DNA of 64,000 bases. Origin: an uncultured Acidobacteriaceae bacterium. Its GTDB lineage: Bacteria; Acidobacteriota; Terriglobia; Terriglobales; Acidobacteriaceae. The stretch is taken from assembly GCA_963747055.1 (NCBI GenBank), contig CAVVDY010000003.1, positions 49,630 through 113,629 on the forward strand. The letters run 5' to 3'. Both the position numbers and the translations under genes were made by a program. Numbering within the stretch: position 1 is the first letter of the stretch; each line of letters opens with the position of its first letter. The notes beneath the pieces are model-generated. The model did no database searches, was not told where the DNA came from, and saw only the letters and a program-made list of their open reading frames with translations. Positions 1-64,000 of the stretch are shown here, piece after piece.

Positions 1-41
1 CGCCTGAAACCGTCTCCTAAGTTTGCCGAGGGAAGTTTCCG

Positions 42-74
42 GGAGCGCAGTTCGCTGCGCTCCTTTGTATTTTC
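42..74 (+). terminator. Rho-independent terminator-like hairpin
   Basis: Perfect 9-bp stem GGAGCGCAG / CTGCGCTCC with TTCG loop (42-63), followed by TTTGTATTTT. It would serve a + strand gene upstream of the window. Confidence 0.55.
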
Positions 75-80
75 GGGCAG

Positions 81-698
81 CTAGTACTTCCGCAGCACGC
101 CGATCACCCGGCCCTGCACCTCTACATCCGCGGCGGGAACAATGATGGGCTGCATCGCCGTATTCGAGGGCTGCAGGCGAATGATCTCGCCTTCCTGGTA
201 GATTCGTTTTAGCGTCGCTTCCGATTTGCTCACCAGAGCCACCACAATTTCGCCGTTGCGCGCGGTGTTGGCCTTCTCCACCAGCACATAGTCTCCGTCG
301 ACGATATGCTCATCCTGCATGCTCTCGCCCTTCACCCTTAGGACATAGACGTCTTTGGCGCGAGCGAAGTCTCCCAGGGATATCGACTCGGGATTTTCCA
401 CGGCTTCCAGCGGACGCCCGGCGGCGATCACACCCAGCAGTGGAAGGGTGAGATCGTTGGCAGGCACCGCCGGTTTGGAGCGGCTGCGAATCTTCACCAC
501 GTCGATCGAACGGCTGCGATTGTAGTCGCGCTTGATGAGGCCCTTCTGCTGCAAGTTGGTGAGATGCTTGTGCACGGTGGCCAGCGAACTGAGTCCCAGG
601 CCGGCGCAGATTTCTTCGAACGACGGCGAGTAGCCGTGTTCCTCGACAAACCTCTGCAGAAAGTCGTAGACCTCGCGTTGTCGCCGGGTGATCGCCAT
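81..698 (-). CDS. lexA: LexA repressor (SOS regulator, S24 autopeptidase)
   Basis: 205-aa ORF with ATG at 698. N-terminal winged helix (GYSPSFEEICAGLGLSSLATVHKHLTNLQQKGLI), Ala-Gly cleavage site (VIAAGRP), GESM serine and LKR lysine motifs. Confidence 0.95.
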   Translation of the reverse strand: MAITRRQREVYDFLQRFVEEHGYSPSFEEICAGLGLSSLATVHKHLTNLQQKGLIKRDYNRSRSIDVVKIRSRSKPAVPANDLTLPLLGVIAAGRPLEAVENPESISLGDFARAKDVYVLRVKGESMQDEHIVDGDYVLVEKANTARNGEIVVALVSKSEATLKRIYQEGEIIRLQPSNTAMQPIIVPAADVEVQGRVIGVLRKY

Positions 699-1052
699 CG
701 TCAGGCCCTCCAGGCTAATTGTCAGCGAATAAAAGGCGAAATGTCAACGAGAACGTGGGTTGTCGGACAAGGTACCGCGGAGGAGGAGGCACATTCGGGC
801 TGAAGACGGACGTAAAAACGCCCCCGGAGCCTGAGTGATGGGTCGGGTACAAGGCCGCGCCGGGGGCAAAGTGTGCTCGAAGGGCTTCAGTCTACGCAAT
901 GGTGCCGCGGACTAGTCGTCTCGGAGTTGTCAACGGTTTGTAAACAACTTGTCTCTTGGCTGACCGAGGGATGAGTTTGGCAGCCCGTGGGCCCATCGCA
1001 TGGCCCCTTTCGCTCATCTACAATAGTGTCCAATCAGCGGGTGAGGTGTTCC

Positions 1053-1766
1053 ATGCGCAGGTTCTTCCTGATCACGTCTTTTGTCGCTCTGACAGCTTCG
1101 TTGCAAGCCCAGCAGCTTCGCGGAGATTACATCGAGTCGCGCTCGACCGACGTTTATGTCGCCCAGTGCTTCGCCAACGGAGAAGTCGGCCTCGCCGGAA
1201 ACGACGCTCTGATGGCATGGCATGTGGAGCAAGGCACGTGGGATGGCGTCAAGCTTGACGGGCTATCGGTGGCGGCCGCGGTGCGCGCCCGCGCGACGCT
1301 GGGAGACCCTTATGGCAATCCCTATCCCGCGCAGGCGGTGCTGATGGTCGATGACGCGGCCAACCCACAGCAGCGCGCCGCGCTGATCGCGCTGGCCAAG
1401 CGCAATGGCGGAGAGCTGCTCGACCACATCGTCCGCGTCGACTATGTGCCGGTGATTCTGGACGCTCCCGCCGATCCGCATCAGGGTGGCGCGGTCTTCC
1501 GCGCCGGCAAGCTGGCGACGATCATTACCCGGCCGCTGAATCACCACGACCATATCTGCGGCAACGAGGTGAACTTCTACCCGCCGCTGACCGATGTGTC
1601 CGACGCCGTGTCTGCGGTGGCCCTGACTGATGAGTTCCAGGGCGACGGCCTTGGCACTCAGTGGAGCACGCATGGCAGGCGCAGCGTGTATATCGCGCAC
1701 TTCAGCGACAGCGGCAGCGCGACGGCCTCGGCGGAAGCGCCGAGTGCGCGTCATCCTGGCGAGTAG
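1053..1766 (+). CDS. Secreted DUF1326-like protein
   Basis: Internal ATG at 1053 gives a signal peptide MRRFFLITSFVALTASLQAQ. The body (GDYIESRS..., LDGLSV..., VDDAANPQQRAALIALAKRNGGEL) resembles the DUF1326 family from memory. Confidence 0.55.
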   Translation: MRRFFLITSFVALTASLQAQQLRGDYIESRSTDVYVAQCFANGEVGLAGNDALMAWHVEQGTWDGVKLDGLSVAAAVRARATLGDPYGNPYPAQAVLMVDDAANPQQRAALIALAKRNGGELLDHIVRVDYVPVILDAPADPHQGGAVFRAGKLATIITRPLNHHDHICGNEVNFYPPLTDVSDAVSAVALTDEFQGDGLGTQWSTHGRRSVYIAHFSDSGSATASAEAPSARHPGE

Positions 1767-1772
1767 GGAAGC

Positions 1773-2966
1773 TTACGGCGTTTGGGACCTGCCGCCCGGC
1801 AGGCGATTAGCGCTGAACGGCGCAAGATTCACCACGTCCGGCAACTTCAGCGCACGCCGGGCCAGCGCCTCGCCGACTGCAGCCGAATGTTTGAAGCCGT
1901 GTCCTGAGCAGGCAGAGGCGAACCAGATTCTTCCGGCGTCGTCAGCCTGATCGATGACGAACCTTGCGTCCGGAGCGACGGTGTACAGGCAGGTGGCGGC
2001 GCGCACGCATCGCGACGAGACATCAGGCAGGCGAGTGGAGATGTAGTTAGCGTGCAGCGAGGCGATCTCGTCATCACTCACGCAGCGCTCGACCTGGTCG
2101 GGATCGATTGCAGTGTCGTAGCGCTCGGTCGCGGTCTTGATGCCGCCATCCAAACCGCCAATTGCCGGAAATCCGTAAAACATATCGCTGGGCCGCTCAC
2201 CGGTGATCCAGATGAAGACGGGAAAGCGCTGCGGCGTGTAGAGCTCAGGGTTTCGCGCGAGCGCGAACCAGGTCATCACCTGCCGATAGACCCTGAGATT
2301 TTGCGCGATGGTGTTTGGCAGCAGCTTGCCGATCCACGGCCCGGCGGTGAGAATCACTTGCCCGGCAGAGTAGGTCGCACGGTCGGTAGTGACGCTGACC
2401 GAGTCTCCCGACGCCTGGACCATCGTCACGGTCTCGCCGGTGCGCACCACAGCGCCTAGCTTCTTTGCCAGCCCAAGCTGTGTCTCGATACAAGCTTCCG
2501 GGCGCAGAAATCCCGCGCCGGGTTCGAAGTAACCCGCCTCTTCGTTGTCCACTCGAAATTGCGGAAAGCGTTCGCGGATCTGTGAGGCATTGAGCACGTC
2601 GTGCGCGATACCGTTCTCTTGCGCGGCGGCGATGGTGTCGCCGAGAAACGACTGCGACCCATGATGGTCTCCCACCGTGTGGGGCGACTGAAGGATGAGC
2701 GCCCCGTTACGCGTGAGCAGGCTGCGGCCGGTCGTAGCTTCGAGTTCCTCCCAAATCTGGTTGGAGCGCAGGACCAGCGGCACATACTCGCGCCCTTCGC
2801 CGATAGCCTGACGTGTGATACGCGTCTCGCCGTGCGACGAGCCGATGTCGTGCGGCGGATGAAAGCGGTCGATTCCAATCGCCCGCACGCCCAGCTTCGC
2901 GGCCTGGTATAAGGCGGCACTGCCGACCGCGCCCAGACCGACGACGAGGATGTCGGGGGCTCTCAT
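1773..2966 (-). CDS. FAD-dependent N-methyl-L-tryptophan / monomeric sarcosine oxidase family protein
   Basis: 397 aa. N-terminal dinucleotide fold VVGLGAVGSA and C-terminal ACSGHGFKH covalent-flavin cysteine motif typical of MSOX/MTOX. Confidence 0.85.
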   Translation of the reverse strand: MRAPDILVVGLGAVGSAALYQAAKLGVRAIGIDRFHPPHDIGSSHGETRITRQAIGEGREYVPLVLRSNQIWEELEATTGRSLLTRNGALILQSPHTVGDHHGSQSFLGDTIAAAQENGIAHDVLNASQIRERFPQFRVDNEEAGYFEPGAGFLRPEACIETQLGLAKKLGAVVRTGETVTMVQASGDSVSVTTDRATYSAGQVILTAGPWIGKLLPNTIAQNLRVYRQVMTWFALARNPELYTPQRFPVFIWITGERPSDMFYGFPAIGGLDGGIKTATERYDTAIDPDQVERCVSDDEIASLHANYISTRLPDVSSRCVRAATCLYTVAPDARFVIDQADDAGRIWFASACSGHGFKHSAAVGEALARRALKLPDVVNLAPFSANRLPGGRSQTP

Positions 2967-2967
2967 G

Positions 2968-3372
2968 TCAGGGTTTCAGCCACATGATAGGAAAGCCGTG
3001 GCCCAAGCGGCGAAAATCCGAATCGCTGGTGATCAGGGTGGCCTTCATCTCCATGGCGAGCGCGGCGGCGAAGGCGTCAGCGTAGTAGAGTTTGTGGCGT
3101 ACCCTAACGTCAGCGGCCGATAAAGCGCGCTGCCGCGTGGCATCTTCAACGGTAATGCGAAGGGGGTGAAGGGTCGCCAGCACCGAGAGGGCGCGATCGC
3201 GTCCGTACGTGCGCTGTAGAACGGCGAAAACCTCTCCATAGTTCACAGCGGACATATGAAGACCCGCTTGTCCGCGCATCGCCTCTCTCAGGCGCTCCTG
3301 GAGCTTAGCGGCTCCGGGCTTCTTTTCCAGAAGAGCGACGAGCGCGCTGGTGTCGAATACGTAGGTTTTCAT
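2968..3372 (-). CDS. vapC: Type II toxin VapC (PIN-domain RNase)
   Basis: 134 aa. MKTYVFDTSALVALL start with conserved Asp, and C-terminal TSDSDF motif. The stop codon is 1 nt from the start of the downstream oxidase gene. Confidence 0.9.
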   Translation of the reverse strand: MKTYVFDTSALVALLEKKPGAAKLQERLREAMRGQAGLHMSAVNYGEVFAVLQRTYGRDRALSVLATLHPLRITVEDATRQRALSAADVRVRHKLYYADAFAAALAMEMKATLITSDSDFRRLGHGFPIMWLKP

Positions 3373-3613
3373 CGTCGAATTTGCTCCCCCAGCGGCGTTC
3401 TTCCCTCAACGCGGCAAGCAAGTCCGGGCCGCCGGCAAGCATGCCCATCACTCGATCGATGTACTCTTCTGTGATGGGCTGGAGCACGATGCGCCCAAAC
3501 TCGTCTTCCAGGAAATGGACCTTGGTCCCCGCCTTGATGCCATGCTTGCGTCGGAGCTCCGCCGGGATGACAAGTTGGCCCTTGGAGGTAAATGTAGCAC
3601 TTAACTCACGCAT
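3305..3613 (-). CDS. vapB: AbrB/MazE/SpoVT-family antitoxin (VapB)
   Basis: The N-terminus SKGQLVIPAELRRKHGIKAGTKV is a looped-hinge-helix (SpoVT/AbrB) fold. The 3' end overlaps vapC by 68 nt, probably an indel artefact (see findings). Confidence 0.8.
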   Translation of the reverse strand: MRELSATFTSKGQLVIPAELRRKHGIKAGTKVHFLEDEFGRIVLQPITEEYIDRVMGMLAGGPDLLAALREERRWGSKFDDENLRIRHQRARRSSGKEARSR

Positions 3614-3615
3614 TC

Positions 3616-3638
3616 CTTACATTTTAGCAGAGTGTAAG
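3616..3638 (-). promoter_or_regulatory. Candidate vapBC operator/promoter palindrome
   Basis: CTTACA-N11-TGTAAG inverted repeat immediately upstream of the vapB ATG. A TAAAAT -10-like hexamer lies on the minus strand between the arms. Confidence 0.35.
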
Positions 3639-3665
3639 AACAGGATCGAACGCCTGGCGTTGGCT

Positions 3666-4439
3666 CTAAGACGCCAGCGCTTCGACATACTGTTCGCGAT
3701 TCGACCACACGGCAGGAGTCACGTTGTACGCGTCGAGTGCTTCGATGACGTCTCCTCCGACCTTTTGTTCCTGATCGTTTAAGAATGCGTAAGCTTCCGG
3801 CTCTGAGGTGGCGGCGCGGGCGGCACGCGTGTCGCTAAGAGTCCAAAGATAACCAATGATGTTCTCTTTTCTAGGAGAGCCGATCGCCTGCAAAATTCTC
3901 TCTGGGCGCTTTTTCGATTTTGGAATCAGAAAGTCCACTGCATGATCGTATCCACTCTTGCCCGCGAGTTTTACCCTTGCCGTGTAACGAATATCGTGAC
4001 CGTCAAGAAAGTTCTGCACGTCCTCAAAGAAGAAGCTTGCAACCCTAGGCTGGGCCATCACGAACATGTCATTGACGGCCAGCATGGCCTGCACCAAAGA
4101 ATGCAGGCGCTGAGCGACGTTGCTTGGTGACGCCTCCACGATCAATTGGTTGCTCTCGGCGCGCACACCCAGCCCATTGAGGACGCTGTCAAGCACCATC
4201 TTCCGCTTCGGAGTGTCTACTTCAAGCCCGCTGGTTCTCAGGTCCGAAAGAACATATCCATCATCGGACAAGATAATTGTCCCGTTGCGCCGCGTAGCGT
4301 ACACCTGTAAGTGGTCATTATGCCGGTCTAGGAACGGCGTAGTAAGTTCGCAGACCGCTCCGACATCTTGGACCGACAATCCGCTCCGTAACCAGTCAAT
4401 GTACTCGTTAATAAGCTTCTGGCATTCGTTCCGGTTCAC
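3666..4439 (-). CDS. DUF1828/DUF1829 domain-containing protein (function unknown)
   Basis: 257 aa. The GTG start overlaps the stop of the upstream gene (GTGA). The N-terminal ...TTPFLDRHNDHLQVY...LSDDGYVLSDL... and C-terminal ...GKSGYDHAVDFLIP... segments match my recollection of the DUF1828 + DUF1829 architecture. Confidence 0.7.
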   Translation of the reverse strand: MNRNECQKLINEYIDWLRSGLSVQDVGAVCELTTPFLDRHNDHLQVYATRRNGTIILSDDGYVLSDLRTSGLEVDTPKRKMVLDSVLNGLGVRAESNQLIVEASPSNVAQRLHSLVQAMLAVNDMFVMAQPRVASFFFEDVQNFLDGHDIRYTARVKLAGKSGYDHAVDFLIPKSKKRPERILQAIGSPRKENIIGYLWTLSDTRAARAATSEPEAYAFLNDQEQKVGGDVIEALDAYNVTPAVWSNREQYVEALAS

Positions 4440-4870
4440 ACGATCACCCCCTGAACCGCCGGGGGCGACTCAATCTTACAGAACGTACAAAACTCCTGAA
4501 ATGTGGTGGCAGGGTCGGTCAGCAACGTAAACTGCTTGGGATCGACGGCATATGCCCACCGATCGTCATAACCTTCCTTGAAAAGGTGCAGGTGAGTGCC
4601 GGAGAGGTACCGTCCATCTGGATTTGTGTGAGGCGCACCGTCCACATCAAGCCGCACCAGCACTATCGCAGACCGCGCTCTGTTCTGGAGCTTCAGCTTG
4701 GAAAGACGGAGGGTCCCTCGCCAAACGTCTAGCCAGAACCGTTCCCTGTCGCCAGGGCCTGCCAATTCGTAACTATCGTCAGCGCCTGGCGGAATGGCAA
4801 TCGACGCGGGAGCGCGCAAGAAATGTTTTACCATCGCTATCAGGTCGTCTGCTTCGGATTGGGTCAGCAT
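4436..4870 (-). CDS. Hypothetical 144-aa protein, first gene of a two-gene operon
   Basis: ATG at 4870 (MLTQSEADDLIAMVKHF...). Conserved-looking core LVRLDVDGAPHTNPDG...GTHLHLFKEGY. Translationally coupled to the DUF1828/1829 gene. The family is not confidently recognised (possibly DUF6978-like). Confidence 0.6.
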   Translation of the reverse strand: MLTQSEADDLIAMVKHFLRAPASIAIPPGADDSYELAGPGDRERFWLDVWRGTLRLSKLKLQNRARSAIVLVRLDVDGAPHTNPDGRYLSGTHLHLFKEGYDDRWAYAVDPKQFTLLTDPATTFQEFCTFCKIESPPAVQGVIV

Positions 4871-4955
4871 CGCTTGCAGAATACTCCATAGGACAATGGG
4901 AGAAACATAGAAGCAGAAGTTATTCTTTTTGCTCCCCGGCCCACGGCCCAAAGTC

Positions 4956-4983
4956 AAAACCGGCCGCTGTCGCGGCCGGTTTT
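4956..4983 (-). terminator. Rho-independent terminator (bidirectional-looking)
   Basis: AAAACCGGCCGC-TGTC-GCGGCCGGTTTT perfect hairpin flanked by A and T runs, 23 nt downstream of the radical SAM gene stop. Confidence 0.65.
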
Positions 4984-5005
4984 GACTAATTCTTGTTGCT
5001 CGAAG

Positions 5006-7120
<2,115 letters not shown>

Positions 7121-7378
7121 GGAAGCCCCTTCATTAGGTTTGATGGCGATGCCTCGGCTAGTGGAGGCACGGCGACCCAAGGCAAGCCTAAATACTCCGC
7201 CGGGAGCCGCCAATGGATATGGGCCAAACGGGAGGAATCAGCGCCTTAGCGGGGATTTGCACCATTGAACGGGAAGGCTCGCATCGACGTATGTTGTTGA
7301 AAAATCAATAGTAATTTAAGGTTCTAGACCTTAGCGTAGAGGCCCGCTTTTATTGAACATCTGAGATCGATCCTTGCT

Positions 7379-8104
7379 ATGGCTCAGGCGCTTCATTTCG
7401 GGTTGTTGACCCTGGTCGCATTTCTGGCGGCGACGGTGGCCGCCGTCACTGGCTTCGGCGGAGCGGCCATCCTGCTCCCCGCGCTGGTGTTGGCCTATGG
7501 AACGCGCGACGCGATTCCGATCCTCACCGTGGCCCAGTTGATAGGCAATGGCAGTCGGGTGTGGTTCAATCGCCGGGCGGTTGACCTGCCGGTTGTAGGC
7601 TGGTTCGCCTTGGGCGGCGTGCCTGCGGCGATTGCAGGCGGCATCTTGTTTGCCACGGCTCCTCTGCCGATCCTGACGCGCGGGCTGGGCGTGTTCCTGA
7701 TGCTCTTGGTTGCGTGGCGGCACTGGCGTCGTCGACCGTTTCGCATGCCGTTGCGCGCATTCACAATCCTCGGTGCGGGGGCAAGTTTCTTGTCAGCTCT
7801 GGTCGGTAGCGTTGGGCCTTTAATGGCCCCATTCTTTCTCGCCTACGGTTTGATCAAGGCCGCTTACATCGGGACGGAGGCGTTGACGACCGTCATCATG
7901 CATTTGACCAAGCTGATTGTGTACCGGCAGACGTCGGTGTTGTCAGGCCATTCGATCATGGCGGGACTGGCTTTCGGCCCAGCCATGGTCCTGGGGTCGT
8001 ACGTAGGGAAGAAGCTGGTTGATCGGCTGCCTGAGAGCCTCTTCGTAGTGATCATTGAGGTGACGCTGGTAGCCGCTGGGATCTTGTTCATTTGGCGGGG
8101 GTAG
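7379..8104 (+). CDS. TauE/SafE (TSUP) family sulfite/anion exporter
   Basis: 241 aa with multiple TM helices. VTGFGGAAILLPAL motif and an internal duplication typical of the TSUP family. Confidence 0.85.
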   Translation: MAQALHFGLLTLVAFLAATVAAVTGFGGAAILLPALVLAYGTRDAIPILTVAQLIGNGSRVWFNRRAVDLPVVGWFALGGVPAAIAGGILFATAPLPILTRGLGVFLMLLVAWRHWRRRPFRMPLRAFTILGAGASFLSALVGSVGPLMAPFFLAYGLIKAAYIGTEALTTVIMHLTKLIVYRQTSVLSGHSIMAGLAFGPAMVLGSYVGKKLVDRLPESLFVVIIEVTLVAAGILFIWRG

Positions 8105-8194
8105 GGTGAAGCTACACGGCTGCTGTCAGCTTGCTTAGCCCGGCCGGCCTGGCGCGTCGCAAGCTCAACTTCTAAGAGAGGAAGCAATGTACAA

Positions 8195-8225
8195 AGCTGG
8201 AGCGGCATGCTCCGGCTTTTTGTTC
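8195..8225 (+). terminator. Rho-independent terminator-like hairpin between convergent genes
   Basis: AGCTGGAGC-GGCAT-GCTCCGGCT stem-loop followed by TTTTTGTT, with an A-rich 5' flank. Confidence 0.5.
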
Positions 8226-8241
8226 TGCCGCAGCGAACCAG

Positions 8242-10776
8242 CTATTCAGTCCTTAGTGCCTCCATAGGCTCGATGCTGGCGGCGCGGATCGCCGGAATGA
8301 CTCCTGCGATTGCCGTCGCAATAGACAACACGGCCACTGCGATCGCGATACTCAGCGGATCGTAAGGACGCACCCGATACAACTGGTCCGCCACCAGATG
8401 CGCTCCCAGCAACGCAAAAACAATTCCGATGGCCAGTCCTATGCCCACTTGCAGGAACGCGCCCCGCAGCACGAGTCTCACGATCCTCTCGCGATCGGCG
8501 CCCAGCGCCATGCGCAAGCCGATTTCGCTGGTTCTTCGTGCGACAGCGTAGGACGTAATGCCGTACAGTCCGACGGACGCCAGCAACAGTGCGAGCAATC
8601 CAAACAGCATGGTCAGCCGCGCAGTCAGCTTCTCCTGACCCAGAAGCTGGCCGATCTGGTCATCCATCGACTCCAAGCTGATGACTGTCAGGTTGGGATC
8701 AACATCAGCCAGAGTACGGCGTATCACGGAATCCACATTCTCCGGCGGGCGCTTGAACAGCAGGGTAATGGAGTTGATGTAGAGCGACGAATTCTCGGCC
8801 ATGTTCTCGTCGGGCGTGCTCACGCTGAGGCGCTGATTGAGCGGACGGAAGTACATGGGCCGTATCTTGCTGTGGGGATCGCTGAACTTGGCATCTGCCA
8901 CGATCCCAACGATCTCAAAAGCGCCGGCATACTTGTGGTCGAAAACCCCGAAGTGACGACCGATTGGATCCTCGTTGGGGAAAAACTTCTTAACGAACTC
9001 CTGATTGACCACCGCCACCAGTTGGGAACTTGCGGTATCGGCGTCGGTGAAGCCGCGCCCGCGAATAATAGGCTCGCCCACCGTCTCGAAGAATTGCGGG
9101 CTTACCCGGTCCCATGAAGAGCCGTTGTGCTCGTTTGGTCCAGGCTCGGGACGTCCCTCGACGCGAACGCCTTCGCCCCAGTTGTTGCCTTCCAGCGCGC
9201 TATAAAGTGCAAGCCCAACACTCTGTACTCCCGGCAGCGCCCCGAAGCGCTGCTCAAGCGCCTGGTAGAGCGCGGGCAGCTTCTCGGAAGTGTATCCGGC
9301 GCCGGCAGGGTCGATATGCACTACGTAGCGGTTCTCGGTCTGAAGCCCGAAATCCTGGTGCTGCAGATTGTCCAAACTCTTCGTCAGTAAGCCGGCTCCA
9401 ACGAGCAAGAGCAGCGATAACGCCGCCTGCACCACAATCAGCGACTTTTGCGGCAGCGAGGAACGATCGCGGGTCGAGCGATTGACCCCGCGCAAGGCCT
9501 CTGCCGGATCGGAGTGCGACGTGATCCAGGCCGGTACGATGCCGAAGACGATGCCCGTCAACAGCGAGAGCAGAAAAGCAAAGATAAACACTGGCAACGA
9601 CGGAGTGGTCTGAATGGGCACGTGCGGAGCTTCGGGAAAGGCAAGCGACACAATAATCTTGGCGCCGCCGTAGGCCACGGCCAGTCCCACCAGACCGCCG
9701 ATGAAAGCCAGCAGCACACTTTCGGTCAGCATCTGCCGTATCAGGCGGCTGCGCGCCGCGCCGAGGGCCATGCGGATCGAAGTCTCAGCTTTGCGCGTTG
9801 CGCCTCGGGCCAGCAGCAGATTTGCCACATTGGCGCAGGCGATCAACAGCAGCAGCCCCGACAGGGTCATCAGCAGGTATATTCCCTTGCTGGTTCGCTG
9901 CTGCAAAATCTGAACGCCCCCTCCAGCCGGAGTGATCACCACATGCTGCTGGGGAATGAGGACCGAGCGTCCGTTCTTGGTGTATTCCTTCTGGCTTGGC
10001 AGCCAATTGCGCAAGGTGATGGAGAGTTTCTCCTGTAACGGTCCAACGCTGACGCCCGGTTTCAAACGGCCAATGGCGTAAAGCCAGTTCGCCTCGGCGA
10101 CATGCAAGAGTGCGCCTTGGCGGTCGATCTGCGGTTGAAGCGCGAGCGGGATCCACAACGCCGGCGGACGGCTCTTGATCCGGTCGCCAAAAAAACCGGC
10201 CGGCGTAATGCCCACTACCGTTACCGGCACTCCCTGAATGTAGAAGGTCGAGCCGACGACCGAGGGATCTCCGCCGTATTCCGATTGCCAGGCCGCATAG
10301 CTCATGACGACTGCTGGAGCAGCGCCAGGCGTGTCGTCCTGCGGCGAGAAAACTCGCCCCGCATAGGCACCAATGCCGAAGGTCGAGAAGTAGTTACCCG
10401 AGACGTATTCCGTGGGTAGAAACTTCGCCGGCTCCGAGCCCCGGCGTACCGTATGCCCTCCGTTGCCTGCCTGCATGGCGGCTAACTGCTCGAACTCGGG
10501 CGTGTTGTCGCGAAAGTGAGTGTAGAGGTCGTAGGAGAAGAGGTCGAAGTCGCCATCTTCATTCAAGAAACCTGTGTTTACGCAACAATCGTCCTTATCT
10601 CCGATGCGGTACAGCGTGCCTGGATCGACCACCGGCAACGACTTCAGCATCACCTCGTGAACCAGCGTGAAGATGGCGGTATTGGCGCCGATGCCCAGAG
10701 CGATGGTGACGATCACCGTGAGGGTGAACCCCGGTGACTTGCGGAGTTGCCGGATAGCGTAACGAATGTTGGGCAT
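8242..10776 (-). CDS. ADOP-family duplicated FtsX/MacB-like ABC permease
   Basis: 844 aa from ATG 10776. Signature N-terminus MPNIRYAIRQLRKSPGFTLTVIVTIALGIGANTAIF. Two MacB periplasmic plus FtsX 4-TM modules. No adjacent ATPase gene. Confidence 0.9.
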   Translation of the reverse strand: MPNIRYAIRQLRKSPGFTLTVIVTIALGIGANTAIFTLVHEVMLKSLPVVDPGTLYRIGDKDDCCVNTGFLNEDGDFDLFSYDLYTHFRDNTPEFEQLAAMQAGNGGHTVRRGSEPAKFLPTEYVSGNYFSTFGIGAYAGRVFSPQDDTPGAAPAVVMSYAAWQSEYGGDPSVVGSTFYIQGVPVTVVGITPAGFFGDRIKSRPPALWIPLALQPQIDRQGALLHVAEANWLYAIGRLKPGVSVGPLQEKLSITLRNWLPSQKEYTKNGRSVLIPQQHVVITPAGGGVQILQQRTSKGIYLLMTLSGLLLLIACANVANLLLARGATRKAETSIRMALGAARSRLIRQMLTESVLLAFIGGLVGLAVAYGGAKIIVSLAFPEAPHVPIQTTPSLPVFIFAFLLSLLTGIVFGIVPAWITSHSDPAEALRGVNRSTRDRSSLPQKSLIVVQAALSLLLLVGAGLLTKSLDNLQHQDFGLQTENRYVVHIDPAGAGYTSEKLPALYQALEQRFGALPGVQSVGLALYSALEGNNWGEGVRVEGRPEPGPNEHNGSSWDRVSPQFFETVGEPIIRGRGFTDADTASSQLVAVVNQEFVKKFFPNEDPIGRHFGVFDHKYAGAFEIVGIVADAKFSDPHSKIRPMYFRPLNQRLSVSTPDENMAENSSLYINSITLLFKRPPENVDSVIRRTLADVDPNLTVISLESMDDQIGQLLGQEKLTARLTMLFGLLALLLASVGLYGITSYAVARRTSEIGLRMALGADRERIVRLVLRGAFLQVGIGLAIGIVFALLGAHLVADQLYRVRPYDPLSIAIAVAVLSIATAIAGVIPAIRAASIEPMEALRTE

Positions 10777-11267
10777 AAAAAGGACTCGAACTCCTCGGTG
10801 AGACGCACCTGTGTTGCCACGACGACTTCGGTCGAAGCTCCTGTGGTCTGTACGTTTAGGCGGTACAAGAGGTTCACGGTAGCGTCCACTCGTGGGCAAA
10901 ATGCCCGGATTCGGACGCCAGAGGAGCTCTTTTTGTGCCGAGAGGATTTAGCGGTAAGTCATCGAGCTCGACATACTGCTCAAAACCAGCCAGCCAGTAC
11001 CGAGGATGATCAGAGCCAACACCACCGCCGATACCAGCCAGATGATGGCGACCGCCTTCTCCTGTTCAGGTTTGGGCAGGGAGATGCCGATCGCGCTGTG
11101 CATTCCCCGGGTAATGGCGACCAGATACTTCATCATGGCGGGTGCAGCAACAGCATAGCGCAGATGGCGGGTCCGGGCATTGGAGTCCGCTTCCCGAAGT
11201 CGACCTAACCCCTGATCGGTGTATAGTTCTGCGAAGCTAGACAACCCCCAGGATCGAGGACCCGAAG

Positions 11268-12290
11268 ATGAACTCTGCCCCTTCGCAAGCCGCGCCACTG
11301 ACCCCCGCTGTTGTCTTTGAGAACATACAGGCCTACCAGCGCACCTTCGCGGTGAAGGCCGCTATCGAGCTGGACATCTTCCGCGCCATCGGCGAAGGCC
11401 GCGACGATGTTCCGTCCATCGCACGCCATGCCAAAGCTTCCGAGCGGGGCACCCGCATTCTCTGCGACTTTCTCGTCGTCGCCGGGCTGCTGGAAAAGGT
11501 GGACGGCCGCTACCGGCACACGCCCGCCAGCGCTGCCTTCCTCGATCCCGCTTCGCCGAGTTGCATTGCGTCGGTGGTGCACTTCCTTACGCTGCCGGAC
11601 CTGCACCAGTCCTATGAGCACCTTGCCGACGTCGTGCGCAGTGGTCGAACCGCACTCCCGGGACAAGGTTCGGTCGAACCGGACAACCCAATTTGGGTGG
11701 AGTTTGCCCAGAGCATGGCCCCGATGATGGCTCCCATGGCGGGTCCGCTGGGCAGCATTGTGCTGGAGGGACGCAGCGGAGCGATGCGCGTGCTCGACAT
11801 CGCATGCGGCCACGGGCTCTTCGGCATCGAGCTAGCAAAACAGAACCCGCAGGCGCGCGTTACCGGACTGGATTGGGCCCCGGTGTTGCGCGTCGCCCTG
11901 GAGAACGCGCAGAAAGCCGGCGTACAGGAGCGCTATGACATGCTCTCAGGCAGCGCCTTTGATGTCGATTTCGGAGATCCCTACGATGTGGTGCTGCTCA
12001 CCAACTTCTTGCACCACTTCGATCCCGACACCTGCGTTGGCCTGTTAAGGAAGGTTCGTGCCGCACTCAAGCCGGACGGGTGCGTCGCTACCCTGGAGTT
12101 CGTGCCCAACGAAGACCGGGTATCTCCACCGCTGCCGGCGGCTTTCGCCATGACGATGCTGACTTCGACGGAATCGGGCGACGCTTATCCCTTCAGCGAG
12201 CTTTCCGACATGCATCGCCGCGCCGGTTTCGCGAACGTGACGTCCCATCCGGTGCCGATGAGCCCGCACACCGTGGTAATGGCGCGCTAA
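11268..12290 (+). CDS. Class I SAM-dependent O-methyltransferase (Methyltransf_2 / COMT-like)
   Basis: 340 aa. N-terminal dimerisation/winged-helix domain, SAM motif I VLDIACGHGLFG, and acidic loop TGLD. Confidence 0.85.
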   Translation: MNSAPSQAAPLTPAVVFENIQAYQRTFAVKAAIELDIFRAIGEGRDDVPSIARHAKASERGTRILCDFLVVAGLLEKVDGRYRHTPASAAFLDPASPSCIASVVHFLTLPDLHQSYEHLADVVRSGRTALPGQGSVEPDNPIWVEFAQSMAPMMAPMAGPLGSIVLEGRSGAMRVLDIACGHGLFGIELAKQNPQARVTGLDWAPVLRVALENAQKAGVQERYDMLSGSAFDVDFGDPYDVVLLTNFLHHFDPDTCVGLLRKVRAALKPDGCVATLEFVPNEDRVSPPLPAAFAMTMLTSTESGDAYPFSELSDMHRRAGFANVTSHPVPMSPHTVVMAR

Positions 12291-12494
12291 GGGATAGACG
12301 ACACTCGGGCTGGTAGTTTGCAGGCTACCAGCCCTTCCACAATCCCCCCAAATCTGTAGACAATTCTTTAACTTCGAAGTTACACAACCGTGGAGTCGAA
12401 CTACACACGACACTTGTCTAACCCGTTGTCCATCATTTTTCACTACGGTCTAGCTATCGAGCACTTGATTCGAATGGTGGGCAGAGGAGCAAGT

Positions 12495-12917
12495 ATGAAG
12501 AAGGAAGTAGTTCGCAAAATAGTTGCCCTGATGCTATTTACACTCTCGTTGAGTGGCGCAGTCTGGGCCCAAAGCTTCGACCACAAAGTCCGCGCTGAAG
12601 TTCCTTTCAGCTTCTATGCGGGGAACAAGGTTCTGCCGGCCGGAAGCTATACCTTCGGCTTCAACATAGAGAACCATTACCTGATGATTCTCAACAACCA
12701 GGATGGAGGCGGGGCCCTTCTCATGGGATCTCCGGATACCGCCGGCAAGAATGGGCCCTCGGTACTGGTGTTTCGCACCAACGGTGAAGGTGTCTTTGCG
12801 CTGGAGGGCTTGAAGGCGACCGACTTCGCGCTCAGCTTCCAGGCGCGAAAGACGCTGGCACGTTTCGCCACCAACCACACGATGGATTCGACGACAACGG
12901 TGACCGCCGCTCCGTAA
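12495..12917 (+). CDS. Secreted hypothetical protein
   Basis: ATG 12495 preceded by GAGGAG. Signal peptide MKKEVVRKIVALMLFTLSLSGAVWAQ. No family recognised. Confidence 0.55.
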   Translation: MKKEVVRKIVALMLFTLSLSGAVWAQSFDHKVRAEVPFSFYAGNKVLPAGSYTFGFNIENHYLMILNNQDGGGALLMGSPDTAGKNGPSVLVFRTNGEGVFALEGLKATDFALSFQARKTLARFATNHTMDSTTTVTAAP

Positions 12918-12964
12918 AGACTTCCTCCGAAGCACGTTGATTCCTCTCCTGATTGACGTGGAAA

Positions 12965-12994
12965 GGCCGGGGAGCAATCCCCGGTCTGTTTTGT
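12965..12994 (+). terminator. Rho-independent terminator
   Basis: GGCCGGGGA-GCAA-TCCCCGGTC hairpin followed by TGTTTTGT. Confidence 0.6.
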
Positions 12995-13028
12995 GGAAAC
13001 TGGATGGGCGCCCTGCGATGCTTGGAGA

Positions 13029-13457
13029 CTAACCGTGTTCGACGCGCGCCTTTATGTCGTCATACGCCGTATGGATGAGTCTGCGTAGTGCTGCGGCATT
13101 TATGGCCGTCCCCGGCTTCAGCTTTACATGGCGCATGAACTTGCCACTGCCTTGCAATAAACGGTCCGGATCGGGCAGTGCCGCGCCTTGGAAGAAGCCC
13201 ACATTTATGTGCGAAGTGAATACATTGACGTAGCCGAACGCCGCATCGCCCAAACATGCAGTCGGACAGCCGTCATGCATGAGCTCTCGCACTTCGTCGC
13301 CGCATTTGCGCATCACCTCAAACCACTGACGCGCAATGTCTCCCAATTCGCCGGCGTGCTCTTTCATCCACGCATCGATGGCGGGGTCGCGCTCGACAGC
13401 GCCATTTAGCCGGAACAATTCCGTTCTGATCATCGGTCCATTCTCCAGTTTCGACAT
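13029..13457 (-). CDS. DUF1801 (YdhG-like) domain protein
   Basis: 142 aa. Pattern ...DPAIDAWM...FGYVNVFTSHINVGFFQGAALPDP...MRHVKLKPG... is typical of DUF1801 proteins. Confidence 0.7.
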   Translation of the reverse strand: MSKLENGPMIRTELFRLNGAVERDPAIDAWMKEHAGELGDIARQWFEVMRKCGDEVRELMHDGCPTACLGDAAFGYVNVFTSHINVGFFQGAALPDPDRLLQGSGKFMRHVKLKPGTAINAAALRRLIHTAYDDIKARVEHG

Positions 13458-13482
13458 CTATGGTTGCACAGCTCCACCCGGG

Positions 13483-14022
13483 TTACGATTTCCTGAACAG
13501 CTCTGAGAGCCGACTCGGATCGGCGGAAGGATGCTCGCGCAAGTACATGGTCCACGGCGACTCAATCTCAACCACGCCCTGTTCTGGTGTGGCGTAGTGG
13601 TGATAGCTGCTCCAACGCCAATCCTCGGGCTTGTCCACTAACCCTCTCGTGACTGGATTGCGATGGATGTACTTCAATTTCTCGACTCGCTTCTCAAGAC
13701 TCCGCACATTGAAATCGTAGTAGCGGGTTTGCCAGAAACGTCCTTGATGACCGATGAGCCGTTGCGCGACAGATTGCTTCAGGGCTTGTATAGCAGTGGC
13801 CAGAGTTGAGCGCTCGGGTTCCGTGACCAGCAGGTGCACGTGTTCCGGCATCACCACGTAACCCTTGACAAAGAAGCGGTAGCTGCGACATGTCTGCTCC
13901 AGAGATTCCTCGAAGACAGATCTTGCGAGATGTGTATTGAGGAACGGTTGCCGACGGTAGCAACTGAAGGTGATGAAGTGAAGCTGCTGCGATTGCTGCA
14001 GCCGAATCAGGCCCCATGGCAT
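13483..14022 (-). CDS. REP-associated tyrosine transposase (RAYT, IS200/IS605 Y1 family)
   Basis: 179 aa. HUH motif PEHVHLLV, FWQTRYYDF, catalytic-Tyr region LKYIHRNPV, and WRWSSY tail. Confidence 0.85.
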   Translation of the reverse strand: MPWGLIRLQQSQQLHFITFSCYRRQPFLNTHLARSVFEESLEQTCRSYRFFVKGYVVMPEHVHLLVTEPERSTLATAIQALKQSVAQRLIGHQGRFWQTRYYDFNVRSLEKRVEKLKYIHRNPVTRGLVDKPEDWRWSSYHHYATPEQGVVEIESPWTMYLREHPSADPSRLSELFRKS

Positions 14023-14107
14023 GAACAGAGACTACCGTCCAGTGGACTGTTGATTCTGTGACGGTGAACACGTGACCGTGTTTGCTTGGTCCAGTGGGGG
14101 ACGAAGT

Positions 14108-14215
14108 GGGTGCCCCATTCCGGCTTCAGTTGCCGGGGTGGGGATTTTGACATGTTACTTGGTCGAGCGGAAGAAAAAGACCCACCCCGCCAAACGAAGG
14201 CGGAATGGGGCACCC
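14108..14215. repeat. REP-like inverted doublet next to the RAYT gene
   Basis: Arm 14108-14143 (GGGTGCCCCATTCCGGCTTCAGTTGCCGGGGTGGGG) and arm 14181-14215 (CCCACCCCGCCAAACGAAGGCGGAATGGGGCACCC) are near reverse complements. Each arm also carries its own small hairpin. Confidence 0.65.
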
Positions 14216-14272
14216 GATTGGGTGCTCAACAACTGGAATGCGTAGCGCCCCGCCCCATCGAAGCGAGGAGTC

Positions 14273-15451
14273 CTAGAATCCCGCGATCCCCGTAATATGC
14301 TCCCCGATAATCAGGGTATGGATATCGTGGGTGCCTTCGTAGGTTTTCACCGATTCCAGGTTGGCCATGTGGCGGAAGATGGGGTATTCGTCGGCGATGC
14401 CGTTGCCGCCCAGGATGTCGCGGCCCATGCGCGCGCACTCCAGCGCCATCCAGACATTGTTGCGTTTCAGCATGGAGATGTGCCAGGGCTTAACTTTCCC
14501 GGCATCTTTTAGTCTTCCCACTTGTAGTGCGAGTAGTTGGGCTTTGGTAATTTCGCTGATCATCCATACCAGCTTTTCCTGCACAAGCTGATGCCCGGCG
14601 ATAGGCATGTCATGAAACTGCTTACGGAACTGCGCATATTGCAGCGAGCAGTCATAGCAGGCCATGGCTGCTCCGATGGCTCCCCAGCCAATGCCGTAGC
14701 GCGCCTGGTTAAGGCAGCTCAGCGGAGACCGCAGACCGCCGGAGTTAGGCAGCAGGGTCGACGCGGGCACGCGCACGTCGATCAGCGACAGGCTGGAGGT
14801 GACGGAGGCGCGCAGCGACCACTTGCCGTGCACGTCGGCGGCTTTGAATCCGGGCGTGTCGGTGGGCACGATGAAGCCGCGAATGCGCTCGTCTTCGTCC
14901 TCGACCTTGGCCCAGATGATGGCGATGTCGGCGATGGAGCCGGAGGTGATCCACATCTTCTCGCCGTTCAGGATGTAGCTGTCGCCGTCTTTTTTGGCGC
15001 GGGTGCGCATGGCGCCGGGATTGGAGCCGGCGTCAGGCTCAGTCAGCCCAAAGCAGCCCAGGATTTCGCCCTTAGCCATCTTGGGCAGGTATTTCTGCTT
15101 CTGCTCCTCGTTGCCGAAGGCGTAGATGGGATACATGCACAGTGCCGACTGCACGCTGACGAACGAACGCACGCCGCTGTCGCCGCGCTCCAGCTCCTGC
15201 GTCATCAGGCCGTACTCGACGCCGGACATGCCGGCGCAGCCATAGCCCTGCAGGCTGGCGCCGTAGAAGCCCAGCTCGCCCATGGGGGCGATGAGTTCCT
15301 TGGGAAAGCGGCCTTCGCGGCTGCACTGCTCGATGATGGGGACGAGGTTCTCTTCGATGAACTTGCGGGTATTGTCGCGTACCAGGCGCTCGTCGTCGCA
15401 GAGCAGCGTATCGAACTCGATGAAGTCAACGCCTTTGAATTTGATGGCCAT
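14273..15451 (-). CDS. gcdH: Glutaryl-CoA dehydrogenase (acyl-CoA dehydrogenase family)
   Basis: 392 aa from ATG 15451. GcdH-type sequence (FGLTEPDAGSNPG, WITSGSIADI, YEGTHDIHTLIIG). Confidence 0.9.
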   Translation of the reverse strand: MAIKFKGVDFIEFDTLLCDDERLVRDNTRKFIEENLVPIIEQCSREGRFPKELIAPMGELGFYGASLQGYGCAGMSGVEYGLMTQELERGDSGVRSFVSVQSALCMYPIYAFGNEEQKQKYLPKMAKGEILGCFGLTEPDAGSNPGAMRTRAKKDGDSYILNGEKMWITSGSIADIAIIWAKVEDEDERIRGFIVPTDTPGFKAADVHGKWSLRASVTSSLSLIDVRVPASTLLPNSGGLRSPLSCLNQARYGIGWGAIGAAMACYDCSLQYAQFRKQFHDMPIAGHQLVQEKLVWMISEITKAQLLALQVGRLKDAGKVKPWHISMLKRNNVWMALECARMGRDILGGNGIADEYPIFRHMANLESVKTYEGTHDIHTLIIGEHITGIAGF

Positions 15452-15528
15452 GTCGTGCCTCGGTGCCCTCGCGGAGGGCAAACATACGAAGCTAACAGGC
15501 TGCGAAGGGCAAGGCAAACGTGGCTTTT

Positions 15529-15954
15529 TCAAGCCTCTGCTGGATGGCTGGGCTGGTCTTCCTCAGCAATTCTCTGAAACTCCTGCGACTTGGCGTAGGC
15601 GTCCTGCAGCAAGTGTGAGGCTTCTGGGGTGAGGTGAAGATCTTCCCGCGTCAACAGCCTTTGCAGTGCGGTGCGTAACAGTAGCCCTTGGGTGGCGCAT
15701 TCGTGCCGAACTCTGTCTAGTGTTTCAGCCAGTTGCCGCGCCTCACGCTCGTGCCGGTTTCTTTGCCAGAGCAGCCAGCCGAGCCCCAATCCGAGCAAGA
15801 TAAACAGGGCACGGTACAACAACATGCCCGGATGCACTATTACTTCCTGGAGGAAACTGTTGCCATCCGCCGCGGCATCCATGTTGGTGTCAAGCAGGAA
15901 AGCGCCGATTCCAAAAGCGAGTCCGAAGAAGATCTCTTTGTATTTGTGGAGCAT
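15529..15954 (-). CDS. Hypothetical membrane protein
   Basis: 141 aa with two predicted TM helices (IFFGLAFGIGAFLL, LYRALFILLGLGLGWLLW) followed by a helical cytoplasmic tail. No family recognised. Confidence 0.45.
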   Translation of the reverse strand: MLHKYKEIFFGLAFGIGAFLLDTNMDAAADGNSFLQEVIVHPGMLLYRALFILLGLGLGWLLWQRNRHEREARQLAETLDRVRHECATQGLLLRTALQRLLTREDLHLTPEASHLLQDAYAKSQEFQRIAEEDQPSHPAEA

Positions 15955-16503
15955 GTTGAATCACCCACTCCTGAGCGCTGTTGCTTGGCTCGCATCACGC
16001 GCGCGATTGCCGCGGAGAAGCTAGCTGAAGCCGCTTCTCAACGAAACACATTCCTATTGCCTGGGGCGCCAAGTATCCCGAATACTACCAACATTGAGCC
16101 GACGAAGTCTGTAGTGCGCTTACCCGACCGCTACCCAAAGTAGATGCGAAAACCGGGCATGACGGTCCCATGATGATCGGTCGAAGTGCCTGCGAGGCCG
16201 AGCCAACGCGCGGCTCATGTAGAATGAAAGAGCTTACCCGGCGAGTAGAGAGTGGCGCACCGATCACCCCACCGAACGCAAAAGCGGCGTTCGTCGGGGG
16301 CCCCGGTTTAACGCGCCCGCCTGCAGTCGAAGCCGTCCGGCAATTCCACCAGCAAGACAGGATGGGCTGCCAGACGCGAGCTTGAGACATGTGCATCTCG
16401 CGCTGGCCTGTGCCTTCCTGCCCGGCCTTCTCGTGTTGCCTCCGTCAAGCTGAAGTATGCCCGCAAGTAGCGGGACAAATCTGCAATTCATCAGGAGAAG
16501 TGA

Positions 16504-16683
16504 ATGGCGAAGATCGCAAAGACCGCTGACCGCAAGAAGATCATGGACACCACCAAGAGCACCGACTGCCCCAAGTGCGGCAAGCCGACGCGCATCGTAA
16601 AGCGGGTGAAGGACCGCGAGCGTGACGTTCCGGGCGGGATCTACATTTCGTGCTCGGCGTGCGAGTTTTACGAGAAGCTGTAG
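16504..16683 (+). CDS. Small zinc-ribbon protein (59 aa, below the ORF-track cutoff)
   Basis: My own translation: MAKIAKTADRKKIMDTTKSTDCPKCGKPTRIVKRVKDRERDVPGGIYISCSACEFYEKL. CPKC...CSAC pairs, with AGGAGAAG Shine-Dalgarno 5 nt upstream of the ATG. Confidence 0.55.
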   Translation: MAKIAKTADRKKIMDTTKSTDCPKCGKPTRIVKRVKDRERDVPGGIYISCSACEFYEKL

Positions 16684-16740
16684 TATCGACAACGCGGGAG
16701 GCGGGCATGCAAGCCCGCCTCGTCCGCTGGAGACCCTCAC

Positions 16741-16935
16741 ATGCCCCCGATCGCCGCGTTCTACGATTACACCTACTACATCACGCCGGGCTACGGCATC
16801 GGCTGGGGAACGCTGGCCCTCATCAATGCCGGGCTGGCGCAGGGAAAAGACCGCAGCGGCCTGCTGTGGTTCCTGCTGTCGCTTTTTCTGGGGCCGATCG
16901 CGACGCTGATTATTGTGCTGCTGCCGAGAGGCTAG
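16741..16935 (+). CDS. Small two-TM membrane protein
   Basis: 64 aa. GGAG 9 nt upstream. WGTLALINAGLAQGKDRSGLLWFLLSLFLGPIATLIIVLL resembles a widespread small membrane protein family. Confidence 0.55.
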   Translation: MPPIAAFYDYTYYITPGYGIGWGTLALINAGLAQGKDRSGLLWFLLSLFLGPIATLIIVLLPRG

Positions 16936-17036
16936 GAACATCAGGCCGAAGCCCGGAATCTGGTTTTGACGCCTTGACCGCTGGCCTGAAGGCCGGCACT
17001 ACCGGAGCGGCTGAAGCTATGCCCTTTTTGCCGCCG

Positions 17037-17678
17037 CTACTGCTGCGGCGGGTGGGGCATCACTCCGCCCAGCCCCGGCACATCCATCTTGTGATAGCCG
17101 GCTGGAATCTGGAACAGGCTCGCGTCCTGCGGTCCTTCCTTGATATTGCTCAACTGCCAGATGGTGCCTTCGCTGACCGTCTTGATGGGGAAGTGCAGCG
17201 AGTTGTCGATCCATATTTCGGACACCTTGCCATCCTTGTGGGTGATCTGCCAGTGGTCAGCGCTGCGCCCGTTGACCGTCTCCGTGCCCAGATTCTTGCA
17301 GGTGGTATCCGGCTCGGAGGCGCAGGGATCCTTCGGGTCGTAAGGATGAACGTTTTCGGTGTTCGGCCCCCGGCGCATGGGATTTTCGCCGGCCTTGTGC
17401 TCCATGTACAGGTGCTGCTGCGGCATCAGAATGTCGACCGTCTTGGTGGCGAAGGTGGTAATGATGATCGCTTCGCGCGGGCCACCTCCCGCCATATCCA
17501 TTCGCATCGCTTGCTCGCCAACATACACCTTTCCCGACATATCGCGATTTGCGGGGCCGGCCTGCATCGAGGAAATCTGCATATCGGCGGAAAACGGGGT
17601 CAAATGCGGGGCCTGAGCAAGAAGTGACGACGCCAGTAACAGTAATGTGCCTAGAAGCAGGCCGGTTCTGAGTTTCAA
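17037..17678 (-). CDS. Secreted LolA-like / DUF4412-like protein
   Basis: 213 aa. Signal peptide MKLRTGLLLGTLLLLASSLLAQA and a beta-rich body (GKVYVGEQAMRMDM...TVNGRSADHW...IWIDNSLHFPIK). Confidence 0.6.
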   Translation of the reverse strand: MKLRTGLLLGTLLLLASSLLAQAPHLTPFSADMQISSMQAGPANRDMSGKVYVGEQAMRMDMAGGGPREAIIITTFATKTVDILMPQQHLYMEHKAGENPMRRGPNTENVHPYDPKDPCASEPDTTCKNLGTETVNGRSADHWQITHKDGKVSEIWIDNSLHFPIKTVSEGTIWQLSNIKEGPQDASLFQIPAGYHKMDVPGLGGVMPHPPQQ

Positions 17679-17923
17679 AAGGTGTCTCCCGGGTTGGCGG
17701 CGGGAAGCCGCCGAAAATCAACCTAAGAAGTGTACCCTCTATGGCTTGGTCGCGCCTACCGTGCGAATATCGAACTCAAGGCGGTTTTTTCCGGACAAAT
17801 ACCACCGAAGTCGGGTCCGGCCATACAGCTTTGGGCTCGAGATCGCCACAAAGTGGATAAGGCGCTGGAGTTGGGCTATATTCGCTAGCAGCTTTCAGTG
17901 ACGCATTCGCAGCCGGAGGGCGC

Positions 17924-19591
17924 ATGGGCGCAACAGGAATCTGGAGACGCACGCTCGACAACACGACGAGCAGCGATTCCACCGTCCTGATCGTGGTCGA
18001 AGGTACCGAGCGCCGCACTCTGCTGCTCGATCATTTCCCTTTCACCGTAGGCCGGCGTACCGACCGTGATCTGGTGCTGGCCGATCCGCGCGTTTCCCGC
18101 GAGCACGCCCAGTTGGTGCACGAGCCGGACGGCATTTACCTCGTCGACCAGAACAGCCGCCAGGGAACATACGTCAACAACGAAAAAGTTTCCCGCCACA
18201 AGCTGGAACGCAACGACCGCATCGAGTTCGGAGTGCGGGGCGCGGCTTTCGTCATGTTCAACCCCGACCGCTCGCCCTCCAGCATTGGGCAGCAGGTCCT
18301 GAGCCAGCTCTCCACCTGGAAGCCTGCCGCAGGCGCCGGCTCCGAACTGGAGATGCTGAACGTCTTTCTGGAAACCGCGCGCAAGCTGAACAACGTCGGC
18401 GTGCTGGAGGACGTTCTGCAAACTTTGCTGGAGGCCTCGCTGCGGCTCACCCAGGCCGAGCGCGGATTTGTCTTCCTGCGGGAAGGGCCGGAGGGGGAAC
18501 TCAGGCTGGCCGCCGGGCGCGAGCGCAACGGCGAAGTCATCATGGATGACAGCACCATCTCGCGCTCTGTACTCCGCGAAGCCATGCACAGCGCCTCCGA
18601 CTTCCTGGTCACGGACACCGAGGACACCGGCAAGCTCGCCGGGCGCGACAGCATTGTGGCGCAGAACCTGAAGAGCGTGATCTGCATCCCGCTGCGTAAG
18701 GCCAACATTCAAGAGAGGACGAAGGAAGATACCAAATCCGGCAGCGGGGATGTGCAAGGCGTGCTCTACCTCGATTCGCACTTCCTGTCGGGGAAGCTGT
18801 CATCGGTCAATCATGACATTCTGAAAACCATCGCCAACGGCGCGGCAACCCTGGTGGAGAACGCCGCGCTGGTGCAGGCGGAAGATGCCGCTAAGCGCTA
18901 CCGCCAGGAGCTGTCGATCGCTGCCGATATTCAGCAGCGGCTGATGGCGGTGACCATTCCGGACGTGCCCTTTGCCAGGGTCAACGCCGTCAGTTATGCC
19001 TGCAAAGACATTGGGGGCGACTTTTTCGATCTGGTGTATACGGCGGACGCGCTGTCGCTGATCGTGGCCGACGTGTCCGGCAAGGGAGTAGCCGCAGCCG
19101 TGGTGGCTTCCATCCTGCAAGGCATGCTGTATTCGCAGTTGGCACAAGATGCTTCGCTGCCGGAGATGGTTTCGGCGGTAAACCGCTTCTTGTGTGAAAA
19201 GGTGGGCGGCCAGAAATATGCCACTCTGGTGGTCGCGCGAGTGCGGCCGAACGGTGAAGTGGAACTCATCAACTGTGGCCATGTGCCTCCGCTGATCATC
19301 TCCGATGGCAGGGTGGAGCAGGTCGAAGCCGGCAATCTGCCCGTAGGACTCATCGCCAACGCTGAATTCGCCGCCACTACGCTGAAGCTTGCGCCCGGCG
19401 ATCGCCTGACGGTGGTGACGGACGGCGTGACCGAAGCAGAGGACGCCACCGGCGAATTCTTTGGCAATGACCGGCTGGAAACCTGTTGCGGCGCCGGCTT
19501 TGCCGCCATCGAGCAGGCGGTCACCGACTTCCGCGGCGCCACGCCGTTGAGCGACGATTGCACCATTACGGAGCTGACCTATCGGGGATGA
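17924..19591 (+). CDS. FHA-GAF-PP2C (SpoIIE-type) serine/threonine phosphatase
   Basis: 555 aa. FHA (FTVGRRTDRDLVLADPRVSREHAQL...GTYVNNEKV), a central GAF-like region, and PP2C/SpoIIE motifs GGDFFDL and VADVSGKGVAAA. Confidence 0.85.
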   Translation: MGATGIWRRTLDNTTSSDSTVLIVVEGTERRTLLLDHFPFTVGRRTDRDLVLADPRVSREHAQLVHEPDGIYLVDQNSRQGTYVNNEKVSRHKLERNDRIEFGVRGAAFVMFNPDRSPSSIGQQVLSQLSTWKPAAGAGSELEMLNVFLETARKLNNVGVLEDVLQTLLEASLRLTQAERGFVFLREGPEGELRLAAGRERNGEVIMDDSTISRSVLREAMHSASDFLVTDTEDTGKLAGRDSIVAQNLKSVICIPLRKANIQERTKEDTKSGSGDVQGVLYLDSHFLSGKLSSVNHDILKTIANGAATLVENAALVQAEDAAKRYRQELSIAADIQQRLMAVTIPDVPFARVNAVSYACKDIGGDFFDLVYTADALSLIVADVSGKGVAAAVVASILQGMLYSQLAQDASLPEMVSAVNRFLCEKVGGQKYATLVVARVRPNGEVELINCGHVPPLIISDGRVEQVEAGNLPVGLIANAEFAATTLKLAPGDRLTVVTDGVTEAEDATGEFFGNDRLETCCGAGFAAIEQAVTDFRGATPLSDDCTITELTYRG

Positions 19592-19994
19592 AACTCAGTA
19601 CCCATAAGGTTGCTGAAAAACTACTTGTAACCACGTTCGGAAGGGGCATAGCTTCAGCTGCGCCATTGCAATCCCCTTATTTTTGAAATCGCGAGCCGAC
19701 GCCGGTGGGCGAGCGATCAACGTTCTCGACTTTTTCAGCAGCCTTCCATGCCGGTCAATCCCGGGCATGGCGAATCTTGCTCTTAATCCGTTCTAATCCA
19801 CTTTGGTAATCCACCTGCACAACCTCTACTGTTCGGAATCGCGGGCTGCTCCGCCGGCGCGAGATGGGATGTCGCGTCAGGGGCTGGTGCGAGTACCGCG
19901 CCGTTCGATCTTGCAGGCGCTTCCATAGAGCAGTACGTGGCTAAGCGCCAACGGCGGCCGCCAACCAGCGGCCGCCGTTGCATTCCGGTCCCGC

Positions 19995-21392
<1,398 letters not shown>

Positions 21393-21413
21393 CGCGTTAA
21401 CAGGAGAGGCTTA

Positions 21414-21438
21414 CCACGGAGGCACGGAGAACACGGAG
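21414..21438. repeat. CTCCGTG-type repeat, copy 2 (inverted)
   Basis: CCACGGAGGCACGGAGAACACGGAG matches the reverse complement of copy 3 at 23 of 25 positions. It lies between the rarA start and the GxxExxY stop. Confidence 0.7.
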
Positions 21439-21441
21439 TTT

Positions 21442-21861
21442 TTATAGTACCCGCCGCACGATTCCTTGGCGTAGAACGGGTACATTGAAGTTAATCAGCA
21501 GTCCCACGCGCAACCGGCTCAATCTCAAGTACGTCATCAACTGAGCCACATGTACAGGGAGGAGCTTCTCCACCGCCTTCAACTCAACGACAACCCGATC
21601 AGCGGCAATGAGATCGATCCGGTAGCCACAATCAACAGCCGAACCCTTGTAGGTAATTGGCAGGTCGACTTGTGATTTGTAAGGGATGGCCTGAATCGAA
21701 AATTCATGACAAAGACAAGCGTGGTATGCGGATTCCAGCAAGCCGGGTCCAAGTTCCCGGTGAACATTCATTGCGGCGTTGATGATCTTCCGCGTCAGCT
21801 CGGACTCAACCAGGCTTTGCTCTCCGAGACTTGTAACCCTCGTGTCGTCCAACCCGTTCAT
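21442..21861 (-). CDS. GxxExxY protein (PD-(D/E)XK nuclease-like superfamily)
   Basis: 139 aa. Family-defining GPGLLESAY motif and ...IDLIAADRVVVELKAV... core. Confidence 0.85.
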   Translation of the reverse strand: MNGLDDTRVTSLGEQSLVESELTRKIINAAMNVHRELGPGLLESAYHACLCHEFSIQAIPYKSQVDLPITYKGSAVDCGYRIDLIAADRVVVELKAVEKLLPVHVAQLMTYLRLSRLRVGLLINFNVPVLRQGIVRRVL

Positions 21862-21865
21862 AAGC

Positions 21866-22804
21866 TCATTCTAGACCCCTTATTCTCCGTGCTCTCCGTG
21901 TCTCCGTGGTGGATCCCTTCTTCCTCTGTCGACTCGCCTCATACAGCACCAGCGAGGCGGCGATGGCGGCGTTCAGCGATTCGACTTTTTCCGAGTGGGG
22001 AATCGCAACCACCTCATCCACCTGTGCAAGTACGTCCTTTGGCACTCCTGCGCCTTCGTTGCCGATAACCAGCGCAATCGGCCGCTTCAAGTCAGCATCA
22101 GCGATCGGAGTTCCCTTGTGTGACGATGTCGCCAGCACAGCAATCCCCTGCTCCCTTAGCTGCGCCAGTGCCGAAGCGATTTCCACCTTCGCCGACGGCA
22201 GCCGGAACAGCGATCCCGCCGAGGCCCGAATCGACTTCCAGTTCCATGGACTGACCGTCTTCTCCGCGAGCAGCAATCCAGTCGCGCCGAAAGCCTCGCC
22301 CGAGCGCGCAATGGTTCCCAGATTGCCCGGATCCTGCAGCCCGGCAGCAACCACCAGCAAAGCCGGCTGCAATCTCAGGAGCTCGGCCACAGAATGCGTT
22401 TTGACCTGCACCAGAGCAGCGACGCCCTGCGGCGTCTCGGTAGGCGCGGCACTGGAGAACACGTCGTCAGGCAGCAGCAGGGTTTGCGTATGCTCGGCAA
22501 GCTGAGGCAGCAGTTTGTGGGCGCGCTCACGCGCCGACTCGGCGAAGAAAACCGCGCTCAGACGCAGGCTGGAGCGGATCGCCTCCTCGACCAGATGCAC
22601 TCCTTCGATGGCAACCTCGCCGCGCTCGTTAGGCGTCCCCGCGTGGAAGGCGCGGCGAAGCTCTTTGACTACGGCGTTGTTGCGGCTGGTCACCGGTCGC
22701 AGCCGGTCCTGAATGGCAGCTTGAGCACTGTCGGCCATGAGTTCCAATACCGGAAGCAATCCTACAATGCCGACCCGCCCGCCGGGCGAAACCGTGCCCG
22801 ACAT
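21866..22804 (-). CDS. TrmH/SpoU-family RNA 2'-O-methyltransferase
   Basis: SpoU motifs LQDPGNLGTIARS, LVIGNEGAGV and ESLNAAIAASL. The start is uncertain (ATG 22804 or 22738; the ORF is open to 22873). Confidence 0.85.
   Translation of the reverse strand: MSGTVSPGGRVGIVGLLPVLELMADSAQAAIQDRLRPVTSRNNAVVKELRRAFHAGTPNERGEVAIEGVHLVEEAIRSSLRLSAVFFAESARERAHKLLPQLAEHTQTLLLPDDVFSSAAPTETPQGVAALVQVKTHSVAELLRLQPALLVVAAGLQDPGNLGTIARSGEAFGATGLLLAEKTVSPWNWKSIRASAGSLFRLPSAKVEIASALAQLREQGIAVLATSSHKGTPIADADLKRPIALVIGNEGAGVPKDVLAQVDEVVAIPHSEKVESLNAAIAASLVLYEASRQRKKGSTTETRRARRIRGLE
21885..21909. repeat. CTCCGTG-type repeat, copy 3 (inside the trmH-family 3' end)
   Basis: CTCCGTGCTCTCCGTGTCTCCGTGG, forming an inverted pair with copy 2 around the GxxExxY gene. 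Confidence 0.7.
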
Positions 22805-22818
22805 GATAATCTGCTGCG

Positions 22819-23535
22819 TTGCTGTTGATTGAGGCGGTGGCGTGTGCTTTCTCACCGCAAAACCATCGATCACTGCGCGAGGCTCGGTTGCGCCCCGAAA
22901 TTGTAAAGATCAATCCCAGCAGTCCGGAACCGTCGCTGGTGACGTATGCCGCCGAGAAAATCCGCTCGGGCATCGTCCTGGGGATGCCGACCGATACCTT
23001 CTACGGCCTGGCGGCTGACCCATTTAACCTGCATGCCGTCGACCGCATTTATGAGATCAAGACGCGCTCGCGGCACAAGCCGCTTTCCCTGCTGACCGAG
23101 TCGGTCGATCAGGCGGCCGAGCTGGCCTGGCCGGTGCCGGACGCGTTTTATCTTCTGGCACGGCGCTTCTGGCCCGGACCGCTGACCATCATCGTGAAGG
23201 CCGATCCCAAGGTGCCGTTAAAGGTCACCGCCAATACCGGCAACGTTGCGCTGCGCGTGCCGGCGGCAGAAGTCGCGCTGGCCATTATTCGCGCCTCGGG
23301 GCTTCCCATTACCGCCACCTCGGCCAATCTGCACGGCGAAGCGGAATGCACCACCGCGCAGGCCGTACGCGACCAGCTTGGCGATTGTTTGCCCGTCATC
23401 GTCGACGGCGGCCAGTCGCCGCGCGAAATCGCTTCTACTATCGTCGATCTCACCAGCGGAGAGGGACACTGGCGCATCTTGCGACAGGGGGCCATTCCCT
23501 ATGATGAGATCGCAGAGTTGCTAGGTCAGGAGTAG
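22819..23535 (+). CDS. tsaC: L-threonylcarbamoyladenylate synthase (Sua5/YwlC/TsaC family)
   Basis: PTDTFYGLAADP, KPLSLL, WPGPLTII and ATSANLHGE motifs. No in-frame ATG at the N-terminus; likely TTG start at 22819 or 22888. Confidence 0.85.
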   Translation: MLLIEAVACAFSPQNHRSLREARLRPEIVKINPSSPEPSLVTYAAEKIRSGIVLGMPTDTFYGLAADPFNLHAVDRIYEIKTRSRHKPLSLLTESVDQAAELAWPVPDAFYLLARRFWPGPLTIIVKADPKVPLKVTANTGNVALRVPAAEVALAIIRASGLPITATSANLHGEAECTTAQAVRDQLGDCLPVIVDGGQSPREIASTIVDLTSGEGHWRILRQGAIPYDEIAELLGQE

Positions 23536-23588
23536 TTACCACGGGAGCCGCCGCTTCCAGATCACATCGCATTCGCTGGCTGCTCGTC

Positions 23589-24146
23589 ATGGTAGTAGCG
23601 GCCGTAGGGGTCGGGTTCCTCTGGCTCACAGCCCAGATCATGCGCGAGGGAACAATCAATCAGCCGTACAAGGCGGATTGCATCCTCGTGCTGGGCGCGG
23701 CGGAATACTCCGGCCGGCCCTCACCGGTGTACCGGGCCCGCCTCGACCACGCCTATAAGCTCTTTGCAGAAGGCAAGGCCCCGCTGATCATTACCAGCGG
23801 CGGCGCCGGTGGAGACCCGCACTACAGCGAAGGACAGGTGGGACGCGATTACCTGATGGCTCGCGGCGTTCCCGACGCCGACCTCATCGGCGAAACCCAG
23901 GCCGACAATACTGACGAGTCGACGCAGCGCACCGCAACCATCATGCGGGCCAACGGCTTGAACAGCGTGTTGCTGGTCAGCGACGCCTACCACATGTTCC
24001 GCGCCAAGCGCATGATGCAACGCCTGGGAGTTACTGCCTACATTTCTCCTCGCCCCGAGTCGGTGCCGAAAACCTTTTGGGGACGCTTCCTCGCTGCCTC
24101 CCGTGAGGCGTTCAGCTATCTGCTGTACCGGGCGCATATAACGTAG
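23589..24146 (+). CDS. YdcF/ElyC-family (DUF218) protein
   Basis: 185 aa with an N-terminal TM helix. VLGAAEY...ITSGG...LVSDAYHMFRA motifs. Confidence 0.8.
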   Translation: MVVAAVGVGFLWLTAQIMREGTINQPYKADCILVLGAAEYSGRPSPVYRARLDHAYKLFAEGKAPLIITSGGAGGDPHYSEGQVGRDYLMARGVPDADLIGETQADNTDESTQRTATIMRANGLNSVLLVSDAYHMFRAKRMMQRLGVTAYISPRPESVPKTFWGRFLAASREAFSYLLYRAHIT

Positions 24147-24153
24147 GAAGGCG

Positions 24154-24445
24154 GCGGCTGGCTGTTAGCTCTTGGCTATTGGCTCTTGGCAATTAGCAAT
24201 CCAATTAATGTTCAGCGATTAGCACTTAGCCTTTAGCACTTAGGTATTCTGGGTAGGACAAGGCCAAATGCTAACGGCTAGGGAAGGTCTGATTAAGTCC
24301 GGATTTGGAAGGGGACGGCCTTCAGGCCGTCCGTAAATGCCTGAAATAGAGCTGGGCTTCAGCCCCTGAGGGTCTTCGGTCGGACTTCATCAGATCCTCC
24401 CTGGAAGCTAAAAGCGTAAGAGCCAAAAGCCAAAAGCCAAAAGCC
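24154..24445. repeat. Inverted heptanucleotide-repeat arrays filling a convergent intergenic gap
   Basis: Left arrays have NNTTGGC/NNTTAGC 7-mers (24161-24195 and 24215-24242). The right array is GCCAAAA x3 (24420-24440), their reverse complement. The centre holds TTCA-loop hairpins (24311-24330, 24352-24363). Confidence 0.65.
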
Positions 24446-24448
24446 GCT

Positions 24449-25162
24449 TTACCCCACCAGCGCCAGCAGCCGCACAGGCGCGCCGCTGCCCGCCTCCAAC
24501 TTGAGAGGAGCGACCACAATAGTCGCGCCCGCGCCCGGAACCCTGCCCAGACCTGCAACATTTTCCAGGTGATACACGCCGGCCCGTGACGTGAACTGAT
24601 GCACAGGATAAGTAGTACTCACGCCGATGTCGACGTTCATGGTGTCGATGCCGAGTCCGACCACGTGGCGCGTTTTGACGAGGAACTCGGCCGTCTCCAA
24701 CGCGAAGCCCGGATAATGCGTCAGGCCATCGGACTGCTGGTTGCGATAACGTGTCTGCGATCCCCAGTACTCTTCCCAGCCCGTGTAGGCCATCACCACG
24801 GCGCCCTCCGGAATCTCGCCATGCTGCCGCTCCCAGTCAGCAACGTCCTGAACGCTAACTGCATAGTCGGGATTCTGCATAGCCTGGGCGCGCACGTTCA
24901 ACACAGCCAGGGGCCGCACCAAGCGCTCGATGGGGATCTGCTCCACCGTCCATGCGCCGGCGGCAAAGTGCGCGGGCGCATCCAGGTGCGTTCCGTAGTG
25001 CTCTTCGGTGGTGAAGGTGCGCGAGTAGTAGCCGTCGCGCTCGAGGTTTCCCAATTCCCTGGCTTGGAACGGGGACTGCTCAGTGCCTTCCCAGTTGGGC
25101 GAGCGGTCATCCAGCGTGTGGGTCAAGTCAATCACGGTGCGTGAGGAGGTCGTCTGTGTCAT
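24449..25162 (-). CDS. Cyclase-family protein (kynurenine formamidase-like, PF04199 type)
   Basis: 237 aa from ATG 25162. Metal motif HYGTHLDAPAHF. Confidence 0.8.
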   Translation of the reverse strand: MTQTTSSRTVIDLTHTLDDRSPNWEGTEQSPFQARELGNLERDGYYSRTFTTEEHYGTHLDAPAHFAAGAWTVEQIPIERLVRPLAVLNVRAQAMQNPDYAVSVQDVADWERQHGEIPEGAVVMAYTGWEEYWGSQTRYRNQQSDGLTHYPGFALETAEFLVKTRHVVGLGIDTMNVDIGVSTTYPVHQFTSRAGVYHLENVAGLGRVPGAGATIVVAPLKLEAGSGAPVRLLALVG

Positions 25163-25398
25163 GTGGCTTTTGTTGGGCGAGCAATCAAGGAACCAGAGCA
25201 AGGCTACAGCCACGGGCAATGTTTTTCCACCTCGTCATGAGAGATCGAAGTAAATGTGTTTGCGACACAGCGTGGGTATACGTAGGCGTGTCCCTGCTTT
25301 GCGCGCCCTGTCACAATCGTTGGGATTGGCGGTCAATTGCGGCATAGAATGCTCAACCGCCGGACCTCATCGGTAGGCAGTGTGTACTTCCCGGAGAA

Positions 25399-26109
25399 TT
25401 GCAAATGTCCGATGCCGCTTTGCCGTCCACGCAAATCAAAGGGTGGCGATCCTCGCGCTGGTTGATTCTGGCTGAGCTGGCGGTAGTAGCGCTTATCTAT
25501 CTGATCGACTGGTTTCACTGGCACCATCTGATCTTCTTCAGCAAGACGCCCTACCTGTTCCTGTTTGCCTGGATCTCGCTGCGCGTTCGCAGAATGCGAT
25601 GGCGCAACGTCGGATTGCAGATCTACGGCGGTTGGAGGCGCACGCTCGCCCTGGGCATCCTGTTTGGCGTTCTGATGGAGGCGCTTGAGCTCTTCGTTAC
25701 GCAGCCGCTGCTGGTGCGCTGGCTGCATCACTATCCTGATCTGTCGGACTTCAATAACCTGGTTGGCAATTACAAGCTGCTGCTGATTTATCTCGCCCTG
25801 ACCTGGGTGCTGGCCGCCTTTGGCGAGGAGATGGTGCATCGCGGCTACCTGCTGAACCGCGTGGCCGACCTGTTGCGCGGCGCGCCGGCGCGCTGGACGC
25901 TGAGTTTGCTGATCACCAGCTTTGCTTTCGGCTTCGGCCACTTCGACCAGGGGCTCACGGGCTGGATTGAGAACACGATCAACGCGCTGTTGCTTGGCGG
26001 CCTCTACCTGTGGCTCGGACGCCGCCTCGCGGTCCCCATCGTCGCCCATGGCGTAACCGATACCATCGATTTCCTGATCATCTTCTTCGGGAAATATCCT
26101 GGCATGTGA
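25399..26109 (+). CDS. CPBP-family intramembrane glutamic endopeptidase (CAAX protease-like)
   Basis: 236 aa, multi-TM. Motifs FGEEMVHRG, FGFGH and AHGVTD. Confidence 0.8.
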   Translation: MQMSDAALPSTQIKGWRSSRWLILAELAVVALIYLIDWFHWHHLIFFSKTPYLFLFAWISLRVRRMRWRNVGLQIYGGWRRTLALGILFGVLMEALELFVTQPLLVRWLHHYPDLSDFNNLVGNYKLLLIYLALTWVLAAFGEEMVHRGYLLNRVADLLRGAPARWTLSLLITSFAFGFGHFDQGLTGWIENTINALLLGGLYLWLGRRLAVPIVAHGVTDTIDFLIIFFGKYPGM

Positions 26110-26110
26110 G

Positions 26111-26212
26111 AAAAGCCGCTGTTGCTGTTAGCTCCTGGCTCTTAGGTATCTCAGCCTTTATGTGAAAGTAACGACTTATACAAAAGCCAAGAGCCAAAGG
26201 CTAAAAGCCGCC
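26111..26212. repeat. Second inverted heptanucleotide-repeat element
   Basis: CTGTTGC TGTTAGC TCCTGGC TCTTAGG (26118-26145) faces GCCAAGA GCCAAAG GCTAAAA (26186-26206). It fills the whole gap between the convergent CPBP and glcF genes. Confidence 0.6.
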
Positions 26213-26215
26213 TTT

Positions 26216-27520
26216 CTAGTACACCTCGTCGAGCAATTCAATGACGTGCGCCACCCGCGCATTCATGTGTGCACGCTCGATGCCGGCGCGAAATTGCAGC
26301 ATGCATCCCACGTTAGCGGTGGCGATGATCTCCGGCGAGACGCTGGCGATGAAGCCCATCTTCTCATCCAGAATCTTCATCGAGAGCTCGTTCTGTACCA
26401 CGTTGTAAACACCCGCGCTTCCGCAGCAGGTGTCGGGACGTGGCGACTCGACCAGATTCGCGCCGACCCGTTTCAGCAGTTGCCGTGGCGCGGCGCGCAC
26501 GCCCTGGGCGTGCGCCAGATGGCAGGGATCCTGATAGGTCACCCGGGCTTGGAGCTTGCGTTTCGGCTGCCGCAGGCCGAGCTCCGCCAGATACTCATTC
26601 ACATCGCGCACCTTGGCGGTGAACTCTTTGGCTCGTGCCGCATATGTAGCATCTTCCGCGAGCAGGCTGGCGTACTCCTTCATGGTCGAACCGCATCCCG
26701 CGGCGTTGGTCACGATGGCGTCGAACTGCGGGCTGAGCATGGCGTCGATGTTGCGCCGCGCTTGGGCTCGCGCGCCCTCCAGAAGCCCGGCGTGAAGATG
26801 CAATCCCCCGCAGCAACTCTGATGCGCAGGAATGTGTACTTCGACGCCGTTCTTTGTGAGCACGCGGATGGTCGCTCGGTTGAGTTCCGCAAACGCGACA
26901 CTGCCAATGCACCCGATCAGAAGAGCTACGCGGCCGCGGAGTTCACCCTCCGCGCGATAGATTTCCCCAAGATCTTTGAATGAAAAGCAGCTCTCGATGT
27001 GAGGCGAGAGCGCGTCGAGCTCCGCCACCCCCAGCAGCTTCAGCAGCCCGGTCGCACGGGCCAGCCCTTGCAAGCCCGATTGCTGATAGAAGCGCACCAT
27101 TCGCGCATGAAATGCCAGTCGCGAGAAGGAGGGCAGGACTTTGTTGTAGAAGTGGGCACGCACCGTTCGCTGCAGCCAGGGACGGCGGAAATTCTCCTCG
27201 ATCTGTAGTCGCGCGCGCTCCAGCAGTGAACCATACTGAACGCCCGAAGGGCACGCCGACTGGCAATTCAGGCAGCCCAGGCAGCGGTCGATATGCGTGA
27301 CGAAGGAATCCGACAGCGCCAGCTTGCCCATGTCGACTTGCACGATCTGGTAAATGCGGCCGCGTGGCGAATCCATTTCCGTGCCCAGCGCACGATAGGT
27401 GGGACACTGATCAAGACACAGCCCGCAATGGATGCAGCGGGAGTACACATCCCACGTCGGCTTCTCGTGCGGAGAGAAGTTCGAGCGCTGCGTCTCCGTC
27501 TTGTCGGCGACGATGGTCAG
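26216..27520 (-). CDS. glcF: Glycolate oxidase iron-sulfur subunit
   Basis: Two ferredoxin motifs (CIHCGLCLDQCP, CLGCLNCQSACP) plus two CCG domains. The ORF is open to ATG 27610, but that overlaps glcE by 94 nt. CTG 27520 (overlapping the glcE TGA, with GGGAGGGAG upstream) is a possible start. Confidence 0.85.
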   Translation of the reverse strand: MTIVADKTETQRSNFSPHEKPTWDVYSRCIHCGLCLDQCPTYRALGTEMDSPRGRIYQIVQVDMGKLALSDSFVTHIDRCLGCLNCQSACPSGVQYGSLLERARLQIEENFRRPWLQRTVRAHFYNKVLPSFSRLAFHARMVRFYQQSGLQGLARATGLLKLLGVAELDALSPHIESCFSFKDLGEIYRAEGELRGRVALLIGCIGSVAFAELNRATIRVLTKNGVEVHIPAHQSCCGGLHLHAGLLEGARAQARRNIDAMLSPQFDAIVTNAAGCGSTMKEYASLLAEDATYAARAKEFTAKVRDVNEYLAELGLRQPKRKLQARVTYQDPCHLAHAQGVRAAPRQLLKRVGANLVESPRPDTCCGSAGVYNVVQNELSMKILDEKMGFIASVSPEIIATANVGCMLQFRAGIERAHMNARVAHVIELLDEVY

Positions 27521-28793
27521 AAGAGCTCCCTCCCGCGCAGGACGTTGTTGGGATCGAGGGCTTGCTTGACAGCGAGCCTGCCGGCTGAATCGGTCGGCGT
27601 CATACGGCACAGCTTTCCCGGGCCATGCACGGAAACGCTGCAGTCCCGCACGTTCGTAGTGGCGAAGTCGCTGACCATCTTCTCCAGAACGCTGTCGGCT
27701 GCAGGGCCGTTCGGCAACGCCAAAACCAGATGACCAATGCCGGCCCGCCCGATCAGGTTTACGCCATCGCCGCCCACCATTGCCTGGAGCAACTGGAGGA
27801 CCTTGCCGGCCTCAGCAATCGGCACATCGATGGCGGCAAAGAGCCACTTCCCGGCGGAAGAGTCCCGATTCTCACCGGCCCACGGGAAGTTCTCGACCGC
27901 GCGCCAGAGCTCGACTTCGCCCGAACCATCAACCTCGCGCGTCACAGCCGATCCCAGTTCCTTGCGATAGCGCGCTAACACCGCATCGCTGCCCGCTCCG
28001 CGAACGCAGATCACCCATGCATCGTCAGTCATCTCGGGTCGCATCAGCTTGCGCGCATGCCGGAGAAACGATCTCCAAGCACATGGGCGACAGCGGCGAC
28101 CGCACCACCAGAGTCGCGGAACTTCAACGCTTCCTGCCACGAAGAGAACTCGGCGATGAAGGTTCGCGTCTGCCGCGGCGCGGGAAAGAGCTTGAAGCTG
28201 GCCGAGGTGACAACCGCCAGCGTGCCATAGCTGCCGATCAACAGCTTCATCAAGTCGTATCCTGCGACGTTCTTGACTACGCGACCGCCGCCCTTCGCCC
28301 TGCGGCCGTCGCCCGTGACGAAGCGCACGCCAATACAGAAATCGCGCACCGCGCCGTACCCGTGGCGCAAGGGGCCCTGCTGCCCAGCTGCGAGCAATTC
28401 GCCCACGGTCGTGCTCTCGGGGAAGGGCGGGTCAACCGCCAGCATCAGGCGGTGCTCCCCCACCATGGCATTCAAGTGAGCGAGCGTCGTGCCCGCTCCG
28501 ATACCGACGGTGAGGTCCGCCGGATCGTAGTGTTCGACCTCCGTCAAACGATCGGTACGAAGCAGAACGTCCGCCTGCGCCAAGGACGCAGCGCTTTCGG
28601 CGCCGCTGCCCGCAGGAGCGATAGTGAATCCCCGCTGGTTCGCGAGACGTACAACGGCTGCGACCTCATCCGACGTTGTGGGACTAACCGTGAGCGACGG
28701 CTTTTGGCCGCTGCCCCTTTCCACTACTTGCTCGTCCCCGCAAATGGCCCGCAACTCGCGCGCCAGGTCGATCGAGACTCCCGCCGTGCTCAC
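27517..28793 (-). pseudogene. glcE: Glycolate oxidase FAD-binding subunit GlcE, frameshifted (or assembly indel)
   Basis: The N-terminal FAD-binding fragment (frame of ORF 28044-28847, GTG start 28793 overlapping the glcD TGA) and the C-terminal fragment (ORF 27517-28140) lie in different frames. A third frame encodes RSPLSPMCLEIVSP in the 28040-28140 junction. Confidence 0.8.
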
Positions 28794-30239
28794 ATGCCCT
28801 CCCGCGCCAGCACCGGGTTCGATGCGGGGCCGCGCGTCTCCACACATGTCCGGCTGGTGGGAAAAATCTTGGTCGGATTGAGCACCGAGTTGGGATTGAA
28901 GGCGTTGCGCAGGCTGAGCATCACGTCAAGATCGTCATTGCTGAAGAGCAGCGGCATCAGGTCGCGCTTCTCGATGCCTACACCGTGCTCGCCCGTGATG
29001 GAGCCACCGGCGTGGATGCAGTACTCGAGGATTTCGCGCCCCGCGTTCTCGACCATCTTCAGCTGCCCGGGCTCGCGCGCGTCAAACAGGATGAGCGGAT
29101 GCAGGTTGCCGTCGCCGGCGTGGAAGATGTTGCCGATGCGCAGCCCGTACTTCTTCGAAATCTCGCCGATGAATTGAAGCACGGCAGGAATCTGCGTGCG
29201 CGGCACCACGCCATCCTGGGTGTAGAACGACGAGCTCACGCGGCCCAGCGCTCCGAAGGCGTTCTTGCGTCCCTTCCACAGCAGAGCGCGCTCGTTCTCG
29301 TCCTTAGCGCGGCGCACTTCCCGCGCGTGCTGATCGAAGCAAACCTGCCGCACGATCTCCGCCTGCTCTTCCACCAACTCGGCAAGGCCATCCAACTCGA
29401 TCAGCAGCACTGCGCCCGCGTCCAGCGGATAGCCCGCGTGACAAAACTCTTCGATGGTTTGCAAGGTCCAGCCGTCGAGCATCTCCAGCGCAGCAGGAGT
29501 GATGCCGGCGGCAGTCAGGGCGGAGACCGTCTTCGCCGCATCGTCGACTGTCTCAAAGACTCCCAGCAGGGTGGCGACGCGCTCCGGACGGCGCAGCAAC
29601 TTGACGGTTGCGGCGGTCACGATGCCCAGCGTGCCTTCCGAGCCGACAAAAAAGCCGGTCAGATCATAGCCGGCGCTCTCCGCTGCCTTGCCGCCATAGT
29701 GAACGATCTCCCCATTCGGGAGAACAACTTCCAACCCAGTGACGTGATTGACCGTGACGCCATACATCAGGGTATGCGGCCCGCCGGAATTCTCCGCCAC
29801 ATTGCCGCCAATGGTGCAGGCCTTCTGGCTGGACGGATCGGGCGCGAAGTACAGTCCGAGATGTGCCACATTGTCAGACAGGGTCTGATTGACAACGCCA
29901 GGCTGTACCACCGCGCGCATGTTCTCAGCATCGACTTCCAGGATGCGATTCATGCGCGAGAAGGCGATCAGGATACCGCCTTCCACTGGGAATGGCGCCT
30001 CCACTGAGGCCGGTGCCCGCGCCCCGAGGAACTACAGGAATGCGTTCCCTGGCGGCCAATTTGACGATGCGGGAGACCTGTTCGGTGGCTTGAGGAAATA
30101 CAACCGCGTCAGGAGTGCTGGTGCGCACGCCGCCGTCGTACTCGTACAGCATCAGGTCTTCCGGGCGGTCGAGAACATAATCACGGCCGGTGATGGCCCG
30201 CAGTTGGTTAGCAAGCGCGGACTTGCGCTGAGAACCCAT
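28790..30239 (-). pseudogene. glcD: Glycolate oxidase subunit GlcD, frameshifted (or assembly indel)
   Basis: Fragment 29925-30239 ends ...VVPRGAGTGLSGGA. Fragment 28790-30004 continues ...FPVEGGILIAFSRMNRILEVD... in another frame. The junction is at about 29983-29995. Confidence 0.85.
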
Positions 30240-30303
30240 GAGCCTGAGAACAGGAGTCTATCACTTGCGGGAACGATGCTGAATTGCTTTGGATACGGCG
30301 GGC

Positions 30304-32799
30304 TTATCGCATGGCGTCTTCGACTTCGCTGAGCCAGTCGGGGCGCTTGAGGACTTCGCGCGGCTTGGGCCCGTCGGCGGCACCTACGATGCCATCCTGC
30401 TCCATGAGGTCGATGAGGTGGGCAGCGCGACCATAGCCGATGCGCAGCCGGCGCTGCAGCAGAGAGGTCGAGGCCTTTCCGTAATCGAGGACGATGCGCA
30501 CGGCGTCCATGAATAGCTCGTCGTTCCCGCCGCTGCCGTCGCCTCCTCCGCTGCCCGGCTCGGACGAAGAGCCGTCGTCATCGTCGCGCGGAGCAGCCAG
30601 GAAGTTCTCCTGATACTGTGCCGGAGCCTGCGCCTTCCAGAACTCGACCACTGCCGCGATCTCCTTTTCCGTGACGAAGGGGGCATGAACGCGATGTACG
30701 CGCGCCGAGCCGTTCGGCAGGTACAGCATGTCGCCGCGGCCGAGCAACGCCTCGGCGCCATTGGCATCGAGAATGGTCCGCGAGTCGATCTTGGTCGCCA
30801 CGCGGAACGAAATACGCGCGGGGAAATTCGCCTTGATCAGCCCGGTGATGACGTCGACCGACGGGCGCTGGGTGGCAAGTACCAGGTGGATGCCCACGGC
30901 GCGCGCCATCTGTGCCAGCCGGGTGATCGACGCTTCCACGTTCTGCCCGTCGAGCATCATCAGGTCGGCCAGCTCGTCGATGATGATGACGATGTAGGGC
31001 AGCGGGCGCGCTTCGCTGCCGTCGTCGAAAAGGCTTGGCGTGTTCTCCTCGAACAGGCGGTTGTACTGGTCGATATTACGCACGCCCTTCTCCGCCAGCA
31101 CCTTCAGGCGGCGCTCCATCTCGCGCACCGCGTTGCGCAGCGCATTCGACGCCAGCTTGGGCTCGGTGATGATCGGGGTGTGCAGATGCGGTACGCCTTC
31201 GTAATTACCCAGCTCCAGCCGCTTGGGATCGACCAGAATCAGCTTCACTTCATCCGGTGTGGCCTTGTACAGCACCGACATGATGAAGGCATTGATGGCC
31301 ACGCTCTTGCCCGATCCGGTAGAGCCGGCGATCAGCAGGTGCGGCATGCTGTTCAGGTCGGCAGTGACGATGCGGCCGTTGATGTCTTTGCCCAGCGCCA
31401 GCGTCAGCTTGGACTTGGAGGCCAGGAACTCGCGCGCCTCGACCACTTCGCGCAGCCAGATGGTCTCGCGCTGATGGTTCGGCACCTGAATGCCGACAGT
31501 CGACTTGCCCGCCATGCGCTCGATAAGAATGCTCTCTGCGCGCAGCGCAAGGCACAGGTCATCGCTCAGGCCAGTGATGCGGCTGTACTTGATGCCGGCT
31601 TCCGGCTTGAACTCGAAGGTCGTCACCACCGGGCCGGGGTTGATCTGCGATACCGAGCCGCGCACGTCGAACTCGCCGCACTTCTCCTGCAGCACTTGCG
31701 CCAGGTTCTTCAGCTCCTCTTCATCGATGGCGCTGTGCTCATCGGCGCGGCGCAGCAACGCAGTCGAAGGCAATTTGTAACCGCCGGCGATACGCGGCAT
31801 GGTGGTTTTGCCGTGGGGCACGCTGTCGGCGCGAGTCCCCACCGCGATCGCCTCAGCTTGTGCCGGCATTTCCTGGGTTGGAGCCTCCGGCTGCCCGGGA
31901 AGCCGCCCCGGTTGCGCGGGCATCGGTTCCCCGCCAAGCGTGCGCTCGATGCCGGTTCGCACACTCTCAGTACGTGCCGGGGGCGGCGGAGGCGGTGCTA
32001 CGATCTGTTCGGCGAGCGGAGGCGCGGCGGGTTGTTCGCTCGATCGCCGCGGCACCAGTTGAGCCGTCACCACAGGCTTGGCGTTGGCCGCGGCTGCGCG
32101 CTTCTTTTCCAGCTCGCGGGCGGCGCGGCGGCGAACGCGCTCGGCGCGCCAATCGGCAAACCTGTCCAGCGCCGCATAGGCGAATGAGAGCCGCGTCTGC
32201 GACCAGATACGAATCGCGCCAAACGAGAAGGTGGTGGACAGATACAGCGCCACCGCGATGGCCGCCAGGCAGACCAGGTATGCTCCGACGACGTTGAGGT
32301 AGTGAATGAGCCCGTCGGCGACGATGCGTCCCAGAAGGCCTTCCGCCGGTATCGCCTCCCGCCAGCGGAAGTGCCAGGGCAGCAGACCGATGAAGCCCGA
32401 CGTGAAGATCACCAGGGACGTGGCGCCGAGCGTCTTGGCTACCGGGGAACTGATCGGTGCGGAGCGGAACCAGCGCAGCGCGTACATCACCAGAAAGACG
32501 GGAATCAGGAAAATCGAAATCCCAAAAAACTGGAACGCCAGATCGCTGAGCGTGGCGCCCACCGGTCCTATCCAGTTGTGCGCCGGACGCGATGCCGGTG
32601 GAGTAGCCGCGGTGTTCCACGAGGGATCCAGCGGCGAATAGGAAATCAGGGCGAGGAGAAGGAGAGTCGCGGTGACCAGCGCCAGGAACCCGACCAGCTC
32701 ATTGAGCCGCCGGTTGGACGTCGGTTTGAAGGCGTGGGAGACGAATGTCATGCCGGCCGATGGCCGCTTCGCCGGGCCACGGCGTTTCCGGTTGGTCAT
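30304..32799 (-). CDS. ftsK: DNA translocase FtsK
   Basis: 831 aa. N-terminal TM helices, a Pro/Ala-rich linker, Walker A GSTGSGKS, a RecA-like motor, and a C-terminal gamma winged helix (LLQRRLRIGYGRAAHLIDLME). Confidence 0.95.
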   Translation of the reverse strand: MTNRKRRGPAKRPSAGMTFVSHAFKPTSNRRLNELVGFLALVTATLLLLALISYSPLDPSWNTAATPPASRPAHNWIGPVGATLSDLAFQFFGISIFLIPVFLVMYALRWFRSAPISSPVAKTLGATSLVIFTSGFIGLLPWHFRWREAIPAEGLLGRIVADGLIHYLNVVGAYLVCLAAIAVALYLSTTFSFGAIRIWSQTRLSFAYAALDRFADWRAERVRRRAARELEKKRAAAANAKPVVTAQLVPRRSSEQPAAPPLAEQIVAPPPPPPARTESVRTGIERTLGGEPMPAQPGRLPGQPEAPTQEMPAQAEAIAVGTRADSVPHGKTTMPRIAGGYKLPSTALLRRADEHSAIDEEELKNLAQVLQEKCGEFDVRGSVSQINPGPVVTTFEFKPEAGIKYSRITGLSDDLCLALRAESILIERMAGKSTVGIQVPNHQRETIWLREVVEAREFLASKSKLTLALGKDINGRIVTADLNSMPHLLIAGSTGSGKSVAINAFIMSVLYKATPDEVKLILVDPKRLELGNYEGVPHLHTPIITEPKLASNALRNAVREMERRLKVLAEKGVRNIDQYNRLFEENTPSLFDDGSEARPLPYIVIIIDELADLMMLDGQNVEASITRLAQMARAVGIHLVLATQRPSVDVITGLIKANFPARISFRVATKIDSRTILDANGAEALLGRGDMLYLPNGSARVHRVHAPFVTEKEIAAVVEFWKAQAPAQYQENFLAAPRDDDDGSSSEPGSGGGDGSGGNDELFMDAVRIVLDYGKASTSLLQRRLRIGYGRAAHLIDLMEQDGIVGAADGPKPREVLKRPDWLSEVEDAMR

Positions 32800-33106
32800 G
32801 CTGCCTTATTGATCGGAGCCCAGGCAAACATCACCCCGCGCACGGAAGAGCCGGAACGCGTGACCTGAAAGCTGCCATTTGCGGACCGCACGCCAAACTT
32901 CGCCGGCGCGCGGCATATAAAGCCAGAGCAAGATGATTATGCCAAACGGTCCGAGGCTGTGCGGAGAAATCAACCCGAGAGGCGTTGTCGAAGTAAATGC
33001 CCCAGTGGCGGCGCCGGGCATTGCTCAAAAAACCAAAAAAACAAGTTTGCGATACATGCGGATTGGTTGCTACACATCCGGTGGCAGCAATTAAACTGGA
33101 GCGCGA

Positions 33107-34483
33107 ATGAGCCAAACAGGCATTCCTCCGCGTACGGCCGGCGCTCTCGAGATGAAGCTCCGTGAGTCGCTGGTCACCAGGGCACTGGTCGTGCCGATCC
33201 AGGAATTTATTCACATCCAGGGTGTCAGCAGCATCGTGCTACTGCTCGCGGCCATTGCCGCTCTGGTGTGGGCGAACTCTCCCTGGCACGAGTCCTACCA
33301 CCATGTATGGGACATGGAGTTGCAGCTCTCACGCCTGCAGTTGCCGGTACATGCCTGGATCAACGATGCATTGATGGCCATCTTCTTCTTCCTCGTCGGC
33401 ATGGAGATCAAGCACGAGATCGTGCATGGCGAGCTGTCGGACATGCGGCGCGCGTCCTTGCCCATCGTCGCCGCCCTGGGTGGAATGGTGGTCCCGGCGC
33501 TGATCTATTCCGGCTTCAACTTCCATCAGGCCAGCGCGCATGGCTGGGGGATTCCTATGGCGACCGACATTGCCTTCTCGCTCGGCGTGCTGGCCATGGT
33601 GAAGGGAATTCCTCCCGAGCTGAAGGTCTTCCTGCTCTCGCTGGCTATCGCCGATGACATCGGGGCCATTGCGGTCATCGCCATCTTTTATACCGAGACG
33701 CTGAGGGTCCATTCCCTCATTGTAGGTGCAGTGCTGCTGGTGACTCTCTATCTCGTTTATCGCGTGGGCATCCGCCATTCCATGATCTTTGCGTTGTTGG
33801 GCGTGCTGTTCTGGGTGGCGATCCTGCGCTCGGGAATCCACGCGACCATCGCCGGCGTGATCCTGGGCTTCATGGTGCCCACCACGCCCAGGCTGAGCTT
33901 TGAAGAGTTTGAGAGGATCGGCAGCGACGTGGTCCAGCGTTATCGCGATGCCTTGGCGGCCAATGATGTAGCGACCGCCAATCGCATGCTCGGTCTCCTG
34001 GAGCATGTGGTCAGTGCCACCGAGTCGCCTTCCGAGCGGCTGACCCGAAAACTCAACGACTGGGTATCGTTTCTCGTCCTGCCCTTGTTTGCCCTGGCCA
34101 ACGCGGGGGTGGAGTTTTCCCTGGGTGGCATAGGCGAGCTGCTGCGCAGCCACGTTGCCTGGGGTGTTTTCTTTGGTCTCGTGGTTGGCAAGCCGGTGGG
34201 AATCGCCCTATTTTCATGGGCTGCGGTAAAGATGGGAATTGCCAGCCTTCCTAACCATGTGAGCTGGAGGCTGGTGGTCGCGGTCGGCACGCTGGCCGGC
34301 ATCGGATTTACGGTTTCCATCTTTATCAGCTCGCTTGCCTTTAGCGATCGCGCGATGCTGACCGACGCCAAAGCCGCCATCCTTGGAGCGTCCCTGGTGG
34401 CAGGGATAGTCGGCTACATCGTTTTACGCCGGACGATCAGGGAACAACCGCAGGCAGTTGCCGGGCAGCCCCTCGCAGAGTAG
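33107..34483 (+). CDS. nhaA: Na+/H+ antiporter NhaA
   Basis: 458 aa, polytopic. NhaA signature GWGIPMATDIAF and LAIADDIGAI. Confidence 0.9.
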   Translation: MSQTGIPPRTAGALEMKLRESLVTRALVVPIQEFIHIQGVSSIVLLLAAIAALVWANSPWHESYHHVWDMELQLSRLQLPVHAWINDALMAIFFFLVGMEIKHEIVHGELSDMRRASLPIVAALGGMVVPALIYSGFNFHQASAHGWGIPMATDIAFSLGVLAMVKGIPPELKVFLLSLAIADDIGAIAVIAIFYTETLRVHSLIVGAVLLVTLYLVYRVGIRHSMIFALLGVLFWVAILRSGIHATIAGVILGFMVPTTPRLSFEEFERIGSDVVQRYRDALAANDVATANRMLGLLEHVVSATESPSERLTRKLNDWVSFLVLPLFALANAGVEFSLGGIGELLRSHVAWGVFFGLVVGKPVGIALFSWAAVKMGIASLPNHVSWRLVVAVGTLAGIGFTVSIFISSLAFSDRAMLTDAKAAILGASLVAGIVGYIVLRRTIREQPQAVAGQPLAE

Positions 34484-34618
34484 CGATGGAGCGTCTGTCG
34501 AGATTTTGCTTTATCGAATGTGCGGCACTGGTAACCTTTACGAGCTAGAATTAGCTTAAAGCCTTAGCGTCATTTTGTCCGGACCCTCCGATTCGGCGGC
34601 ATCCACAAGGAGCAGAAT

Positions 34619-35410
34619 ATGCGATCTCGAATTATTGGCCTCGTATTAGGTGCGTTTCTTATTGTCGGCATGGCGGGCTGCAGCAAGAAGGCCGACCAGG
34701 CGCAGACGCCTCCGGCCGCCGACCAATCGGCGCAAACCGCCCAGACGGCTCCGGCCGGCTCACCCGCGGCTGGGCAAGCGGCCCAGTCAACTCCCGCGCC
34801 GGCTCCAGCCCCCGCGCAGCAAGCTCCTGCACCGGCACCCGTAGCTGAGGCGCCGGCTCCGCCACCGCCGCCGCCACCGCTGGTAGTTCCTGCGGGCTCA
34901 TCTCTGCTGGTACGCCTTGGCTCTACGCTCGACACCAAAACAGCAAAGGACGGCCAGCCTTTCAATGGCACCCTGGCTAGGTCCGTGGTGGCTAACGGCG
35001 AGGTGGCGATTCCATCTGGCGCAGGCGTGAGTGGAACGGTGGTCGAATCCAAATCGCCAGGCAGATTCAAGGGTGAAGGCATCCTCACGATTACGCTGAA
35101 TTCCATCGATATCGGCGGAGTTCCCACCGAGATCGCGACCTCGAGTTTCAGCCAGACGGTGAAAGGGAAGGGTAAGCGCACTGCAGTCGCAGTCGGTGGC
35201 GGAACCGGCGCCGGTGCGCTGATCGGTGGCCTCGCCGGCGGCGGCAAGGGCGCTCTCATCGGCGGCCTGGTTGGCGCTGGTGCCGGAACTGCGGGCGCAG
35301 CCTTCACCGGCAACAAGGACTTGCAGATTCCCGCCGAGACGGTTGTAACCTTCCGTTTGGCGAACTCGCTCACCGTGCATCGCTCGGCGAGGCATTCCCG
35401 CGGGGAATAA
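34619..35410 (+). CDS. Lipoprotein with Pro/Ala-rich linker and C-terminal glycine-zipper
   Basis: Lipobox LIVGMAGC, low-complexity PAPAP region, and C-terminal GGGTGAGALIGGLAGGGKGALIGGLVGAGAG glycine zipper. Confidence 0.7.
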   Translation: MRSRIIGLVLGAFLIVGMAGCSKKADQAQTPPAADQSAQTAQTAPAGSPAAGQAAQSTPAPAPAPAQQAPAPAPVAEAPAPPPPPPPLVVPAGSSLLVRLGSTLDTKTAKDGQPFNGTLARSVVANGEVAIPSGAGVSGTVVESKSPGRFKGEGILTITLNSIDIGGVPTEIATSSFSQTVKGKGKRTAVAVGGGTGAGALIGGLAGGGKGALIGGLVGAGAGTAGAAFTGNKDLQIPAETVVTFRLANSLTVHRSARHSRGE

Positions 35411-35577
35411 GCTTCGGGCGGTGAAAGCCGCTGACGGGCTCCGCACCAACAAAGCTGGCTCAAGACTTCGCTTTAGAGGGAGGTTTTCACGCCTCCCTCT
35501 ATTTTCACGATGTCATCAGAGAATTTCGGTGAAAGCGCGCTAACATGCCCGACGCGGAACCACAGAGTCAGCCAGCC

Positions 35578-35838
35578 TTATGGCTGCCGCGGCGCTGGCG
35601 CTCCGCGAAGTAATCCTTCGGTGCTGATATCTTCGTCGATCTGCGGCCAGTGGATACCGTAGCCGCCGCCGGCAATCTTCCAATCAAGGCGCTGGTCAAC
35701 CGTTGCACTGAAAAGTCTCGGGTACCAGGCGAGCGGCACACTGATCGTGCGGCCGTCCTTGAGCCGAACGCTTAGCGTTTCCTGATCAAAGGAGACGTCT
35801 GCAACTCTTTCATCTGCGGCTACCGCCAAAATGCCCAT
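35578..35838 (-). CDS. DUF2442 domain protein
   Basis: 86 aa. ...LSVRLKDGRTISVPLAWYPRL...YGIHWPQIDEDIS... is a typical DUF2442 pattern. Overlaps the upstream DUF4160 gene by 29 nt. Confidence 0.8.
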   Translation of the reverse strand: MGILAVAADERVADVSFDQETLSVRLKDGRTISVPLAWYPRLFSATVDQRLDWKIAGGGYGIHWPQIDEDISTEGLLRGAPAPRQP

Positions 35839-36055
35839 CCCAAGCCTCCAACAGGCGCTCCTGGCTGGCCTGCACGATCGATTGTAGCGTGTTCAGCTCA
35901 CGAGCGCTGAAGCCAAAGTTCCTCGCCAGTCCGACGGGATCCAACCAAAACTTCGCGGACAGGTCGTCCCGGTCTACATGAACATGAGGCGGTTCCTGCG
36001 GTTCGTGGCTATGGAAATAGAAACGGTACGGCCCCGACCTGAGAACGGTTGGCAT
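35810..36055 (-). CDS. DUF4160 domain protein
   Basis: 81 aa. YRFYFHSHEPQEPPHVHV signature of DUF4160. The ATG lies 1 nt downstream of the glmU stop codon. Confidence 0.8.
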   Translation of the reverse strand: MPTVLRSGPYRFYFHSHEPQEPPHVHVDRDDLSAKFWLDPVGLARNFGFSARELNTLQSIVQASQERLLEAWDGHFGGSRR

Positions 36056-36056
36056 T

Positions 36057-37511
36057 TTACTTTGAGGTCTTCTTCGTCTGCGCTCTTCGTTCCGCCGCCC
36101 AGCCGGGCTTGTTCACCTGCCGGCCCCGGCCCACGGCCAACGCGTCAGCCGGAACGTCTTCGGTGATGCAGGACCCCGCTCCGATGTACGATCCCTTGCC
36201 TAGGCGCACGGGCGCTACCAGCGTGGCATCGCTGCCCACGAAAACGCCATCCTCGATGACGGTCGGGTACTTACCCACGCCGTCGTAGTTGCAGGTAATG
36301 GTGCCCGCGCCGACGTTCACTCCCTCACCAATCTCCGAGTCGCCAAGATAGCTCAGGTGATTGGCTTTCGATCCCTTGCCTATCCGGGTCTTCTTGGTCT
36401 CAACAAAATTGCCGAGGTGAGCGCGCTCGCCGATGTCGCTGCCCGGCCGCAGATGGGTGTACGGGCCAAGTTCAGCTCCGTTGCGCACCACCGAGTCTTC
36501 CATGATGCAGCCCGGCTTAATGAGCACGCCGTCGCCGATCTCACAATTGGTGATCACCGAATAGGAGCGAATGCGGCAGTCGCAACCGATCTTCGTCTTC
36601 CCGATGATCTGCACGAACGGCTCGATGACTGTGTCGGCACCAACCTCCACGTCCGCATCGATGTCGCAGGTCTCAGGACGAAAGATGGTAGTGCCTGCCG
36701 CCATCAGCTCGTTCGCCTTCCTGGCCCGCAGCTTGGCGTCTAACTCCGCCAGTTCCATGCGGGTGTTCACGCCCAGCACTTCGTTGGAATCATCGGCAGC
36801 CAGGGCCATCACCCTTTCGCCGGCGCCGCTCAGGATGGCGGCCATGTCGGTGAGATAGAACTCTCGCGCGGAGTTGTCGGTGGTCAGCCGGTCGATGTGC
36901 CGGAACAGCGGCTTGGTGGCAAAGGCGTAGATGCCGGAGTTGACCTCGCGCTGCTCGCCTTCGTCGCCGGTGAGCGACTTCTGCTCGACAATGCGCTCCA
37001 GCTCGTCGGTGGTCCGTCCATGCAAGGTGCGGCGGAAGATCCGTCCGTATCCCGTGGGATCGTCAGGGCGCGCCGTGAGCACCGTCATGGCAGCATCGCT
37101 GTCGATGTGAAAGTCACGCACCCCCGCGATGGTCTGTGCCTGGATGAGCGGCACATCGCCGGAGAGCACCAGCACATGCGCGAACTGCTGCAAGGCGCTG
37201 CGCGCCTGCATGATGGCGTGTCCCGTGCCCAGTTGGTCTGCCTGCAGGACGAAGTTGATCTCCGTCGAGCGCAGCGCCGCCTCCACCCGCTCCGCCTCGT
37301 GCCCGATGATGGCGAAGATGTTTTGCGGCGGTACGACGCGCCGGGCCGCGGCCACGACGTGCGCCAGCAGCGGCCGCCCGCCGATCTCGTGCAGGACTTT
37401 GGGATGCCGCGATTTAAGCCGGGTGCCTTTGCCGGCCGCCAGAATTGCGATGGCGAACAGGTAGTCGGGCTGCTCGTGGGCGGATGAGGCAGAACTCTGG
37501 TTTGGCATCAT
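36057..37511 (-). CDS. glmU: Bifunctional UDP-GlcNAc diphosphorylase / GlcN-1-P N-acetyltransferase
   Basis: 484 aa. LAAGKGTRLKS nucleotidyltransferase motif and a C-terminal left-handed beta-helix of hexapeptide repeats. Confidence 0.95.
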   Translation of the reverse strand: MMPNQSSASSAHEQPDYLFAIAILAAGKGTRLKSRHPKVLHEIGGRPLLAHVVAAARRVVPPQNIFAIIGHEAERVEAALRSTEINFVLQADQLGTGHAIMQARSALQQFAHVLVLSGDVPLIQAQTIAGVRDFHIDSDAAMTVLTARPDDPTGYGRIFRRTLHGRTTDELERIVEQKSLTGDEGEQREVNSGIYAFATKPLFRHIDRLTTDNSAREFYLTDMAAILSGAGERVMALAADDSNEVLGVNTRMELAELDAKLRARKANELMAAGTTIFRPETCDIDADVEVGADTVIEPFVQIIGKTKIGCDCRIRSYSVITNCEIGDGVLIKPGCIMEDSVVRNGAELGPYTHLRPGSDIGERAHLGNFVETKKTRIGKGSKANHLSYLGDSEIGEGVNVGAGTITCNYDGVGKYPTVIEDGVFVGSDATLVAPVRLGKGSYIGAGSCITEDVPADALAVGRGRQVNKPGWAAERRAQTKKTSK

Positions 37512-37531
37512 GTCTCGATTCGTTGCGACGA

Positions 37532-38608
37532 TTACGACTTCATTCGCGAGGCAGCAACAGGAGTTTCGCGCGCTTCCATCATAAGCCGGAGCAGGTCGTG
37601 CGCCACGTGCACAGTATTGTGGCGGGCAATTAGCCCGTCCGGCTGGCGCATCTCTTCCACCAGGTAGTCGCCCAGGATCGGCTGCACCCCCAGCGCCTTG
37701 ACGCGCTCCAGGTCCGCTTCGATAGGGGACTGGAATTGTTCGGCATATTTTTGCCGCAATGGCTCCGACGCGGGAGTGTTGTTGATCAGGGCGTATTCGA
37801 AGAACTCGTGCCGCGCATGCTTGTACAGCGCTCGAATGTGGTCCGAGGCGCTCAGGCCCAGGCTCTCATTGGCCTGCGTCATGAGATTGCATACGAAAAC
37901 CTTGGTCGCCCGCGATGCCTGAATCGCCTTGGACACGTCGTGTACCAGCAGATTGGGCACCAGGCTGGTGAAGAGCGATCCCGGTCCGACGGTGATCAGG
38001 TCGGCGTTCTCGATGGCTTCCAGCGTAACCGGCAACGGCTTGGCATTCGCCGGAGCCATCCGCAGCTCAATGATGCGCTGGTTGCTGGCGGTGATGTTGG
38101 TCTCGCCGCGAACATAGGAGCCGTCATCCATCACGGCGTAAAGCTGAGCGTTGCTGGTGGTCGCGGGATAGATATTGCCGCGCGTCGCCAGGATGGCGGC
38201 GGAGAGCTCTACCGCTTTGCTGAAGTCGCCGGTGATTTCCGACAGCGCCGACAGGAACAGGTTGCCGAAGCTGTGCCCCTCCAACCCTTCGCCGGCCTTG
38301 AAGCGGTATTTGAAGAGCTTGGAAAGCAGCGCCTCGTCCTCCGCCAGGGCAACGATGCAGTTGCGGACGTCGCCGGGCGCGGGCATGTTGAGCTCTTTGC
38401 GCAGCCGGCCGCTGGAGCCGCCGTCGTCGCTGACGGTTACCACGGCGCTCAACTGCGCGATGAAAGGCAGTTGGGGATCGGTCTCCGCTTCGCCCGGCAG
38501 GCAGACGTATCGCTTCAGTCCATGCAGCAGGGTGGAGAGTCCGGTGCCGCCTCCCATGGCGACCACCCGGAGCGCGCGCGTGCCTTCGACCTGGCGTGCA
38601 ATCGGCAT
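37532..38608 (-). CDS. yvcK: Gluconeogenesis factor YvcK / CofD-like (UPF0052)
   Basis: 358 aa. VVAMGGGTGLSTLLHGLK, DDGGSSGRLR and GPGSLFTSL motifs. Confidence 0.85.
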   Translation of the reverse strand: MPIARQVEGTRALRVVAMGGGTGLSTLLHGLKRYVCLPGEAETDPQLPFIAQLSAVVTVSDDGGSSGRLRKELNMPAPGDVRNCIVALAEDEALLSKLFKYRFKAGEGLEGHSFGNLFLSALSEITGDFSKAVELSAAILATRGNIYPATTSNAQLYAVMDDGSYVRGETNITASNQRIIELRMAPANAKPLPVTLEAIENADLITVGPGSLFTSLVPNLLVHDVSKAIQASRATKVFVCNLMTQANESLGLSASDHIRALYKHARHEFFEYALINNTPASEPLRQKYAEQFQSPIEADLERVKALGVQPILGDYLVEEMRQPDGLIARHNTVHVAHDLLRLMMEARETPVAASRMKS

Positions 38609-38627
38609 TGGCTAGGAGGACACGGGT

Positions 38628-39269
38628 TTAGAAATGCCAGTTCTGCGATTCAGGTGGCACTTCGGAGCTAGTGTCGGGATAAAGCAGCTCGGTAAAGCGC
38701 GGATCGTCAGCCAGGTTCTTGAAATCAGAGTCATTGCGTGCCTGAAAACGGTTGGCTGGATTCAGACGGATCGCTTCGTTCAGGCTGGTGATGCACTCCG
38801 GAAGATGTCCCATCAGGCAGTTCAGCGCCGCCATGCCGTACCAGATGTAGTCGAGCTGCGGATACTTCTTCACCAGGGCTTCGAAATTTTCCCGGGCTGC
38901 CAGGTAATCGCCCAGGTTCATCAGTGAGATGGCGTAATCGTACTGCTCTTCCCCCGTCTTGAACTTGGTGGCGGCTTGGCTCAAATGCTGGTTGCAGGTA
39001 TTCAGGTGCACGGCTGCACGATCGGCAAGCTCAGGGCTGGCGCCTTCTCTCACCTTCTCAAAGCACGCCTTGGCACGGTCGTACTTGTGGGTCTGCATCG
39101 CCTTCAGACCGGCCTCATACTGCTGCACGGCATGGGTGAAGCGGGGATCGTCGGCCGTCTTCATCGGCTTGCTGGGGCGAGGCTTGTCCGCATCTTTCAT
39201 GGCTAATCGACTGTGCGCTTTAGACTTAGCAGAGGCCCGCTTGCCGGCCACCGCAGTTTTTTTGTTCAT
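38628..39269 (-). CDS. Tetratricopeptide-repeat protein
   Basis: 213 aa from ATG 39269. Basic N-terminus followed by TPR-like helices (YDYAISLMNLGDYLAARENFEALVKKYP...). Confidence 0.65.
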   Translation of the reverse strand: MNKKTAVAGKRASAKSKAHSRLAMKDADKPRPSKPMKTADDPRFTHAVQQYEAGLKAMQTHKYDRAKACFEKVREGASPELADRAAVHLNTCNQHLSQAATKFKTGEEQYDYAISLMNLGDYLAARENFEALVKKYPQLDYIWYGMAALNCLMGHLPECITSLNEAIRLNPANRFQARNDSDFKNLADDPRFTELLYPDTSSEVPPESQNWHF

Positions 39270-39412
39270 CCCCGCTGTCCCCAAGAGGTGGTTCCATGGC
39301 AGACCTGCCGAATACAACCCGGGACAGGCTTCGATCTGCTTGTTAGATGGAGATTCTTACCCGTAATCGCGCCTGCCGTCAACTGACCGAAAGTGGCAAA
39401 TCTTTCCAGCGG

Positions 39413-39844
39413 CTAATCCGTCTTGGCCACTTCATCCAGATCGATCGACTTCCAGTCGCCCTTGACGATCCCGGCGCGAATCTGTGCCGGGGTTTTGTGG
39501 AGCTTGGTCTGCTCGTACGCGTAGAACACTTCCTTCATGCAAATACCGCAATGCGCCGCATGATCGCTCTCATAGCAGGTGTGCAGGCTCTTATGACCGA
39601 TCCGTTCGCAGTAGCAGTAACACGGAAGCTGGTTGATCACCCCAGGGATCTTCGCCGCCAGCTCGTAAGCCCGTACCTGATACGGGTACTTGAACATCTC
39701 TCCTACCCGCTGGTCCACAGGCAGGATGGGCATGACCTCCCCTGGTTGGGGAGGCGCCGTGTTGTATGCCGGGACATGGTCCCCCTGCGCCAAAGCCAAT
39801 ACCGTGAACGCCGCCACCACCGCGAGCAAAACCACTTTGCGCAT
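39413..39844 (-). CDS. CYCXC-family protein (secreted, Cys-rich)
   Basis: 143 aa from ATG 39844. Signal peptide MRKVVLLAVVAAFTVLALAQG, PCYCYCERIGHKSLHTCY and HCGIC motifs. Confidence 0.65.
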   Translation of the reverse strand: MRKVVLLAVVAAFTVLALAQGDHVPAYNTAPPQPGEVMPILPVDQRVGEMFKYPYQVRAYELAAKIPGVINQLPCYCYCERIGHKSLHTCYESDHAAHCGICMKEVFYAYEQTKLHKTPAQIRAGIVKGDWKSIDLDEVAKTD

Positions 39845-40009
39845 TGCTGACCCCTCTCGGCGGTATTCTATATGCAAAGCAATGCAGGCAGCGTCGCAAA
39901 AGCTCGCCGGACGCATTCCGCACAAAGGCGACCGAAGCTTTTATCAAATTCCGGCGCACGATTGTTACGGTAGCTTTAATGTCTGATGAAGCGTCTAACC
40001 TGATTGGCG

Positions 40010-40584
40010 ATGAACGAAGCCCATTACGATTCCCCCGGCGGAACCAACCATCCTCCACCTGACTCTCATGGCGCGAGGCCGGTGCTGGTCGCCTGGGCAC
40101 GAGACATCGCGATTTCCCTGGCGGTCTCGATCTTCTTCATCATCTTCCTCTACCAGCCCGTAAAGTGGAAGGCACCAGCATGATGCCGACGCTGGCCGAC
40201 CAGGAACGCGTCTTCATCAACAAGTTCGTCTACAAACTGGAGCCCATCCAGCGCGGCGACGTGGTGGTCTTCCGCTATCCCCGCGATGTCTCCAAGAGCT
40301 ACATCAAACGCGTCATCGCCCTCGCCGGCGATCGGGTCCGCATCGATGACGGCGTGGTCTATGTGAACGATCGCCCTCTGGCCGAGCCTTATGTTCCTGA
40401 GGATTATTGGGATACACGGTCGTATGCCGAGATCGTCGTTCCCCCGCACTCTTATTTCGTTCTGGGCGACCATCGCAATCTTTCCAACGACAGCCGTGAC
40501 TTTGGCCCGGTCAGCCGGAAGTACATCTACGGCAAAGCGGTGTTCGGCTATTGGCCAATCGACAAAATGGGCAAACTACAGTAG
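40010..40584 (+). pseudogene. lepB: Signal peptidase I, frameshifted (or assembly indel)
   Basis: The N-terminal TM part (ATG 40010 ...WARDIAISLAVSIFFIIFLYQPVK) is in one frame. The catalytic part (VEGTSMMPTL, KRVIALAGD, GDHRNLSNDSR; ORF 40165-40584) is in the next frame. One G is missing at about 40164. Confidence 0.8.
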
Positions 40585-40672
40585 ATTCCTGACACCTGAA
40601 TGGGACCGCCTTCAGACGCCCATTTTCGTCACAGCATGAGGAAATTGGACTTCCGTCCCTGAGGAAAGCTCT

Positions 40673-41116
40673 ATGCAGATCCGCACACTACTCGTCATAG
40701 TTCTGCTCTCGGTCTCACTCAGTGCGTTCGCTGCCGAGCGCGATGCCAATGTCCTGATGCAAGCTGATCGCGACTTTGCCAAGGCCACCGCCGAGAAGGG
40801 CGTCGACGGCTGGATGTCATTCATGGCCCCTGGCGCCGTACTGCTGGGAGAAGAGCCAACCGTCGGTCCGGAGAAAATCAGGGCCGCCATGCAGGATGAA
40901 CTCAAGCCCGGGACGAGCCTCACCTGGGAGCCGACCAAAGCCGACTTCATCGGGGATGGCGACATCGGCTACACCCTCGGCCGCTTCGAATTTCGCGCCG
41001 CCGACAAGCAGGGCAAGCCGGTCGTCGTGAAAGGCACCTACATGACGACCTGGCAAAAACAGAAGGACGGCACGTGGAAAGTCATCGGCGATTTGGGCAG
41101 CCACGACAAGCCGTAA
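40673..41116 (+). CDS. Secreted SnoaL-like / DUF4440 (NTF2-fold) protein
   Basis: 147 aa. Signal peptide, ...DRDFAKATAEKGVDGWMSF..., and a C-terminal KGTYMTTWQKQKDGTWKV pattern. Confidence 0.7.
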   Translation: MQIRTLLVIVLLSVSLSAFAAERDANVLMQADRDFAKATAEKGVDGWMSFMAPGAVLLGEEPTVGPEKIRAAMQDELKPGTSLTWEPTKADFIGDGDIGYTLGRFEFRAADKQGKPVVVKGTYMTTWQKQKDGTWKVIGDLGSHDKP

Positions 41117-41160
41117 CCGCACTCTGATAAAATCTTTAAAATCCACTCACCGGAGATGCG

Positions 41161-42294
41161 ATGCAGGCAGTGCTTGCGCTGGAAGACGGACGAATCTTCC
41201 ATGGCAAAGGCTACGGCGCAAAGGGCGAATGCTACGGCGAAGTCGTTTTTAATACTTCCATCACCGGCTATCAGGAGATCTTTACTGATCCCTCCTACGC
41301 CGGACAAATCGTCGTTCTCACCAATCCTGAAATCGGAAACTACGGCACTAACCCTGACGACAACGAAGCCACCCGTCCGTACATCGAAGGGCTGATCGTG
41401 CGCGAGTTCTCGCGCGTCAGCTCGAATTGGCGCTCCCAGGAGGTCGCGGAAGAATATCTCGAGCGCTACAAGATTCCCGTGCTGGCCGAGATCGATACCC
41501 GCTCGCTGGTCCGCCATCTTCGCGATAACGGCGTCATGCGCGGCGTCATCTCGACCCTGGAGAGTGATGCCGAAAAGCTGATCGCCAAGGCGCGCTCCAT
41601 CCCCAAGATGGACGGCACCGACCTGGCGAAAGAGGTCACCACCCCGCGTGTCTATGAGTGGGACGAAGGTGTGCGCTCCTACGAACCGACCGAAGTGGTT
41701 GGCGTGAAAGACGCGCCGCCGAAGTATCAGGTCGTCGCCTACGACTTCGGAATCAAGCAGAACATTCTGCGCCGCCTGGTCGGCGAGCAATGCCGCGTGA
41801 CTGTCGTTCCGGCAACGACCAGCGCGGAAGATGTCCTGGCCTTGAAGCCGGACGGCGTCTTCCTGTCGAACGGCCCGGGCGATCCTGAGCCCGTGACCTA
41901 CGCGCAGGAAAACATTCGCCGCATGATGGGCAAGGTGCCGATCTTCGGCATCTGCCTGGGCCACCAGTTGATCGGCCTCGCGCTGGGTGGCAAGACCTAC
42001 AAGCTGCGCTTCGGACATCACGGCGGTAACCATCCCGTGAAGCAGATGGCGACCGGCAAAATCGAGATCACCGCCCACAATCACAATTTCGCTGTCGATC
42101 CCGATTCGCTGAAGCAGAGCAACGTCGACTTGACGCACATCGACCTGAACGACAATACGCTGGAAGGCTTGCGCCACCGCTCGCTGCCCCTGTTCAGCGT
42201 GCAGTACCACCCGGAAGCCGCTCCCGGCCCCCATGACTCGCACTACCTGTTCAAGGACTTTGTGCAGATGATGGAGGAGTGGAAGGGGAAATGA
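41161..42294 (+). CDS. carA: Carbamoyl-phosphate synthase small (glutaminase) subunit
   Basis: 377 aa. The GICLGHQ catalytic Cys and HNHNFAV/QYHPEA motifs are present. Confidence 0.95.
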   Translation: MQAVLALEDGRIFHGKGYGAKGECYGEVVFNTSITGYQEIFTDPSYAGQIVVLTNPEIGNYGTNPDDNEATRPYIEGLIVREFSRVSSNWRSQEVAEEYLERYKIPVLAEIDTRSLVRHLRDNGVMRGVISTLESDAEKLIAKARSIPKMDGTDLAKEVTTPRVYEWDEGVRSYEPTEVVGVKDAPPKYQVVAYDFGIKQNILRRLVGEQCRVTVVPATTSAEDVLALKPDGVFLSNGPGDPEPVTYAQENIRRMMGKVPIFGICLGHQLIGLALGGKTYKLRFGHHGGNHPVKQMATGKIEITAHNHNFAVDPDSLKQSNVDLTHIDLNDNTLEGLRHRSLPLFSVQYHPEAAPGPHDSHYLFKDFVQMMEEWKGK

Positions 42295-42340
42295 GAGCGA
42301 ATGGGCACACCTTCAAGTTCGCCGACAGGGCTAGCGTTTT

Positions 42341-42405
42341 TGAAGGGGCGCGCCCCTTCAGGTTCAGCAACAAGGTTCCGGCGCGCCTGAAGGCGCGCCC
42401 CTTCA
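42341..42405. repeat. Palindromic REP-like elements in the carA-carB spacer
   Basis: 20-nt perfect palindrome TGAAGGGGCGCGCCCCTTCA (42341-42360) and the related GGCGCGCC-TGAA-GGCGCGCCCCTTCA (42380-42405). Confidence 0.65.
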
Positions 42406-42421
42406 ACCTTTGAAAGGCTAA

Positions 42422-45715
<3,294 letters not shown>

Positions 45716-45829
45716 AACTTTTGCGGAGCACCACCCCACCATGGTGCTGCTTGCGAATTCCAGCGTTTGACATCACAATACCTGAACCCTGCCTGCTTCG
45801 TAGTGACCAAAAATCTAGGAGCATGTTGA

Positions 45830-47660
45830 ATGAATCTTCCCAGCGCGCGAACGTTCGCGCGTGCTGTTTCCTGCCTCTTTGTTCTCGCTGTCACAACCTT
45901 TAACATCACAGCTTCTGCGCAAACCGGATACTGGCACGCCAGCGGCAATCAGATTCTCGACTCCAGTAACAAAGTTGTTCGCATCGCCGGCATCAACTGG
46001 TACGGCTTCGAAACTACCGATGAAGTCGCCCACGGACTGTGGGCCCAGGATTATCACTACATTCTCGACGCCATTCACAGCAACGGATACAACGTCGTGC
46101 GCATTCCGTTCTCCAACCAGATGGTGGAGTCGCCCATCATTCCTTCCAACATCAGCTATCAGAATGGCAGCGGGCCGATCAATACCGACCTCAAGGGCTT
46201 GAACTCACTGCAGATCCTCGACAAGATCGTCGCCTACGCGGGACAGATCGGGCTGCGCGTCATACTCGACAATCATCGCTCCGAGGCCGGCAACAGCGCC
46301 GAAGGCAACGGGCTGTGGTACACCACGCAGTATCCCGAGAGCGCGTGGATCGCCGACTGGGTTTCTTTGACGCAGCGCTACCTCGGCAACACAACCGTCA
46401 TCGGCATGGACCTGCGCAACGAGCCGCACAACGATCAGAGCGGAGGATCGTGCTGGGGCTGCGGCTTGCAGAGCTACGACTGGCGTCTTGCAGCCGAGCG
46501 CGGCGGAAATGCTGTGCTGAACGTCAATCCCAACCTGCTGATCTTTGTCGAAGGCACCGACTGCTACAACAACGACTGCGACTGGTGGGGTGGCAACCTG
46601 GAAGGTGCACAGGATTATCCCGTCACGCTCAACACCGCCAACCGCCTCGTCTACTCGGCGCACGACTACGGCCCGAACCTTTACCAGCAGTCCTGGTTTA
46701 ACGGCAACACCAGTTACAGCAGCCTGGTTGCGGTGTGGACCAAGTTCTGGGCCTACCTCAGCCTGAATGGGGTTGCGCCGGTGTGGGTGGGAGAGTTCGG
46801 TACCACCAACAACGCCGGCGACATTCAGAGCAGCGTGCCCGGATCGCAAGGCCAGTGGTTCCAGAGCCTGATTACCTTCATGCAGCAGAATTCGCAGCTC
46901 CAGTGGACCTACTGGGCGCTGAACGGCGAAGACAGCTACGCCCTGCTCGACAGCAGCTACGATTCAACGCCCGTGAGCAGTTTGAAGCAAAGCCTGCTGG
47001 CCAGCATTCAGTATTCGGTCAGCAGTGGTTGCAAGGCGCCGCCGCCCATCCCCCCGCGTAACCTGACGGCCACTACCATCTCTTCCAGCGAGATCGACTT
47101 GAAGTGGGGCCTTGTCATTTCGCCGCCAAGCTGCAGCTTGGCTTACGACTTGTATGCCAGCACCGACCCGAACTTCCAGCCCGCGCCGTCCAACCGCATC
47201 GCCACCCAGATCCGTCAACAAGTTTGCTCACAAGAATCTGCAGCCCTCGACAACCTACTACTACATTGTCAGAGCTGTTGACCCCGCTGGGGAATCGGGC
47301 AACTCCAACGAAGCCAGCGCTACTACCCAGCAGGGTTCCTCCAGCAGTTGCCACATCACCTATGTGAACCAGAACGACTGGGGCACCGGCTTCACCGCTG
47401 CGATTTCCATCAAGAACACCGGAGACCAGCAAATCAACGGCTGGGACCTGACCTGGACGTGGTCCGGCAACCAGCAGATCAACCAGTCGTGGAATTCCAA
47501 TTACAGCCAGCAAGGTAAGAATGTCTCGCTGACCAACGCCGCGTGGAACGGGACCATCAATCCCGGGCAGGAGCTGACGGGCATAGGCTTCAACGCCACC
47601 TACAGCGGGCAGAACAACAACCCGACTACCTTCTATCTCAACGGGTCGCTCTGCCAGTAA
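45830..47660 (+). pseudogene. Secreted GH5 endoglucanase - Fn3 - CBM2, frameshifted (or assembly indel)
   Basis: GH5 motifs (NWYGFET, DLRNEPH acid/base, VGEFGT nucleophile), then Fn3 (PPRNLTATTISSSEIDLKW...). The frame changes at about 47207-47213 inside Fn3 (...NRIATQ | SVNKFAHKNLQPSTTYYYIVRAVD). C-terminal CBM2 (CHITYVNQNDWGTGF...NGSLC). Confidence 0.8.
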
Positions 47661-47838
47661 GGCACTGAGGAGTTCAGCTTGGAATTCGGCTCTGTCCCGT
47701 AACGTGGCGGAGCCGATGTTTTCTGCGGGGAAGCTGCCAGACCGCCTTCAATCCGACCAGCAAACAGGATGCCCCGTCGTATAGTTGAAAATACGGGTCA
47801 TCAGTCCGTCATGACCGCCTCAGCATCCAAATAACTTC

Positions 47839-49218
47839 ATGCGTAAATCCAAGTCCGTCGACTCCGAGCTGGCCGCCATTCGTTCGGAGCTGCAGGAGGA
47901 AAAACGCGAGTTCGTCGTGCCGGCTTCGAAGAAATCGAAGCTGGCCGTCGCTACACGGGCGCTCCGCCATCGCAATTTTCAGCTATTTTTCAGTGGGCAA
48001 CTCATCTCCCTGGTCGGCACCTGGATGGACACCGTCGCCGAGTCCTGGCTGGTCTACCGCCTGACCGGATCGTCGCTGCTGCTGGGCACGGTCGCCTTCT
48101 GCAACCAGATCCCGGTATTTCTCTGCGCGCCCATCGGCGGCATCGTGGCCGACCGCTACAACCGCCATCGCATCATCATCGCCACCCAGGCGCTGTCCAT
48201 GGTGGTGGCCTTCGTGCTGGCGGTGCTCACGCTGACCCATCGCATCCAGGTCTGGCAAATCATGGTGCTGGCGGCCTGCGGCGGCGTTATCAATGCCTTC
48301 GATATTCCCGCGCGCCAGGCCTTCCTCATCGAGATGGTAGGCCGCGAAGATTTGCTGAACGCCATTGCCCTGAACTCCTCAATGTTCAACGGCGCGCGCA
48401 TCATCGGCCCGGCGGTCGCCGGCATTGTCGTCGCCGCCGTCGGCGAGGGCTGGTGCTTCATGGCCAACAGCGTCAGCTACATTGCTGTCATCACCGGCTT
48501 GCTGCTGATGAAGCTTGCGCCCCGCCGCGAGCGCGAACGCGAAACCTCGCCGCTGGAAGAGATCGTTAACGGCTTCACCTTCGTCAAAACCACCGCCCCC
48601 ATTCGCGCCATTCTGCTCATGCTTGGCTTGGTGAGCCTGGTGGGAATGCCCTATGCCGTGCTCATGCCGATCTTCGCCGCCGAGGTCCTGCACGGCGGTG
48701 CGCGGGCACTAGGCATCCTGATGGGCGCAACCGGCGTCGGGGCCCTGTTAGGCGCCATGAGCCTGGCCGCTCGCGTGGGCGTCAAAGGACTGGGAAAACT
48801 GATTGCCTTTTCCGCGACCGGTTTCGGCATCGCCCTCATCGCATTTTCCTTCTCGCGGACCTTCTGGTTCTCCGCCCTGCTGCTGGTTCCCGTCGGTTTC
48901 TGCATGATGGTGCAGATGGCGTCGTCCAACACTTTGGTGCAGTCCATGGTGCCGGACGCGATGCGCGGTCGCGTGATGGCTGTCTATTCCATGATGTTTA
49001 TGGGCATGGCTCCCTTCGGCGGATTCTTCGCCGGCCTCATCGCCCACCACATTGGCGCACCCTACACCGTGGCCATCGGAGGTGTCGCCTGCATCATGGG
49101 AGCGATGGTCTATTTGCTCTACCTGCCGAAGATTCGCGGCCAGGCCCGCGAGCTGATCCTGGCGCAAGGCATGGCCGCCGGCGTGCCCGCCCAGGAAGTG
49201 ACCCGGCAGGGGGCGTGA
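47839..49218 (+). CDS. MFS transporter (MFS_3 / EntS-like)
   Basis: 459 aa, 12-TM pattern. FRLFFSGQLISLVGTWM and GGIVADRYNRHRI motifs. Confidence 0.85.
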   Translation: MRKSKSVDSELAAIRSELQEEKREFVVPASKKSKLAVATRALRHRNFQLFFSGQLISLVGTWMDTVAESWLVYRLTGSSLLLGTVAFCNQIPVFLCAPIGGIVADRYNRHRIIIATQALSMVVAFVLAVLTLTHRIQVWQIMVLAACGGVINAFDIPARQAFLIEMVGREDLLNAIALNSSMFNGARIIGPAVAGIVVAAVGEGWCFMANSVSYIAVITGLLLMKLAPRRERERETSPLEEIVNGFTFVKTTAPIRAILLMLGLVSLVGMPYAVLMPIFAAEVLHGGARALGILMGATGVGALLGAMSLAARVGVKGLGKLIAFSATGFGIALIAFSFSRTFWFSALLLVPVGFCMMVQMASSNTLVQSMVPDAMRGRVMAVYSMMFMGMAPFGGFFAGLIAHHIGAPYTVAIGGVACIMGAMVYLLYLPKIRGQARELILAQGMAAGVPAQEVTRQGA

Positions 49219-49236
49219 AAAGAAGTGGCCGGCGTG

Positions 49237-49282
49237 CTGACAACTGACAACTGACAACTGACAACTGACAACTGACAACTGA
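49237..49282. repeat. Perfect heptanucleotide tandem repeat (CAACTGA)x6.6
   Basis: CTGA CAACTGA CAACTGA CAACTGA CAACTGA CAACTGA CAACTGA, read directly, in the MFS / DUF72 spacer. Confidence 0.9.
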
Positions 49283-49300
49283 AATGTCATCATAGCCACG

Positions 49301-50044
49301 ATGCAGCCCGAATTCGCCCAACAAGACCCGCGACCCGCCACCGCCTATGTCGGCACCTCGGGATGGTCTTACGCCATCTGGAAGCCGGACTTCTATCCCA
49401 AGAACGTCGCCTCCAAGAACTTTCTGAACTACTACGCAATCCGCCTCAACGCGGTCGAAGTTAACTTCACCTTCCGCATGAGGTTGCAGGAGAAAACGGC
49501 CCTGGGCTGGATGGCGGCCGTCGGTCCCGACTTCCGATTTGCCCTCAAGGCGAACCAGTTCATCACCCACATTCGCCGGCTCAGCAACGTCGAGGAGCCG
49601 CTGCAGCGCTTCCTGACGACCTTGCAGCCGTTCGGCGCGCAGCTTGGCCCCGTGCTGTTCCAGCTTCCACCCAACCTGAAGTGCGATGCCGGACTGTTGC
49701 GCAACTTCCTCGCGCTACTCCCAAGAAACTTCCGTTCTGCGTTCGAGTTCCGCCACGAATCTTGGTTCAGCGAAGAGGTCTATAGCACGCTCCGCGATGC
49801 CAACGCCGCGCTCTGTATCTCGGAGACGGAGAAGCTCACCACGCCTGAAGTCCACACGGCCGCATACACCTACTTCCGCTTGCGCGAGACCAGCTACTCC
49901 GCTGATGACCTGAAGCAGATCGCCGCCCGAGTCGAGCGCGTCCTCGCGGATGGCCGCGACACTTATGTCTTCTTCAAGCATGAAGAAGACCCGAAGAGCG
50001 CGTTGAACGCGGTCACGCTGCTGGAGATGGTTGCTCGGCCTTGA
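49301..50044 (+). CDS. DUF72 (YecE-like) protein
   Basis: 247 aa. YVGTSGWSY..., FLNYYAIRLNAVEVNFTFR and FEFRHESWF motifs. Confidence 0.85.
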   Translation: MQPEFAQQDPRPATAYVGTSGWSYAIWKPDFYPKNVASKNFLNYYAIRLNAVEVNFTFRMRLQEKTALGWMAAVGPDFRFALKANQFITHIRRLSNVEEPLQRFLTTLQPFGAQLGPVLFQLPPNLKCDAGLLRNFLALLPRNFRSAFEFRHESWFSEEVYSTLRDANAALCISETEKLTTPEVHTAAYTYFRLRETSYSADDLKQIAARVERVLADGRDTYVFFKHEEDPKSALNAVTLLEMVARP

Positions 50045-50143
50045 GCGCCGCAGATTGTACCCGGTAAAACTCCCGACGTTCCTGCCTCATGCGATCGCCG
50101 GGAGTTTAGATCGGCCGATGAACAAGGCATGCAAATCTAGAAA

Positions 50144-50859
50144 TCACAGCTTGAGCTTCCGGCGTACAAAACCGCCGGCAGCCGCCAACCCCGACGCGAC
50201 CAACAACAAGCTGCCCGGCTCAGGAACCAACGTGATGGTGGCATCGAAGCCGGTCGTGTCGTAATAGAAGTTGTTGTCGTCGTTAACGCCGAACGAAATC
50301 ACATCGCCCGCCTTGAGGTTGAGACCTGAAAAACTGAAGTCCTCACGCCCGCCCACTTTGTCGGGAAACTGAGCGGGAGGTCCCAGGAGTTCCCCGCTGT
50401 ACAGTTGCGTACCGTTCTCATAGACAAGCCCGATGATGCCGGTCGGGTAGATGTCCAATATGTCGAAGAACCCGGCGATGCTGTAGGTCCCATCGGCCGG
50501 CGCCGTCCAGCGCACGATCGTGTCGTCGCCGGCATAAGGGTGAACACTGAGCGTGTCCGGCGGGAACACGACCGTTCCCCAATCGATGAACTGTCCGGTT
50601 GGATTAAAGCCGACCCGTGGAACGTCCCCATAAAAAGGGGCGTACCAGCACTTGATGCCGCCTTCACAGTTCGGGCTATACAGCGAGTATGGGGTGAACG
50701 ACGTCCCGGTAGTTCCGTAACCATAGCTCCACGCGCCGTTGGGGTTTTGTGGACCAAAGTCGGTGGTGGCGTCCCAGCTATCGGTACATAAGCCGCGGCT
50801 GCAAGGGTCAAGAGAATTAGAAAGACTACAAAGACGGGGGAGAATCGAGAGATGTTCAT
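50144..50859 (-). pseudogene. PEP-CTERM sorting-domain secreted protein, frameshifted (or assembly indel)
   Basis: ATG 50859 has AAGGAGA 7 nt upstream and encodes the signal peptide MNISRFSPVFVVFLILLTLAAAAYV. The mature part (TDSWDATTDFGPQNPNGAWSYGYG...) and C-terminal VPEPGSLLLVASGLAAAGGFVRRKLKL are in the frame of ORF 50144-51076. The junction is at about 50780-50790. Confidence 0.75.
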
Positions 50860-51129
50860 TGCGGTATCTCCTTGGCGTATGTCTCAATTGTGATACTAGG
50901 CGGAGAAGTTGGACCGCAGTGCAAAATATCCCCCCGAACTGGTATGCAGTTTCAAAAAGGGAAGGTTCGCGGAATTCAACTTGAAGAGAACGCGTGAGGG
51001 GAGCTGCTCGGTCAGCTTCGCTGAGCCACCGGGCAAGCTCTCCTTGCTGCGTTACTATAGAAACACCCGAAGGCAATTCGAAGGAACCCCGCCAGTTCTG
51101 CGGGAGATCGGGCCTGGAGTAAGGCTTTC

Positions 51130-51768
51130 ATGCTTCCGCTGCCTCCCAACGTGGAAAGATTTCTTCGTCGCACGCGCTACTACAGAATGTTGCGGAATCA
51201 GCCCGCGGAAGCCGATGCTCAGGCTTGCCGTCCCTTCCTTCGCCCGGGCGACATGGCGATCGACGTTGGTGCGAATTTCGGGTTCTATACCAAGCTGTTT
51301 TCCGAATGTGTCGGCCCGGAAGGCTCCGTCCATGCGGTCGAGCCGGTGCCCGAAACGTTCGATTACCTGCATTACAATGTGCGCCATCTCGAGCTCAGCA
51401 ATGTGTTCCTCTATCAGGTCGCGGCCAGTGACGATTCGGGCATCGCGCGCATGTCCGTGCCGCTGTGGCATGGCGGCCGCAGAAATATCTACGAATCGCG
51501 CCTCGACGAACATGGCGACATCCCGGTGCGCGTCGTGCGGCTGGACGACCTCTTTGCCGGGATGAAGCCGGCCCTGATCAAGATCGATGTCGAAGGCAAC
51601 GAGCTGCAACTGATCCAGGGTGCGCGACAGTTGCTCACCACCTATCACCCTCCGCTGCTGGTGGAAGTCTCCTCGCCGCAGACGGCCCCGCTGCTGGCGG
51701 AGATGGGCTACACCATCTGCAAAGAGGGGACCGGCCCCAACCGCTTCTTCCTCCATCCGGAAAGCTGA
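51130..51768 (+). CDS. FkbM-family methyltransferase
   Basis: 212 aa. AIDVGANFGFYT SAM motif and LIKIDVEGNELQLIQG motif. Confidence 0.85.
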   Translation: MLPLPPNVERFLRRTRYYRMLRNQPAEADAQACRPFLRPGDMAIDVGANFGFYTKLFSECVGPEGSVHAVEPVPETFDYLHYNVRHLELSNVFLYQVAASDDSGIARMSVPLWHGGRRNIYESRLDEHGDIPVRVVRLDDLFAGMKPALIKIDVEGNELQLIQGARQLLTTYHPPLLVEVSSPQTAPLLAEMGYTICKEGTGPNRFFLHPES

Positions 51769-51801
51769 GCCGAGAAGCCCAAACTTCTGCCCGAGAGAAA
51801 T

Positions 51802-51815
51802 GGGGTAGTGTCCTA
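51802..51815. repeat. Solo copy of the IS1-family terminal repeat core
   Basis: GGGGTAGTGTCCTA is identical (14 of 14) to the outer end of the IRR of the 54478-57627 element plus 2 flanking nt. No partner end was found nearby. Confidence 0.45.
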
Positions 51816-51895
51816 AGCCGGATAGTACCTGATTTTTCGTTTGCATCTTCGAGTCAGATGCCGTATTCTAATTAAGAAATTGCTCCCCTCTCGAC

Positions 51896-52564
51896 ATGCT
51901 GAAAGGCCTCGGGAGGGGTTATTTATTTGTGGCGACACTTCCGGCTCATCGAAACGAACCCGCTATAAAGCGTGTCGTCGCGTTTGTTGACGGCCAGAAC
52001 CTCTACAGATCAGTAAAGGAGTCGTTTGGCTATCATTATCCAAATTACGACGTCTCCAAACTTTCTGAGGCTGTCTGCAAGTCTCGCGGTTGGGATCTAG
52101 TTCAAGTCAGATTTTATACAGGCGTTCCCGACGCAGCTGACGATCCCAGATGGAATCACTTCTGGGTTGGAAAACTCGCGGTTATGGGTAAGTCTGGCAT
52201 TGAAGTGTTTAGCAGGCCGTTGAGATACAGGAACGATAGGGTTGTACTACCCGATGGCACCACGCACACGTTTCTTCGTGGAAGCGAAAAGGGAATCGAT
52301 GTTCGCATTGCGTTGGACGTAATCCGTCTGGCAATTCGCAATGAATACGATATCGCCCTAGTTTTTTCTCAAGACCAAGACCTCTCGGAAGTTGCTGACG
52401 AAATTAGAGCTATCTCAAAGTTGCAGAGCAGATGGATTCATATGGCCTGCGCTTTCCCTGTCAGCCCAACAACCAGGAACAGGAGAGGCATAAACCACAG
52501 CGACTGGATTCAACTGGACCGCAAAATGTACGATGCCTGCATTGATCCGACTGATTACCGCTGA
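51896..52564 (+). CDS. NYN-domain (LabA/DUF88-like, PIN-like fold) putative RNase
   Basis: 222 aa. Acidic-residue motifs VAFVDGQNLY, EKGIDVRIALD and LVFSQDQDL. The segment is visibly AT-richer than its flanks. Confidence 0.75.
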   Translation: MLKGLGRGYLFVATLPAHRNEPAIKRVVAFVDGQNLYRSVKESFGYHYPNYDVSKLSEAVCKSRGWDLVQVRFYTGVPDAADDPRWNHFWVGKLAVMGKSGIEVFSRPLRYRNDRVVLPDGTTHTFLRGSEKGIDVRIALDVIRLAIRNEYDIALVFSQDQDLSEVADEIRAISKLQSRWIHMACAFPVSPTTRNRRGINHSDWIQLDRKMYDACIDPTDYR

Positions 52565-52675
52565 TCTTGCGTAAGGTACATACGTCCCAAAGCATCTGTG
52601 AGCCCCGTGAACCGGCGAATCGCCGAAAAACCGCGATGCCCTCGCTGCGGTGCTGGTTTGCGTTATGCTTCAGCC

Positions 52676-52918
52676 ATGCGGGTCAGGGTGGTCTATTTCG
52701 GAGTGCTGCGGGACATGGCGGGCCGCGATCAGGAAACCGTCGAGCTGAACGAAGGCGCGCAACTGGCTGAGCTTTTTTCTGATTTGCAAAAGCGCATCCC
52801 CGGCCTGAGCAAGTTCGGCGGCTCTCTCGCCTTGTCGATCAACTACGAATACGCTGCGGCCGACTCTCTCCTGCACGAGGGCGATGAAGTCGCCTTGCTG
52901 CCGCCGGTAAGTGGAGGA
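52676..52918 (+). CDS. moaD: Molybdopterin synthase sulfur-carrier subunit MoaD (ThiS/MoaD fold); no stop after the terminal GG
   Basis: 81-aa MoaD-like segment MRVRVVYFGVLRDMAG...EVALLPPVSGG. The reading frame stays open to 53101 instead of stopping after Gly-Gly. Confidence 0.7.
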
Positions 52919-53405
52919 GTGGACGACGGAAGCGAGCAGCACAACGCCGCACACACGCATTGTTCGCGAGCCCATCAACTCCGCGCAGATCGCGGCAGAC
53001 GTCAAGGCTCCCGAGGACGGCGCGGTTGTCGTCTTCGACGGCATCGTGCGCAACCACTCGCGCGGACGGCCCACCTTGTATCTGGAATACAGCGCCTATG
53101 AGCCAATGGCTGCGGCGGAGATTGGACAAGCTGGCACAGTGCCGGCGCTTGCCAATTACCCGGTCCGCGATGTTCGCATCGTGCACCGGCTCGGGCGGCT
53201 GGAGATTGGCGAAACCAGCGTCCTGATCGCGGTGTCGTCGGCGCACCGCGCGGCGGCCTTCGACGCGGCCCGCTGGATTATTGATACTCTTAAGAAGACG
53301 GTGCCAATCTGGAAGAAGGAGTTTTTCGAAGACGGAGCGGTCTGGGCTGATGGCGAGCCGTTTCCCCCCGAAATCTCTGTTTCCCCCGGTGGCACGTCAA
53401 ACTAG
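52911..53405 (+). CDS. moaE: Molybdopterin synthase catalytic subunit MoaE
   Basis: GAVVVFDGIVRNHSRG, LEYSAYEPMA, IVHRLGRLEIGETSVLIAVSSAHRAAAF and PIWKKE motifs. The GTG 52911 start is tentative. Confidence 0.8.
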   Translation: MEEWTTEASSTTPHTRIVREPINSAQIAADVKAPEDGAVVVFDGIVRNHSRGRPTLYLEYSAYEPMAAAEIGQAGTVPALANYPVRDVRIVHRLGRLEIGETSVLIAVSSAHRAAAFDAARWIIDTLKKTVPIWKKEFFEDGAVWADGEPFPPEISVSPGGTSN

Positions 53406-53430
53406 CTGGAATCGGGTTTATCCCGCAGGA

Positions 53431-54477
53431 ATGTTCTCACCTCTCACGAGATTTGCAGCCATCCCAACAGCGCTTCTGATAGCAGCGGCCATGACCATAG
53501 CGCCGTTTTCATTGGCCGCTCAGACGCCCTCCGCGGCTCATTCACAACCTGGAGCGGCCACCGCTCCCGCCGCACCTGCCGCATCCGCCACCGATCAGAA
53601 TGATTCGACGGGAGGCGATGCCTCCAGTACGATTCGGGTCAACGTCAAGCTGGTCAACGTTTTCGCTACGGTCACCGACCCATCCGGCGCCCCAGTGGGG
53701 TCGCTGAAGGAGGGTGATTTCCAGGTCTTCGAGGACGGTGTGCCGCAGAAGATCGCGATGTTCGCCCGCGAATCAGAATTGCCGCTGTCCATTGTGCTGG
53801 CGATCGACACCAGCCTGAGCACCAAGTCTGACCAGAGACTGGAGCTGGAATCGGCGCGGCGTTTCGCCAGGGACATCCTGCGGCCCATCGATAGCGTGTC
53901 CCTCTTTGAGTTCAGCGAGATCGTCGACCAGCTCACGCCCTTCACCTCCGACTTGCGCGCCATCGACAAAGGGATCTCGCGGGTGCGCACCGGTGCTGCC
54001 ACCGCGCTCTACGACATGCTTTATCTCGGCTCCGACGCGCTCATGCCCCGCCGCGGACGCAAGGTGATGGTGGTGATTACCGACGGTGGCGACACGGTCA
54101 GCAAGGTCAGCTATCAGGAGGCAGTGCGCGAGGCGCAGCAGGCCGAGGTCATCGTCTACAGCATCATCATCGTGCCCATCGAGAACAGTGCCGGTCGCGA
54201 TATTGGCGGTGAGCATGCCCTGATCCAGCTCTCGCGCGACACCGGAGGCAAGTACTACTACGCTAGCGGACTGGACCAGCTTGATTCCGCCTTCCAGAAG
54301 ATCAGCCAGGAACTGCGCACCCAATACCTGATTGCCTATTACCCCGCCCAGCGCCTATCCAGTTCCGACTTCCGTAAGCTCGACATCAAGATCGTCCCTA
54401 ACACTCCCGACTACGCCAACCCTGCGGAGTTACAAGTGCGTCATCGCAGCGGCTATTACACCATGCCTTCCAAGTAG
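53431..54477 (+). CDS. VWA-domain protein of the acidobacterial VWFA-related family
   Basis: 348 aa from ATG 53431. Signal peptide, IRVNVKLVNVFATVTD...FQVFEDGVPQKI N-domain, and VWA MIDAS-like DTSLS...TDGGDT. Confidence 0.85.
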   Translation: MFSPLTRFAAIPTALLIAAAMTIAPFSLAAQTPSAAHSQPGAATAPAAPAASATDQNDSTGGDASSTIRVNVKLVNVFATVTDPSGAPVGSLKEGDFQVFEDGVPQKIAMFARESELPLSIVLAIDTSLSTKSDQRLELESARRFARDILRPIDSVSLFEFSEIVDQLTPFTSDLRAIDKGISRVRTGAATALYDMLYLGSDALMPRRGRKVMVVITDGGDTVSKVSYQEAVREAQQAEVIVYSIIIVPIENSAGRDIGGEHALIQLSRDTGGKYYYASGLDQLDSAFQKISQELRTQYLIAYYPAQRLSSSDFRKLDIKIVPNTPDYANPAELQVRHRSGYYTMPSK

Positions 54478-54501
54478 GGTAGTGTCCTATTACAGAGTTG
54501 C
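54478..54501. repeat. IRL of the IS1-family element
   Basis: GGTAGTGTCCTATTACAGAGTTGC. Confidence 0.8.
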
Positions 54502-54503
54502 TG

Positions 54504-54656
54504 CTAGTAAGATTCCGGGTTGTGCGGTGCAGCTTCAGCAACGACGCAGCGTTCGTGTGCCTCTTGACCGCCCCCAATCACCACGACTCGATCTTCTGGG
54601 GCGATTGGTTCTCGACAGAGAGGGCAAGTCCTCAGTTCCACAACATCGTCATTCAT
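54504..54656 (-). CDS. Passenger gene P4: 50-aa CxxC...HxxC small protein
   Basis: MNDDVVELRTCPLCREPIAPEDRVVVIGGGQEAHERCVVAEAAPHNPESY. AAGAGGTG Shine-Dalgarno overlaps the P3 stop. The P4 stop is 2 nt from the IRL. Confidence 0.5.
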   Translation of the reverse strand: MNDDVVELRTCPLCREPIAPEDRVVVIGGGQEAHERCVVAEAAPHNPESY

Positions 54657-54666
54657 GTAACACCTC

Positions 54667-55350
54667 TTATTCGGCTCGGCGCGCTGTCGGCAGGCTCGCA
54701 ATAACATCAGTCTCGTACTCCTGCAAGAACTGAATGTGCAGATCGGTCGGCAACGGGGCTTCTGAAAAGTACTTGTGTTCGGAGAACGGAACCTCGACCC
54801 TCCGGGAGATTGTGAACGACGCAATATTATTTTTCCTGGACAGCGGATCATGGCCAACGCCTGTGAATAAGGGATAGTACTGCACTGGGCTTTTCCAAAT
54901 GTCGGAGACTACAGAATTGACCTTACCCGCCAAATTAGCTAACGGAGTCGTTTGGAGAATGTCGAAATCCGATGTGAATGTAAGGTCGCTCACGTATGCC
55001 CACTGGCGGACAATTTCAGACAACGGCCTGAGTCCAAAAACGGAAGTTGCCCAAGCGGATATGTCGTCAAGAATAGCCCGCGACTCGTTCGTGTTAGATC
55101 GGGTTTCGACAGCCAAAATTTGGCTAAAAATCGTGAGCTTGTGAATCACGATTGTTCCGGCTAGACCCTCTTCAAATACAATTCCCTTGCTCTCGTCCAC
55201 GTCAAGGAATGACGTTGGGAATTTCTGAAACTGATAGCGTTCCACCAGTTTCGCAATAAAGTGCGGGTAAAAAACCGACCCCTGAAAATCTAGGTCGTTT
55301 GTTTCAGCGAACGCTAGCACTCTCGCCAAAACCACCGCGGATAATTTCAT
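54667..55350 (-). CDS. Passenger gene P3: 227-aa protein of unknown function
   Basis: ATG 55350 with AAGGGGG 8 nt upstream. No signal peptide or TM helix, and no family or motif recognised. Confidence 0.6.
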   Translation of the reverse strand: MKLSAVVLARVLAFAETNDLDFQGSVFYPHFIAKLVERYQFQKFPTSFLDVDESKGIVFEEGLAGTIVIHKLTIFSQILAVETRSNTNESRAILDDISAWATSVFGLRPLSEIVRQWAYVSDLTFTSDFDILQTTPLANLAGKVNSVVSDIWKSPVQYYPLFTGVGHDPLSRKNNIASFTISRRVEVPFSEHKYFSEAPLPTDLHIQFLQEYETDVIASLPTARRAE

Positions 55351-55903
55351 CGCGAACCCCCTTGGATAACAGCTCGTATGGAATGCCCTCTTCTTGCTTC
55401 GGAAACACGAGAAGCTCGCCGCGCTTACCCGATGCCGCAACATCGGCCGGCGCCTTTCTTGTATTTTCGATCTTTTCTTCGGTGCGCACGGGAGGCTTCT
55501 TTGGAATGACTACAGCTTGAGACGCTTGTTGTTTCTGCGATCCGCGCTCTTCCCGTTCCATCTCAAACGATTTAAGATTTTCTAGGCCCTCTCCGATCTT
55601 TTCTGCCCATTTCAAAAACTCGGAGTATGTCACGAGTTGTGGGATGAACGCCAAATCGAGTCCAGAAGCTATACGAATACCCGTGTTAAACGTAAGGTTC
55701 CCGTAATTCGGATCCTCGGCGCGAGAGATCACGCCTTGGTCGATCTTGGCCGCATCCGCTAGGTCGTCTTGGGACATCTTTCGGCCCTTGCGAAGCGTTC
55801 TTACTTGAAGGGAGAAGGCCCGTTTCGCGACGGCCCCCGCGTATTCCTCTCGAAACTCTTTGCTTTCGGCAAACTTACTCCACAGGTCACTTGAAAAACT
55901 CAT
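55304..55903 (-). CDS. Passenger gene P2: XRE-family HTH protein (HigA-like antitoxin candidate) with long C-terminal extension
   Basis: ATG 55903 overlaps the P1 3' end by 17 nt. HTH segment RKMSQDDLADAAKIDQGVISRAE, plus about 100 extra C-terminal residues. Confidence 0.75.
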   Translation of the reverse strand: MSFSSDLWSKFAESKEFREEYAGAVAKRAFSLQVRTLRKGRKMSQDDLADAAKIDQGVISRAEDPNYGNLTFNTGIRIASGLDLAFIPQLVTYSEFLKWAEKIGEGLENLKSFEMEREERGSQKQQASQAVVIPKKPPVRTEEKIENTRKAPADVAASGKRGELLVFPKQEEGIPYELLSKGVRDEIIRGGFGESASVR

Positions 55904-56345
55904 CGACTGTACCCCGTCCTTGTCCATACCACTTCCTAAGACGATGTGCCTCACTATATGCGTTTGGTGGTATTGGCACCCTTCCGCTCTTTTCTAATCC
56001 ATTCAGCAGAACGAACTCATGCCCATCAGCAGGCCAAATACCCAAACACCTTAGTTGGCGCTTAATCTGCTTCTTCCCTTCCTGACGAATCACCTCAAAG
56101 CGAACCTCTCCGAGTCCTGCACCCACTCCGGTTAACGGGCTAAATTCTTCTACCTCTGGGTCTTCCCAATCAGGAGTTCCTCTAAGGGTCGTAATGGCCG
56201 CGTAGAACTGCGCTACCACCTTTGTGTCTTGAGTCTGAAGCCATTCCCTCAGGGGCGCAGTTCTCCGTCCATGCTCATCGGGCTCTTCGGCGTATACAAG
56301 GAATCTCCACAGAGGCATGTTAAGCCGATTCAAGAAATTATGCAA
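55887..56345 (-). CDS. Passenger gene P1: Gp49/HigB-like RelE/ParE-superfamily toxin candidate
   Basis: ...GLGEVRFEVIRQEGKKQIKRQLRCLGIWPADGHEFVLLNGLEKSGRVPIPPNAYSEAHRLRKWY matches the phage Gp49-like (DUF891) pattern. The start is TTG 56345 (Shine-Dalgarno AAGAGGTG) or ATG 56318. Confidence 0.7.
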   Translation of the reverse strand: MHNFLNRLNMPLWRFLVYAEEPDEHGRRTAPLREWLQTQDTKVVAQFYAAITTLRGTPDWEDPEVEEFSPLTGVGAGLGEVRFEVIRQEGKKQIKRQLRCLGIWPADGHEFVLLNGLEKSGRVPIPPNAYSEAHRLRKWYGQGRGTVDEFFK

Positions 56346-56389
56346 TATTACATTTCACCTCTTGACTAGCTACATGTAATATTGCATAA
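56338..56389. promoter_or_regulatory. Perfect 16-bp inverted repeat, candidate operator of the passenger operon
   Basis: TTATGCAATATTACAT (56338-56353) and ATGTAATATTGCATAA (56374-56389) are separated by 20 nt containing the Shine-Dalgarno sequence. The repeat overlaps the P1 start codon. Confidence 0.5.
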
Positions 56390-56391
56390 TT

Positions 56392-56420
56392 TTCATATGC
56401 TTAAGAAAGCAAAAGGCCAA
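56392..56420 (-). promoter_or_regulatory. Possible sigma-70-type promoter of the passenger operon
   Basis: The minus strand reads TTGGCC - 17 nt - TATGAA directly upstream of the inverted repeat. This is a pattern match only. Confidence 0.3.
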
Positions 56421-56464
56421 CAGCCCCGAGTCGAAAAACTTGGAACTGCTGGCCTAGTCCTTGT

Positions 56465-56539
56465 GGGGCTATCCACGGGGGCGCGAGTCTCGCCTTGACA
56501 TGCCGGCTCGCGGTCGGTTCAATCCCGACTGGCTCCACC
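56465..56539 (+). other. tRNA/tmRNA-like acceptor-stem + T-arm module (not a canonical tRNA)
   Basis: GGGGCTA...TGGCTCC 7-bp acceptor pairing with G3:U70, T-arm GTCGG-TTCAATC-CCGAC, discriminator A and then CC. The interior does not fold into D and anticodon arms. Confidence 0.35.
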
Positions 56540-56667
56540 GTTGAATAAGCGCCCAACCCGTAGCTGGTAACCGCGAGCTGGGCCTTGCCTCTGGTTGGTG
56601 CCCAAAGGCAGGGTTTCGACACCCACTGTCATTTTGGGCCGCTTTCCAGAAGAAAGCAAGGCTGAAA

Positions 56668-57615
56668 ATGACATGTCACAATTGCCAAACTGAGTGCAAG
56701 CGGTTCGGCAAGAACAAAGCGGGTCATCAACGTTTCCGCTGTCGCCAGTGCTCCCGCACATTCACCGAATCAGGCCCGCGTCCATTAGGCGAGATGCGCC
56801 TGCCTCTAGATCGCCCACTGCTCTGCCTGCAATTGTTGCTTGAGGGAAACTCCGTTCGCAGCACAGAACGCATCGTAGGCGTGCATCGTGACACGAGTTC
56901 TCGCGCTGCTGGAAGTAGCCGGACTGAGAGCCGAGAAACTCCTGCGAGATCGTATCCGCGATGTGCGGGTGAGAGATGTGGAGTGTGATGAAATTTGGGG
57001 ATGGGTCGGGATGAAGGAGAAGAACAAAACCATCGACACCGACCTGCTCGGGGATGCCTATTGCTTTGTGGGGATGGAGCGCAACACGAAGCTCATACTC
57101 GCTTGGCATCTTGGACGGCGCACCGCTAGCGACACGCGCCTGTTTATGGAGATGCTTCGGGAGGCTACTGCTGGGCGCTTCCAATTGACCACAGATGGGT
57201 TTTATCCCTATCCGAATGCTGTAGAGCGCAGCTTCGGAATCGACGTGGATTACGCGCAAATGCAGAAAGTCTACGCGGCTGCGCGGGATGGCGAACAGCG
57301 TTACTCACCAGCGGAGGTTGTCGATGTCCAGGTCGTTCCCAAGATCGGGATGCCGGATTTCGAACGCATTTGCACCTCGCACATCGGGAGACAGAACCCT
57401 TTCAATTAGGATGGGGATGCGGAGAATGACAAGGCTCACAAACGCATTCTCTTCTCAAAGAAGCGGGCGAACCTAAAGTATGCGTTTGCGCTTTGGTTCG
57501 CGTTCTACAATTTCTCTCGGGTGCATCGGTCGCTTGAGTGACGCCTGCAATGGAGAGCGGATTGACCGGTCACCCGTGGTCCCTTGCGGAATTAATCGGG
57601 GCGGCAACTCCGTAA
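56668..57615 (+). pseudogene. IS1-family transposase, interrupted by four single-nucleotide frameshifts
   Basis: Zn-finger N-terminus CHNCQTECKRFGKNKAGHQRFRCRQCSRTF. DDE region DEIWGWV, TDGFYPYPNAV, RQN(L)SIRMGMRRMTRLTNAFS, and LKYAFALWFAFYNFSRVHRSL-VTPAMESGLTGHPWSLAELI. Frame changes occur near 56895, 57395, 57458 and 57538. The TAA stop lies inside the IRR. Confidence 0.8.
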
Positions 57616-57627
57616 TAGGACACTACC
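57604..57627. repeat. IRR of the IS1-family element
   Basis: GCAACTCCGTAATAGGACACTACC is the reverse complement of the IRL with one mismatch. Confidence 0.8.
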
Positions 57628-58123
57628 CCAAGTAGGACCTTGGCGATGAAAACATGGCGGACACGAATCCGCCGGCAAGACAAACTTCTGGAACTTTGCG
57701 GAGAAAAATTGAGAAGAGAAGGCAGAGAAACAGCAGCCGCTCGCGAGGCCCGGATGTAATCTAAACAAGCAACCGAGCCTCAGCCGATTTACAGGACCCC
57801 CAAGTCCCGAATCTGTCGAGCGTTTCGCTTTTGAGCGCCGACAACCCCGAAAGTTGGCCGCAACCCAAACTAGTAGACTCCATTGCACGCCGGCTACCAC
57901 GCGTTCGAGCGACCTAACTGCTTTATTTGCAATGAGGCTATAGCCGCCCGACCGGGCTTATCTCTCGATTTCTGTAGTTGGCAGCTCTCTCGACTACAAC
58001 TTCTGGGAGCCTGACGTTCGTTCTGTCGGCTCCCAGGCTGCCCTTCAAGCGCCTTCTGCGGTAAACTGGCGCGCACGTCGAACGCCGAGCGGGTCGACCA
58101 CCAGCGAGGAAAAGGATGATTTC

Positions 58124-58492
58124 ATGCCCCCCACAATAGGCAACGGCAAGATTTGCTACATCGAGATACCGGCCACCAATATTGAACAATCCGCAAATTT
58201 TTATCAAAAGGTCTTCGGCTGGAATGTGCGCCAACGCGGCGACGGCGCAACCGCTTTCGATGACGGTGTTGGCGAAGTGAGCGGCACCTGGGTCCTGGAC
58301 CGCCCCGCCGGCGACCGCCCCGGCCTGCTCTTCTACATCATGGTCGACAACGCGGAGAAGACGGTCGAAGCCATCGTGGCCCACGGTGGGGAGATCGTGC
58401 AGCCCATCGGCGGCGACGCTCCCGAGATCACCGCCCGCTTTCGCGATCCCGGCGGCAACGTGATCGGAATCTATCAGGAGCCGGCCTCCTGA
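58124..58492 (+). CDS. VOC-family (glyoxalase/bleomycin-resistance fold) protein
   Basis: 122 aa. ICYIEIPATNIEQSANFYQKVFGW... and FRDPGGNVIGIYQ motifs. Confidence 0.8.
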   Translation: MPPTIGNGKICYIEIPATNIEQSANFYQKVFGWNVRQRGDGATAFDDGVGEVSGTWVLDRPAGDRPGLLFYIMVDNAEKTVEAIVAHGGEIVQPIGGDAPEITARFRDPGGNVIGIYQEPAS

Positions 58493-58495
58493 AAT

Positions 58496-60052
58496 CTAGT
58501 GGCGGAAGTGCCGCACGCCGGTGAGCACCATCGCCAGTCCCAATTTGTTCGCCGTGTCGATCACTTCCTGATCGCGCACCGACCCGCCGGGTTGAATGAT
58601 CGCCGTCGCTCCCGCCTCGGCGATCACCTCAACTCCATCGGGGAACGGGAAGAACGCATCCGACGCGGCCACTGAGCCCTTGATGCCGAGCACCGACTTC
58701 ATCGCGCCGATGCGGGCTGAATCCACCCGGCTCATCTGTCCTGCGCCCACGCCCGTCGTCTGACCGTTGCGGGCGTAAAGGATCGCGTTCGACTTCACGT
58801 GCTTGCAGATCGTCCAGGCAAACAGCAGGTCGCGCATTTCTTGCTCGGTCGGCTTGCGTTCGGTGGCGATTTTCAGGTCGGCTTCGGTGAGCGGACGCAC
58901 ATCGTTATCCTGCAGCAGTACCCCGCCGGAGACATTCTTCAGCACCCACTTCTGCTCCATGGGAACAACTTGCACCAGGCGCAGGTTCTTCTTGGCGGCG
59001 AAGATCTCACGGGCGGAATCGTCGAATCCGGGCGCCGCGATCACCTCCAGGAATAGCTTCGCCATTTCGCTTGCTGTCTCCGCGTCAATCGGACGATTCA
59101 CGCCGATCACGCCGCCGAATGCCGACACCGGATCGCACTCCAGCGCGCGCCGGTAAGCCTCTGCCAGGGTGCTGGCCACAGCCGTGCCGCAAGGATTGGT
59201 GTGCTTGATGATGGCGCACACCGGCCCATCGAATTCTTGTGCCAGGTCCCACGCCGCTTGCAGGTCGACAATATTGTTGTAGCTGAGCTCCTTGCCCTGG
59301 AGCTGCTTGCCGTTGGCGACGCCCTTGCCTGAGCCATCGCTATACAGCGCCGCCTTCTGGTGAGGGTTCTCTCCGTAGCGCAGATCAAACGCCTTCTGAA
59401 ACGACAGTCGCAAGCTCTGCGGGAAGCTCGTCTCATCCAGCGCAAGCTTGCCTTCGGGAGCGGCAACCCGCTCCAGCGTCGACGCAATCGCCGAATCGTA
59501 AGCCGCGGTGGTGGCGAACGCCTTCTGCGCCAGCCGCCACTTGGTCGCCAGTGAAAGCCCTCCGTCGCCGCTTTGCATCTCCTGCGCGATGGCATCGTAA
59601 TCGCCCGGCGAGGTCACGACGGCCACGTCCTGAAAATTCTTGGCCGCGGAGCGCACCATCGATGGCCCGCCAATGTCGATGTTCTCGATCAGCTCGTGAA
59701 AGCCTACGCCCGGTCTCGACGCCGTCTTCTCGAAGGCGTACAGATTGACCACCACCATGTCGATGGGCTGAATGCCGTGCGCGGCCACCGCCTCGCGGTG
59801 CTGCGGGTTATCGCGGATGTGCAGAATGCCGCCGTGCACCTTGGGGTGCAGCGTCTTCACCCGGCCATCCAGCATCTCGGGGAAGCCCGTCAGCTCGGAG
59901 ATGTCCTTCACCGTAATGCCCGACTCGCGCAGCAGCTTCGCCGTGCCTCCGGTGGAGACCAGCTCCACTCCCATCTGGCTCAGCTTGCGCGCAAACTCCA
60001 CCAGCCCAGTCTTGTCGGTAACGCTTAGAATTGCTCGCTGTATCTTGCCCAT
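58496..60052 (-). CDS. purH: Bifunctional AICAR transformylase / IMP cyclohydrolase
   Basis: 518 aa from ATG 60052. [14 protein letters not shown]-like domain, [17 protein letters not shown], and C-terminal formyltransferase domain ending [10 protein letters not shown]. Confidence 0.95.
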
Positions 60053-60249
60053 GATTCCTTCGCCAAGAGGATTTGAATCTGCGTGTAGGGGCAGACGCCT
60101 CGAAGATTGTGTCTGCATTAACAGAATAGCTGAAGGCGTGTCCGCCGGCAGGCCCCCAGGTTCGTACCGGCTCAAGCCGCCGTCGAACTTCATGCCAAAT
60201 GACGAAAGCCGCCCCATCAAGGCGGCTCAAGGGCGGCAATTCTGCTGAC

Positions 60250-60600
60250 TTACCTGGTGGGACCGACAGCCATTTTTTTGACCATGGCCAGCACCAGCTT
60301 GCGATCGCTTTCGTTCAGGTTGGGCGAGTAGCGGCGAATCTGCGTCAGGAAGCGAACTTCATCCTCGGCGAGGTGTGGCCCCGCCTTGCTCCCGTTTTCG
60401 CCGGTACCGTTGTGGAAGAACTGCGCCAGCGGCAGGTCCATCGCGGTCGCGATCTTCGCCAGGGTATCCAGCGACGGGATCGTGTGTCCGTTCTCCACTC
60501 GCGACAGATAGCAGCGCAACAGTCCGGTGCGCTTTTCAATGTCTCCTTGCGACATTCCTTTTTGCAGGCGGTAATTTCGAATGGTCTCACCGATATTCAT
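60250..60600 (-). CDS. XRE-family HTH transcriptional regulator
   Basis: 116 aa from ATG 60600. IRNYRLQKGMSQGDIEKRTGLLRCYLSRVENGHTIPSLDTLAKIA. Confidence 0.8.
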   Translation of the reverse strand: MNIGETIRNYRLQKGMSQGDIEKRTGLLRCYLSRVENGHTIPSLDTLAKIATAMDLPLAQFFHNGTGENGSKAGPHLAEDEVRFLTQIRRYSPNLNESDRKLVLAMVKKMAVGPTR

Positions 60601-60964
60601 CGTAGCGCTCGACCTCGAAGAAGAAGTGGCAATTTGGGGGGTGACTGCATAGTAACCAGATCGGTGTCGATTGGCAAGGACTTTAGAGCACGCGACCGAA
60701 TTATTTGTTCTTTTCGAATAGGAACCGCGCAATCAGGGTCTATACCCTCTAGTTACTAAGGTGTGCATTTTTCAAGGCACTAACCGGCACTATTCTTTGT
60801 AGCTCCTGTCCACGTATGTGAGATTCGGCTACCCCTCCGCAACAATCAGGTTCTTCCGATCAAATTCCTGCGCCAGCAATGAGCCAAAGTAAATGAAATA
60901 ATATTGCGACGCTGAATGCCGAATGCTCACGACGAAGTTGCCGAAACACTTCTGTGCCAGACGA

Positions 60965-61711
60965 TCATCCCATCAGAATTCCGCCGTTCACCTTAAGCAC
61001 TTCGCCCGTGATGTAGCCCGCCTCTTCCGACGCCAGAAACTTCACCGCGTGGGCCACGTCGAGATCGCTGCCGACTCGCCCGAGCGGAACGCTCTTCATC
61101 ATGCCTTCCTTCATCTCATCGGAGAGCACAGAAGTCATCGCGGTTTCGATCCAGCCCGGCGACACGGCGTTCACCGTGATGTTGCGCGAGGCCACTTCAC
61201 GCGCCACCGCCATCGTCAGTCCGATCAGTCCTGCCTTGGCCGATGCGTAATTGGCCTGCCCCGCCTGGCCGATCTGCCCGAAGATGCTGGTGACATTGAT
61301 AATCCTGCCCCAGCGCTGCTTCAGCATCGATCCGATGGCTGCCTGGGTGAGCAGGAACGGCGCCGTAAGGTTGGTGTTGATGACGTCGTCCCAATCAGCG
61401 CGCTTCATGCGCATGACCAACTGGTCGCGCGTGATCCCGGCATTGTTCACCAGAATGTCGACCTTGCCGAAGTGGGCGACGATGGCCTTCACTACCGACT
61501 TGATCTCTTCTTCGCTGCCCACGTCCATCTTGAACACCGCTGACTCGCCGCCCGCCGCTGCAATCTCGCTCGCCACCTGCTGCAGCTTCTGCTCATTGCG
61601 CGCGCACAGCGCGACCTTCGCCCCAGCAGCCGCCAGCACCATCGCGCACGCTCGCCCTATGCCTTGCGAAGCTCCCGTTACCAGCGCAACCCGGCCTTCC
61701 ACACCTGGCAT
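60965..61711 (-). CDS. fabG: 3-oxoacyl-[ACP] reductase
   Basis: 248 aa from ATG 61711. TGASQGIGRA, NNAG and YASAKAG (YxxxK) motifs. FabG-type throughout. Confidence 0.9.
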   Translation of the reverse strand: MPGVEGRVALVTGASQGIGRACAMVLAAAGAKVALCARNEQKLQQVASEIAAAGGESAVFKMDVGSEEEIKSVVKAIVAHFGKVDILVNNAGITRDQLVMRMKRADWDDVINTNLTAPFLLTQAAIGSMLKQRWGRIINVTSIFGQIGQAGQANYASAKAGLIGLTMAVAREVASRNITVNAVSPGWIETAMTSVLSDEMKEGMMKSVPLGRVGSDLDVAHAVKFLASEEAGYITGEVLKVNGGILMG

Positions 61712-61765
61712 GAATGTCTCCTCCGGTACCTCTCTGAAGTTCTGCACAACTCGGCGCTTTGAAAG

Positions 61766-61785
61766 GGTACGGCTTCAGCCGTGCC
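61766..61785. repeat. TTCA-loop REP-like hairpin
   Basis: GGTACGGC-TTCA-GCCGTGCC preceded by GAAAG, the same design as 24311-24330 (GGACGGCC-TTCA-GGCCGTCC preceded by GAAGG). Confidence 0.6.
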
Positions 61786-61950
61786 GCAATCCCACGAAAC
61801 GAACCCGGCTTATGCCGCTGAGGGTGATCTCCGTCGGTTGACGAGACCTGGCCCGGCACAAATCTCAGCAGGATTATACGAGCGCCGTCCGTCTGGACAG
61901 ACGTGCGTCATCGCGTTACGGCGAACCCGCAAGCCGATTCCCTTGGTCTA

Positions 61951-61986
61951 CTAAAACAGAAAGCCCGCCAGTTTCGCCGGCGGGCT
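61951..61986 (-). terminator. Rho-independent terminator downstream of the Ctp protease gene
   Basis: The minus strand reads AGCCCGCC-loop-GGCGGGCT followed by TTCTGTTTTAG. Confidence 0.55.
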
Positions 61987-62010
61987 CGATACGATGGTTG
62001 GGTGCCGGGG

Positions 62011-63237
62011 CTACGCTTTCTGTCCTTGGTTCTTCAGCACCTCGATCGCCTTGTTGAGTTGATCGTCGGGCTGGGCCTGCTTCTTTTCCTGGGTCTGGCC
62101 TTCCACGGCGTTGTCATCCTCGTCGGGGACCGCGAAGTCGTCGTTGTTATCGGCCACCAGAACGTTGGGCGTGATCGCCGTGTCTTCCAGCGCCTTGCCC
62201 GAAGGCGAGTAGTACTTCGCCACCGACAGAATCAGCGCTGAGCCATCCGGCAGATCGATCACCTTCTGGATCGCTCCTTCGCCGAAGGTCTTGTCGCCAA
62301 CAACGTCGCCGCGCGCATTCTCCATGATCGCCGAGGCGACAATCTCCGCCGGGCCGGCCGTGCCGCGATTCACCAGCACTACCAGCGGCAGGTTGCCCGC
62401 CACCGTTTTCTGCGGATCGGCAGTGAAGACCTGCTTGGGATACTTCTGGCCCTGGATGTAAGTGATGGTGCCATGATCGAGGAACAGGTTCGCCACGGCG
62501 ATGCCCTCGTCCTCTTCGCCGCCGCCGGAGTTGCGCAGGTCCAGCACGATCTTCTTCGCGCCGTCTTTCTCAATCTGCTTCAGCTTGGCGGCAACGTCCT
62601 GCGAGCGTCCTTTGGGGAAGTCGTCAATCTTGATGTAGCCGATGCCCGCATCCAGCATCTTGTCCGACACCGGGGGGTCGGTCACGATCTCGCGCGTGAT
62701 AGCGGCCTTCACCGGCTGCGCCTTGCGCGGCCGTACCACGGAAACGTTGACCACTGAGCCCGGCTGGCCCGACAGCAGGCCATCGATCTCCGCTACCGAC
62801 ATGTCGCGCGTCGTCTTGCCCTCAATCGCCTCAATAATGTCGCCCGAACTCATATCCGCCTTGTCCGCCGGCCCACCCGGAATCACCGAGATCACCGCGG
62901 CATATCCGAAGCGCTTGGAAATCGAAGCGCCGATTCCGGCCTTACCTTCGCTCTTGCGCTGCTTGTATTCCTTGTACTCGGTCGGATCGAGATAACTGGA
63001 GTCGGCGTCCAACGACTCCAACAGCCCGTGCAGGGCGCCGCTGGTGACCTTGGAAATGTTGGGGTCTGAGACGTATTCGGTGCGAATGCGCGACAGCACT
63101 TCGCTGTATACCCCAAGCTGCCGGTAAGAGTTGTCGCTGTCGTCGGTGCTGGCCTTAACGCCCAGTCCGCCGGCTACAACAAACGTGGCCAGCAGAAAGG
63201 AAGTACTAAGTAGAACGGCTTTGCTCGTCTTTGACAT
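62011..63237 (-). CDS. S41-family C-terminal processing peptidase (Ctp/Prc-like) with PDZ domain
   Basis: 408 aa from ATG 63237. Signal anchor, PDZ (GGPADKADMSSGDIIEAIEG), and catalytic region LDLRNSGGG...VLVNRGTAGPAEI. Confidence 0.9.
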   Translation of the reverse strand: MSKTSKAVLLSTSFLLATFVVAGGLGVKASTDDSDNSYRQLGVYSEVLSRIRTEYVSDPNISKVTSGALHGLLESLDADSSYLDPTEYKEYKQRKSEGKAGIGASISKRFGYAAVISVIPGGPADKADMSSGDIIEAIEGKTTRDMSVAEIDGLLSGQPGSVVNVSVVRPRKAQPVKAAITREIVTDPPVSDKMLDAGIGYIKIDDFPKGRSQDVAAKLKQIEKDGAKKIVLDLRNSGGGEEDEGIAVANLFLDHGTITYIQGQKYPKQVFTADPQKTVAGNLPLVVLVNRGTAGPAEIVASAIMENARGDVVGDKTFGEGAIQKVIDLPDGSALILSVAKYYSPSGKALEDTAITPNVLVADNNDDFAVPDEDDNAVEGQTQEKKQAQPDDQLNKAIEVLKNQGQKA

Positions 63238-63489
63238 CGTTTGTGCTACGCGATCTTTGTAGGGAGGGACGGGTCCTTCCGGTGGGATGCGGCCCGAGAA
63301 CTCACCCTTGATTATACCTGTCTTCGATGCAAGCTTAGGCCCGCCGATGCTGGAAATTACAGCGCCCGGGCTCTGGTGGCCTGCAGTAGCTTGGACGTGA
63401 TGGCTGTGTTTATGGAAGCTGAGGGCGGCCCGCAACGGCATCACTGGGTTGGAAGGCTGCGGCTAGCAGGCGTTACAAAAAGCTCATGT

Positions 63490-63800
63490 GAAGGCGTGGC
63501 CCGCGTCAGGGCACGACCTCGGTCGTGCCGAAAAGCTCCTTATTCCTTCCAGTGCGAGCGGACTTCAGTCCGCGAGCGCCCCATTTCCGGGTTCTTCAGA
63601 AGGCCTGTTTAAGAGTGCTCTGCCTGATATCCATAGTATTTGTCATCCCGACGCGGGACAAGCCGCCGAAGGGCCTGCTTTTCCTGACTAGCACGAAAGG
63701 CCCACTTGGCGAACGACGTTTGCGATTGTAAGGACCCACAAGCCCGCAGGGCCTGCGATGACAGCCCAGCCGGAAGCGGAGCGGAAGGCTGGGTACGGGA
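63490..63800. repeat. Cluster of REP-like hairpins / repeat-derived sequence
   Basis: GGCACGACC-TC-GGTCGTGCC (63510-63529), GCGGAC-TTCA-GTCCGC (63558-63573) and further GC-rich palindromic segments. There is no convincing ORF. Confidence 0.45.
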
Positions 63801-63803
63801 CCA

Positions 63804-64000
63804 TTAAAGGTCCGAGTCCCCCGGGGACGGCGTGCAGTTGCGGTGCGCATCTTGCTTAGTCGCGATGTCTAACTTGCCTTCGGCGGCCGCCTTCAACTCC
63901 CCCCACACTCGCTCCACTTGCTCCTCGGTCCTCTCCAGCGGCCCGGAGTTGTCGATCACATAATCGGCGTGCCTGCTCTTTTCTTCATCGCTGAACTGCG
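63804..64000 (-). CDS. coaE: Dephospho-CoA kinase, C-terminal part (gene continues beyond the window)
   Basis: My own translation of the minus strand: ...QFSDEEKSRHADYVIDNSGPLERTEEQVERVWGELKAAAEGK... is a typical CoaE C-terminus. The stop TAA is at 63804-63806. Confidence 0.6.
   Translation of the reverse strand, partial: QFSDEEKSRHADYVIDNSGPLERTEEQVERVWGELKAAAEGKLDIATKQDAHRNCTPSPGDSDL

Follow-up and report, generated by a model that had tools for sequence, protein, structure and literature searches.

A solitary copy of the candidate defense cassette PDC-M24, a linked DUF6978 and DUF1828-DUF1829 gene pair, in an Acidobacteria-like genome

The window, a stretch of 64,000 nucleotides from an Acidobacteria-like genome, carries two small minus-strand genes, hereafter A and B (Table 1). 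The protein encoded by gene A contains LVRLDVDGAPHTNPDG...GTHLHLFKEGY, and homologues of the gene B protein are 257 or 259 aa long. The start of B overlaps the stop of A in the four nucleotides GTGA, an arrangement that reads as translational coupling. This bears out the claim of an earlier note on this DNA that the genes, of 144 and 257 aa, form a GTGA-coupled operon, and the coupling is not a matter of chance because an NTGA overlap is kept in 60 of about 76 related loci (ATGA in 36, GTGA in 21, and TTGA in 3). A Shine-Dalgarno-like GGGGG run before B falls in the conserved C-terminal Gln-Gly codons of A, and a comparable (A/G)GG(A/G)G run was seen before B in most of the listed related loci. 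A TTG-started ORF from 4957 (173 aa) was rejected as a longer form of gene A, because the Pfam match starts at the ATG and the length is exactly 144 aa in 117 of 120 listed homologues.

Table 1 Features of the A-B locus and its surroundings in the window.
Feature	Position	Strand	Evidence
Gene A, 144-aa DUF6978 protein (PDC-M24A); start ATG at 4870, stop TGA 4438-4436	4436..4870	-	ORF, Pfam, PADLOC
Gene B, 257-aa DUF1828+DUF1829 protein (PDC-M24B); start GTG 4439-4437, stop at 3666	3666..4439	-	ORF, Pfam, PADLOC, PHROG
GTGA overlap of the B start GTG (4439-4437) and the A stop TGA (4438-4436)	4436..4439	-	sequence
GGGGG run resembling a Shine-Dalgarno sequence, 7 nt before the B start	4447..4451	-	sequence
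Intergenic region upstream of A	4871..5005	-	sequence
Radical-SAM gene, upstream of A	5006-7213	-	ORF
Perfect 16-bp inverted repeat with 4-nt loop	4952..4987		sequence
vapB, AbrB/MazE type	3305-3613	-	Pfam, NCBIfam
vapC, PIN	2968-3372	-	Pfam, NCBIfam
N-methyltryptophan-oxidase-like gene, beyond vapC	1773-2966	-	Pfam, NCBIfam

The pair lies in an accessory, horizontally acquired islet. Its GC content is 0.52–0.56, compared with 0.59–0.66 in the flanks, in line with the lower-GC islet that had been proposed between the radical-SAM terminator and the oxidase gene. The inverted repeat after the radical-SAM gene is terminator-like and forms the islet's upstream boundary. A promoter for the pair presumably lies in the intergenic region upstream of A, in which a scan for consensus sigma-70 promoters gave no match, and a search for direct repeats (insertion scars) around the islet found none. 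Downstream, a gap of 52 nt separates gene B from vapB; neither vapB nor vapC had a PADLOC match. The adjacency to vapBC had been taken as a context of defense or addiction modules, a point that did not hold up. A vapB-like sequence was found within 8 kb at only 2 of 80 related loci, so the adjacency carries no weight, and vapBC adjoins the pair but is not part of the system. The other neighbors of the pair in the window were near it at none of the 80 loci. Within the window, a small horizontally acquired defense or addiction islet is an ordinary result.

The domain guesses made from the letters alone (DUF6978, DUF1828, and DUF1829) were all matched by Pfam above the gathering thresholds. Protein A matched the whole PF22398 (DUF6978) model (2.9e-36, 125.1 bits; gathering cutoff 29.6), and protein B matched DUF1828 over residues 34–122 (2.1e-26, 92.5 bits; cutoff 22) and DUF1829 over residues 160–248 (2.9e-24, 85.8 bits; cutoff 22.2). 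In PADLOC, residues 1–140 of A aligned with positions 1–141 of the 146 in PDLC04538 (PDC-M24A; 6.3e-45) and residues 5–256 of B with positions 3–254 of the 255 in PDLC04539 (PDC-M24B; 3.2e-95). B also matched PHROG 5059 (2.5e-72). The genes are adjacent on the same strand in the order A then B of PDC-M24, with the 4-nt overlap. By these matches, the pair is PDC-M24, a candidate defense cassette, here in a solitary copy. Contrary to the suggestion of a novel pair, it is already catalogued: PDC-M24 is among the 145 "guilt-by-embedding" candidates of Payne, Hughes, Fineran and Jackson (2024, bioRxiv 10.1101/2024.01.29.577857) and is cassette CAS_00098 (FAM_00129>>FAM_00065) in their supplement. 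The copy described here shares with theirs both models at full length and the gene order, with no difference in kind, but it is solitary, whereas theirs are embedded in BREX, DISARM, or type I restriction-modification systems. PDC-M24 appeared in the main text of no paper that we found, and a literature search on PDC-M24, the Pfam accessions, and HipAD returned no functional study.

The earlier note had called for a check on whether the two families co-occur, and they do so almost universally. In 75 of 80 genome loci, the gene immediately preceding B encoded a DUF6978 protein; the hosts span many bacterial phyla and include one Methanophagales archaeon. In a metagenome scan run with an alignment of closer homologues, B came directly after A in 67 of 68 assessable loci (these were chosen by A), and A adjoined B in all 37 viral contigs with a full-length B, the two genes being convergent in 14 of them. 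The linkage of A and B is near-obligate. Most copies of the pair sit on chromosomes in unrelated contexts and outside prophages, and plasmid copies are rare (12 of 72,556 records). Solitary copies keep both ORFs intact at 70–84% identity, which implies selection on the pair by itself. The A-B pair is thus a mobile, self-contained two-gene module. An apparent DUF6978-DUF1828 fusion (P0359) proved, from its sequence, to be a frameshift artefact. A Pfam scan of long DUF6978 representatives for fused domains gave nothing informative, and short DUF1828-only ORFs in four viral contigs contained no further domain.

Some loci at first seemed to lack A (L009, L010, L015, L041, and L067). They contain deletions or replacements, in some of which the final A codons remain, and no alternative partner family was found in place of A. 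In 16 of 77 B-selected loci, an intact B stood beside a deleted or disrupted A (deleted in 8), and intact B lacking A occurs in several lineages; A without B was found in none of 67 A-selected loci. The asymmetry is significant on deletions alone (Fisher p = 0.007), in a comparison between two different collections. Several lineages retain B in the absence of A, whereas the reverse was never seen, which makes A probably the dangerous partner; the asymmetry would also follow if B functions by itself and A is useless in its absence.

The pair has a recurrent association with Hma genes. hmaB (DUF1156 methylase) and/or hmaC (DUF499 ATPase) adjoined it in 18 of the 80 loci and flanked it on both sides in 12 of the 80, and the order hmaB-A-B-hmaC is kept across phyla with operon-like spacing. 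One otherwise solitary locus (L023) has an hmaB fragment just upstream of A. Order, spacing, and fragment would all suit A and B being accessory Hma subunits, such as specificity or regulatory factors, with the solitary copies as non-functional leftovers. We consider this very improbable: Hma is absent at 62 of the 80 genome loci, at all phage copies, and in the window (no HmaB or HmaC similarity below E = 0.08 in its 64 kb), the solitary copies have intact ORFs, as described above, and known autonomous systems are embedded in Hma in like manner (Payne et al. 2024, bioRxiv 10.1101/2024.01.29.577857).

A second recurrent position is in prophage lysogeny modules. In six GenBank temperate phages and satellites, B is situated between repressor and integrase, on the strand of the lysogeny genes, and an A homologue was detected beside B in three of these. 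The lysogeny-module copies are from temperate Firmicutes phages of staphylococci, streptococci, and lactobacilli. A gene for lysogeny control could equally be expected next to repressor and integrase, and others have interpreted the histidine cluster of A as a metal site, so that a non-defense prophage or housekeeping function (e.g., regulation of lysogeny or a pair of metal- or redox-related enzymes) was weighed. It appears improbable, as most copies are chromosomal, lie outside prophages, and share no common context, and the pair is embedded in Hma; a characterized metabolic family for A or B, which would have spoken against the earlier note's reading, was likewise sought, and neither protein matched any curated NCBIfam or metabolic family. 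The neighbors of solitary copies were mostly ordinary genes with scattered defense genes, and therefore give no defense-island signal. The embedding in Hma and the position in lysogeny modules lend independent support to a defense reading, and on balance we think it rather likely that the A-B module protects against phages.

These two contexts also bear on whether the pair is a plain addiction (toxin-antitoxin) module that stabilizes the mobile DNA carrying it and has no anti-phage role. Such a module could well consist of two translationally coupled, horizontally mobile genes with copies on prophages and some plasmids, another toxin-antitoxin pair (vapBC) adjoins the genes here, and the orphan asymmetry resembles toxin-antitoxin genetics. 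Addiction alone is nevertheless an unlikely explanation, because the pair is tightly embedded between Hma genes in at least 12 loci of many phyla, its lysogeny-module position is typical of prophage-encoded exclusion genes, convergent gene pairs exist, and plasmid copies are rare. In addition, no DNA-binding antitoxin domain (HTH, RHH, or AbrB) was found in A or B with Pfam or NCBIfam. The adjacent, co-transcribed small genes expected of type II toxin-antitoxin systems are seen here and in 60 of about 76 cellular loci; the viral loci are mixed in this respect, 14 of 37 having convergent genes. Of the initial proposal of a defense or addiction pair, the defense side is thus strengthened by Hma embedding and lysogeny modules, whereas there is a poor fit to a classical type II system whose antitoxin is the small upstream gene, given that B persists intact without A, that the genes are convergent in part of the viral loci, and that no DNA-binding antitoxin domain is recognizable.

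There are likenesses to the reverse-order type II systems HigBA, HicAB, and MqsRA. As in A-B, the first gene is the smaller one and is coupled to a bigger second gene; the second can persist without the first, but the first does not occur by itself. A and B differ from these in that they show none of the RelE, HicA, and MqsR folds, lack a helix-turn-helix antitoxin domain, and have convergent variants in their family. HEC cassettes likewise consist of two genes, both needed for defense, that are nested between hma genes or stand alone, and PDC-M24 is placed in the same way. PDC-M24 has, however, no ATPase and no recognized nuclease domain, and A and B match no HEC model. DS-6 (HipAD) is a validated two-gene defense system with DUF1829 in its non-toxin partner (DefensePredictor, PMC13092281), but its toxin is a HipA-like kinase, the partner carries DUF3037 and not DUF1828, and DUF6978 is missing.

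Across a 57-sequence alignment of A (mean column identity 33%), seven residues are invariant: K15, L71, R73, H81, N83, H93, and H95. In the predicted structure, H81 ends a strand (67–82) that is followed by an NPDG turn and a second strand (88–98) carrying H93 and H95, and no helix is predicted after this beta-hairpin. The structure models of the two proteins are of mediocre confidence (pLDDT 72 and 66). A fold search with the A model gave no match in PDB (best E = 0.39) or BFVD (best E = 0.22), and no His-Me finger (HNH-like) match was found in Pfam, PDB, or BFVD. Readings of A as a cupin (HxHxxxE), a histidine triad protein, or a 2H phosphoesterase were dropped because the extra motif residues are not conserved family-wide. 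PDB searches by sequence, with single proteins and with family profiles, returned nothing meaningful; one weak match to KdsC/HAD (E = 0.08) and one to a repeat protein were put down to chance.

The alignment of B (25 sequences, identity down to 20%) has P35, F36, D59, L67, G71, D124, F137, G160, and D203 as invariant residues. Its best Foldseek matches were VC1899 (at near-certain match probability), BstEII, MspJI, Kpn2I, Can2, Card1, and HamA, and residues 133–220 have a secondary structure compatible with an alpha-beta-beta-beta-alpha-beta core in a low-confidence model. The fold of B may thus weakly resemble that of restriction endonucleases, with TM-scores of at most 0.3 and a best E-value of 1.3e-3 for the matches to proteins of this fold. 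The structure prediction and Foldseek check advised at the outset gave weak matches for B and no fold match for A. Four members of the Can2/Card1/VC1899 group (CARF sensor plus PD-(D/E)xK nuclease) were in the best 30 fold matches of B, and they share with B an N-terminal domain followed by a C-terminal nuclease-fold domain. This is a likeness at the level of fold, without sequence similarity and without the canonical catalytic motif. B had no CARF match in Pfam, a cyclase was not among the commonest neighborhood families, and no cyclic-oligonucleotide synthase was associated with the pair. The canonical D...(D/E)xK motif was absent from the 25-sequence alignment of B; the nearest approach is D169...E180-R181, in which D169 is replaced by N in two sequences and E180 by T or S in two.

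These matches raise the question of which partner acts on the phage or the cell. The same defense module could work with the roles reversed, B being a nuclease effector that acts through either the C-terminal domain of restriction-endonuclease-like topology or the three invariant Asp. A, evolving fast, would then be a sensor or activator that turns B on when a phage infects, and not an antitoxin. The enrichment of restriction-endonuclease-fold and CARF-nuclease proteins among the Foldseek matches, the fit of residues 133–220 to the core, and the invariance of D59, D124, and D203 all point this way, and loci with B only would be harmless under such a model. A also has the higher evolutionary rate of the two in 56 of 59 and 63 of 63 paired loci; this would be expected of a sensor or antitoxin A working with an effector B, and so counts against the roles that we favor. 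Weighing against the reversal are the lack of a canonical (D/E)xK in B and the substitutions at D169 and E180, the low confidence of the B model, the absence of A-only loci (0 of 67), and the strictly invariant His, Asn, His, His, Arg, and Lys residues of A, which would be unusual in a pure sensor. Reversed roles therefore seem somewhat unlikely.

The best explanation, to which we give an even chance, is that the locus is a solitary PDC-M24 acting as a toxin-antitoxin-like abortive-infection module. The toxin-antitoxin-like mode of action is favored by inference, and the convergence of the genes in 14 of 37 viral loci, atypical for toxin-antitoxin pairs, tells against it. The ratio of A to B would be fixed, in this locus and in most cellular ones through NTGA translational coupling, and the two proteins would form an inactive complex. 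A would be the catalytic, potentially harmful partner, a His- or metal-dependent hydrolase acting most likely on nucleic acid, with an active site formed by the His-x-Asn-Pro...His-x-His cluster on the predicted beta-hairpin together with Arg73 and Lys15. B, the larger and better conserved partner with three invariant Asp, would restrain A and bind nucleic acid or a phage cue. Infection would then break the restraint, and phage replication would stop at the cost of the cell. This assignment of a harmful A and a restraining B is favored over its reverse, but taken by itself it is less likely than not.

A bolder form of the favored mechanism, which is possible but doubtful, is that DUF6978 is an enzyme of new fold (with His81-x-Asn83, His93-x-His95, Arg73, and Lys15) and forms with DUF1828-DUF1829 a new abortive-infection switch in bacteria, an archaeon, and temperate phages; such a switch may operate whether its genes form an operon or converge. 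The analysis adds evidence that PDC-M24 is a genuine, autonomous two-gene unit, in that its genes almost never occur apart, come in two arrangements, are nested in Hma in many phyla, and sit in phage lysogeny modules. It also supplies residues to mutate and a prediction of the harmful partner. If defense is validated, three Pfam DUF domains would gain a function, and a new catalytic fold might be revealed. A DUF6978 protein of Staphylococcus aureus has been detected by proteomics, where it falls under ciprofloxacin (bioRxiv 10.64898/2026.05.15.725322).

The coupled two-gene pair seen in the window is an already known candidate, PDC-M24, and so is not novel. A Pfam scan identified protein A as DUF6978 across the entire model (2.9e-36) and protein B as DUF1828 (residues 34-122) plus DUF1829 (residues 160-248); in PADLOC-DB both matched at full length, A to PDC-M24A (6.3e-45) and B to PDC-M24B (3.2e-95). 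NCBIfam held no model for A or B, and every PHROG match of the pair was annotated "unknown function". The PDC systems are 145 "phage defence candidates", taken from genes nested within BREX, DISARM and type I restriction-modification systems and placed in PADLOC as candidates; the supplement gives PDC-M24 as cassette CAS_00098 (FAM_00129>>FAM_00065, tabulated count 153) (Payne et al. 2024, bioRxiv 10.1101/2024.01.29.577857). A literature search found the name PDC-M24 absent from the main text of papers. The sole functional statement on any of DUF6978, DUF1828 and DUF1829 concerns another system, DS-6/HipAD, whose HipA-like kinase has a partner bearing DUF3037 and DUF1829 (PMC13092281). The locus in the window is almost certainly a new member of the PDC-M24 family; this copy is ordinary, and the family itself is a widespread candidate defence system. 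HMMER, run on 1.84 billion cluster representatives with an E limit of 0.001, gave 1011 clusters of DUF6978.

The earlier note's description of the locus was right in all details checked. In the ORF reading of the window, the minus strand carries all genes of the region. The four bases GTGA are common to the start of B and the stop of A, and a GGGGG run (4447-4451) lies within the final codons of A, 7 nt ahead of the B start. GC is 0.52-0.56 across the pair versus 0.59-0.66 in both flanks. A 173-aa TTG-started ORF for A was rejected because 117 of the 120 homologues listed have 144 aa and the Pfam match starts at the ATG. Both proteins are computed to be soluble and mildly acidic, and a search of the 64 kb found one copy of the pair.

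Features of the PDC-M24 locus, in reading direction
Feature	Position	Strand	Remarks
Radical-SAM gene	5006-7213	minus	first in reading direction, before the pair
Perfect 16-bp hairpin	4952-4987		after the end of the radical-SAM gene
Gene A	ATG 4870, stop 4436	minus	144 aa; start 82 nt past the hairpin
Gene B	GTG 4439, end 3666	minus	257 aa
vapB (AbrB/MazE-type), then PIN-domain vapC, then N-methyltryptophan-oxidase-like gene			52 nt past B

Reference genomes (one per species) were scanned with the B alignment as query, yielding 427 relatives, of which the best 80 loci were examined. Their hosts span Acidobacteriota, Deltaproteobacteria, Nitrospirota, Planctomycetota (Brocadia, Scalindua), Ignavibacteriales, Binatia, Bacillota, Thermotogae, Actinomycetota, Spirochaetota, Alphaproteobacteria, Elusimicrobia, Dehalococcoidia, Gemmatimonadaceae and one Methanophagales archaeon. 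A was immediately 5' of B in 75 of these best 80 loci, 60 of them with an NTGA overlap (ATGA, n = 36; GTGA, n = 21; TTGA, n = 3). In the reverse test, of 68 assessable loci picked from metagenomes by similarity to A, 67 had an intact B directly 3'; in the odd one both genes had decayed. On viral contigs, A adjoined B at all 37 loci with full-length B, arranged A-then-B on one strand in 23 and convergently in 14 (including contigs L182-L189, L191, L193, L197, L198 and L203), the latter with A on the opposite strand, downstream of B, and 10-40 nt separating the gene ends. The linkage is thus kept across a changed gene arrangement, which is strong evidence that A and B work together, and the convergent pairs show that translational coupling is usual, not essential. 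Four further viral contigs gave DUF1828-only matches (L204:1384-1800, L205:4986-5354, L207:748-1527 and L208:4914-5291). Three of these ORFs are short, at 122-138 aa, and neither a DUF1829 part nor a DUF6978 neighbour was detected; the four may be relatives that have been split or truncated.

The earlier note had proposed a toxin-antitoxin or defence role partly from adjacency to vapBC. This argument fails, since the window neighbours (radical-SAM gene, vapB, vapC, oxidase and lexA) were missing within 8 kb of the pair at the 80 related loci, save two weak vapB-like matches, and the adjacency is therefore incidental. The defence or addiction role itself is well supported by context. In 18 of the best 80 loci the pair adjoins one or both of two Hma defence genes, hmaB (DUF1156 DNA methylase) and hmaC (DUF499 ATPase), and in 12 it is flanked by both, often with only 10-20 nt from gene to gene; many phyla are represented among these loci. 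Known autonomous defence systems, Septu for example, nest in Hma in just this manner (Payne et al. 2024, bioRxiv 10.1101/2024.01.29.577857). No Hma genes were found within the 64-kb window. Around 38 solitary copies (two nearest genes per side, 150 proteins) there was no third conserved gene, and the neighbours were mixed, i.e., ordinary genes (ClpB, AcrB, peptidases, ABC transporters) with scattered defence genes (type I restriction enzyme, AbiLi, PDC-S01, IetA, MADS components). At one otherwise solitary genome locus, a fragment like the end of hmaB lies immediately 5' of A (L023:7360-7557; 88% identity to the L044 protein across the fragment), hinting that some solitary copies may derive from Hma-embedded ones.

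B was also located in temperate phages from GenBank and in one satellite (Staphylococcus phage 37, Lactobacillus Lj965, Latilactobacillus TMW 1.1365 P3, Streptococcus MissF, Javan249 and Javan357), where it sits between a CI-type repressor and an integrase, on their strand. Exclusion and defence genes of prophages are carried in this repressor-integrase interval. Phage 37, Lj965 and MissF gave an A homologue next to B, and the first two pairs were confirmed as PDC-M24A plus PDC-M24B. Plasmid copies were rare (12 of 72,556 records). A Staphylococcus aureus DUF6978 protein has been seen by proteomics and is lowered under ciprofloxacin (preprint, bioRxiv 10.64898/2026.05.15.725322), a pattern consistent with expression of the gene during lysogeny. 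On balance, we lean towards an anti-phage function for the pair.

In an alignment of 57 A sequences (mean column identity 33%), K15, L71, R73, H81, N83, H93 and H95 were invariant. In the AlphaFold2 model (pLDDT 72), H81 closes a long strand, an NPDG turn follows, and the return strand carries H93 and H95; this arrangement looks like a catalytic or metal site. The model had no fold match in PDB or BFVD, nor did the A family profiles match PDB by sequence; this widespread family may contain a new catalytic fold. For B, 25 sequences with identity down to 20% showed P35, F36, D59, L67, G71, D124, F137, G160 and D203 to be invariant, and D38, D42, D60, G61, Q117, N123, D169, E180, R181 and D222 are among those nearly so. 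The B model is poor (pLDDT 66). Even so, its top fold matches were mostly proteins of the restriction-endonuclease fold, several of which bear a sensor domain at the N-terminus; VC1899 (E = 1.3e-3, probability 0.98) came first, and BstEII, Cdn1, MspJI, Mus81, Kpn2I, Can2, Card1 and HamA were also among them. The secondary structure predicted for residues 133-220 is compatible with an alpha-beta-beta-beta-alpha-beta core. The canonical D...(D/E)xK motif was absent from the 25 sequences, the nearest candidates not being invariant, and a nuclease fold in B is a lead, not a finding.

Intact B persisted with A lost or disrupted in 16 of 77 assessable loci chosen by B. A was deleted or replaced in eight (L009, L010, L015, L032, L041, L052, L062 and L067), some of these loci retaining just its last codons and the B ribosome-binding site, frameshifted in seven, several being long-read assemblies in which errors are possible, and N-terminally truncated in one (L048). 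At L009:7387-8001 and L015:7441-8001, A was swapped for a gene that is unrelated to it and matched neither Pfam nor PADLOC (174 aa in L009), leaving as remnants the last A codons (..QGVFT) and the ribosome-binding site of an intact B. Intact A with split B occurred in only 2 of the 77 loci, and A without intact B in none of 67 loci chosen by A (deletions alone, Fisher p = 0.007, comparing locus sets from different collections in which some disruptions may be assembly errors). Survival of B without A rules out the simplest reading, a constitutive toxin B with an antitoxin A. The asymmetry agrees with A being harmful in the absence of B, and also with B being useful by itself and A useless by itself. 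The faster-evolving partner is A (in 56 of 59 and in 63 of 63 paired loci); this points the opposite way, being a pattern seen more often in a sensor or antitoxin. Taking these two patterns together with the analogy to DS-6 and with those invariant residues of A that look catalytic, we tentatively prefer a model in which A is the effector and B a partner that would restrain it and bind nucleic acid, a specific mechanism that we regard as doubtful.

The surroundings of the pair yielded further observations. The vapB frame extends 68 nt (22 codons) into vapC (3305-3372, minus strand) with no stop near the vapC start, and this may reflect either loss of a stop codon or a genuine tail at the C-terminus. 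About 1 kb past the oxidase gene, a 205-aa LexA-like repressor ORF (81-698, minus strand) was identified from its translation by eye. The 12-mer CGCGGCCGGTTT occurs twice, in the terminator hairpin (4971-4982) and within the end of the radical-SAM gene (5054-5065), probably by chance. The 735-aa radical-SAM protein is similar to Tes, the tetraether lipid synthase of archaea (NF045702, 6.5e-95, 318 bits, below the cutoff of 450), and also has an HMPTM zinc ribbon; such a protein in an Acidobacteria-like genome could bear on membrane-spanning lipid synthesis.

Follow-up and report, generated by a model that had tools for sequence, protein, structure and literature searches.

Positions 54478-57627 of the window (the whole 64-kb stretch of DNA analysed) are occupied by a copy of an IS1-family insertion sequence (IS) of the passenger-carrying ('transporter') type. 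Taken as a whole, the evidence made it highly probable that this is an IS1-family insertion with a dead transposase, a cargo module and a leader acting in transposase control (Table 1).

Table 1. Features of the element and its borders in the window
Feature	Coordinates	Strand	Basis or remark
Left TSD copy CCAAGTAG	54470..54477	.	Read directly; holds native TAG stop of VWA gene
IRL, left terminal inverted repeat GGTAGTGTCCTATTACAGAGTTGC	54478..54501	+	Repeat search; terminus family-conserved
Small ORF, 51 aa, CxxC...HxxC (Zn-ribbon-like), uncertain gene	54504..54659	-	Weak zinc-finger matches, E 0.04-0.07
Cargo gene 3 (orf227), uncharacterised family of ~222 aa	54667..55350	-	Homologue search; overlaps HTH gene by 47 nt
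Cargo gene 2, XRE-type HTH, antitoxin/repressor candidate	55304..55903	-	Pfam HTH_3/HTH_19; weak NCBIfam Y4mF/HipB-type antitoxin
Cargo gene 1 (orf152/143 aa), HigB/Gp49-like toxin candidate, first in operon	55887..56318	-	Profile-profile match
Divergent promoter/operator	56335..56392	.	Perfect 19-bp inverted repeat AAATTATGCAATATTACAT-N20-ATGTAATATTGCATAATTT
Leader hairpin P0 (AGGCCA...TGGCCT)	56414..56455	+	Six conserved pairs, one covarying A-U/G-C
tRNA-Ala-derived tRNA-like element	56465..56539	+	Covariation, covariance model
Leader hairpins P1-P3 (three), conserved	56551..56624	+	Compensatory changes
Start-codon stem, TGTCATTTTGGGCC pairing with GGCTGAAAATGACA	56627..56673	+	Repeat finder; both arms conserved
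IS1-family transposase pseudogene	56668..57615	+	Four indels; SHIE to SHIG; profile matches
IRR, right terminal inverted repeat GGTAGTGTCCTATTACGGAGTTGC	57604..57627	-	Overlaps 3' end of transposase gene
Right TSD copy CCAAGTAG	57628..57635	.	Read directly

Transposition into the end of a VWA gene

The 3150-bp unit entered the extreme end of the VWA gene at CCAAGTAG, where an IS1-type DDE transposase, having recognised the inverted repeats (IRs) of 24-28 bp, inserted it into an 8-bp staggered cut. The 24-bp IRs, which a sequence-only reading had placed at the bounds of a 3150-bp segment, were located there and were the sole two matches in the 64-kb window at ≤3 mismatches, with 0 expected by chance from 100 shuffles of the window. 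A repeat finder extended them to 28 nt with 93% complementarity, and the terminus (GGTAGTGTCCTA...GTTGC) was conserved family-wide. The target-site duplication (TSD) was a perfect 8-bp repeat on both sides of the element, an exact 8-mer at a fixed position having a calculated probability of ~1.5e-5. GC content was ~0.49-0.57 within the element, compared to 0.59-0.63 in the upstream flank and 0.61-0.66 from position 58000 on.

The upstream gene (Pfam VWA/VWA_2) ended ...PSK-TAG within the left TSD copy. Two syntenic sister loci (L083 and L084), with VWA 92% identical to that of the window and the same gene order (NYN-MoaE-VWA-glyoxalase-PurH), lacked the element and possessed an empty site (...ACCATGCCTTCCAAGTAGGACCTTGCGG...) with a single CCAAGTAG. 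From the VWA stop to the glyoxalase start, the distance was 493 nt in both, versus 3646 nt (488 + 3158) in the window. Because these sister genomes show the predicted empty site with one CCAAGTAG, the insertion was a genuine transposition event; the earlier reading had attributed the 8-bp TSD to a real insertion and proposed a search for the empty site in related genomes, where it was found just as predicted. The TAG stop is native to the VWA gene, and as the insertion duplicated this codon the VWA protein is unchanged. That the stop lies inside the duplicated target, also claimed earlier, was confirmed both by direct reading of the sequence and by the empty sites.

Related elements and the transposase

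The element belongs to a large family, present in Acidobacteriota of soil and peat, that is marked by conserved termini and by duplications of 8 or 9 bp. A metagenome scan identified at least 566 relatives, of which the 80 that were retrieved underlie the statistics on completeness and TSDs: 40 were complete elements of 2.6-4.8 kb, and 38 of these 40 had a perfect TSD (8 bp, n=31; 9 bp, n=7) at unrelated sites. The sister element L001 shared the backbone of the window copy (79% nucleotide identity over 1190 nt) and had an 8-bp TSD of its own. Several IS families are known to include passenger-carrying members ('tIS'; PMC7986276). In the window copy ~59% of the element was cargo, ~10% leader and ~30% transposase gene, and cargo was constant across the whole family, in agreement with its earlier description as a passenger-carrying IS.

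The transposase best matched NCBIfam NF033558 together with Pfam DDE_Tnp_IS1 and Zn_ribbon_InsA, and its plasmid relatives are annotated as IS1 family, so that the IS1 assignment made from sequence alone was upheld. On the NCBI curated IS1 cut-off of 100 bits the assignment is borderline (repaired window protein 91, intact relatives 94-106), and identity to annotated plasmid IS1-family transposases was only ~25-44%. We take the closest class in the ISfinder classification to be the single-ORF or ISMhu11-like branch of the IS1 family. Shared with this branch are a transposase with an N-terminal Zn-finger followed by HTH and DDE and a top match to NCBIfam IS1, IRs beginning GGT, TSDs of 8-9 bp, intact members with a single-ORF transposase, and lengths of several kb with passenger genes. 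Unlike that branch, passenger genes were present in every complete element examined and the transposase has a long structured leader with a tRNA-like module; unlike classical IS1, the insA/insB' frameshift is absent.

The window transposase is a pseudogene that decayed after insertion. Its frame is broken by four indels (+1 at 56897, +1 at 57397, +5 at 57453 and -1 at 57534), and the change of SHIE to SHIG is a probable catalytic E-to-G substitution; the L001 orthologue is intact, with 313 aa in a single uninterrupted ORF. 'Intact-looking', as the element had been called, is apt for its ends and TSD and not for its interior, where the transposase gene is frameshifted four times, and the phrase 'repaired transposase' in the same reading already hinted at a pseudogene. 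That the element is instead an intact autonomous IS, its frame breaks being sequencing errors or programmed frameshifts, is very improbable. Perfect ends and TSD would suit such an element, as would the low divergence of the repaired protein from its L001 orthologue (~13% of residues; dN/dS 0.056), and classical IS1 does use one programmed -1 frameshift (PMC3196728). However, the four indels are separate, run in both directions, include a 5-bp insertion and coincide with a homopolymer run at only one site, whereas intact relatives have an uninterrupted single ORF, and Gly stands in place of the probable catalytic Glu. Neighbouring host genes of the window are long clean ORFs, indicating that the assembly is not indel-ridden. 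Judging from this decay, with four indels and a probable loss of the catalytic glutamate, the window copy would be unable to move alone and would be mobile only if a related transposase acted in trans on the still-intact ends.

Cargo genes and the divergent promoter region

Sequence comparisons suggest that the cargo is probably an addiction or stabilisation module in which candidates for a HigB/Gp49-like toxin and an XRE-HTH antitoxin are followed by a third gene. This order was the same in 10 elements of the window's subclade, where the cargo is transcribed divergently from the transposase gene. For orf152 there was no direct Pfam, NCBIfam or PADLOC match and the AF2 model (pLDDT 46) was unusable, so the toxin assignment rests on profile-profile similarity and gene position: hhalign matched the orf152 family (A6) to the proteins at the same position in sister elements (A7) with 95.8% probability (E 7.7e-9), and three of eight A7 members matched Pfam Gp49 (PF05973). 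The XRE-HTH protein has a C-terminal tail of ~100 aa and shares 36% identity with its L001 counterpart (E 2e-13). The third gene, orf227 (227 aa), had 397 homologues from Terriglobia sources, a family without a Pfam domain, and relatives in elements L005, L015 and L017; its AF2 model (pLDDT 63) gave no fold or PDB match, and sequence and structure searches returned no relative of known function. The 51-aa ORF showed no DNA-level conservation in the closest relative, L085. Values of dN/dS against the L086 copies (orf152, 0.08; XRE-HTH gene, 0.22; orf227, 0.19) indicate that the cargo genes are still under purifying selection despite the dead transposase. A near-identical cargo-plus-leader unit (L085) was situated at a different locus of a MAG with an empty VWA site (L082 compared). 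The nature of the cargo, like that of the tRNA-like leader, had been missed in the sequence-only reading.

A σ70-like promoter (TTGACT-17-CATAAT, 56362-56390, + strand) had its -10 box within the right arm of the palindrome. Paired repeats of 16-19 nt were found in the cargo/transposase intergenic region of every sister element, and their sequence type tracked the HTH type across these elements. The HTH protein probably binds the perfect 19-bp palindrome overlapping the back-to-back promoters, which would place the cargo operon and the transposase transcript under joint control. In Tn3-family transposons, type II toxin-antitoxin pairs, Gp49/HTH_37 among them, lie beside divergent promoters, and both element stabilisation and coupling with transposase expression have been proposed for them (Lima-Mendez et al. 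2020, PMC7157771). As in those transposons, a toxin-first Gp49/HigB-like and HTH pair is found here inside the transposition module, adjoining a divergent promoter region from which the transposase, too, is expressed; the element differs from them in its IS1-type DDE transposase of ~313 aa (Tn3 TnpA, ~1000 aa), in its additional cargo gene and tRNA-like leader, and in lacking both a resolvase and a res site. The TSD is also longer, at 8-9 bp compared to 5 bp in Tn3. The succession of toxin, HTH antitoxin with a long C-terminal tail and third gene, with overlapping frames, resembles TAC (HigB-HigA-SecB-like) systems by analogy only, as neither orf227 nor its DUF3467-like alternatives showed sequence or fold similarity to SecB or solved structures.

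The transposase leader and its tRNA-like element

Upstream of the transposase gene lies a conserved 75-nt tRNA-like element, with a 7-bp acceptor stem (GGGGCUA/UGGCUCC) containing G3·U70, a 3' A73-CC, a mini D-hairpin with GG in its loop, a long middle arm and a canonical T-arm (GUCGG-UUCAAUC-CCGAC). Acceptor and T-arm were nearly identical to those of host tRNA-Ala. In its stems 91% of cells were paired, compared to 45-58% in slid controls, with compensatory changes at 13 of 20 pairs and G3·U70 invariant in 15 of 15 members. A covariance model scored the element at 82 bits and found the module in 20 loci and the window, on the transposase strand; by a strict pattern, the module ended 128-133 nt before the transposase ATG in the 13 loci measured. 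Neither ARAGORN nor Rfam called it, and a covariance-model and pattern scan found no recognisable module in most of the more distant clades. With the tRNA-like domain of tmRNA and with tRNA-Ala it shares the G3·U70 and A73 acceptor, the canonical T-arm and a reduced D region with GG, but it lacks the mRNA-like domain, tag ORF and pseudoknots of tmRNA and the 5-bp anticodon stem of tRNA-Ala (the middle arm has at least 8 bp and an internal loop), and unlike both it is embedded in an mRNA leader within a transposable element. The start-codon stem encloses the Shine-Dalgarno region (GAAAGCAAGG) and buries the transposase ATG (56668). Transposase translation in IS10/IS50 is likewise controlled by a fold-back that hides the ribosome-binding region together with the start codon, but there outside-end sequence of read-through transcripts provides the pairing partner, whereas the stem here sits in a ~270-nt leader with several covarying hairpins.

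The module was kept in L085, where the DDE part of the transposase is lost, so its role may lie with the cargo and not with transposase control. A partner of the cargo module, such as an RNA antitoxin, or an alanine-chargeable decoy or rescue RNA tied to the action of the ribosome-dependent toxin, would account for its staying with the cargo in L085 and L086, both of which lack the DDE domain, and for the invariant G3·U70, which with A73 forms the AlaRS identity set common to tmRNA; moreover, RelE/HigB-type toxins produce stalled ribosomes that need tmRNA. Such a partnership is nevertheless improbable, given that the module shares its strand with the transposase gene, follows the transposase-side promoter and keeps a constant distance to the transposase ATG, that it has no mRNA-like domain, and that a literature search gave no experimental precedent. 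Quite improbable, too, is a passive, functionless relic, either a tRNA-Ala gene fragment or an integrase attachment site that was captured together with the cargo. Such 3' fragments of tRNAs are common in genomic islands, and both the likeness to host tRNA-Ala and the missing ARAGORN and Rfam calls favour a relic, but the module is a full 5'-to-3' tRNA-sized unit, it is paired well above the slid controls with compensatory changes at 13 of 20 pairs, and its position before the ATG is fixed even though the elements' cargo is unalignable as DNA; furthermore, the element has no integrase, and the module survives intact beside dead or truncated transposase genes. As for the cargo, neither orf152 nor orf227 matched any PADLOC system protein, and Gp49/HigB-HigA toxin-antitoxin pairs are the best-supported match, making an anti-phage defence or abortive-infection system unlikely, albeit with several points in its favour: the three-gene layout, a third component that swaps between two families independently of toxin/antitoxin type, weak matches of the HTH protein to PADLOC control-protein and CapH models, and phage-related P63C and HNH proteins in other clades.

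Under the favoured reading of an IS1-family insertion with an addiction or stabilisation module and leader control, the transposase mRNA would start with the leader, which would limit transposase synthesis in part through the stem burying the start codon. The tRNA maturation machinery, possibly RNase P, is predicted to process the tRNA-shaped module, and a cut at this point would detach the 5' end from the transposase mRNA. The cargo module, in turn, would probably serve to maintain the element, or the replicon that carries it, in the population.

Insertion at the end of the VWA gene

The 3150-bp element is bounded by inverted repeats (IRs) that were the only two matches at up to three mismatches in the 64-kb window (0 expected, 100 shuffles), and a repeat finder lengthened the pair to 28 nt at 93% complementarity. 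A sequence-only reading of this DNA had described an intact-looking IS1-family transposon at the stop codon of a VWA gene, and its account of the ends was borne out: both IRs are present, the perfect octamer CCAAGTAG directly adjoins the element on either side, and the ORF upstream, encoding a VWA-domain protein, has its TAG stop inside the left octamer. GC content of the element was ~0.49-0.57, compared with 0.59-0.63 upstream and 0.61-0.66 from position 58000 on.

Features of the element in window numbering
Feature	Coordinates	Strand	Remark
Left octamer CCAAGTAG	54470-54477		abuts left end
Left IR GGTAGTGTCCTATTACAGAGTTGC	54478-54501	+	
Small 51-aa ORF	54504-54659	-	between left IR and orf227
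orf227	54667-55350	-	cargo gene 3
XRE-HTH gene	55304-55903	-	cargo gene 2
orf152	55887-56318	-	cargo gene 1
Perfect 19-bp inverted repeat, 20-bp spacer	56335-56392		between cargo and transposase gene
Sigma-70-like promoter, transposase direction	56362-56390	+	-10 box inside right palindrome arm
75-nt tRNA-like unit	56465-56539	+	centre of leader
Right IR GGTAGTGTCCTATTACGGAGTTGC	57604-57627	-	
Right octamer CCAAGTAG	57628-57635		abuts right end

Protein searches returned close VWA homologues, two of which were placed on long contigs (loci L083 and L084) with a 92% identical VWA and the gene order of the window (NYN, MoaE, VWA, glyoxalase, PurH). There the VWA gene ends in ...ACCATGCCTTCCAAGTAGGACCTTGCGG..., with one CCAAGTAG and no element, matching the empty site predicted by the sequence-only reading, and VWA stop and glyoxalase start are 493 nt apart, against 3646 nt in the window (488 + 3150 + 8). 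Since these empty sites hold a single octamer and the spacer arithmetic agrees, the stop codon is native and was duplicated with the target. The VWA protein is unaffected, and the insertion is a real transposition event of DDE type with an 8-bp duplication. The family terminus GGTAGTGTCCTA was seen a third time, again as an exact match, at window positions 51804-51815, with no partner IR found, 90 bp upstream of the NYN-domain gene (51896-52564), whose GC is low (0.48); L083 has a fuller IR, GGTAGTGTCCTACATCTGCGTTGATG, at 3124-3149, the equivalent place before its own NYN gene. An older element of this family, with the NYN gene as cargo, probably left this terminus behind as a solo end or remnant.

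A mobile family with a decayed copy in the window

The right-hand third of the element encodes a transposase laid out as in IS1, with an N-terminal zinc finger, an HTH and an IS1-type DDE domain, and matching Pfam Zn_ribbon_InsA and DDE_Tnp_IS1 (the latter above its gathering threshold). NCBIfam NF033558, 'IS1 family transposase', was the top match, scoring 91 bits for the repaired window protein against a cut-off of 100 and 94-106 bits for intact relatives, two of them above the cut-off; plasmid relatives at no more than 44% identity are annotated as IS1 family. The earlier assignment to IS1 therefore holds, and because the match to the IS1 model is borderline, we place the element in a divergent, single-ORF branch of that family. 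The classical IS1 arrangement of insA and insB' joined by a programmed -1 frameshift was rejected, as the transposase of intact relatives is read from a single uninterrupted frame of 308-313 aa and the four breaks in the window copy do not form a slippery-site arrangement. A Tn3-family transposon (TnpA, 38-bp IRs, resolvase/res) also differs from this element, whose sole transposase is of IS1 type and which has no recombinase ORF. The literature searched contained no paper on ISMhu11, an IS1 subgroup named in the sequence-only reading.

Of the description as intact-looking, the part concerning the ends stands; the transposase gene is broken by four indels relative to the intact orthologue in the sister element L001 (single-base insertions at 56897 and 57397, 5 bp gained at 57453 and 1 bp lost at 57534), and this copy is not autonomous. 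The conserved SHIERQN motif reads SHIGRQN, which would remove the catalytic glutamate. Of these indels, just one falls in a homopolymer run, and neighbouring host genes are long, clean ORFs, so we consider the breaks genuine decay and reject assembly errors as their cause.

An exact scan for the 24-nt IR, with one genome per species, found one locus, L001, in an uncultured Acidobacteriaceae MAG. This 3018-bp element encodes an intact 313-aa transposase, has IRs that agree with those of the window at 21 of 24 positions, and is flanked by a perfect 8-bp duplication of its own, GGGCGTGG. Over window positions 56443-57627 the two backbones share 79% identity, but the L001 cargo is unalignable at the DNA level. 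A metagenome scan with the L001 transposase yielded at least 566 relatives, mostly from peat and soil, of which 80 were kept, and complete elements were located among them by a search for the terminus motif. The terminal IRs of 24-28 bp begin with GGT, as in the IS1 family, and their form, GGTAGTGTCCTA...GTTGC, is conserved. Complete elements numbered 40 (34 distinct) and measured 2.6-4.8 kb; perfect target-site duplications (TSDs) of 8 bp flanked 31 and of 9 bp another 7, in unrelated target sequences, and all 40 contained extra ORFs. Mobility is family-wide, and the members are all 'transporter IS' (tIS) as the term is used by Varani et al. (PMC7986276). The earlier view of the window element as a passenger-carrying IS agrees with this, as three to four cargo ORFs lie between its IRs and the same architecture recurs with TSDs at many unrelated sites.

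Other passengers included an HNH endonuclease in L003 (element positions 215-475) and, in the clades spanning L021-L081, P63C-domain proteins of ~350-410 aa (cluster c3, 16 elements), a proteasome-subunit-like protein (L069) and several membrane-like proteins without assigned function. Two identical 3192-bp elements, L024 (124-3315) and L025 (844-4035), share their right flank and differ in their left flanks, with a TSD in L024 and none in L025, a pattern that may stem from recombination of two copies or from chimeric assembly.

Cargo genes and their putative operators

The window copy belongs to a subclade with transposase identity of at least 68%. In its members the cargo genes are all found on the upstream side of the transposase gene, are transcribed divergently from it and follow one fixed order. 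The first gene encodes a protein of ~130-160 aa, matched by Pfam Gp49 (PF05973, HigB/RelE-type toxins) in L001, L005 and L013, three of the eight members of the sister-element family at this position. The window's orf152 had no direct Pfam match and its profile none in PDB, and its AF2 model (pLDDT 46) was unusable for fold assessment; its family profile aligned with the same-position sister proteins at 95.8% probability (E 7.7e-9, hhalign). The second gene, downstream of orf152 and overlapping it by 17 nt, encodes an XRE-type HTH protein (HTH_3/HTH_19 matches) with a long C-terminal tail. The third gene comes in two types that hhalign found unrelated, one for a DUF3467-like protein of ~110-137 aa and the other for a ~222-aa protein without known domain. 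Across subclade elements L001-L018 the third-gene type assorts independently of the toxin/HTH type, which argues for modular exchange within the cargo operon.

The third gene of the window, orf227, is of the ~222-aa type, with 397 homologues, all unannotated and from Terriglobia. Neither single-sequence nor profile searches against PDB gave a fold assignment, nor did its AF2 model (pLDDT 63; best Foldseek E against PDB 6.6e-3, TM <0.4). A toxin-antitoxin-chaperone (TAC) arrangement, with gene 3 as a SecB-like chaperone, found no support, the DUF3467-like profile being without PDB match and unrelated to orf227; the literature searched held one incidental mention of DUF3467. The small 51-aa ORF, with a CPLC...HERC motif, is perhaps not a real gene; in L085 its sequence is not conserved, and there is no space for it in L005, L015 or L017.

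The closest cargo relative (L085/L086) shares 83% nucleotide identity with the window over cargo and leader and lies at a different locus (L085) of a MAG whose VWA site is empty (L082). Between the window and L086, dN/dS was 0.08 for orf152, 0.22 for the HTH gene and 0.19 for orf227, and the cargo genes are under purifying selection. In L085 (4359-6716 of ENA ERZ25039496 contig_8618) all that is left on the transposase side is a fragment that aligns with the 88 N-terminal residues at 39% identity. A right IR was not found there; this locus is a cargo-plus-leader unit that outlived its transposase.

Paired repeats of 16-19 nt, 33-46 nt apart, occur in every sister element at the position of the 19-bp palindrome, and their sequence changes in step with the HTH type. 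We infer from this pattern that they are putative operators by which the HTH protein would control both divergent transcripts. The arrangement of orf152 and its overlapping downstream XRE-HTH gene, with the palindrome over the promoter, fits the HigB/Gp49-HigA type II layout. The closest documented analogue is the Gp49/HTH_37 toxin-antitoxin pairs beside the divergent promoters of Tn3-family transposons, which have been proposed as an integral, stabilising part of the transposition module (PMC7157771). That the cargo is likewise a toxin-antitoxin-like stabilisation module, autoregulated via the palindrome, seems to us an evenly balanced proposition. The main alternative, that the cargo is a defence system, we consider unlikely. 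PADLOC and NCBIfam returned nothing for orf152, orf227 or the 51-aa ORF.

A tRNA-like unit in the transposase leader

The ~270 nt from the promoter to the transposase ATG are conserved and structured on the transposase strand. The tRNA-like unit at their centre has a 7-bp acceptor stem (GGGGCUA/UGGCUCC), a D-like hairpin of three pairs with GG in the loop, a long middle arm, a canonical T-arm (GUCGG-UUCAAUC-CCGAC) and A73 followed by CC. It resembles tRNA in its cloverleaf, its acceptor stem and the TΨC-type loop of its T-arm, and lacks the standard D-arm and the 5-bp anticodon stem with 7-nt loop, its middle arm having at least 8 bp plus an internal loop. Among 15 members, standard pairs filled 91% of pair cells, against 45-58% with partners slid by 1-3 columns, and compensatory changes occurred at 13 of 20 pairs, values that none of 500 shuffles reached. 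The third acceptor pair was G·U in all 15, and this invariance fixes the strand of the unit. In tRNA-Ala and tmRNA, a G·U at this pair specifies alanine identity.

A covariance model built from the unit's own members recovered it on the transposase strand at 60-89 bits in 20 loci and at 82 bits in the window, and under a strict pattern its 3' end lay 128-133 nt before the ATG in 13 loci. A genuine host tRNA-Ala scored only 40 bits on this model, and its acceptor and T-arm sequences are common to the element copies. ARAGORN and Rfam (at gathering and at E up to 1) made no call of the window's unit, and within this unit type a tRNA was called only for the L017/L019 variant, as 'tRNA-Gln'. Because these tools are silent and the middle arm is too long for an anticodon arm, we interpret the unit as a mimic derived from tRNA-Ala and not as a tRNA that decodes. 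The window's middle arm is too variable as well as too long to position an anticodon, and a role in decoding or suppression was rejected for this reason; a tmRNA was rejected as well, there being only the 75-nt unit and no ARAGORN tmRNA call.

In two more distant clades, ARAGORN called other tRNA genes at the corresponding place before the transposase. The one in L033 (1682-1769) is of class II, has a UUA anticodon (ochre-suppressor type) and ends in ACCA; the one in L040 (5800-5874) is a near-canonical tRNA-Asn(GUU). Such different tRNAs at one position suggest that the origin or capture of a tRNA-shaped unit in front of the transposase gene happened on more than one occasion.

Three hairpins that show compensatory changes lie downstream of the unit, and after them a stem in which TGTCATTTTGGGCC pairs with GGCTGAAAATGACA buries the transposase start codon. 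We lean towards a model in which the leader would hold transposase output low by sequestering this codon. A more tentative step is that the mimic might be a substrate of tRNA-processing enzymes, whose action would uncouple or destabilise the transposase mRNA. The unit is intact both in the window, where the transposase is dead, and in L085 (77 bits), beside a transposase fragment. That the mimic works with the cargo appears improbable to us, and that it is a relic still less probable. A fuller proposal is possible but doubtful: the tRNA-Ala-derived module would serve the mobile element as a functional RNA, host tRNA enzymes would process and perhaps alanylate it, and it would either gate transposase expression or act together with the candidate ribosome-targeting toxin.

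A passenger-carrying IS1-family element is an already known kind, and this insertion is routine and harmless to the neighbouring gene. In the literature searched, we found no paper on tRNA-like leaders in IS elements, nor the combination seen here, in which a small DDE IS has obligate toxin-antitoxin-like cargo at its divergent promoter and a leader containing a covariation-supported tRNA-Ala mimic. Views of transposon biology are now being reshaped by RNAs that IS elements encode, the IS110 bridge RNA and the IS200/IS605 omega RNA among them. The importance of the element lies in its family, whose IS1-like members number in the hundreds, come from Acidobacteriota of soil and peat and are never without cargo, and one subclade of which unites a toxin-antitoxin-like operon with a tRNA-shaped RNA within the transposase transcript. 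This extends the idea of a toxin-antitoxin module as an integral part of the transposition unit from Tn3 transposons to a small DDE IS. It also adds a clean example, backed by covariation, of a transposase leader that contains a tRNA mimic. If the proposed function is true, this would be a DDE-type IS family dependent on a tRNA mimic.

Follow-up and report, generated by a model that had tools for sequence, protein, structure and literature searches.

Toxin-antitoxin-chaperone (TAC) systems, such as HigB1-HigA1-Rv1957 of Mycobacterium tuberculosis or HigBAC/CmdTAC of Escherichia coli, are encoded by a toxin gene, a helix-turn-helix (HTH) antitoxin gene and a third gene, in this order. To our knowledge, control of a toxin-antitoxin (TA) pair by a dedicated chaperone has been studied well in these systems only, and the chaperones of all known examples are SecB-like; the sensing of phage proteins by TAC systems has also been demonstrated recently. 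The Pfam family gp49 takes in HigB1, with the genes in toxin-then-antitoxin order (PMC11980606), and SecB-like chaperones combine with HigBA, HicAB and MqsRA units (PMC5105189). The C-terminal antitoxin tails termed ChAD have been described, with that of E. coli HigA being 96 aa long (bioRxiv 10.1101/2024.02.24.581848).

The locus compared with these systems here lies in DNA of an uncultured Acidobacteriaceae bacterium, of which a stretch of 64,000 nt is referred to as the window. A sequence-only reading had proposed a cassette of four genes, P1 to P4, that could not be mapped to any described system, a claim that does not hold, as the architecture is of the TAC/HigBAC type, with a third protein that is not SecB-like. 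We tentatively favour the interpretation that P1-P2-P3 is a TAC-like tripartite TA module, carried as cargo by an IS1-family insertion sequence (IS) with a since-decayed transposase.

The cassette and its IS1-family carrier

Four intact open reading frames (ORFs) are packed on the minus strand of the window, namely P1 (143 aa; 55887-56318), P2 (55304-55903; 199 aa, or 207 aa with the start chosen by the gene caller), P3 (227 aa; 54667-55350) and P4 (50 aa; 54504-54656). P1 and P2 overlap by 17 nt, which places the HTH gene P2 downstream of P1, and P2 and P3 overlap by 47 nt, both as previously claimed, while P3 and P4 are separated by 10 nt rather than the 11 nt given before, with the Shine-Dalgarno sequence AAGAGGTG indeed located over the P3 stop. 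The higBA gene order, a toxin-like P1 followed by an XRE-HTH P2, had likewise been recognised correctly.

The four genes do not form one unit, however. P4, a CxxC...HxxC (CPLC...HERC) ORF of uncertain coding status, has a start preceded by a good Shine-Dalgarno sequence, but a search of 5.8 billion proteins returned P4 itself, as a 67-aa gene call, as the sole match, an exact-sequence look-up was empty, and there was no significant match in Pfam, NCBIfam, PADLOC or PHROG. Related P3 loci were collected from genomes (n = 54) and metagenomes (n = 80), and downstream of P3 in all 134 of them neither P4 nor any other small CxxC ORF is present; in two (L001 and L037), the IS terminal repeat starts 1-20 nt after the P3 stop. 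P4 as a conserved fourth gene was therefore rejected, and judged by its sequence it is a lineage-specific ORFan outside the conserved module. The conserved unit consists of three genes, P1-P2-P3, and an expanded TA module, as had been suspected, is seen in the conservation of the third gene, P3, with the pair.

All of these parts are enclosed by an IS1-family IS of 3,150 bp (54478-57627, no strand assigned), which has a left terminal inverted repeat GGTAGTGTCCTATTACAGAGTTGCTGC (54478-54504) and a right one (57601-57627), again without strand; the repeats (27/28 nt, 93% match, at about 54477-54504 and 57601-57628) have no further copy within the window. The element is flanked by the 8-bp direct repeat CCAAGTAG (54470-54477 and 57628-57635), a target-site duplication, and the insertion point coincides exactly with a vWA gene's stop codon. 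The end of L055, an independent metagenome contig, falls exactly on 54478, the left IS boundary, and a related locus (L037) shares the IS backbone of the window and is flanked by a different 8-bp duplication, CTAGAGCG, so that the terminal repeats and the target duplication of 8-9 bp expected of the IS1 family are present in both the window and L037. The passenger genes total about 1.9 kb. IS1-type elements with termini of ~27 nt that begin with GGTAGTG carry P3 modules in the window and in L001, L013, L014, L018, L032, L037, L038 and L125, and an IS1-type transposase lies within the flanks of 8/134 related loci. Related elements combine the same IS backbone with different module versions, which are signs of module exchange.

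The transposase gene (56668-57600, plus strand) is a pseudogene with a Zn-ribbon N-terminus, a DDE core and at least four frame disruptions. The NCBIfam IS1/IS1595 Zn domain NF050000 scores 32.3 bits (cut-off 28), whereas transpos_IS1 NF033558 gives 45.8 and 30.7 bits on two fragments and remains below its cut-off of 100 as a result of the breaks in the gene. In the full-length relative L018, the transposase is a single ORF of 314 aa with no frameshift, and aligning this intact protein to the window by tblastn (48-53% identity) requires frames 1, 2 and 1 and runs through stop codons. The window IS is not autonomous, as an intact transposase is absent (at least four frameshifts or stops), and the P1-P2-P3 module beside it is undamaged. 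That the cassette is transposon cargo was confirmed by the terminal repeats, the duplication CCAAGTAG and the IS1-family transposase between the repeats; its mobilisation inside the IS can now only be called historical, because the transposase has decayed.

Between P1 and the transposase leader lies a putative operator (56335-56392, no strand assigned), in which two 14-bp near-palindromes, ATGCAATATTACAT (56340-56353) and ATGTAATATTGCAT (56374-56387), form part of a perfect 19-nt inverted repeat. The cassette had been credited with both a promoter and an operator of its own: the operator is supported by L001, an 83% identical relative in which both arms are kept and the spacer between them has diverged, whereas a search of the minus strand revealed no sigma-70-like promoter for the cassette. 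The sole promoter-consensus match in the palindrome (TTGACT-17-CATAAT, 56362-56390) is on the plus strand and directed towards the transposase. The transposase leader contains a tRNA-like element (56465-56538, plus strand) that has retained the acceptor stem and T-arm and has degenerate D and anticodon arms; it was rejected as a tRNA or tmRNA gene, with no call from ARAGORN or Rfam, and canonical tRNAs were identified by ARAGORN at the matching leader position in L018, L013 and L125. Further downstream, a hairpin (56627-56673, plus strand) with a 3' arm that spans the ATG (56668) of the transposase gene is kept in 5/5 aligned leaders.

The putative toxin-antitoxin pair and the P3 family

P1 has no direct Pfam match at E <= 1, PF05973 included, and its identification as a Gp49/HigB-type protein holds through relatives that do pass PF05973. 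The P1 subfamily was aligned by hhalign to P3-linked relatives with a probability of 99.1% (E = 1.5e-18), two of which (L051 with 28.8 bits and L027 with 28.9 bits) exceed the PF05973 cut-off of 23.9, and PF05973 matches occur in 7/24 P1 family members, four of them at or above the cut-off region. With a profile of P1 relatives, the best PDB matches are M. tuberculosis HigB1 structures (7nbu, 7awk; E = 0.02), over the full length. By its sequence, P1 is thus a divergent Gp49/HigB1-type (RelE-superfamily) putative toxin, assigned solely via its relatives. The AF2 model of P1 (pLDDT 46.6) is too poor for a structure search, and the window P1 has a pI of 6.3; such a near-neutral pI is unusual for RelE-type toxins.

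P2 is an XRE-HTH antitoxin-like repressor with a variable, disorder-prone C-terminal tail. The HTH part comprises residues ~25-125 and is detected by HTH_3 with E = 2e-4, below the gathering score, while values of up to 1.8e-9 are reached in relatives; the family profile matches HipB, HigA2 and HigA structures in the PDB (E = 1.5e-8) with the HTH part only. The tail comprises residues ~120-199, i.e. about 80 aa, and the earlier description of an XRE-HTH protein with about 100 additional C-terminal residues agrees with the HTH profile match and the variable tail beyond it. Tails of this kind are always present in P3-linked antitoxins, yet cannot be aligned between subgroups. In composition, 70% of the P2 tail consists of disorder-promoting residues, compared with 44% of P3, and the tail bears the short hydrophobic/aromatic patches LLVFP and IPYELL. 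A conserved C-terminal GG...S/T-R motif of the upstream proteins was dismissed as an artefact, because the frame overlaps both the conserved N-terminus of P3 and the Shine-Dalgarno sequence that precedes P3.

P3 belongs to an uncharacterised family with at least 397 homologues, every one annotated as 'hypothetical', and with 1,470 clusters at 50% identity that are of uniform length and come mostly from soil Acidobacteriota. Its members are single-domain proteins, and fusions were never seen. As had been stated, P3 is without a recognisable family in Pfam, NCBIfam, PADLOC and PHROG; 67 divergent relatives likewise have no Pfam match, and P3 has none among PDB sequences. In PADLOC-DB v2, P2 gives only weak HTH matches, and P1, P3, P4 and the alternative partners described below give none. 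A phage origin of P3 was rejected, with no relatives in IMG/VR (pattern scan) or in GenBank phages (tblastn), and a plasmid search yielded one degraded copy from Bradyrhizobium.

Among 101 informative related loci, a recognised pair precedes P3 in 96. This pair consists of Gp49 and HTH proteins (type A) in 27/101, of two small membrane proteins (type B) in 65/101, and of an unassigned protein and HicB (type C) in 4/101, hence P3 homologues do occur without P1 and P2, and the idea that they always follow a Gp49-HTH pair is refuted. In the 27 loci with a Gp49-like gene, a long HTH gene and P3, the reading frames overlap or abut (antitoxin/P3 overlaps of 4-46 nt, versus 47 nt in the window), and the triplet recurs despite considerable divergence, with P1 being 19-33% and P3 38-47% identical. 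The HicB-type loci encode a 116-aa protein together with HicB (PF15919/PF05534 above cut-offs). In type B loci, a protein with two transmembrane segments (2TM) is paired with a 1TM protein, neither of which is recognisable as a TA gene; a prophage context was rejected for these modules, the neighbours of which are mostly housekeeping genes. P3 is the only constant gene over three architectures with unrelated upstream pairs, and in all three, the P3-adjacent gene ends in a long disorder-prone tail.

Possible roles of P3

By analogy of gene context with TAC systems, P3 is proposed to take the part of the chaperone. P1 would be a toxin of the Gp49/HigB1 type, presumably an mRNase dependent on the ribosome, and P2 would serve as antitoxin and as autorepressor on the two 14-bp palindromes that precede P1, with a C-terminal extension of ~80 aa that would be intrinsically disordered. 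P3, for which translational coupling to P2 via the 47-nt overlap is predicted, would bind the P2 tail and thereby keep the antitoxin soluble and protected, so that neutralisation of the toxin would depend on P3, and the toxin would be set free if stress or a phage protein were to titrate or remove P3. P3 would thus have the role of the SecB-like chaperone in HigBAC/TAC, while P4, a presumably lineage-specific small ORF between P3 and the IS end, would have no part in the mechanism. Gene content, homologies, the predicted fold class of P3, the conservation of the triplet and the structure of the IS are observed, and in this model we infer the toxicity of P1, the binding of P2 to the operator, and the interaction of P3 with the tail together with its consequence. 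As a homologue of SecB, P3 was rejected (hhalign of the P3 family against E. coli SecB, probability 0.09%; no match of Pfam SecB PF02556 to P3 at E <= 1; SecB not among the top 50 Foldseek PDB matches).

The model is supported by the triplet in 27/101 loci, the homology of P1 to Gp49 relatives, the tail of P2, the combination of P3 with three unrelated pairs, as known for SecB-like chaperones, the acidity of the single-domain P3, the intact module beside a disrupted transposase and the conserved operator arms. Several observations weigh against it, namely the missing relation to SecB, the invariant polar residues of P3, the membrane pairs in 65/101 loci, the pI of 6.3 and the unmodelled fold of P1, the lack of a PADLOC match and the absence of P3 from phage collections.

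The AF2 model of P3 (pLDDT 92.8) consists of two tandem TBP-like alpha/beta repeats, each with the order S1-H1-S2-S3-S4-H2. This fold would also suit a nucleic-acid-binding accessory, the TBP-like repeats of which would bind RNA or DNA and either guide the toxin to a target or detect nucleic acid of foreign origin, a role that we consider unlikely. TBP is the top Foldseek match in both PDB and BFVD (E = 3e-4, probability 1.0), and conserved charged residues lie on the predicted P3 strands; in addition, the two N-terminal, tandem TBP-like domains of RnlA are needed for substrate binding (PMC8266594). However, the superposition with TBP reaches a TM of only 0.42-0.45 with an rmsd of 8-9 Å, neither RnlA nor RNase HIII is among the top 50 Foldseek PDB matches, and the pairing of P3 with membrane proteins would be left unexplained. 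P3 has no Pfam TBP match, and it is acidic (pI 5.3, net charge -7; family median pI 5.5-5.9) with no basic saddle, so that a role as a DNA-binding TBP is unlikely because of the acidic pI. An acidic, single-domain and unfused protein is more readily explained as a partner that binds protein than as one that binds DNA.

P3 could instead be the effector, i.e. an enzyme or toxin, with the upstream pairs as interchangeable regulators, antidotes or sensors. Such a role would agree with P3 being the sole constant gene of the three architectures, with the uniform length of its about 1,470 clusters and with strongly invariant His, Asp, Glu, Ser and Arg residues; judged by sequence conservation, the invariant polar residues of the family (R84, T87, H167, D168, R184, K193, S196, E197, H205, E213) look more like an enzyme or specific ligand site than like a holdase for highly variable tails. 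Yet this is improbable as well, given that in types A and C, the partners can be recognised as full TA pairs, each including a toxin, that family, PDB and Foldseek searches revealed no likeness of P3 to the fold or family of any enzyme or toxin, and that accessory or chaperone genes typically come last and overlap the antitoxin gene, as P3 does.

There is even less reason to regard the locus as an ordinary two-gene higBA with P3 and P4 as functionally unlinked hitch-hikers. Gp49-HTH pairs are common as stand-alone TA systems and known as transposon cargo (PMC7157771), and P4 is indeed unrelated, but the overlap of the P2 and P3 frames here and in relatives, the recurrence of the very divergent triplet in 27 loci and the constant extra tail of P3-linked antitoxins argue against a chance association of P3. 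That P3 serves the IS, whether as a cofactor that bends DNA or assists transposition or by maintaining elements of this IS1 lineage, is highly improbable, since the GGTAGTG-ended elements with P3 (the window and eight loci), the proximity of P3 to the IS end in L001 and L037 and the TBP-like fold are outweighed by the scarcity of IS1-type transposases in the flanks (8/134), the acidity of P3 and an intact module beside a dead transposase.

The TAC-like reading of P1-P2-P3 could be extended to the whole family, a wider proposal that is possible, if rather doubtful. P3 would then define a new widespread third-component family, a TBP-fold, non-SecB holdase or sensor that acts on the disordered tail of the upstream protein and gates three or more toxic units of unrelated kinds, among them a HigB1-type RNase, a HicAB-like pair and a membrane pair (2TM/1TM), maybe as a trigger sensor for abortive infection, and that IS1-family elements with a tRNA-like leader pass on as an exchangeable cassette.

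Comparison with known systems

With TAC systems, the locus shares the order of toxin, HTH antitoxin and third gene, and no PDB structure matches the P1-type profile better than HigB1, which is the TAC toxin of M. tuberculosis. The long, variable C-terminal extension of the antitoxin, here predicted to be disordered from its composition, resembles ChAD, and in both cases, the third component joins several unrelated TA families. In contrast to TAC, P3 is not SecB-like and is predicted to have two TBP-like repeats instead, most P3 family members are found beside two small membrane proteins, an arrangement undescribed for TAC, and the chaperone addiction of P2 is only proposed here. If true, a second, structurally unrelated family would act in the chaperone role, and the pairing of an antitoxin tail with a dedicated binder would prove to be a design that arose by convergence; the P3 family (~1,470 clusters, no Pfam entry) would provide new candidate sensors of phage or stress, and a large family of hypothetical proteins would gain a function.

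The predicted fold of P3 resembles that of TBP, the top Foldseek match, in its order of two repeats, and the N-domain of RNase HIII, which binds the substrate, is TBP-like as well. Tandem TBP-like domains in a TA or defence protein have a precedent in the RnlA toxin (PMC8266594). Unlike TBP-domain proteins, P3 shows no sequence similarity to them, reaches TM-scores of only ~0.45, is acidic instead of basic and has no attached nuclease domain.

Canonical HigBA systems (Gp49 PF05973/XRE-HTH) are likewise toxin-first, with overlapping genes, an HTH antitoxin and an upstream palindromic operator (putative here), but have two genes, whereas an extra conserved third gene, with predicted translational coupling, is present here, P2 is about 80-100 aa longer, and the window P1 lies below Pfam detection. 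As for the carrier, the Zn-ribbon N-terminus (NF050000), the IS1-type DDE region and the 8-bp target duplication are shared with the IS1 family, from which the window element differs by ~1.9 kb of passenger genes, a tRNA-like leader and a pseudogene transposase; full-length relatives such as L018 differ in having a single transposase ORF with no frameshift. The TA pairs of Tn3-family transposons (Lima-Mendez et al., 2020, PMC7157771) are also of the Gp49-HTH type and located divergently beside transposition genes, and modules are exchanged between related elements, signs of which are seen here as well; the differences are an IS1-family carrier, no resolvase or res site, and a module of three genes. 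Recurrent IS1-family carriage and swapped module versions extend 'TA as part of the transposon' beyond Tn3.

The cassette and its carrier element

The cassette picked out in the sequence-only reading is real, but its outline changes: it consists of a module of three genes and one orphan ORF, both within an IS1-family element that has decayed. All four minus-strand ORFs are intact and follow one another head to tail, namely P1 (55887-56318, 143 aa), P2 (55304-55903, 199 aa; a gene caller placed its start 8 codons upstream), P3 (54667-55350, 227 aa) and P4 (54504-54656, 50 aa). The frame overlaps of 17 nt (P1/P2) and 47 nt (P2/P3) agree with that reading, while the P3-P4 spacing was measured as 10 nt, not 11 nt; AAGAGGTG covers the P3 stop. 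The cassette is lower in G+C (0.48-0.52) than its flanks (0.60-0.65), and the flanking genes are ordinary chromosomal ones (MoaE, a vWA-domain protein, a glyoxalase and PurH).

Inverted repeats of 28 nt (93% complementary; 54477-54504 and 57601-57628), with no further copy in the window, mark an element that extends over 54478-57627 (3,150 bp) as read from its junctions, flanked by an 8-bp direct repeat, CCAAGTAG, as target duplication. The element inserted precisely at the vWA gene's stop codon, and the duplication kept that codon intact. Between the cassette and the right IS end lies an IS1-family transposase, which exceeds the NCBIfam cut-off for the IS1/IS1595 Zn-ribbon domain and also has IS1 DDE matches, so that terminal repeats, duplication and transposase together bear out the description of the cassette as transposon cargo. 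Alignment of the transposase with its intact 314-aa relative in the related locus L018 needs three frames and crosses stops, which shows that the window's copy is a pseudogene, disrupted at least four times. The identical insertion is present in L055, an ENA metagenome contig (99.94% identical) whose terminus is exactly the left IS end. About 2 kb from the IS, an NYN-domain protein (51896-52564, plus strand; PF01936, E = 4e-12) lies in a patch with a G+C of 0.47-0.49 against ~0.62, which is probably a second foreign insertion.

The related locus L037 shares the IS backbone (window 56449-57366, L037 3066-3982; 88% nucleotide identity over transposase and leader) and the same termini, with an 8-bp duplication of its own, CTAGAGCG. 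Its module is strongly divergent from that of the window (P3 42% identical, P1 ~22%), and the P1-P2-P3 modules cannot be aligned. Differing modules on one backbone, with homology ending at ~56449, just upstream of a tRNA-like element, suggest that module cassettes were exchanged within the IS lineage. Further GGTAGTG-ended elements enclose P3 modules in L032, L038 and L014.

P4, by contrast with P1-P2-P3, drops out of the proposed four-gene unit. Its sole match among 5.8 billion proteins was its own gene call, tblastn did not find it in 134 related loci, and a CxxC-type small ORF follows P3 in 0 of 54 genome loci. The homology with L001, the locus closest to the window (83% nucleotide identity over 1,974 nt), runs out where P3 ends, and the IS terminal repeat comes within 20 nt of the P3 stop in L001 and 1-2 nt after it in L037. 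Since P4 is without relatives and the IS end adjoins P3 elsewhere, it is an insertion of ~165 bp peculiar to the window's element. P4 may be expressed, given its good ribosome-binding site and its zinc-knuckle-like motif, but it does not belong to the conserved system.

The transposase leader and the region upstream of P1

The tRNA-like element (56465-56538, plus strand) lies within a conserved ~270-nt leader upstream of the IS1-type transposase. At this position, on the transposase strand, ARAGORN finds canonical tRNAs in three related loci (L018 3768-3841, L013 3738-3816 and L125 2739-2812) that differ in anticodon (Ser-ACU, Leu-CAA and Thr-GGU, respectively), while the window, L001 and L037 have a remnant with acceptor stem (G3·U70, A73) and T-arm only. 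Compensatory changes were found in the acceptor and T stems. To our knowledge, no IS1-family element has been described with a tRNA-like leader; the one here may act as a processing signal, insulating the transposase mRNA. A hairpin (56627-56640/56660-56673, plus strand) includes the transposase start codon (ATG at 56668) in its 3' arm; its arms are kept in 5/5 aligned leaders, and it looks like the translation-blocking structures that protect IS transposases from read-through.

Upstream of P1, two 14-bp near-palindromes lie within an inverted repeat of 19 nt without mismatch (56335-56353 and 56374-56392). In L001 both sites are the perfect palindrome ATGCAATATTGCAT and the spacer has diverged, which supports the earlier prediction of an operator here and fits a putative operator for a P2 dimer. 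The promoter attributed to the cassette was not recovered, as no sigma-70 consensus match was found on its strand. The region's sole sigma-70-like match (TTGACT-17-CATAAT, 56362-56390, plus strand, 10/12) lies inside the putative operator and points to the tRNA-like element and the transposase, hence one operator might control both directions, the P2 antitoxin also repressing the transposase. Tn3-family transposons are known to include cases of TA modules, Gp49-HTH pairs among them, that are arranged divergently to the transposition genes (PMC7157771).

P1, P2 and the genes that precede P3 elsewhere

The assignment of P1 as a putative Gp49/HigB-type toxin holds through its relatives, and not by direct match, of which there was none in Pfam, NCBIfam, PADLOC or PHROGs. 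A word-index search gave only 12 close homologues. In other P3 loci the gene in P1's place aligns with it; 7 of 24 such genes match Pfam Gp49 (PF05973), those of L051, L027 and L037 above the gathering score; hhalign connects the P1 subfamily with these relatives at a probability of 99.1% (E = 1.5e-18, 124 columns). The profile of the P1 relatives finds M. tuberculosis HigB1 as its two best PDB sequences (7nbu, 7awk; full length, E = 0.02); in the mycobacterial toxin-antitoxin-chaperone (TAC) system, HigB1 is the toxin. P1 has a near-neutral pI of 6.3, which is atypical of such toxins, and its AlphaFold model is poor (pLDDT 46.6) and unusable. Pfam gp49 takes in HigB1, with the gene order toxin to antitoxin (PMC11980606).

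P2 is, as first described, an XRE-HTH protein with an additional C-terminal part. The HTH match is weak in P2 itself (residues ~30-83, E = 2e-4) and strong in relatives, and in the PDB the family profile finds HipB, HigA2 and HigA, all antitoxins (E = 1.5e-8, HTH region only). Conservation covers the first ~125 residues, that is the HTH and then an FVPFS...W...SF-EE segment; the last 60-110 residues are variable in length and unalignable between subgroups, yet conserved within them (window against L001). Disorder-promoting residues make up 70% of the window's P2 tail against 44% of P3.

Genes upstream of P3 were sorted by HMMs made from the first locus set, in 101 loci with enough upstream sequence, a sample in which P3 proteins close to the window's are over-represented, the KYFSEAPL motif having been used to find loci. 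A Gp49-like gene plus a long HTH gene (type A) precedes P3 in only 27/101, so this pair is not the constant companion of P3 homologues. Type B (65/101) has a ~100-aa 2TM protein (F-x-x-E-A-A-V-L-x-x-V-F-P-x-L-D), then a ~85-aa protein whose single TM is N-terminal and whose tail is hydrophilic (AM-x-MAAGG); in type C (4/101) a HicB antitoxin (PF15919 and PF05534 above cut-offs), longer by ~70 residues at its C-terminus, comes after a 116-aa protein without family assignment. Three of the five unclassified loci resemble type B by eye.

Type B genes stand directly upstream of the P3 homologue in L002-L031 and most of L057-L136; their membrane proteins have no Pfam or PADLOC match, and with P3 they form an undescribed three-gene unit of their own. 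In L009 (1478-4444; also L102 and L104) a 989-aa ORF that by eye resembles a phage structural protein comes just before the type B module, while other type B loci have housekeeping neighbours. The type C loci are L049 (4156-5655), L127 (1856-3383), L130 and L126, and their 116-aa protein is HicA-like by eye only; in L049, P3 is seemingly frameshifted and a second, ordinary hicAB pair follows just downstream.

In types A, B and C alike, P3's immediate upstream neighbour has a long, disorder-prone C-terminal tail, and it mostly overlaps or abuts P3. These partner genes are the only neighbours that recur around P3, so the unit has three members. In the neighbour-joining P3 tree the type B clade is nested in type A diversity, the window's P3 adjoins that clade and the type A locus L008 falls inside it; partners have thus been swapped occasionally. 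Hosts of the related loci are nearly all Acidobacteriota (Terriglobia) MAGs. The sole plasmid match for P3 is on a Bradyrhizobium sp. Ash2021 conjugative plasmid (NZ_CP100605.1, 278043-279237); this relative, 29% identical and apparently without its N-terminus, comes after an HTH regulator that extends into a long C-terminal tail; an IS701 transposase is adjacent.

The P3 family and the TAC comparison

P3 belongs to a large, unannotated and structurally distinctive family. Word-index search gave at least 397 homologues, every one of them 'hypothetical' and lacking a Pfam domain, and exhaustive profile search gave 1,470 clusters at 50% identity at E <= 1e-3 (1,003 at E <= 1e-10). Among the matches listed, members are ~220 aa long (maximum 247 aa, some shorter fragmentary entries) and none is a fusion. 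Pfam on 67 divergent members and a P3 profile search of PDB sequences gave no match, in line with the earlier statement that P3 fits no recognised family. SecB was rejected as an identity for P3 (hhalign probability 0.09% against the verified E. coli sequence).

An alignment of 82 sequences gave a confident P3 model (pLDDT 92.8, pTM 0.86), in which a strand-helix-strand-strand-strand-helix order occurs twice. TBP tops the Foldseek matches in the PDB (best E 2.8e-4) and BFVD (3.7e-6) at probability 1.0, with a TM of only 0.42-0.50, and the predicted fold is accordingly described as TBP-like, not TBP. P3 is acidic (window pI 5.3, net charge -7; family medians 5.5-5.9).

From gene context, we propose P3 as a non-SecB analogue of the TAC chaperone component. 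Against this speak the dominance of type B partners, in which no TA genes can be recognised, and the conservation pattern of P3, which resembles that of an enzyme, with many invariant polar residues in the close family (motifs ETRS-T, GHDP-RK and KYFSEAPLPTD-H) and R10, T87, S121, T202, H205 and E213 kept in the broad family. P3 might instead be a nucleic-acid-binding accessory, like the TBP-like domains contained in RnlA (PMC8266594), or an effector, or else an unrelated hitch-hiker. The last rival, P3 as an IS cofactor, is very unlikely: an IS1-type transposase lies close by in just 8/134 related loci, so that P3 is not taken as an IS function.

The chaperone-analogue proposal draws on the TAC-like architecture of P1-P2-P3. 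In TAC systems the C-terminal antitoxin tail (ChAD) is bound by a SecB-like chaperone, making neutralisation chaperone-dependent, and the chaperone of E. coli HigBAC doubles as phage sensor (PMC5105189; PMC6377645; bioRxiv 10.1101/2024.02.24.581848). Unlike in TAC, where SecB is defining, the third protein here is not a SecB, which makes P1-P2-P3 a variant and no TAC member. Yet it would work most like a TAC system, with a putative toxin (P1), an antitoxin-like P2 carrying a variable, disorder-prone C-terminal extension, and a dedicated third gene, P3, that combines with different TA families.
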